In this document: in pieces, positions 1 through 64,000 of the stretch
Layout of the letters: each line of letters begins with the position of its first letter
Position numbering within the stretch: the first letter of the stretch is position 1
Assembly (NCBI GenBank): GCA_964016885.1
Contig: OZ024757.1
Span: forward strand, 6,262,001-6,326,000
Origin: Eledone cirrhosa
Lineage: Eukaryota
Reading direction: 5' to 3'
DNA length: 64,000 nucleotides
Notes under the pieces: generated by a model
What the model saw: only the letters and a program-made list of their open reading frames with translations
What the model was told of the DNA's origin: nothing
The model's database searches: none
Translations under genes and position numbers: made by a program

Positions 1-14271: not shown

Positions 14272-17200
14272 ATGGAGGCTGCAGAAATAGTTAGTGTAGA
14301 AGACCAAATTATAAGTAGACAGTTACCCGAAGTAGTATATGACAGGGAGGATTTGGTGATTCCACTACAACAGACTATTAGGGAAAATAAATCTAAGGTA
14401 AAAGTGTTAACTGAAATCCCCTTGAAGAACGATATCACAGTACCATGCCAAATATTATATACACCTGTTCCTCCAGTAGTAAACACTGTAAAAGTTACTG
14501 TAGAAGACACTGTAGAATATTACCCTCTACCATTAAAATATATTGTACCCATAAAGGATGGTACTATGAGCTATATCCCACGTATATTAACACTAAAGTA
14601 CACACCACCAACTGGCTGTTGTTGTATGGTACACTGTCAATCAGTGGTCACTGATATCGATGGGTTTAACCAAAATGTGGTAATTGCCACATTACCATTT
14701 GACAATCAAATTCTGTTCTTCTCACCCTCTAGTGTTGCAATAAAAACTCTTGAAGTCGGCTTTCATAAAATTTCATATTATAAAGATAGTAGATTCCTAG
14801 GTTTTAAATTATTAGAAAAAAAAATATATATGGTAAATTGGATTGAAAAAACATATACTGAGCAATTTGAGGTGAAACATGAGCCGAGAAGTATAGCCAT
14901 AGGGCCAGACGATCGTGTTTTAGTAATATTTTATAATTTAACCGTTATAATCTGTTATGATCTGAATGGTCATAAATTATTTCAATTTCACCTCCATTCT
15001 AAGGACATTCCTGCTGACATCACCGTTTTCAGGAATTATTTTTATGTATTTCAAGGGCAGGTTATTTATAAGATCTCCTCAATAGGTGGCATCTCTCAAA
15101 AGGATATTGGGATAAACACTCAATATATTACATTTGACTTAAATAATATGTTTGTATCTGATGTTTCTGGTCAGATATATAGTTTTAAGACAAAAAAGTG
15201 TTGGCCAAAGATGTCTTATTATCAAAAGACCCAAACACCCTGTCTGAATGACAAAATTAATATAACAAGATATATGAGATTCTACCTATGTCACGATCTT
15301 CTGTATTAGTTGTATACATGGATCTGAAAGCTATACTATACACTTACAGTGGGACAGAATTGTGTAGAGGTAAGGAATTAATATTTAAGTCCAAACCATC
15401 TAGATTTTGCAGAATAGACTCCAGCAAATTTCTGGTTCTATTCAATAAAACTAGAACTATACAACATATACAACATATTACATGTCCTGAACTAAAAGAA
15501 GGTAATCTCTATTGTTTAGATAAGAATTACATTCAAATATGTCATGTAGTATTAGATAGGTTTATGGCTTTGACCACTTGTGGAATGAACGAGGTCCATA
15601 AATTAAAGATTGAGGAAGACAAGGTAGAATGTGAAAACCTAAAATCATTAGAACATGGTGATGTCAGTATAGCTACAACTCCAACTTATTTTGTTATTTT
15701 AGATAAGAAATATCGTAAATTAATATTTCATTCTAGTTTCGGTGAAGAAGAACTTTTCGAAACATATTTTGATTTTAACAGCCGTCCCAATCATATCTAC
15801 TCAGACACTTTTTACTTGTATATTATCTTCCCTACACTCTCTATTATGGCATGTTATGATATTTATGGAGAATATAAATGGAAATTAAAACTTCCGGTAG
15901 CTTCTCGCTTTTGTAATGGTATTTGTGAAGGAACTATATATCTATTTGACCATAACCTAGGGAGTATTCTTGTTTACAACTGTGAATCATCCATTTGTCA
16001 TTTAAAAAAGTTAAATCCTTATATCAGAAATCCAACGATACGACACAAAGAAAAGGATGATAATAAAATTGCAATTGCTGAAACATGTTATCTACCCAAC
16101 GGACAGTTGGTGGTGTCTGACATAAATAATTCTTGCTTATTATACATTTCTAAGAAAGAAGGAGAAGAAATAAAAGTGTTATCTACATTATATCTGCCAT
16201 CTGTAGCTACAGATATATGTAGATGGGGTTCTAGTCAATTGGCTGTCACATTACCCCTAGAGAAAGAATTAAGGCTTATTGGAAACCTATCAAAAACAGT
16301 TAGAATGATATCATTAAAGCACCCTTATGTACAGATATGGAAGTTTGGTGAGGGTAGAATTGTTGGTTATTGTGACAACAAACCAAACTATATAGACATT
16401 GTATCTGTTCAAAAACATAACCAGGGTGAAGTAATGTCTAGGGTCCCTATTCCATGTCAAATAAACTCATTAGCAATAGACAATGATACATTCAATATAG
16501 TTATGGTAGCTAAGAAAAAAATGTTTATGTACGAAACTATATCAAAAAAGGGTCAACGAGGTATTTTAAGTGGTCCCAGCTCTATTTCGGAGCCCAACTT
16601 TAAACCACTTTCTGATCTATATGGTGGATGTATTGATAACACTTGTCATTATCTGATAGACAAAGATGGTGTGTTGGCTATAAATAGGCATAACTCTGTG
16701 ATGGTAGATCTGGTGACAAGGAAACAGTCTAACATGTTTATTGACATGGTAGATGTATTTTCTAGAAACATCTGTGTCAGTGAAATGTTTTCTTCTACAT
16801 TATATCTGCAGGATCTGACAGTTTCTGATAAAGCTAAGGAATTGTTACCTCCTCCTTGTTTGGAAGACACAAGACCAGTGGGTGGTGGTGGTCATTATGG
16901 TGGGAAAGAGAAGAGTTTGGTTGTTGTTACTGAAAATAACCTGATTGCATTATATGACGACAATAACAACAACATTAAAATATTAACATTTGATGGTCAA
17001 ATTGTTGACTTTATCAAATTAAATAACAATCTCCCTAAACATATATGTCGTTGGGGGTCAAACACACTGGTCATTACCACTGGTACTGACAAGCTGTTAA
17101 CTTTAGAAGTGGAGTTTCCATTGTATTTGGTAAGTTATAAGACAGACCATAGCTATTATGGTATAGCTTCTTTGTTAGACAACCAACTAGTGTGTAGTAG

Positions 17201-18935
17201 TGTAGATAGAGGTAGAGATAGAGATAGACATAGATTGTTTGTCATTGATATTGATGAAATACATTCAACTGTGGATGTAAAGAAAGAAATAAACATACCT
17301 GAGTTCATCAATGTCGTAGAATATAGTTATGGTAGAGGTCCTCCCATCTCTGATATTGTAGTTAATGTTAAGAATGAGATTATATTTCACAATGGTAGAT
17401 ATATCACTTTCTTCAGATATAAAACTGGTTATTTACATTCACACAGACAATATTATGAAGACATACCACTAAACACCTGTATAACAACAGATGACAATTA
17501 TTTGTACATTTATGGACAGTGGAGATTATATAACTTCAATAATGACAGAGATTACCAGATTGTTTGTTTGTCACAGACTGGTAAATACAGGGAAATATTT
17601 TTAAATAAAAGACATTATAGACATAAGATATCTTTCACCAGTATTAACTGTAAAGGTCCAAGGTTTGTTGGATATGACTGGAGGAGAAGGTGTTTATATG
17701 TTGAAGGTTTATATGAACTTAATAGGGAAACATTCCCTGTTTGTCGTGTAAAAACAGACCAAAGCTCTGTTGAAATAAAAGATATGGACATCACTGATGA
17801 TGGACAAACAGTTGTCTATGAAATAACCAATTATGGTAATGTTAAAATATTTCAGAGAGATGGGGAACTGTTATGTCACAGAAATATTGAAACTTTAGTT
17901 GGTGGGGTCTGTTTTACAGAAGAAGGAGATTTTATTATGGTTACACTTCCTAATGAATATCAATTAATTCAACTAGAGAAGGAAGATTTGACAGAATATC
18001 ATGTTTGGTCCAGTTCTCTACCTTATGGTCGTATATCGAGGATAGAAGAAAATATTTACTTCTGTCGACATATCAACTTGACAGAATATCATAAGATAAA
18101 GATTGATGACAACAAACTGAATGTTCTGGAGCATGGGACATTACATCTGGATTGTCATCTGCCTCAAGCAAGATGTACTACTACTACTTCAGGTGAAATA
18201 ATTAACAATTTACTAGAGGTGAGACGTGGTAATTACAAGGCAGAGTGTATCTCAGGAAATGATGAAATATCAGTGAGATTTTTACCACATGTTATGAACA
18301 TGTCTTATCTTTCCTATCCCATGTATTCTGACATATCTAAATATACTGAGAGATGTCAGGTTGATGAGGAGGAATATTTTGAGGAATATGAGAGGGACAT
18401 GTTCAACTACAGTAAACTAATTATGTTACATGACAATGTGGCAGTGTTCATGTTGAGGAATATTATCACAGTAACAACAACAGAAGGTAAAATAATCCAT
18501 GGCAAAATATTACCAGAAACACCAATAGACATTTGCAGATGGTCAGATAATTGTTTTATTCTCCTTTACTATCATAAAATGGTGATTTACAGAGAAAATA
18601 TTTCTCACATTAAAAAGGTGAAACTTGAGAAATACTACAACCATATCTATAAAAAGAATCGCAACCAACTTGTGTGTACTTTTGATGGTGATGGTGATAT
18701 GTTTAAATATAACAGTGAGGTATATGGTGGTGGTGATGGTGGTGGTGGTATGTTTAAATATAACAGTGAGGTATATGGTGGTGGTGGTGGTATGTTTAAA
18801 TATAACAGTGAGGTATATGGTGGTGGTGGTGGTGGTATGTTTAAATATCACCCTGGGGACTCTCCTTATCTAGATATAGTTTGTATCTACAGTGGAACAG
18901 TGAAATACAGTGTTGAAGTGTCTGTTAGAGACGAG
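14272..18935 (+). pseudogene. Tandem beta-propeller (NHL/TolB-like) repeat protein, copy A, split by a 10-bp deletion into ORFs 14272-15309 and 15288->gap
   Basis: Near-identical to copy B. GAGTACCCTA is missing between 15264 and 15265. The second ORF stays open to the N gap. Confidence 0.75.
18699..18848 (+). repeat. In-frame coding tandem repeat (MFKYNSEVYGGGG.. x3 plus a partial unit) in copy A
   Basis: atgtttaaatataacagtgaggtatatggtggtggt is repeated; copy B has about 1.5 units at ~19700-19760. Confidence 0.9.
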
Positions 18936-19135
18936 NNNNNNNNNNNNNNNNNNNNNNNNNNNNNNNNNNNNNNNNNNNNNNNNNNNNNNNNNNNNNNNNN
19001 NNNNNNNNNNNNNNNNNNNNNNNNNNNNNNNNNNNNNNNNNNNNNNNNNNNNNNNNNNNNNNNNNNNNNNNNNNNNNNNNNNNNNNNNNNNNNNNNNNNN
19101 NNNNNNNNNNNNNNNNNNNNNNNNNNNNNNNNNNN
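18936..19135. other. Assembly gap (200 N)
   Basis: Run of N. The round length suggests a scaffolding placeholder of unknown true size. Confidence 0.99.
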
Positions 19136-22100
19136 AGATATGGTCTGTCATATATATTATATGATATTAGTTGTGGTGTTTCTAATGTCCTGACTAACTG
19201 TTCTTCTCTGTACCAACAGATAGAACTGTACCACCTCCACCCCCTCCTCCTCTCTGACTTGACAACAACAATGTCTTCACTTGATGTGACACCAACTGCT
19301 GAGACTCTCTCCTCCTCCACTACCTCCTCCTCTAACCTGTGTACCTCCTCCCTTAACCTGTCTTCCTCCTTCCTTAACCTGTCTTCCTCCTCCTCTAACC
19401 TGTCTACCTCCTCCTTTAACCTGTCTACCTCCTCCCTTAACCTGTCATGGACCTCCTTCATCTTCTCATTGTCCCTCCTCAACCTCTTCAACTCCTCCTC
19501 CACCCTCCTCCTCTCCCCCTCCACCCTCCTCCTCTCCCCCACCACCCTCTCCCTCTCCCTCACCACCCACTCCAACTCCCCCTTCACCCTCTCCAGCTCC
19601 GCCACCTTCTCCTCGTCTCTAACAGACACTTCAACACTGTATTTCACTGTTCCACTGTAGATACAAACTATATCTAGATAAGGAGAGTCCCCAGGGTTAT
19701 ATTTAAACACATCATCATCACCACCACCACCACATACCTTACTGTTATATATAAACATATCACCATCACCATCAAAAGCACACACAAGTTGGTAGCCATT
19801 CTTTTTATAGATACAGTTGTAATATTTCTCAAGATTCACCTTTTTAATGTGAGAAATATCTTCTCTGTAAATCACCATTTTATGATAGTAAAGGAGAATA
19901 AAACAATTATCTGACCATCTGCAAATGTCTATTGGTGTTTCTGGTAATATTTTGTCATGGATTATTTTACCTTCTGTTGTTGTTACTGTGATAATATTCC
20001 TCAACATGAACACTGCCACATTGTCATGTAACATAATTAGTTTACTGTAGTTGATGATGTCCCTCCTATATTCCTCCAAATATTCCCACTCATCAACCTG
20101 ACATCTCTCAGTATATTTAGATATGTCAGAATACATGGGATAGGAAAGATAAGACATGTTCATAACATGTGGTAAAAATCTCACTGACATTTCATCATTT
20201 CCTGAGATACACTCTGCCTTGTAATTACCACGTCTCACCTCTAGTAAATTGTTAATTATTTCACCTGAAGTAGTAGTAGTACATCTTGCTTGAGGCAGAT
20301 GACAATCCAGACGTAATGTCCCATGTTCCAGAACATTCAGTTTGTTGTCATCAATCTTTATCATATGATATTCTGTCAAGTTGATATGTCGACAGAAGTA
20401 AATATTTTCTTCTATCCTCGATATACGACCATAAGGTAGAGAACTGGACCAAACATGATGTTCTGTCAAATCTTCCTTCTCTAGTTGAATTAATTGATAT
20501 TCATCAGGAAGTGTAACCATAATAAAATCTCCTTCTTCTGTAAAACACACCCCACCAACTAAAGTTTCAATATTTCTGTGACATAACAGTTCCCCATCTC
20601 TCTGAAATATTTTAACATTACCATAATTGGTTATTTCATAGACAACTGTTTGTCCATCATCAGTGATGTCCATATCTTTTATTTCAACAGAGCTTTGGTC
20701 TGTTTTTACACGACAAACAGGGAATGTTTCCCTATTAAGTTCATATAAACCTTCAACATATAAACACCTTCTCCTCCAGTCATATCCAACAAACCTTGGA
20801 CCTTTACAGTTAATACTGGTGAAATATATGTCATGTCTATAATGTCTTTTATTTAAAAATATTTCCCTGTATTTACCAGTCTGTGACAAACAAACAATCT
20901 GGTAATCTCTGTAATCCAAGTTATATAATCTCCAGTGTCCATAAATGTACAAATAATTGTCATCTGTTGTTATACAGGTGTTTGGTGGTGTGGTATCATA
21001 ATATTGTCTGTGTGAATGTAAATAACCAGTTTTATATCTGAAGAAAGTGATATATCTACCACTGTGAAATATAATCTCATTCTTAACATTAACTACAATA
21101 TCAGAGATGGGAGGACTACCAAATCTATAGTCTACGACATTGATGAACTCAGGTATGTTTATTTCTTTCTTTACATCCACAGTTGAATGTATTTCATCAA
21201 TATCAATGACAAACAATCTATGTCTATCTCTATATCTATCTATATCTCTATCTCTCTCTACACTACTACACACTAGTTGGTTGTCTAACAAAGAAGCTAT
21301 ACCATAATACCTATGGTCTGTCTTATAACTTACCAAATACAATGGAAACTCCACTTCTAAAGTTAACAGCTTGTCAGTACCAGTGGTAATGACCAGTGTG
21401 TTTGACCCCCAACGACATATATGTTTAGGGAGATTGTTATTTAATTTGATAAAGTCAACAATTTGACCATCAAATGTTAATATTTTAATGTTGTTGTTAT
21501 TGGAGTCATATAATGCAATCAGGTTATTTTCAGTAACAACAACCAAACACTTCTCCCCCCCAACATAACCACCACGACCACCCACTGGTGTTGTGTCTAC
21601 CAAACAAGGAGGAGGTAACAATTCCTTAGCTTTATCAGAAACTGTCAGATCCTGCAGATATAATGTAGAAGAAAACATTTCACTGACACAGATGTTTCTA
21701 GAAAATACATCTACCATGTCAATAAACATGTTAGACTGTTTCCTTGTCACCAGATCTACCACCACAGAGTTATGCCTATTTATAGCCAACACACCATCTT
21801 TGTCTATCAGATAATGACAAGTGTTATCAATACATCCACCATATAGATCAGAAAGTGGTTTAAAGTTGGGCTCCGAAATAGGGCTGGGACCACTTAAAAT
21901 ACCTCGTTGACCCTTTTTTGATATAGTTTCGTACATAAACATTTTTTTCTTAGCCACCATAAATATATTTAATGTATCATTGTCTATTGCTAATGAGTTT
22001 ATTTGACATGGAATAGGGACCCTAGACATTACTTCACCCTGGTTATGTTTTTGAACAGATACAATGTCTATATAGTTTGGTTTGTTGTCACAATAACCAA

Positions 22101-24201
22101 CAATTCTACCCTCACCAAACTTCCGTATCTGTACATAAGGGTGCTTTAATGATATCATTCTAACTGTTTTTGATAGGTTTCCAATAAGCCTTAATTCTTT
22201 CTCTAGGGGTAATGTGACAGCCAATTGACTAGAACCCCATCTACATATATCTGTAGCTACAGATGGCAGATATAATGTAGATAACACTTTTATTTCTTCT
22301 CCTTCTTTCTTAGAAATGTATAATAAGCAAGAATTATTTATGTCAGACACCACCAACTGTCCGTTGGGTAGATAACATGTTTCAGCAATCGCAATTTTAT
22401 TATCATCCTTTTCTTTGTGTCGTATCGTTGGATTTCTGATATAAGGATTTAACTTTTTTAAATGACAAATGGATGATTCACAGTTGTAAACAAGAATACT
22501 CCCTAGGTTATGGTCAAATAGATATATACTTCCTTCACAAATACCATTAGAGAAGCGAGAAGCTACCGGAAGTTTTAATTTCCATTTATATTCTCCATAA
22601 ATATCATAACATGCCATAATAGAGAGTGTAGGGAAGATAACATACAAGTAAAAAGTGTCTGAGTAGATATGATTGGGACGGCTGTTAAAATCAAAATATG
22701 TTTCGAAAAGTTCTTCTTCACCTAAACTAGAATGAAATATTAATTTACGATATTTCTTATCTAAAATAACAAAATAAGTTGGAGTTGTAGCTATACTGAC
22801 ATCACCATGTTCTAATGATTTTATTTTTTCACATTTTACCTTGTCTTCCTCAATCTTTAATTTATGGACCTCATTCATTCCACAAGTGGTCAAAGCCATA
22901 AACCTATCTAATACTACATGACATATTTGAATGTAATTCTTATCTAAACAATAGAGATTACCTTCTTTTAGTTCAGGACATGTAATATGTTGTATATGTT
23001 GTATAGTTCTAGTTTTATTGAATAGAACCAGAAATTTGCTGGAGTCTATTCTGCAAAATCTAGATGGTTTGGACTTAAATATTAATTCCTTACCTCTACA
23101 CAATTCTGTCCCACTGTAAGTATATAGTATAGCTTTCAGATCCCTGTATACAACTAATACAGAAGATCGTGACATAGGTAGAATCTCATATATATTGTTA
23201 GGGTACTCTATATTAATTTTGTCATTCAAACAGGGTGTTTGGGTCTTTTGATAATAAGACATCTTTGGCCAAAACTTTTTTGTCTTAAAACAATATATCT
23301 GACCAGAAACATCAGATACAAACATATTATTTAAGTCAAATGTAATATATTGAGTGCTTATCCCAATATCCTTTTGAGAGATGCCACCTATTGAGGAGAT
23401 CTTATAAATAACCTGCCCTTGAAATACATAAAAATAATTCCTGAAAACGGTGATGTCAGCAGGAATGTCCTTAGAATGGAGGTGAAATTGAAATAATTTA
23501 CGACCATTCAGATCATAACAGATTATAACGGTTAAATTATAAAATATTACTAAAACACGATCGTCTGGCCCTATGGCTATACTTCTCGGCTCATGTTTCA
23601 CCTCAAATTGCTCAGTATATGTTTTTTCAATCCAATTTACCATATATATTTTTTTTTCTAATAATTTAAAACCTAGGAATCTACTATCTTTATAATATGA
23701 AATTTTATGAAAGCCGACTTCAAGAGTTTTTATTGCAACACTAGAGGGTGAGAAGAACAGAATTTGATTGTCAAATGGTAATGTGGCAATTACCACATTT
23801 TGGTTAAACCTATCAATATCAGTGACCAGTGATTTACAGTGTACCATACGACAACAGCCAGTTGGTGGTGTGTACTTTAGTGTTAATACACGTGGGATAT
23901 AGCTCATAGTACCATCCTTTAAGGGTACAATATATTTTAATGGTAGAGAGTAATATTCTACAGGGTCTTCTACAGTAACTTTTACAGTGTCTACTACTGG
24001 AGGAACAGGTGTATATAATATTTGGTATGGTACTGTGATATCTTTCTCAAAGGGGATTTCAGTTAACACTTTTACCTTAGATTTATTTTCCCTAATAGTC
24101 TGTTGTAGTGGAATCACCAAATCCTCCCTGTCATATACTACTTGGGGTAACTGTCTACTTAGAATTTGGTCTTCTACACTAACTATTTCTGCAGCCTCCA
24201 T
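19136..24201 (-). CDS. Single-exon ~1690+ aa protein with about six tandem NHL/TolB-like beta-propeller modules and a coiled-coil insert; 3' end lost in the gap (copy B)
   Basis: 5 kb open frame in AT-rich DNA. Recurring blade motifs every ~230-300 aa: LVTDIDRFNQNVVIATLP, KPSRFCRIDSSKFLVLF, VATDICRWGSSQLAVTLP, LPKHICRWGSNTLVITT, LVGGVCFTEEGDFIMVTLP, TPIDICRWSDNCFILLY; also CYLPNGQLVVSDINN. The fold is assigned from motif resemblance to molluscan TRIM C-terminal propellers, not from a search. Confidence 0.85.
19310..19615 (-). repeat. Purine-rich 21-bp coding repeats forming a heptad coiled coil (EEVDRLK / ERRRVEG)
   Basis: ttaacctgtc(t)..ctcctcc units at ~19330-19460 and ccaccctcctcctctcccc units at ~19500-19545. 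Confidence 0.85.
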
Positions 24202-27200
24202 TGTTTGTCTCTACTTCTACAACTGGTTATATATATGTATATATATGTGTGTGTGTATATGTGTTATGTGTATGAATGTAATTCCAAACACCTTCACAAT
24301 TTCAAAATTTTCAGATAAATTTACCAAATCTAAAATGAAATATAGGAAAAAGAAATATTGATTAGTTTTGTGAAAATATTAGTTTTTCAAATAAATGGAT
24401 TAATAAGAAAACATCATTTTCTCTAAATATATTAAATCCAGCTGTTTATTTGGCAAATATGATCAACAATGAGAATAATCACTAAAAATAAATGTTAACA
24501 AAGAAAAATATGATATTACATGTATTGTATGAAGAAAGTCCTAGTGAGAAAATGTAGTTACACAGAATATAGGTATTGCCAATGAATATATATAAGAAGT
24601 ATTGCCAACTTGGAGCACCCCCTGGTGCTCAAGTGGTCACACATGCCATTCAAACAAAGAAGGTGGCTTGGAAATAAGTCCTTCTTGCACTTGCAGGACA
24701 AGCAGTCATGAAAAGTCACAGCAGAGACGACAGTCAGGTGTCTAAAATTAAGACATGGGAAATATTTGGGGTTAAGCTGGAATCCAACTTCAGATCAACA
24801 AATATTTATGGGCTCATGCACAGCCAAGTTGGAAGAGGTATCAAGACTGGTGAGTGTAAGATCAGTCGGCTGATTTTGCAGACGTCATCGTACTACTTAA
24901 CTCAAGAGAAGGTGATCTCTGACATGCATTTGACAGATTTGATGCCAAGTGCTGCACGGCAGGAATGAAAATCAGTGATGCAAAGACTGAGACACTCATC
25001 CTCTCAAGGAAGCCTGTTTAGTGCACTCCACAAGTGAATGGAGTTACACCAAATGCTTCAGCATTCGGTCATTAGAAGAAAGGAGGTATGTGTGAAAGCT
25101 GAACTCGATATCTTCAATTTGTTTAGGTGCCAACCCTTAACTATCGTCATGAATCTTGTTTAATGATCGAAAGAATATGATTGCATATACTATTGGCTGA
25201 AATGGGGTTCCTTTGAAGGGTCTTTGGAGCAATGTTACTCAATAGAATGAGTAACTCGGAGATCAGAGAGTCACTCCAGGTAGAGCCGCTACTTCTCCGA
25301 ATTGAGAGATCTCAACTCTGATACTACAGACATGAGGTTAGAATGTCTCAGGAAAGAATTGTTGAAAAGATTTTATGAGCAAAGCCAACCATCAGGAGTA
25401 CCTGGGTAGACCCTGAGCAAGATGGTTGGATAACATCCATGAGCTTGGCTGGTTTCACTTGGGCATTCAGCTGGATCAGTTGGAGACAGTTGCTTCTGAC
25501 AGGACCCATTGGAAGGAGTACTTGAGAAATATTCCCCCACTGCCCTCCTCCCAGGAATATATCAGCAAAGAAGAATATATATATTATAAACCCCATTTGT
25601 AAGCCAAGGCAGCTAATCAACACAAGTTTAGGTGGTGTGGCTTTGAAATTCTCATGAGTATAAAATATATTTATGAAGTTTTAGTATTTTAATCTTTAAA
25701 ATGTTTTAAGTGTCTTTTAGAATATAGTTTTTGTTACACAACTCCATTACATAATGCTTTTTTACCATTTCATCTGTTTTCTTCTTTGCCAACTTATTCC
25801 TGATAGGGTCAGGGTGTAGAGTCCTCAAACTCTCCTTCCAGTGGGTCCTGTCAGAAGCAACCATCTCCAACTGATCCAGCTGCATGCCCAAGCACGTCTT
25901 GTTCGGGATCCACCCCTGTGTCTTTTGCTGGTTGTTTTACCCATAACATCTGTCCAGCGATTCTTTCCTGAGACATTCTAACCTCATGCCCAGAGTATTG
26001 GCGCTGTCATCTCTCAATTCAGAGAAGTAGTTGCTCTACCTGCAATGACTGATCTCTAAGCTATGCACTTTATCGAGTAACGTTATTCAAAAGACCCTTC
26101 GGAAGTATCCCATTCTAGCCCCATGCCTATAGTATCGGAGCTGTGATCTCTCAATTCAGAGAAGTAGCAGCTCTACTCGGAGTGACTTTCTGATCTCTGA
26201 GCTACACACTCTATCGAGTAACAATACTACAAAGACGCTTCGCAGGAACCTCATTCACGATTATATTTTTGGGGTCATTATCCAAGATTCATGACCCTAG
26301 GTAAGGGTTGGCATGAATGTCGAATTGAAACAGTGAGTTTGGCTTTTACTCCTTCCTACCTTCTGATTAATGAAGCTGGCATATTACTGTACCAGTCTTT
26401 GTAATTCTTACACTTAATTTAGCCTCTTGCCTACCATCACTCGTGAACATGGCCCCAAGATACTTGAACTTCTCTACCTGCTTCAGTGGAACTCCATTCA
26501 CATGTAGAGTACACTGCACTGGCTTCCATGAGAGGACAAGTGTCTCAGTTTTCACAGTACTGATTTTCATTCCAGCCATGCAGCACTCGGCAACAAACCT
26601 ATCAAGTGCAAGTCAAATATCATCTTCTGTCGAGTTAAATAACACCATGTCATCATCAAATTCCAGCCAAGTGATTTTACAGCCGCCAGACATGATACCA
26701 CTTCCAACCCAGCTGCGTATATCAATCCTGTTCATGTAAATAACAAACAGGAGAGTTGACAGTATACACCCTTGGTGGAGTCCAACTCCCATATTGAATG
26801 GTTTCTATTTAACACCATTTATCCCAACATAGATATTCAGGCATTGATATAGAGACATCAGGGCAGCAAGAAGTTGACTATCAATCACATACTCCTGTAC
26901 AGCCTACCACAGCAGGTGGCCAAGGAACGTAGTCATATGCCTTTTCAAAGTCAACAAAATATATGAGTATATACAGTATATATAATATTGTATGGACCTA
27001 ATAAAATAGTACATTTAACTTACGTATTTTATAATCACTTTCGTCGATTTCATTGGTTTTGTATTAGAAACTGGTAATTGGGAATCTGAAATAATGGAAT
27101 ATTATTGATAAAAACATTTTTATTTTTACATAAATGTAAGTAAAGTCTCAAAAATAAGTTTTAAATAACAAAAAAAGAAATTATGAATATAAAACTGATA

Positions 27201-27310
27201 TTATCATCATCACCATCATACATGTGTATTTCTGTGCTGGATAGGTTGGATGGATTGTTACAGACCAACCCAATATTTAATAAAAGCTACTGTCTTCTTA
27301 CAGACCGAAT

Positions 27311-27366
<56 letters not shown>

Positions 27367-55000: not shown

Positions 55001-58000
55001 TGCTTTTTGGGAGAGTTAAGCTCCAGCATGTTAAAAGTTGTTGATGATGATGGTGACAGAATGATATAGATAAAAACTTAAATAGAATGTTATCAATGTT
55101 GTTTATTGTGAAACAAATCTGTATCTTGACTTAGAAGAAAACATTGATTAGGTAAGGTCAAGTGTTCTCTTCATATTGATATATTAGAGAAGACACACAG
55201 CACTTATGTACATTCATTCTACCACACACCCACACAGAGTAACTTACACTCACACACATATACTAACACACCACAAATAATATGTTTATGGCTGAGTATT
55301 CCACAACCAGGCTTGTGTTTTTGATAATTCCATAACAGAATCATCATGTCAATATATATGACAGAGTAGATCATCATCACTGGTTTACATCCATTATTCC
55401 ACACTAGCATGGGTTAGACTTGTTGTCTTGTTGTGGGCAAGTCTGGTGACCATGTCTTGTTTGTACACAACTGATTTTAGCTTATTCTACAGCTGGATGT
55501 CCTTCCTAATGCCAACCTCATTTACAGTGTAGACTGGGTGCTTTTTGTCATGACACCTACATGACCATTTTACAGAGTGGACTGGGTGCTTTGTTGTGAC
55601 ACCTACACAACCACTTTACAGTGTGGACTGGGTGCTTTTTGTCATGACACCTACATGACCACTTTACAGTGAGGACTGGGTGCTTTTTGTCATTAAACCT
55701 ACACAACCACTTTACAGAGTAGACTGTGTTTTTTTTGTGACACCTACATGACTACTTTACAGTGCGGACTGGGTGCTTTTTGTTGTGACACCTACATAAC
55801 CACTTTATAGAGTGGACTGGGTGCTTTTTGTTGTGTCACCAACGCAACCACTTTACAGAGTGGACTGGGTGCCTTTTGTCATGATACCAACACAACCATT
55901 TTATAGAATGGACTGTGTGCTTTTTGTTGCGAAACCTACTCATCCACATTACAGAGTGGACTGGGTGCTTTTGTTGTAATTTGTGACATTCATTCTACCA
56001 CACACCCACACAGAGTAACTTACACTCACACACATATACTAACACACCAGAAATAATATGTTTATGGCTGAGTATTCCACAACTAGGCATGTGTTTATTG
56101 TAGTTCCATGACAGAATCATCATGTCAATATATATGACAGAGTAGATCATCATCACTGGTTTACATCCATTATTCCAAACTAGCGTGGGTTAGACTTGTA
56201 GTCCTGTTGTGGGCAAGTCTGGTGACCATGTCTTGTTCGTACAAAACTGATTTTAGCTTATTCTACAACTGGATGTCCTTCCTAACGCCAACCTCATTTA
56301 CAGTGTGGACTGGGTGCTTTTTGCATGACACATACACAAAAACTTTACAGAGTAGACTGGGTACTTTTGTTGTGACAACTACACAACCACTTTACGGTGT
56401 AGCCTTGGTGCTTTTTGCATGACACCTACACAACCACTTTACAGTGTAGACTGGCTGCTTTGTTGTGACACCTACACAAACACTTCAGGGAGTGGACTGG
56501 GTACTTTTTGTCATGACACCTACATGACCACTTTACAGTGAGTACTGGGTGCTTTTTGTCATGACATGGACACAACCACATTACAATGTAGACTGGGTTC
56601 TTTTTGTCATGACACCTACACAACCATTTTACAGTGTAGACTGGGAGCTTTGTTGTGACACCTACACAAACACTTCAGGGAGTGGACTGGGTGCTTTTTG
56701 TCATGACATCGACACAACCACATTACAGTGTAGACTGAGTGCTTTTTGTCATGACACCTACACAACCACTTTACAGTGTGGACTGGGTGCTTTTTGCATG
56801 TCACCTACATGACCACTTTACAGTGTAGACTGAGTGCTTTTTGTCATGACACCTACACTTCCACTTTACAGAGTGGACTGGGTGCGTTTTGTCATGATAC
56901 AAACACGACCACTTTACAGAGTGGACTGGGTGATTTTGTTGCGAAACCTACTCATCCACTTTACAGTGTGGAATGGGTGTTTTTGTCATGACACCTACAC
57001 AACCACTTTATAGAGTAGACTGGGTGTTTTTGTCGTGACGCCTACATGACCACTTTACAGAGTGGACTGGGTGCTTTTTGTCATGACACCTACACAACCA
57101 CTTCACAGAGTGGACTGGGTGCTTTTTTGTGACACCTACATGACCACTTTACAGTGTGGACTGGGTGCTTTTGTTGTGACACCTACATGACCACTTTACA
57201 ATGTGGACTGGGTGCTTTTTCTCAGGATATCTATATGACTACTTTACAGTGTGGACTGGGTGCTTTTTGTCATGACACCTACACATCCACTTTACAGTGT
57301 GGACTGGGTGCTTTGTTGTGACACCTATATGACTACTTTACAGAGTGGACAGAGTGCTTTTTGTCATGACACCTACACATCCACTTATACAACCACATTA
57401 CAGTGTAGACTGGGTGCTTTTTGTCATGACACCTACATGACCACTTTACAGTGAGTACTGGGTGCTTTTTGTCATGACATCGACACAATCACATTACAGT
57501 GTAGACTGAGTGCTTTTTGTCATGACACCTACACAATCACATTACAATGTAGACTGGGTTCTTTTTGTCATGACACCTACACAACCACTTAACAGAGTGG
57601 ACTGGGTGCTTTTTCTCAGAACATCTATATGACTACTTTACAGTGTGGACTGGGTGCTTTTTGTCATGACACCTACATGACCACTTTACAATGTAGACTG
57701 AGTGCTTTTTGTCATGACAGCTATACAACCACTTTACAGTGTGGACTGGCTGCTTTGTTGTGACACCTATATGACTACTTTACAGAGTGGACTGAGTACT
57801 TTTTGTCATGACACCTACACATCCATTTATACAACCACATTACAGTGTAGACTGGGTGCTTTTTGTCATGACACCTATACAACTACTTTACAGTGTGAAC
57901 TGGGTACTTTTTGTTGTGACACCTACATGACTACTTTACAGTGTGGACTGGTTACTCTCCGTCATGACACCTACACAACCACTTTACAGTGTAGACTGGG

Positions 58001-61000
58001 TACTTTTTGTTGTGACACCTACATGACCACTTTACATTGTGAACTGTGTGCTTTTTGTCATGATACCTACACAACCACTTTACAGTGTAGACTGGGTGCT
58101 TTGTTGTGACACCTACACAAACACTTCAGGGAGTGGACTGGGTACTTTTTATCATGACACCTACATGACCACTTTACAGTGAGTACTGGGTGCTTTTTGT
58201 CATGACATCGACACAACCACATTACAATGTAGACTGGGTTCTTTTTGTCATGACACCTACACAACCACTTTACAGTGTCGACTGGGTGCTTTGTTGTGAC
58301 ACCTACACAAACACTTCAGGGAGTGGACTGGGTGCTTTTTGTCATGACATCGACACAACCACATTACAGTGTAGACTGAGTGCTTTTTGTCATGACACCT
58401 ACACTTCCACTTTACAGAGTGGACTGGGTGCGTTTTGTCATGATACAAACACGATCACTTTACAGAGTGGACTGGGTGATTTTGTTGCGAAACCTACTCA
58501 TCCACTTTACTGTGTGGAATGGGTGTTTTTGTCATGACACCTACACAACCACTTTATAGAGTAGACTGGGTGTTTTTGTCGTGACGCCTACATGACCACT
58601 TTACAGAGTGGACTGGGTGCTTTTTGTCATGACACCTACACAACCACTTAACAGAGTGGACTGGGTGCTTTTTTGTGACACCTACATGACTACTTTACAG
58701 TGTGGACTGGGTGCTTTTGTTGTGACACCTACATGACTACTTTACAGTGTGGACTGGTTGCTTTTTGTCATGACACCTACACATCCACTTTACAGTGTGG
58801 ACTGGGTGCTTTGTTGTGACACCTATATGACTACTTTACAGAGTGGACAGAGTGCTTTTTGTCATGACACCTACACGTCCACTTATACAACCATATTACA
58901 GTGTAGACTGGGTGCTTTTTGTCATGACACCTACATGACCACTTTACAGTGAGTACTGGGTGCTTTTTGTCATGACATCGACACAACCACATTACAGTGT
59001 AGACTGAGTGCTTTTTGTCATGACACCTACACAATCACATTACAATGTAGACTGGGTTCTTTTTGTCATGACACCTACACAACCACTTAACAGAGTGGAC
59101 TGTGTGCTTTTTCTCAGAACATCTATATGACTACTTTACAGTGTGGACTGGGTGCTTTTTGTCATGACACCTAAATGACCACTTTACAGTGTGGACTAGG
59201 TGCTTTTTGTCATGACACCTACACAACCTCATTACAATGTAGACTGAGTGCTTTTTGTCATGACACCTATGCAACCACTTTACAGTGTGGACTGGGTGCT
59301 TTTGGTTCTGACACCTACACAACCACTTTACAGAGTGGACTGGGTCCTTTTTGTTGTGACACCTACACAACCACTTTACAGTGTCGACTGGGTGCTTTTT
59401 GTCACGACACCTACATGACCACTTTACTGTGTGGACTGGGTGCTTTTTGTTATGTCACCTACACAACCACTTTACAGTGAGGACTGGGTGCTTTTTGAAA
59501 TGACACCTACATGACCACTTTAGAGTGTGGACTGATTGCTTTTTGTCATGACACCTACATGACCACTGTACAGAGTGGACTGGGTGCTTTGTTGTTACAG
59601 CTACATGACTACTTTACAGTGTGGACTGGGTGCTTTTTGTCATGACACCTACACAACCACTTTACAGAGTGGACTGGGTGCATTTTGTCACGACACCTAC
59701 ATGACCACTTTACAGTGTGGACTGGGTGCTTTGTTGTGACAGCTTCATGACTACTTTACAGTGTGGACTGGGTGCTTTTTGTCATGACACCTACAAAAAC
59801 CACTTTACAGAGTGGACTGGGTGCTTTTTGTCACGACACCTACTAGACCACTTTACAGGGTGGACTGGGTGCTATTTGTCATGACACCTACATGACCACT
59901 TTACAGAGTAGACTGGGTGCTTTTTTTGTGACACGTACATGACCACTTTACAGTGTGGACTGGGTGCTTTTTATCATGACACATACACAACCACTTTACA
60001 GGGTGGACTGGGTGCTTTTTGTCATGACACCTACATAACCACTTCACAGTGTGGACTGGGTGCTTTTTGTAGTGACATCGACATGACCTCTTCACAGTGT
60101 GGACTAGGTGCTTTTTGTAGTGACACCTACATGACCACTTTACAGTGTGGACTGTGTGATTTGTTGTGACAGCTACATGACCACCTTACAGTGTAGACTG
60201 GGTGCTTTTTGTCATGACACCTACATGACCACTTTACAGTGTGGACTAGGTGCTTTTTGTCATGACACCTACACAACCCCATTACAATGTAGACTGAGTG
60301 CTTTTTGTCATGACACCTACACAACCACTTTACAGTGTGGACTGGGTGCTTTTGGTTCTGACACCTACACAACCACTTTACAGAGTGGACTGGGTCCTTT
60401 TTGTTGTGACACCTACACAACCACTTTACAGTGTCGACTGGGTGCTTTTTGTTGTGACACCTACACAACCACTTTACAGGGTGGACTGGGTGCATTTTGT
60501 TGTGATACCTACATGACCACTTTACAGTGTGGACTGTATATTTTTGTTGTGACACCTACATGACCACTTCACAGTGTGGACTGGGTGCTTTTTGTAGTGA
60601 CATCTACATGAACACTTCACAGTGTGGACTGGGTGCTTTTGTCATGACACCTACATGACTAATTTACTGTGTGGACTGGTTGCTTTTTGGGACAGTTAAG
60701 CTCCAGCTAGCATGTTAAAAGTTGTTGATGATGATGATGACAGATTGATATAGACAAAAACTTAAATAGAATGTTATCAATGTTGTTTATTGTGAAACAA
60801 AACTGTATTTTGACTTTGAACAAAACATTGATTAGGTAAGGTCAAATGTTCTCTTCATACTGATATATTAGAGAAGACACACAGCACGTATGTACATTCA
60901 TTCTACCACACACCCACACAGAGTAACTTACACTCACACACATATACTAACACACCATAAATAATATGTTTATGGCTGAGTATTCCACAACCAGGCATGT

Positions 61001-64000
61001 GTTTATTGTAATTCCATGACAGAATCATCATGTCAATATATATGACAGAGTAGATCATCATCACTGGTTTACATCCATTATTCCACACTAGCATGGGTTA
61101 GACTTGTTGTCTTGTTGTGGGCAAGTCAGGTGACCATGTCTTGTTCGTACAAAACTGATTTTAGCTTATTCTACAGCTGGATGTCCTTCCTAATGCCACC
61201 CTCATTTACAGTGTAGACTGGGTGCTTTTTGTCATGACACCTACATGACCATTTTACAGAGTGGACTGGGTGCTTTGTTGTGACACCTACATGACCACAT
61301 TACAGTGTGGACCGGGTGCTTTTTGTCATGACACCTACATGACCACTTTACAGTGTGGACTGGGTGCTTTTTGTCATGACACCTACACAACCACTTTACA
61401 GAGTAGACTGTGTTTTTTTTGTGACACCTACATGACTACTTTACAGTGTGGACTGGGTGCTTTTTGTTGTGACACCTACACAACCACTTTATAGAGTGGA
61501 CTGGGTGCTTTTTGTTGTGACACCTACACAACCACTTTGCAATAATGACTGGGTGCTTTTTGTCATGACACCAAAATATCAACTTTACAGAGTGGACTGG
61601 GTTCTTTTTGTTGTGTCACCCACGCAACAACTTTACAGAGTGGACTGGGTGCCTTTTGACATGATACCAACACAATCATTTTACAGAATGGACTGGGTGC
61701 TTTTTGTTGCGAAACCTACTCATCCACTTTACAGAGTGGACTGGGTGCTTTTGTTGTAATTTGTGACATTCATTCTACCACACACCCACACAGGGTAACT
61801 TACACTCACACACATATACTAACACACCACAAATAATATGTTTATGGCTGAGTATTCCACAACTAGGCATGTGTTTATTGTAATTCCATGACAGAATCAT
61901 CATGTCAATATATATGACAGGGTAGATCATCATCACTGGTTTACATCCATTATTCCATGGGTTAGACTTGTTGTCTTGTTGTGGGCAAGTCAGGTGACCA
62001 TGTCTTGTTCGTACAAAACTGATTTTAGCTTATTCTACAACTGGATGTCCTTCCTAACGCCAACCTCATTTACAGGGTGGACTGGGTGCTTTTTGCATGA
62101 CACATACACAAAAACTTTACAGAGTAGACTGGGTACTTTTGTTGTGACACCTACACAACCACTTTACAGTGTAGCTTGGTGCATTTTGCATGACACCTAC
62201 ACAACCACTTTACAGTGTGGACTGGCTGCTTTGTTGTGACACCTACACAACCACTTTACAGTGTAGACTGGGTGCTTTGTTGTGACACCTACACAAACAC
62301 TTCAGGGAGTGGACTGGGTACTTTTTGTCATGACACCTACATGACCACTTTACAGTGAGTACTGGGTGCTTTTTGTCATGACATCGACACAACCACATTA
62401 CAATGTAGACTGGGTTCTTTTTGTCATGACACCTACACAACCACTTTACAGTGTGGACTGGGTGCTTTTTGCATGTCACCTACATGACCACTTTACAGTG
62501 TAGACTGAGTGCTTTTTGTCATGACACCTACACTTCCACTTTACAGAGTGGACTGGGTGCGTTTTGTCATGATACAAACACGACCACTTTACAGAGTGGA
62601 CTGGGTGATTTTGTTGCGAAACCTACTCATCCACTTTAAAGTGTGGAATGGGTGTTTTTGTCATGACACCTACACAACCACTTTATAGAGTAGACTGGGT
62701 GTTTTTGTCGTGACGCCTATATGACCACTTTACAGAGTGGACTGGGTGTTTTTTGTCATGACACCTACACAACCACTTAACAGAGTGGACTGGGTGCTTT
62801 TTTGTGACACCTACATGACCACTTTACAGTGTGGTCTGGGTGCTTTTGTTGTGACACCTACATGACCACTTTACAATGTGGACTGGGTGCTTTTTCTCAG
62901 GATATCTATATGACTACTTTACAGTGTGGACTGGGTGCTTTTTGTCATGACACCTACACATCCACTTTACAGTGTGGACTGGGTGCTTTGTTGTGACACC
63001 TATATGACTACTTTACAGAGTGGACAGAGTGCTTTTTGTCATGACACCTACACATCCACTTATACAACCACATTACAGTGTAGACTGGGTGCTTTTTGTC
63101 ATGACACCTACATGACCACTTTACAGTGAGTACTGGGTGCTTTTTGTCATGACATCGACACAACCACATTACAGTGTAGACTGAGTGCTTTTTGTCATGA
63201 CACCTACACAATCACATTACAATGTAGACTGGGTTCTTTTTGTCATGACACCTACACAACCACTTAACAGAGTGGACTGGGTGCTTTTTCTCAGAACATC
63301 TATATGACTACTTTACAGTGTGGACTGGGTGCTTTTTGTCATGACACCTACATGACCACTTTACAATGTAGACTGAGTGCTTTTTGTCATGACAACTACA
63401 CAACCACTTTACAGTGTGGACTGGGTGCTTTGTTGTGACACCTATATGACTACTTTACAGAGTGGACTGAGTACTTTTTGTCATGACACCTACACATCCA
63501 CTTATACAACCACATTACAGTGGAGACTGGGTGCTTTTTGTCATGACACCTACATGACCACTTTACAATGAGGACTAGATGCTTTTTGTCATGACACCTT
63601 CACAACCACTTTACAGTGTGGACTGGGTCCTTTTTGTCATGACACCTACACAACCACTTTACAGTGTAGACTGGGTGCTTTGTTGTGACACCTACACAAA
63701 CACTTCAGGGAGTGGACTGGGTACATTTTGTCATGACACCTACATGACCACTTTACAGTGAGTACTGGGTGCTTTTTGTCATGACATCGACACAACTACA
63801 TTACAGTGTAGACTGAGTGCTTTTTGTCATGACACCTACACAATCACATTACAATGTAGACTGGGTTCTTTTTGTCATGACACCTACACAACCACTTAAC
63901 AGAGTGGACTGGGTGCTTTTTCTCAGAACATCTATATGACTACTTTACAGAGTGGACTGAGTACTTTTTGTCATGACACCTACACATCCACTTATACAAC
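46033..64000. repeat. 48-bp satellite (tttacagtgtggactgggtgctttttgtcatgacacctacatgaccac) with higher-order structure, running off the right edge
   Basis: Hundreds of diverged monomers. Recurrent non-monomer blocks start at ~46970, 47615, 49590, 53745, 55010, 55975, 60690 and 61755. Confidence 0.97.

Follow-up and report, generated by a model that had tools for sequence, protein, structure and literature searches.

An octopod family of predicted beta-propeller proteins with hypervariable loops on one predicted face of module 4

Two closely similar genes, copies A and B, lie in a 64,000-nucleotide stretch of Eledone cirrhosa DNA (the window), and their products differ most heavily in short loops of one propeller module, module 4. 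The question raised by this locus is what has made these loops diverge faster than the non-coding DNA that flanks them, and what they might contact. Diversifying selection on a predicted binding face is well supported as the answer to the first part, on codon statistics combined with a structural model; for the second part several candidate partners are weighed below.

The duplicated locus and its relatives

Copies A and B occupy the two arms of an inverted segmental duplication (Table 1). The arms meet at a 200-N gap, so the head-to-head adjacency of the genes depends on the scaffolding, and the final ~65 residues of copy B (known from paralog L028) are lost in that gap. The reading frame is closed upstream of the copy B ATG. 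Neither a signal peptide nor a membrane anchor was found in copy B by hydropathy alone (maximum over 19 residues 0.34 in the first 40 residues, 1.42 overall). Copy A has lost 10 nt at 15263, which puts it out of frame from codon 331 onward and brings a stop at codon 346; absence of the 10 nt is weakly supported in two DNA-like sequencing runs (~30 of 450-490 depth). The first-pass annotation of the window had overlooked this frameshift, the gap between the arms and the extent of breakage elsewhere in the family.

At least 18 close copies are present in the E. cirrhosa genome, on 10 contigs, as counted without use of contig depth, and 10 of the 18 are broken. Some of the single-base breaks may be assembly errors, and five copies on small unplaced contigs may be alleles rather than paralogs. 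Spliced family transcripts occur in one run, taken as RNA on its splice joint and its exon/intron depth, without a library or tissue record. The Glu/Arg-rich repeat helix within module 6 varies in length among the copies and is almost missing from paralogs L035 and L036.

Gene conversion among paralogs had been proposed at first pass as a source of the pattern, and that proposal survives in part. Values of dS between B and L035 range from 0.017 (module 3) to 0.315 (module 1), and conversion probably occurs, as this mosaic suggests; a neighbour-incompatibility test for recombination on 71 informative sites did not reach significance (P = 0.18). Conversion cannot, however, create the four to six different residues found at single codons.

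Table 1. Features of the duplicated locus (positions in the window; fold and face assignments are predicted)
Feature	Position	Strand	Remarks
Left arm of inverted segmental duplication (copy A unit)	6328..18935	+	
Copy A coding region, broken	14272..18935	+	frame 1 stops at 15309 (345 aa); frame 2 = 15261-18935, enters gap
10-nt deletion site, copy A	15262..15264	+	frameshift at codon 331
Module 4, copy A	16848..17705	+	six-bladed NHL-type propeller (predicted); hypervariable top-face loops
Patch 1	16860..16916	+	loop into strand a of blade 1, top face; GGT-repeat, variable length
Codon 900	16959..16961	+	b-c turn of blade 1; selected site, absent from the first-pass list
Patch 2	17200..17232	+	b-c loop of blade 3; hexamer-like microsatellite (Arg/Asp/Gly/Tyr), length varies in frame
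Patch 3	17319..17345	+	d-a loop, blades 3-4
Patch 4	17454..17471	+	d-a loop, blades 4-5
Patch 5	17517..17546	+	end of strand b and b-c loop of blade 5
Patch 6	17622..17633	+	d-a loop, blades 5-6; codons 1124 and 1126 selected
Module 6 hot spot	A 18369..18402; B 20055..20088	A +; B -	B codons 1372, 1376, 1379, 1384
Scaffold gap, 200 N, separating arms	18936..19135	.	
Copy B coding exon	19137..24201	-	1688 codons open, ATG to scaffold gap; ~six propeller modules; no signal peptide
Glu/Arg-rich repeat helix, copy B	19327..19620	-	inserted within module 6
Right arm of inverted segmental duplication (copy B unit)	19612..30343	-	likeness to other copies runs past 30343
Module 4, copy B	20752..21615	-	residues 863-1150; the domain that was modelled
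GT-AG intron, copy B 5' leader	24330..27023	-	joint 24329-27024 in RNA-like run
Short upstream exon, copy B	27024..27087	-	read as non-coding; 5' edge inferred from splice-acceptor-like sequence

Module 4 and its predicted top face

Pairwise alignment of 16860-17640 in A with 20825-21599 in B gives 31 substitutions and three indels (12, 3 and 3 nt), all in frame as the first-pass annotation had claimed; a multiple alignment of the same interval places the indels differently and has 38 differing columns. The six peptide pairs quoted there as distinguishing the copies are all present, and flanking non-coding DNA is indeed the more alike, with a per-base difference of 1.4% (44/3067) in the upstream non-coding arm versus 4.0% in the module-4 interval (Fisher P = 3e-5). 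Codons 861-1130 of module 4 carry 34 nonsynonymous and one synonymous difference, and modules 3 and 5 differ as little as had been stated (five nonsynonymous and two synonymous each). The claim that differences are confined to modules 4 and 6 holds for the concentration in module 4 but not strictly: codons 1-330 also carry 19 nonsynonymous and two synonymous differences. Codons 1371-1527 carry 23 and one.

The model of module 4 has six blades and 23 strands (pLDDT 80, pTM 0.81), and when the A/B differences are mapped on it, 26 of 108 top-loop residues differ, as against none of 46 in bottom loops and one of 134 in strands. Among 11 copies, the variable residues number 53 in top loops, one in bottom loops and 13 in strands. 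By the model, the variable b-c and d-a loops come together on the top face of a six-bladed NHL propeller, which agrees with the initial expectation of inter-strand loops on a single face. Codon 900 is S, D, Y, G or R among the copies, and paralog L040 carries a 429-nt in-frame insertion at patch 1. The codons of the module 6 hot spot are spaced i, i+4, i+7 along a helix, predicted at low confidence, that leads into strand 1 of that module.

Assignment to the NHL class comes chiefly from fold comparison. Foldseek with the module 4 model placed Brat, TRIM2, Thin and TRIM3 at ranks 1-11, with the TRIM71 NHL domain also among the best matches. Structural alignment gave Z scores of 22.4 for Brat (rmsd 3.6, 242 aligned) and 22.1 for TRIM2, tied with the 22.0 of a non-NHL six-bladed enzyme, and an Atlas search with a homolog's module 4 returned PF01436 in 22 of 30 matches. 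Sequence identity of module 4 to TRIM-NHL domains is 9-15%, and a profile search of PDB sequences found weak TRIM71 matches only (E 0.18-0.38). No Pfam NHL repeat exceeds the curated cut-off (PF01436 reaches 17.4 bits against 20, in module 3 only), Pfam finds no PF01436 in 13 homologs, and no domain exceeds cut-off in A, B or the propeller parts of these homologs. The four-module model is too poor (pLDDT 58) to establish any module besides 4 or the way the modules are arranged; its fold search returned generic multi-propeller matches only. A viral fold search likewise returned generic propellers, the best at E 5e-8, a poorer score than that of cellular NHL domains, and gave no sign of a viral origin.

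Selection and loop variability in module 4, within and beyond Eledone

When patches were set from A and B alone and then scored in eight other copies, the same patches varied: their 61 codons held 61 extra amino-acid alleles and one synonymous allele, whereas the 1207 codons that lie outside module 4 held 155 amino-acid and 37 synonymous alleles. With the repeat-coded loops removed from the patches, 33 codons still held 35 amino-acid alleles and one synonymous (P = 8e-4). Codon models (the author's own implementation with F3x4 and naive empirical Bayes, not PAML) favoured M2a over M1a by 2dL 251 across 11 copies with indel codons masked, and placed omega at about 24 on 3.9% of sites; 2dL was 160 without A and B and 97 on the six open-frame copies only, so the raised dN/dS anticipated for the patches is strong even when the copies that defined them are set aside. 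By module, 2dL was 56 in module 4, 71 in module 6, 2.5 in module 2 and 4.5 in module 3. Neutral mosaic simulations produced 2dL of 15-27 in five of five runs, a false-positive range within which the apparent signals of module 1 (2dL 20) and module 5 (2dL 11) were discounted.

Among the six closest copies, divergence is 0.5% in the intron, 0.2% in strands and 7.6% in top loops. The scaffold is only weakly constrained by purifying selection, with omega = 1 fitting 63% of sites, and omega between B and L035 is 0.9-1.0 in modules 5 and 6 and the module-4 core, with 2.2 in module 3 derived from three synonymous changes. The in-frame indels of two of the six patches need no selection, because those two patches are microsatellite-like.

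The named homologs are octopod only. Examples, 33-50% identical over most of their length, are O. bimaculoides LOC106873529, O. sinensis LOC118767965 and A. hians GAB1597371.1, and the Octopus and Argonauta homologs are annotated solely as uncharacterised or hypothetical. They share the module-4 top-face variability of the A/B family, and most differ from the A/B clade in having an extra N-terminal helical region of ~100-150 residues. An exon for this region was not found in the 64-kb window by tblastn with ten homolog N-termini, nor were shorter proteins with it among 67 candidates; in Atlas it weakly resembles B-box clusters of molluscs (0.80-0.82), which is a lead only. In a quick tree the O. 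vulgaris expansion is separate from the clade of this genome. In module 4 of ten O. vulgaris proteins, 59 of 90 top positions and 10 of 46 bottom positions vary, and sites with at least four residues number 32, compared with 3, 0 and 1 in modules 3, 5 and 6. As judged from these sequences, the O. vulgaris expansion appears independent and shows the same module-4 top-face pattern. No description of the family was found in the literature searched (most subscription journals lay outside the search), and six homolog gene ids were absent from the readable supplements of PMC9712504 (one file was unreadable).

What the variable face may recognise

Taken together, the sequences and the model give this family two traits of an arms-race recognition family: positive selection focused on one predicted binding surface, and lineage-specific birth and death of copies. 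A role in immune or pathogen recognition is one that we infer by analogy with several known systems. The TRIM-NHL proteins (Brat, TRIM2/3, TRIM71/LIN-41, Mei-P26, Thin) have the six-bladed NHL fold that is predicted for module 4, but carry one conserved NHL domain after a RING/B-box/coiled coil, whereas the octopod proteins have ~six tandem propellers, a hypervariable top face and no RING or B-box (none by Pfam in A, B or 13 homologs). TRIM5alpha, with its SPRY loops v1-v4, resembles the octopod family in being cytoplasmic, in its paralog expansions, and in that positive selection and indels are concentrated in several loops of a single binding domain (PMC11281341); it differs in its beta-sandwich fold, RING/B-box effector and known capsid ligand, none of which the octopod family shows. 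In the Podospora HNWD NLRs (het-d, het-e), diversifying selection acts on d-a and b-c loops atop a beta-propeller (PMC1805685), but those proteins have a NACHT together with a HET effector, and their nearly identical WD40 repeats evolve in concert. In the octopod family there is no NACHT/NB-ARC match in Pfam at E <= 1 (A, B) or E <= 0.5 (13 homologs), and self-BLASTP of the protein P0001 gave no off-diagonal match that would indicate internal repeat likeness. The DED/TRADD-N plus WD40 expansions of Branchiostoma and Crassostrea also consist of lineage-specific, variable beta-propellers proposed to recognise invaders, and differ in having death-like and TRADD-N domains, none of which was detected in the octopod family; according to PMC8195603, the source of the recognition proposal too, cephalopods have few or no such proteins.

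The favoured reading, put at slightly better than even, places A and B in an octopod family that has expanded recently and whose ~1,700-residue proteins are each predicted to be a chain of NHL-type propellers. On this reading amino-acid changes accumulate in loops predicted to lie on the top face of propeller 4, likely because that face contacts, within the cell, a foreign protein that itself changes quickly. Further copies would arise by segmental duplication and variants by point mutation and by in-frame slippage of the two repeat-coded loops, and selection would retain changes to the binding surface of module 4 (and module 6) while modules 2, 3 and 5 serve as scaffold. The copies may differ in which version of a pathogen or parasite molecule they recognise, and those no longer useful, such as copy A, would decay. 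Action by sequestering the recognised molecule or by recruiting a separate effector is proposed because the A/B clade has no recognisable effector domain; Pfam recognised none in A, B or the 13 homologs. Counting against this reading are that lack of an effector, the weak constraint on the scaffold, the broken copies and possible alleles, and the microsatellite-like nature of two patches; letters specific to A or B at several patch sites are also absent from the collapsed contigs of the sequencing runs examined.

An opponent other than a pathogen, in germ-line or self/non-self conflict (a selfish element, a gamete or sperm-storage interaction, a fast-evolving host partner), is unlikely but would leave the same statistical signal, which does not name the opponent, and repeated lineage-specific expansion is as much to be expected of genetic conflict as of immunity. 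On the other side, copy B offers no signal peptide or anchor for cell-surface recognition, and parallel use of one face by separate lineages fits a recurring external pressure. Quite unlikely is the suggestion that the ligand of the top face is RNA, as it is for Brat and TRIM71, and that the face diversifies to keep up with the RNA sequences of viruses or transposons and not with proteins. In its favour, the solved structures nearest in fold are TRIM-NHL domains that bind RNA, the NHL top surface, which binds RNA in Brat (PMC4015489), corresponds to the variable face of module 4, the protein has no signal peptide, and the loops are rich in Arg and Tyr, with 13-16 Arg in the close clade. Yet the RNA-binding face of Brat is positive (same source), whereas net loop charge on the octopod top face spans -8 to +7, reaching -33 when the L040 insertion is counted, and is negative in nine of 16 copies examined; Asp and Gly are the variant residues most enriched, and identity to the TRIM-NHL domains is low.

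That selection is absent, and that tolerant loops of a relaxed, half-dead family merely gather slippage and clustered mutations reshuffled by conversion, is highly improbable and largely refuted. The GGT and hexamer repeats of patches 1 and 2, the scaffold omega near 1, the many broken copies and the false positives of the mosaic simulations all lend it something, but synonymous sites in the patches are not raised, the signal persists after repeat-loop masking and among open-frame copies, bottom loops (equally exposed in principle) are nearly invariant, top loops diverge at 15 times the intron rate, and the pattern recurs in O. vulgaris. An assembly artefact, in which a pair of haplotypes or of mis-polished copies has been joined over the gap as A and B, is extremely improbable. 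The gap itself and a flank divergence compatible with alleles speak for it; against it stand the number of copies and contigs, and several distinct variants of patches 3 and 5 in the RNA-like run. Consensus error, named at first pass as a possible refutation, is unlikely because A and B letters both recur among 13 other copies at 27 of the 38 differing columns. Allelic status of A and B would alter their label only, and not the selection signal.

Cephalopod immune recognition is poorly known, and the NHL propeller fold is known mainly from conserved RNA-binding regulators. Octopus expansions described in the literature searched are mostly neural (protocadherins, C2H2 zinc fingers, GPCRs). A wider proposal, tentative and standing somewhat short of even, is that octopods own an undescribed intracellular repertoire of variable receptors, built on a tandem six-NHL-propeller scaffold with an antibody-like hypervariable propeller-4 face, diversified in part by in-frame microsatellites, expanded independently in several lineages and lacking NLR or TRIM effector domains. 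With the same domain face diversifying in separate octopus lineages, the family is among the clearest arms-race signatures obtainable from a genome. It suggests that NHL propellers may serve as variable receptors, like LRR, SPRY and WD40 domains, and, with its named genes, its exactly placed residues and a soluble domain of 300 residues, it offers a way into the question of what is recognised by octopus cells.

The duplicated locus and its gene family

Copies A and B, two neighbouring paralogs in the window at G000:C18:6262001-6326000, occupy opposite arms of a large inverted duplication (identity 94-98% in blocks), with one long coding exon per arm. Because a 200-N gap lies where the arms join, their adjacency and orientation are scaffolding-based. 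The frameshift of copy A, caused by a 10-nt deletion, was passed over in silence by the first-pass annotation, and the copy is probably a pseudogene. The duplicated unit takes in many kb of DNA upstream of the gene; a 21-bp minisatellite (64 units) also lies, at differing lengths, upstream of paralogs L028, L030 and L031 and therefore belongs to this unit. Repeats in the 5' intron are of very high copy number, with DNA contig depth hundreds of times that of the gene, and the window also contains a 48-bp satellite array and two short self-complementary hairpin elements.

Coordinates of features, as positions in the window
Feature	Position	Strand	Remarks
Duplication arms	~6328-18935 and 19612-30343		inverted
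Gap	18936-19135		200 N, separates the arms
Copy A coding region	from 14272	plus	frameshift at codon 331, stop at codon 346
Copy A deletion	15263		10 nt
Copy A module 4 patches 1-6	16860-17640
Copy A module 6 tandem repeat	18683-18836		51-nt unit
Copy B coding exon	24201 to 19137	minus	1688 codons open, up to gap
Splice joint	24329-27024		GT-AG
5' intron repeats	25050-26670 (and 11770-13650)		very high copy
Minisatellite	30912-32237		21-bp unit
Hairpin elements	32546-32885 and 40979-41207		complementarity ~94%
Satellite array	46035-64000		48-bp unit, ~330 units across 47938-63984

A DNA search of the 3.0-Gb Eledone genome (G000) returned at least 26 matches, comprising 18 close copies (88-99% identity), one full-length but more distant copy (L044, 61%), and fragments; 20 of the matched places were retrieved for comparison. 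The close copies lie on contigs C18, C2, C1, C25 and C27 and on five small contigs, where they may be alleles. Eight (B, L027, L028, L030, L035, L036, L038 and L039) are open from the start through codon 1527 of copy B, whose numbering is used throughout; the other ten are broken by frameshifts, stops or truncations. Four copies, L036-L039 (G000:C2:201817455-201987693), are ~100% identical, spaced 53-58 kb apart and all without 27 nt in patch 1, and either arose very recently as a tandem array or were duplicated by the assembly. In L032 (G000:C27 ~17489000-17494000) the gene's 5' part (codons ~137-486) is repeated in tandem at least three times ahead of a broken copy, and the 5' region of L041 is similarly fragmented. 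Low-complexity acidic inserts recur in the loops of modules 4 and 6: patch 1 of L040 (G000:C18 ~10993580-10994000) holds a 429-nt in-frame, Asp/Ser/Gly-rich insertion, and acidic repeats occur in the homologous proteins P0006 of O. sinensis (module 4, b-c loop) and P0005/P0014 (module 6). Within module 6, copy B has a Glu/Arg helix, and the 51-nt repeat, present three times in A, once in B and one to five times in other paralogs, lengthens a b-c loop with the frame kept.

In the RNA-like run X4, summed contig depth was 7,500-49,000 over the B exon but 27-120 in intron bins free of repeats, and the run contains a GT-AG joint; the DNA-like run X1 was flat. X4 thus acts as RNA, which shows transcription and splicing of the family in one sample. 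Patches 3 and 5 occur in X4 in several variants, and transcription is read at the family level rather than by copy; many A-specific letters of modules 2-3 are missing from the run, a result to be expected were A silent or absent in that sample. No open frame leads from the upstream exon to the ATG, all frames being closed, and no hydrophobic leader or membrane segment was found in the protein, which on these sequence features is likely cytoplasmic.

Variation on one face of the modelled module 4 propeller

The six peptide pairs quoted for A and B by the first-pass annotation are all correct. Across 16860-17640 the copies differ by 31 substitutions and by indels of 12, 3 and 3 nt, all in frame, and the flank is indeed more alike (4.0% divergence versus 1.4%, 44/3067 bases, in the upstream arm; P = 3e-5). 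Nonsynonymous and synonymous changes, counted by Nei-Gojobori, number 19 and 2 in codons 1-330, 9 and 3 in 331-600, 5 and 2 in 601-860, 34 and 1 in 861-1130, 5 and 2 in 1131-1370, and 23 and 1 in 1371-1527. Modules 4 and 6 stand out as proposed, but a lesser excess at the N-terminus shows that the changes are not confined to them.

Copy B residues 860-1161, folded with 40 homologs, gave a six-bladed model of module 4 (pLDDT 80, pTM 0.81), whose top Foldseek and VIA-align matches are the NHL domains of Brat, TRIM2, Thin and TRIM71; for module 4 of a homolog, PF01436 is indicated by Atlas features. That there are six modules is read from blade motifs that recur along the sequence; only modules 3, 4 and 6 were modelled well, and these in part. 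Strands a-d were placed by predicted secondary structure and what we take to be the NHL motif register, not from atomic coordinates. The b-c and d-a loops were taken as the top face, following the definition in PMC4015489. On this model the variable sites fall in loops of one face, as had been suggested: A and B differ at 26/108 top-loop, 0/46 bottom-loop and 1/134 strand residues, and 11 copies vary at 53/108, 1/46 and 13/134, respectively (35/85 top-loop residues when the repeat loops are left out). Among the six closest copies divergence is 7.6% in top loops, 0.2% in strands and 0.5% in the intron. The 23 residues ahead of blade 1 (patch 1) have pLDDT <50 and are placed on the top face by topology only. 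In module 6, sites 1372, 1376 and 1379 are spaced so as to share one face of a helix, predicted with low confidence, that runs into the module's first strand.

Selection and its alternatives

Patches delimited from A and B alone were scored in eight other copies. Their 61 codons carry 61 additional amino-acid alleles and a single synonymous one (0.44 per nonsynonymous and 0.023 per synonymous site), versus 155 and 37 in the 1207 codons outside module 4 (0.055 and 0.046); without two repeat-coded loops the figures are 35 and 1 in 33 codons (P = 8e-4). Indels recur at codons 876, 984, 1027, 1094 and 1492, and their lengths are almost always divisible by three. GY94 site models (our own implementation) were fitted with repeat loops and indel codons masked and with L032, L041 and the duplicates L037-L039 excluded. 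For 11 copies, M2a versus M1a gave 2dL = 251, with omega 24 on 3.9% of sites; 2dL was 160 once A and B were removed, and 97 when the set was six open-frame copies. On separate trees, modules 1-6 gave 20, 2.5, 4.5, 56, 11 and 71. Posteriors exceeded 0.95 in most sets at sites including 871, 900, 1124, 1126, 1143, 1372, 1376 and 1379, and codon 1372 shows six different residues among 12 copies.

Mutation under relaxed constraint, with no selection, might be argued from the 63% of sites that fit omega = 1, which indicate a scaffold weakly constrained over a short time span. Neutral simulations with trees shuffled every 40 codons, however, reached a 2dL of only 15-27 (5/5), so that recombination can account for the signals of modules 1 and 5 but not for the total, and this explanation is highly improbable. 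Least credible is an artefact: consensus error, which the first-pass annotation had allowed for, is opposed by 27/38 differing columns at which both letters are found again among 13 other copies. Patchwork gene conversion is suggested by the spread of dS between B and L035 (0.017 to 0.315 across modules), but an incompatibility test was not significant; in this deeper comparison omega is 0.41 in module 1, 0.62 in module 2 and near 1 in modules 5 and 6. With dN/dS raised in the patches, diversifying selection very probably acts on the module-4 top face.

Octopod relatives and a candidate role

Each word-based search returned 57 proteins, and every one bears the name Octopus vulgaris, O. sinensis or O. 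bimaculoides; many of the O. vulgaris entries come from a single 29-Mb contig. With HMMER, an exhaustive search gave 26 representatives, of which 10 were looked up (7 Octopus, 1 Argonauta hians, 2 unnamed fragments). Named homologs are octopods throughout; no squid, cuttlefish or bivalve name occurs among those from either search. A quick tree of 45 rows separates a clade of 14 Eledone copies from a clade of 13 O. vulgaris proteins. Ten of the latter vary at 59/90 top versus 10/46 bottom positions (P = 2e-6), and sites with at least four residues number 32 in module 4 and 3, 0 and 1 in modules 3, 5 and 6. Judged from these alignments, the O. vulgaris pattern is an independent replicate at the protein level. 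Over 40 homologs, entropy is 1.73 bits in top loops and 0.62 in bottom loops; the module-6 hot spot is restricted to the Eledone clade. One recent O. vulgaris clade (P0021 and P0024 versus P0018, P0020 and P0030) has two different N-terminal helical regions, one like the distant P0005/P0014 type, possibly through domain swapping by conversion or as a gene-model artefact; the expanded Eledone clade has no such region.

A literature search found no paper describing the family, which is apparently undescribed; subscription journals and bioRxiv supplements were thinly covered, and a mention in a genome-paper table is possible. The octopod proteins would act much as TRIM5alpha (PMC11281341) and fungal HNWD proteins (PMC1805685) do, and they bring to mind the expansions of variable WD40 proteins in amphioxus and oysters (PMC8195603). 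RING, B-box, NACHT and death domains, however, are absent from the octopod proteins, which are not assigned to those families.

The signal in the family is real and strongly supported; the functions considered here are inferred. Recognition of RNA by the module-4 face is unlikely, since Asp, Gly, Arg, Ser, Tyr and Asn are over-represented among the variant residues and the net charge of the face changes sign among copies, features more in keeping with protein ligands than with a fixed RNA site. A genetic conflict of a non-immune kind has a somewhat better, still small, chance of being correct. We lean towards an intracellular variable receptor or restriction factor, in which duplication would provide gene copies, loop variants would arise by point mutation and in-frame slippage, selection against a changing foreign protein would diversify the module-4 top face, and spent copies would decay.

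Follow-up and report, generated by a model that had tools for sequence, protein, structure and literature searches.

The window analysed here, a stretch of 64,000 nucleotides from Eledone cirrhosa, carries two inverted copies of one giant gene, termed copies A and B (Table 1). The original prediction of an uninterrupted 5 kb open reading frame proved correct for copy B. On the minus strand, the frame starts with the ATG at 24201 and runs for 1,688 residues into the gap at 19135 without reaching a stop codon. Truncation by the gap had gone unmentioned, and so had the coiled coil inserted in module 6, the sister copy in inverted orientation and the existence of a multi-copy family. Copy B misses about 75 C-terminal residues and the stop, the complete sister copy L017 comprising 1,781 amino acids, and copy A is likewise cut by the gap and carries a frameshift caused by a 10-base deletion near position 15262.

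The description as a single-exon protein holds for the coding sequence only, as a spliced 62-nt exon (27085-27024) and a further exon 5' of it precede the giant exon. The general layout of transcripts in this family is two 5' untranslated exons followed by one giant coding exon. In copy B, an in-frame stop lies three codons 5' of the ATG, so that no coding exon further upstream can be read in the same frame, and the ATG of the 62-nt exon starts an upstream frame of 12 codons in another phase. Sequence further upstream resembles the first intron of the L017 copy, and this similarity ends about 9 kb before the L017 first exon.

Table 1. Positions of the copy B gene, its predicted modules and neighbouring features within the window
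Feature	Position	Strand	Remarks
Left arm of inverted duplication	6325..18935	+	Matches 19612-30914 at 92-97.5%
Copy A, inverted sister copy	14272..18935	+	97.9% identical to copy B
Assembly gap, 200 N	18936..19135	.	Separates 3' ends of copies A and B; placeholder that may not equal the true length
Copy B coding sequence	19136..24201	-	1,688 codons, open until assembly gap
Module 6, blade 4 and start of blade 5	19138..19311	-	Cut by gap
Glu/Arg/Lys-rich coiled coil in module 6	19312..19623	-	Built from a 21-bp repeat
Module 6, blades 1-3, variable top loops	19624..20049	-	Predicted from model and profile
Module 5, about 190 aa, 3-4 predicted blades	20137..20700	-	Low model confidence; conserved
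Module 4, predicted six-bladed NHL propeller with hypervariable top face	20737..21552	-	Model of sister copy
Module 3, predicted propeller, five modelled blades and a low-confidence sixth	21628..22410	-	Model; most conserved module
Module 2, putative propeller	22462..23220	-	Profile only, no confident model; weakest sequence support
Module 1, putative six-bladed NHL-type propeller	23266..23952	-	Profile only, no confident model
N-terminal 83 residues	23953..24201	-	Lacks the helical domain of about 75 residues
5' untranslated part of giant exon	24202..24329	-	AG acceptor with pyrimidine tract
Intron, 2,694 nt, GT-AG	24330..27023	-	Skipped in run X4, not in run X1
Upstream exon, 62 nt	27024..27085	-	Spliced joint
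Upstream sequence common to the first intron of the L017 copy	30912..38202	-	Sequence similarity

The family is transcribed and spliced

Evidence for transcripts comes from X4, one run of one study, for which the read evidence covers the window as far upstream as 28600. Its depth is 11,000-47,000 over most of the open reading frame as opposed to 19-61 in the first intron bins, and it contains a GT-AG joint at a depth of 7,079 that is absent from run X1. From this joint and the contrast between exon and intron we infer that X4 is RNA. The search for a transcript and for upstream exons, proposed together with the original prediction, thus showed that the family is spliced. At sites private to the window, X4 mostly carries the other letter (29,809/31,274; 21,228/22,587; 2,175/2,175; 9,817/15,297 at one site), and the only first exon located lies 5' of another copy. 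Copy B itself may therefore be silent.

A chain of predicted NHL-type propellers

A blade motif had been reported to recur six times at a spacing of about 230-300 residues. In the form in which it was written it matches once, at residue 649; DICRW/HICRW and TLP occur three times each in the copy B protein. Degenerate second-blade motifs, read by eye, do appear six times, near residues 124, 379, 649, 925, 1215 and 1423, at distances of 208-290 residues. BLASTP of the copy B protein detected no internal repeat, and the repetition is visible at profile level only, with about 20% identity between modules. The estimate of about six propellers holds in the sense that five modules are full-length, modules 1 and 2 on the basis of profiles, and one, module 5, is short and incomplete.

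A structure model was available for modules 3-6 of a 94%-identical sister copy and comprises three full propellers and one partial propeller, to which profiles would add two more. A single-sequence fold of residues 1-867 had a pLDDT of 31 and was left out as evidence; modules 1 and 2, which thus lack a confident model, are predicted from their profiles to adopt the same fold. Module 4 superimposed on the TRIM3 NHL domain with a Z score of 23.2 (rmsd 2.9, 248 residues aligned), and the best 15 rows of the fold search were NHL domains of TRIM3, Brat, TRIM71 and TRIM2 (Z 22-23). An Atlas search gave molluscan NHL clusters as its best match (0.87), which serves as a lead only. In a wide fold search, the six-bladed enzymes EupfF (Z 23.0), phytase (21.4) and PAL (21.0) scored level with NHL domains, and the top faces of modules 3 and 5 are conserved, as would suit a structural scaffold or an enzyme with a fixed substrate. 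Such a function is nevertheless highly improbable, because the sequence profiles point to TRIM-NHL domains and because an active site would be expected on the top face, the least conserved part of modules 4 and 6.

Each of the six module profiles hits the one propeller that molluscan TRIM-like proteins have, whereas reversed profiles do not. Modules 1 and 2 had not been part of the query with which these proteins were gathered. The best E values were 6e-7 for module 1 (reversed control 0.49) and 1e-3 for module 2 (reversed control 1.1). Profile comparisons within the chain linked module 1 to module 3 (E 9e-5), module 2 to modules 3 and 4 (3e-4 and 6e-4) and module 6 to module 3 (2e-9). Global alignments of the profile pairs 1-3, 1-6 and 5-3 failed, local alignments of 5-6 and 1-6 were not significant, and module 2 scored the same against reversed as against forward module 6 (E 0.003). 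The Pfam NHL model PF01436 reached 17.4 bits on one stretch of the copy B protein, below the gathering cut-off of 20, and 14.3 bits on module 3 alone. The general picture of an NHL-type poly-propeller is upheld by the modelled modules and by the fold and profile matches to TRIM-NHL proteins.

Neither Pfam nor pattern searches revealed a RING or B-box in the copy B protein, and no signal-peptide-like or membrane-like stretch was apparent in it (highest 19-residue hydropathy 1.42), all of which agrees with the original prediction and its proposal of a cytosolic location. Among the relatives scanned, no B-box was found and a RING was missing from 20 of 21, the exception, P0056, being a probable fused annotation. 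The copy B protein also lacks a coiled coil before the propellers, as well as the signal peptide, EGF linkers and membrane segment of LDL-receptor-type YWTD proteins.

Relatives and origin

All strong relatives that could be named are octopod proteins without annotation (LOC106873529, LOC106868082, LOC118768466, LOC106882419, Ahia01_001420400 and others). These belong to the same family, with 30-47% identity end-to-end over the propeller chain, and none of them has been functionally named. The relatives from Octopus and Argonauta and the older paralogue L029 possess an N-terminal helical domain of about 75 residues that is absent from copy B. Its profile did not match TRIM-like proteins significantly (best E 0.14), nor did the domain have a significant match in PDB or Atlas. 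According to the tree, the clade of the window gene has lost this domain, stands on a long branch (0.78) and has acquired the coiled-coil insert. C2 copies do not have this insert, which is placed in the top-face loop joining blades 3 and 4 of module 6.

The nearest sequence relatives outside octopods (E 2e-5 to 1e-4) are molluscan TRIM-like proteins from Sepia pharaonis (CAE1315789.1), Mytilus (VDI39367.1) and Dreissena (XP_052256959.1). These B-box/RING-coiled-coil-NHL proteins of 410-660 amino acids have kept their zinc-binding domains and have one propeller. With TRIM2, TRIM3, TRIM71/LIN-41, Brat and Mei-P26 the octopod family would share a cytosolic location and the six-bladed NHL propeller (for module 4, about 250 residues aligned at Z 22-23 with an rmsd of about 3), but it has neither RING nor B-box, carries about six propellers rather than a single one, is 9-16% identical and has a top face that is hypervariable rather than conserved. 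The proteins therefore appear to be derived from TRIM proteins without being TRIMs. A TRIM-NHL gene of molluscs may have had its propeller part repeated within one exon and have lost the RING/B-box part.

Several propellers per chain are also present in LRP6, megalin and ROS1 (YWTD) and in DDB1 and IFT-A (WD40), which make up the Foldseek matches to the model of four modules, albeit with TM-scores of 0.13-0.19 and rmsd values of 17-43. These matches show only that the predicted chain has several propellers. LRP6, megalin and ROS1 are extracellular proteins with EGF linkers, and the propellers of DDB1 and IFT-A are seven-bladed. No described family matches copy B or the relatives scanned end to end. 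The claim of lineage specificity is borne out in that the strong relatives named are all from octopods, yet the six-module layout is old: it is common to Octopus and Argonauta proteins, which places the module duplications before the divergence of the octopod species sampled.

A family of repeatedly duplicated genes

The E. cirrhosa genome contains 18 young copies, most of them broken; five of the 16 that were fetched are intact to the stop. Five of the 18, located on unplaced contigs of small size, may represent haplotypes. Of 55 family matches, 29 sit on one 29-Mb contig of O. vulgaris, and the family tree consists of species-specific bursts of copies. Copy counts, broken copies, clustered matches and tree all conform to multi-copy birth-and-death evolution. 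The young copies are mosaic, with the four-gamete test violated in 144 of 253 site pairs. Not all members change fast: one Octopus protein has 94% identity between species, and its differences are spread evenly. A close orthologue of it was not found in the E. cirrhosa genome by a strict first screen, which can miss matches.

The flanks are rich in LINE, Penelope-like and Helitron sequence. A Helitron is part of the C2 tandem unit; no such open reading frame is present in the fetched C18-type flanks, and Helitrons are therefore not the general carrier of the family.

Two modules have fast-changing top faces

What we consider the main point, the fast-changing faces, had not been noticed in the original prediction. 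Loops were allotted to the top or bottom face on the basis of predicted strands rather than of coordinates. In nine young copies, the top loops of module 4 contain 49 non-synonymous and 3 synonymous variants, corresponding to 5.7 and 1.1 times the intron-based expectation, as opposed to 2 and 3 in the core of the module (0.11 times the expectation for non-synonymous variants). The four least-broken copies alone contribute 36 non-synonymous variants and one synonymous variant to these loops. Variable positions in module 4 amount to 29 of 75 on top, 1 of 45 at the bottom and 1 of 128 in strands, compared with 5 of 65 on top and 5 of 53 at the bottom in module 3 as a control; the variable loops lie near residues 872-886, 976-996, 1021-1032, 1069-1074, 1089-1099, 1124-1126 and 1143. 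Module 6 has a similar, weaker pattern in the young copies (15/59 top versus 3/25 bottom, p 0.25, not significant), and modules 1, 2, 3 and 5 have no excess of amino-acid changes. Codon models reject omega=1 for module 4 (2dL 8.6, best value near 3) and module 6a (2dL 10.7, best 5-10) and do not reject it for modules 2, 3 and 5. Mosaic copies can inflate this test; the count-based variant test needs no tree.

Could all this reflect a segmental duplication in decay, with an appearance of positive selection created by slippage and gene conversion in simple-sequence loops? Most young copies are broken, some could be haplotypes, mosaicism is strong, several loops resemble microsatellites, and omega is near 1 for modules 1-3 in the young copies, so that many of them may be decaying. 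We nevertheless regard the lack of any adaptive diversification as very unlikely, because microsatellite loops were masked in the counts, the excess in the module 4 top loops concerns non-synonymous variants while synonymous ones follow the intron rate and the core is conserved, and the same faces vary in the separately expanded Octopus paralogues. In that independent set of Octopus and Argonauta sequences, entropy is 2.05 on top versus 0.65 at the bottom of module 4 and 1.63 versus 0.97 in module 6, whereas the two faces of modules 3 and 5 do not differ. Positive selection on a candidate ligand-binding surface is thus clear in module 4 and weak in module 6. NHL domains are described as having their ligand face on top (PMC4015489). 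The proposal of a sensor or scaffold can be narrowed accordingly: modules 4 and 6 have the fast-changing top faces, and the others look like scaffold.

A candidate intracellular sensor

Two propellers with unusually fast binding faces make a variable intracellular sensor likely. We favour, at slightly better than even chance, the view that copy B, truncated by the gap, belongs to an octopod family that is transcribed and has been duplicated repeatedly, and that the predicted product, a cytosolic series of five complete NHL-type propellers and a partial one, serves as a variable sensor of ligands in an arms race between host and parasite. The opponents would most likely be parasites or viruses. 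The variable SPRY loops of TRIM5-alpha, plant NLR and sea-urchin Transformer clusters have the logic alone in common with this family: multi-copy clusters with selection on a binding surface. Their folds are unrelated, and their immune roles are established. The top faces of modules 4 and 6 would bind changing foreign molecules, and modules 1, 2, 3 and 5 would be a conserved scaffold or partners for fixed host molecules. New faces could arise from gene duplication, selected point changes, changes in loop repeat length and exchange between copies. As there is no catalytic or ligase domain, we propose that the target is sequestered or that a partner is recruited in trans.

The same variable surface might instead face an internal opponent, with TRIM-NHL derivatives that bind RNA recognising the RNA or protein of transposons or selfish elements. 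Among solved structures, the nearest folds are NHL domains that bind RNA; mobile-element sequence is abundant in the flanks; and the module 4 and 6 top loops of Octopus and Argonauta paralogues, which occur in up to 12 lengths, contain 9-10% Tyr and 10-11% Arg. Acidic residues are, however, as frequent as basic ones in these loops (17-18% each, a matter of composition and not of electrostatics), unlike the electropositive top surface described for TRIM-NHL proteins (PMC4015489), and we judge an internal opponent unlikely. Reproductive conflict or self-recognition in germline or gametes, rather than infection, is a distinctly unlikely cause of the fast evolution. It would be compatible with the high depth in X4, the sole RNA-like run, and with TRIM-NHL proteins such as Mei-P26 that are described as acting in the germline, and copy bursts and a selected binding face are also typical of reproductive genes. 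The lack of a signal peptide or membrane segment argues against recognition at the gamete surface.

Octopod genome work discusses expansions of protocadherins, C2H2 zinc fingers and GPCRs (PMC9795677). The term "NHL" is absent from the main texts of that paper and of PMC4199593, the supplements of both of which could still list the loci of this family, and no description of the family was found in the literature on NHL or TRIM proteins of octopus, cephalopods or oyster, or by locus identifiers. With dozens of members in Octopus assemblies and no Pfam label, the family is overlooked by domain-based surveys.

Returning to the sensor, a further-reaching version, to which we give a little less than an even chance, is that octopods own a system of diversified intracellular receptors. 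It would consist of a six-propeller chain of TRIM origin, the fourth and sixth propellers of which present Tyr/Arg-rich hypervariable faces on an invariant scaffold, and would be re-expanded in each lineage, with faces shuffled between copies and, in the case studied here, rewired through a promoter and first exon common to an ankyrin-repeat gene family. If the sensor reading is correct, cephalopods would have a candidate variable pattern-recognition system whose exact loops can be named, and the binding domain of TRIM-NHL proteins would have been turned into a receptor of several domains, with diversification confined to two of its six repeats.

Gene structure and transcription

The open reading frame under study (copy B) was covered by sequencing run X4 at a depth of 11,000–47,000 in 15 of its 16 bins and of 3,189 in the remaining repeat bin, compared with 19–61 in the bins of the first intron. 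A joint with GT-AG ends reached a depth of 7,079 in X4 and was absent from run X1. Because of this joint and the exon/intron contrast, that is, from its behavior and not from its label, X4 was read as RNA. The joint delimits a 62-nt exon and an untranslated leader of 128 nt, and an in-frame stop precedes the ATG. A short upstream ORF and other elements of the window are listed in the table.

The next upstream exon, recovered from a loose end, is found neither in the window nor in the 20 kb beyond; its one exact match in the genome lies 22 kb upstream from the equivalent exon in L017, an intact sister copy of 1,781 aa. Four sites private to the window appear in the read table, and at these the RNA letter is mostly the other one; at one non-private site it is that common to the window and copy L013. 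The read data thus establish transcription of the propeller family, at family level and not for copy B itself.

In L017, the first exon, the roughly 6 kb that precede it and portions of intron 1 are 88–99% identical to a multi-copy unit on contig C27 that also holds an ankyrin-repeat exon. The sequences suggest that a promoter and first exon passed between the propeller and ankyrin-repeat families. The letter of this first-exon unit in spliced RNA is that of C18, the contig of L017.

Features in the window and in related copies
Feature	Location	Strand	Observation
Copy B	24201–19136	minus	1,688 codons, no stop, from ATG 24201 to 200-N gap at 19135
Copy A	14272–18935	plus	97.9% identical to copy B, tail to tail across gap
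Splice joint	24329–27024		GT-AG
Upstream ORF	27024–27085 + 24322–24329		12 codons across exon 2–exon 3 junction, before main ATG
LINE-type ORF	1–2214	minus	endonuclease + reverse transcriptase; extends past left edge of window
Minisatellite	30912–32237		64 copies of 21 bp, bordering inverted duplication
Satellite	46035–63984		>330 copies of 48 bp, reaching end of window
Shared 5′ region of L017 copy	L035:1629–8516 + L033–L034 (C18:5.77–5.80 Mb)		versus L053–L062, L069–L070 (C27:13–15 Mb)
Ankyrin-repeat exon	L057:8099–7746		~22 kb downstream in C27 unit
Tandem gene copies	C2:201.81–201.99 Mb (L021–L024, L040–L044)		four, 54–58 kb spacing, >99% identical
Helitron Rep/helicase ORF	L042:1969–6567		with UCH peptidase domain; single C2 unit examined
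In-exon repeat	L020:6829–10000 (C27:17.49 Mb)		1,042-nt unit (~residues 137–486), at least 4 times, out of frame

Predicted propeller modules

The original prediction rested on a blade motif recurring in about six modules at a spacing of some 230–300 residues. As written, the motif matches once and looser forms occur three times, while six degenerate second-blade motifs can be followed by eye, 208–290 residues apart. BLASTP revealed no internal repeat in the window protein, and Pfam returned one sub-threshold NHL match and coiled-coil noise. The zinc domains of TRIM proteins, RING and B-box, are absent, as are a signal peptide and a transmembrane segment (Pfam, pattern/hydropathy scan), just as had been claimed.

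Residues 587–1781 of L017 were modeled from a 46-sequence alignment (mean pLDDT 68); given the low pTM of 0.45, the model does not define how the modules are arranged relative to one another. Six blades are predicted for module 4 and for module 6, with a long coiled-coil insert separating blades 3 and 4 of the latter, five for module 3 with a sixth at low confidence, and three to four, at low confidence, for module 5. Module 4 aligns to the NHL domains of TRIM3, Brat, TRIM71, and TRIM2 at Z 22–23; in a wide fold search a six-bladed enzyme ties with NHL domains, which sequence searches of the PDB also returned. Profile–profile comparison links modules 3 and 6 (E 2e-9), 4 and 6 (4e-7), 3 and 4 (3e-5), 1 and 3 (9e-5), 2 and 3 (3e-4), and 4 and 5 (6e-4). 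Every module profile, and no reversed profile, matches the propeller of TRIM-like proteins, a match that is partly circular for modules 3–6, since these formed the collecting query, and not so for modules 1 and 2.

Relatives in octopods

Word-based protein searches yielded 55 hits among 8,000 candidates, 56 among 2,007, and 64 among 7,999, all labeled Octopus vulgaris, O. bimaculoides, O. sinensis, or Argonauta hians. No hit bears a functional name in the propeller region, and a single 29-Mb O. vulgaris contig holds 29 of the first 55. When 1.84 billion representatives were searched exhaustively with a profile, 56 hits emerged (32 covered by a Pfam scan). The best 29 comprise 27 named octopod proteins and two without organism. 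Among the 27 weaker ones are TRIM-like proteins with a single propeller from cuttlefish, mussels, and Dreissena, as well as three WD40 proteins and a DUF5122 protein.

Species-specific bursts are evident in a FastTree phylogeny (midpoint root) of 41 near-full-length members, in which the clade of the window sits on a long branch and is devoid of an N-terminal helical domain present in the other members. One divergent Octopus member, 30% identical to the window protein, shows 94% identity between two species. In the slowly evolving LOC106882419 group (P0072, P0117, P0118), encoded on a large chromosome, the differences that leave 94% identity from species to species are spread evenly; this group is a candidate ancestral form. 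In P0056 (O. vulgaris, 953 aa), ankyrin repeats and a RING finger are joined to pieces of the propeller family, which could reflect either a true fusion with a ligase or a fused annotation; P0030 and P0081 are other fused annotations, with C2H2 zinc fingers.

Copies in the Eledone genome

Copies A and B lie within an inverted duplication of ~12 kb, and a 10-base deletion has shifted the frame of copy A. A search of the 3.0-Gb genome with a 177-aa probe yielded 45 candidates and, among these, 32 matches, a lower bound: 18 at 93–100% identity on C18, C2, C25, C27, and five small contigs, where copies could be haplotypes, one older paralogue (58%), and 13 degenerate pieces. Five of 16 other young copies fetched (L017, L021, L022, L024, L025) are intact to the terminal stop of the family; the other 11 are frameshifted, interrupted, or gap-cut, some breaks sitting in homopolymers and thus possibly being assembly errors. 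The copies arose by DNA-level duplication, because introns and flanks are common to them, and the in-exon repeat of L020 implies that module-scale tandem duplication is ongoing. The 21-bp minisatellite also occurs upstream of other family copies and within the C27 ankyrin unit. In L013, L016, L017, and L020 (C18-type copies), the stop is directly followed by long GGT/TGT tracts, which probably account for the assembly gap between copies A and B.

Probable selection on putative binding faces

Nine young copies were compared across six modules, with the mutation spectrum of their own intron as baseline and four simple-repeat loops and frameshifted tails masked. Using predicted strands, loops were assigned to the top (b-c and d-a loops) or bottom face as defined in PMC4015489. 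Omega is ~1 in modules 1–3 (72 non-synonymous, 25 synonymous), 2.8 in module 4 (50 and 6; p 0.006), and ~9 in the first half of module 6 (28 and 1; p 0.003). In module 4 the excess is confined to the top face (49/3 versus 2/3 in the core), and variable positions number 29 of 75 on top, 1 of 45 at the bottom, and 1 of 128 in strands. Module 3 shows no such top–bottom contrast. The top loops of module 6 carry 22 non-synonymous and two synonymous changes (p 0.047), the difference between its faces not being significant (p 0.25). Codon-model likelihood tests, for which the mosaic nature of the copies is a caveat, are consistent with the count-based excess. In separately expanded Octopus/Argonauta paralogues the same faces vary in residue and loop length, and the variable loops are enriched in Tyr and Arg; the p-values here are optimistic because neither columns nor sequences are independent. 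A non-adaptive origin of this pattern fits worse and appears improbable, and an enzyme or a fixed scaffold, which also fits worse, is hardly to be expected.

Discussion

Lacking RING and B-box and carrying several propellers, the window protein is no member of the TRIM family, in contrast to TRIM-NHL proteins with RING, B-box, and one propeller. Multi-propeller chains are already known as such from LRP and DDB1. In the open-access literature searched, we found no description of an octopod-expanded cytosolic NHL-propeller chain with two diversifying faces.

We propose that, in a molluscan TRIM-NHL gene, the exon encoding the propeller was repeated before the sampled octopods diverged, and that modules 1, 2, 3, and 5 would form a conserved scaffold displaying two variable binding faces, on modules 4 and 6. 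We lean towards these faces recognizing changing cytosolic targets, most likely derived from pathogens. That the targets stem from selfish elements is unlikely, and a service of such recognition to reproduction is rather more doubtful. Signaling would need a partner, because there is no ligase or catalytic domain, and the lost N-terminal helical domain may have had a partner or signaling role. In this reading the protein would work like a variable-surface receptor made from TRIM-NHL parts.
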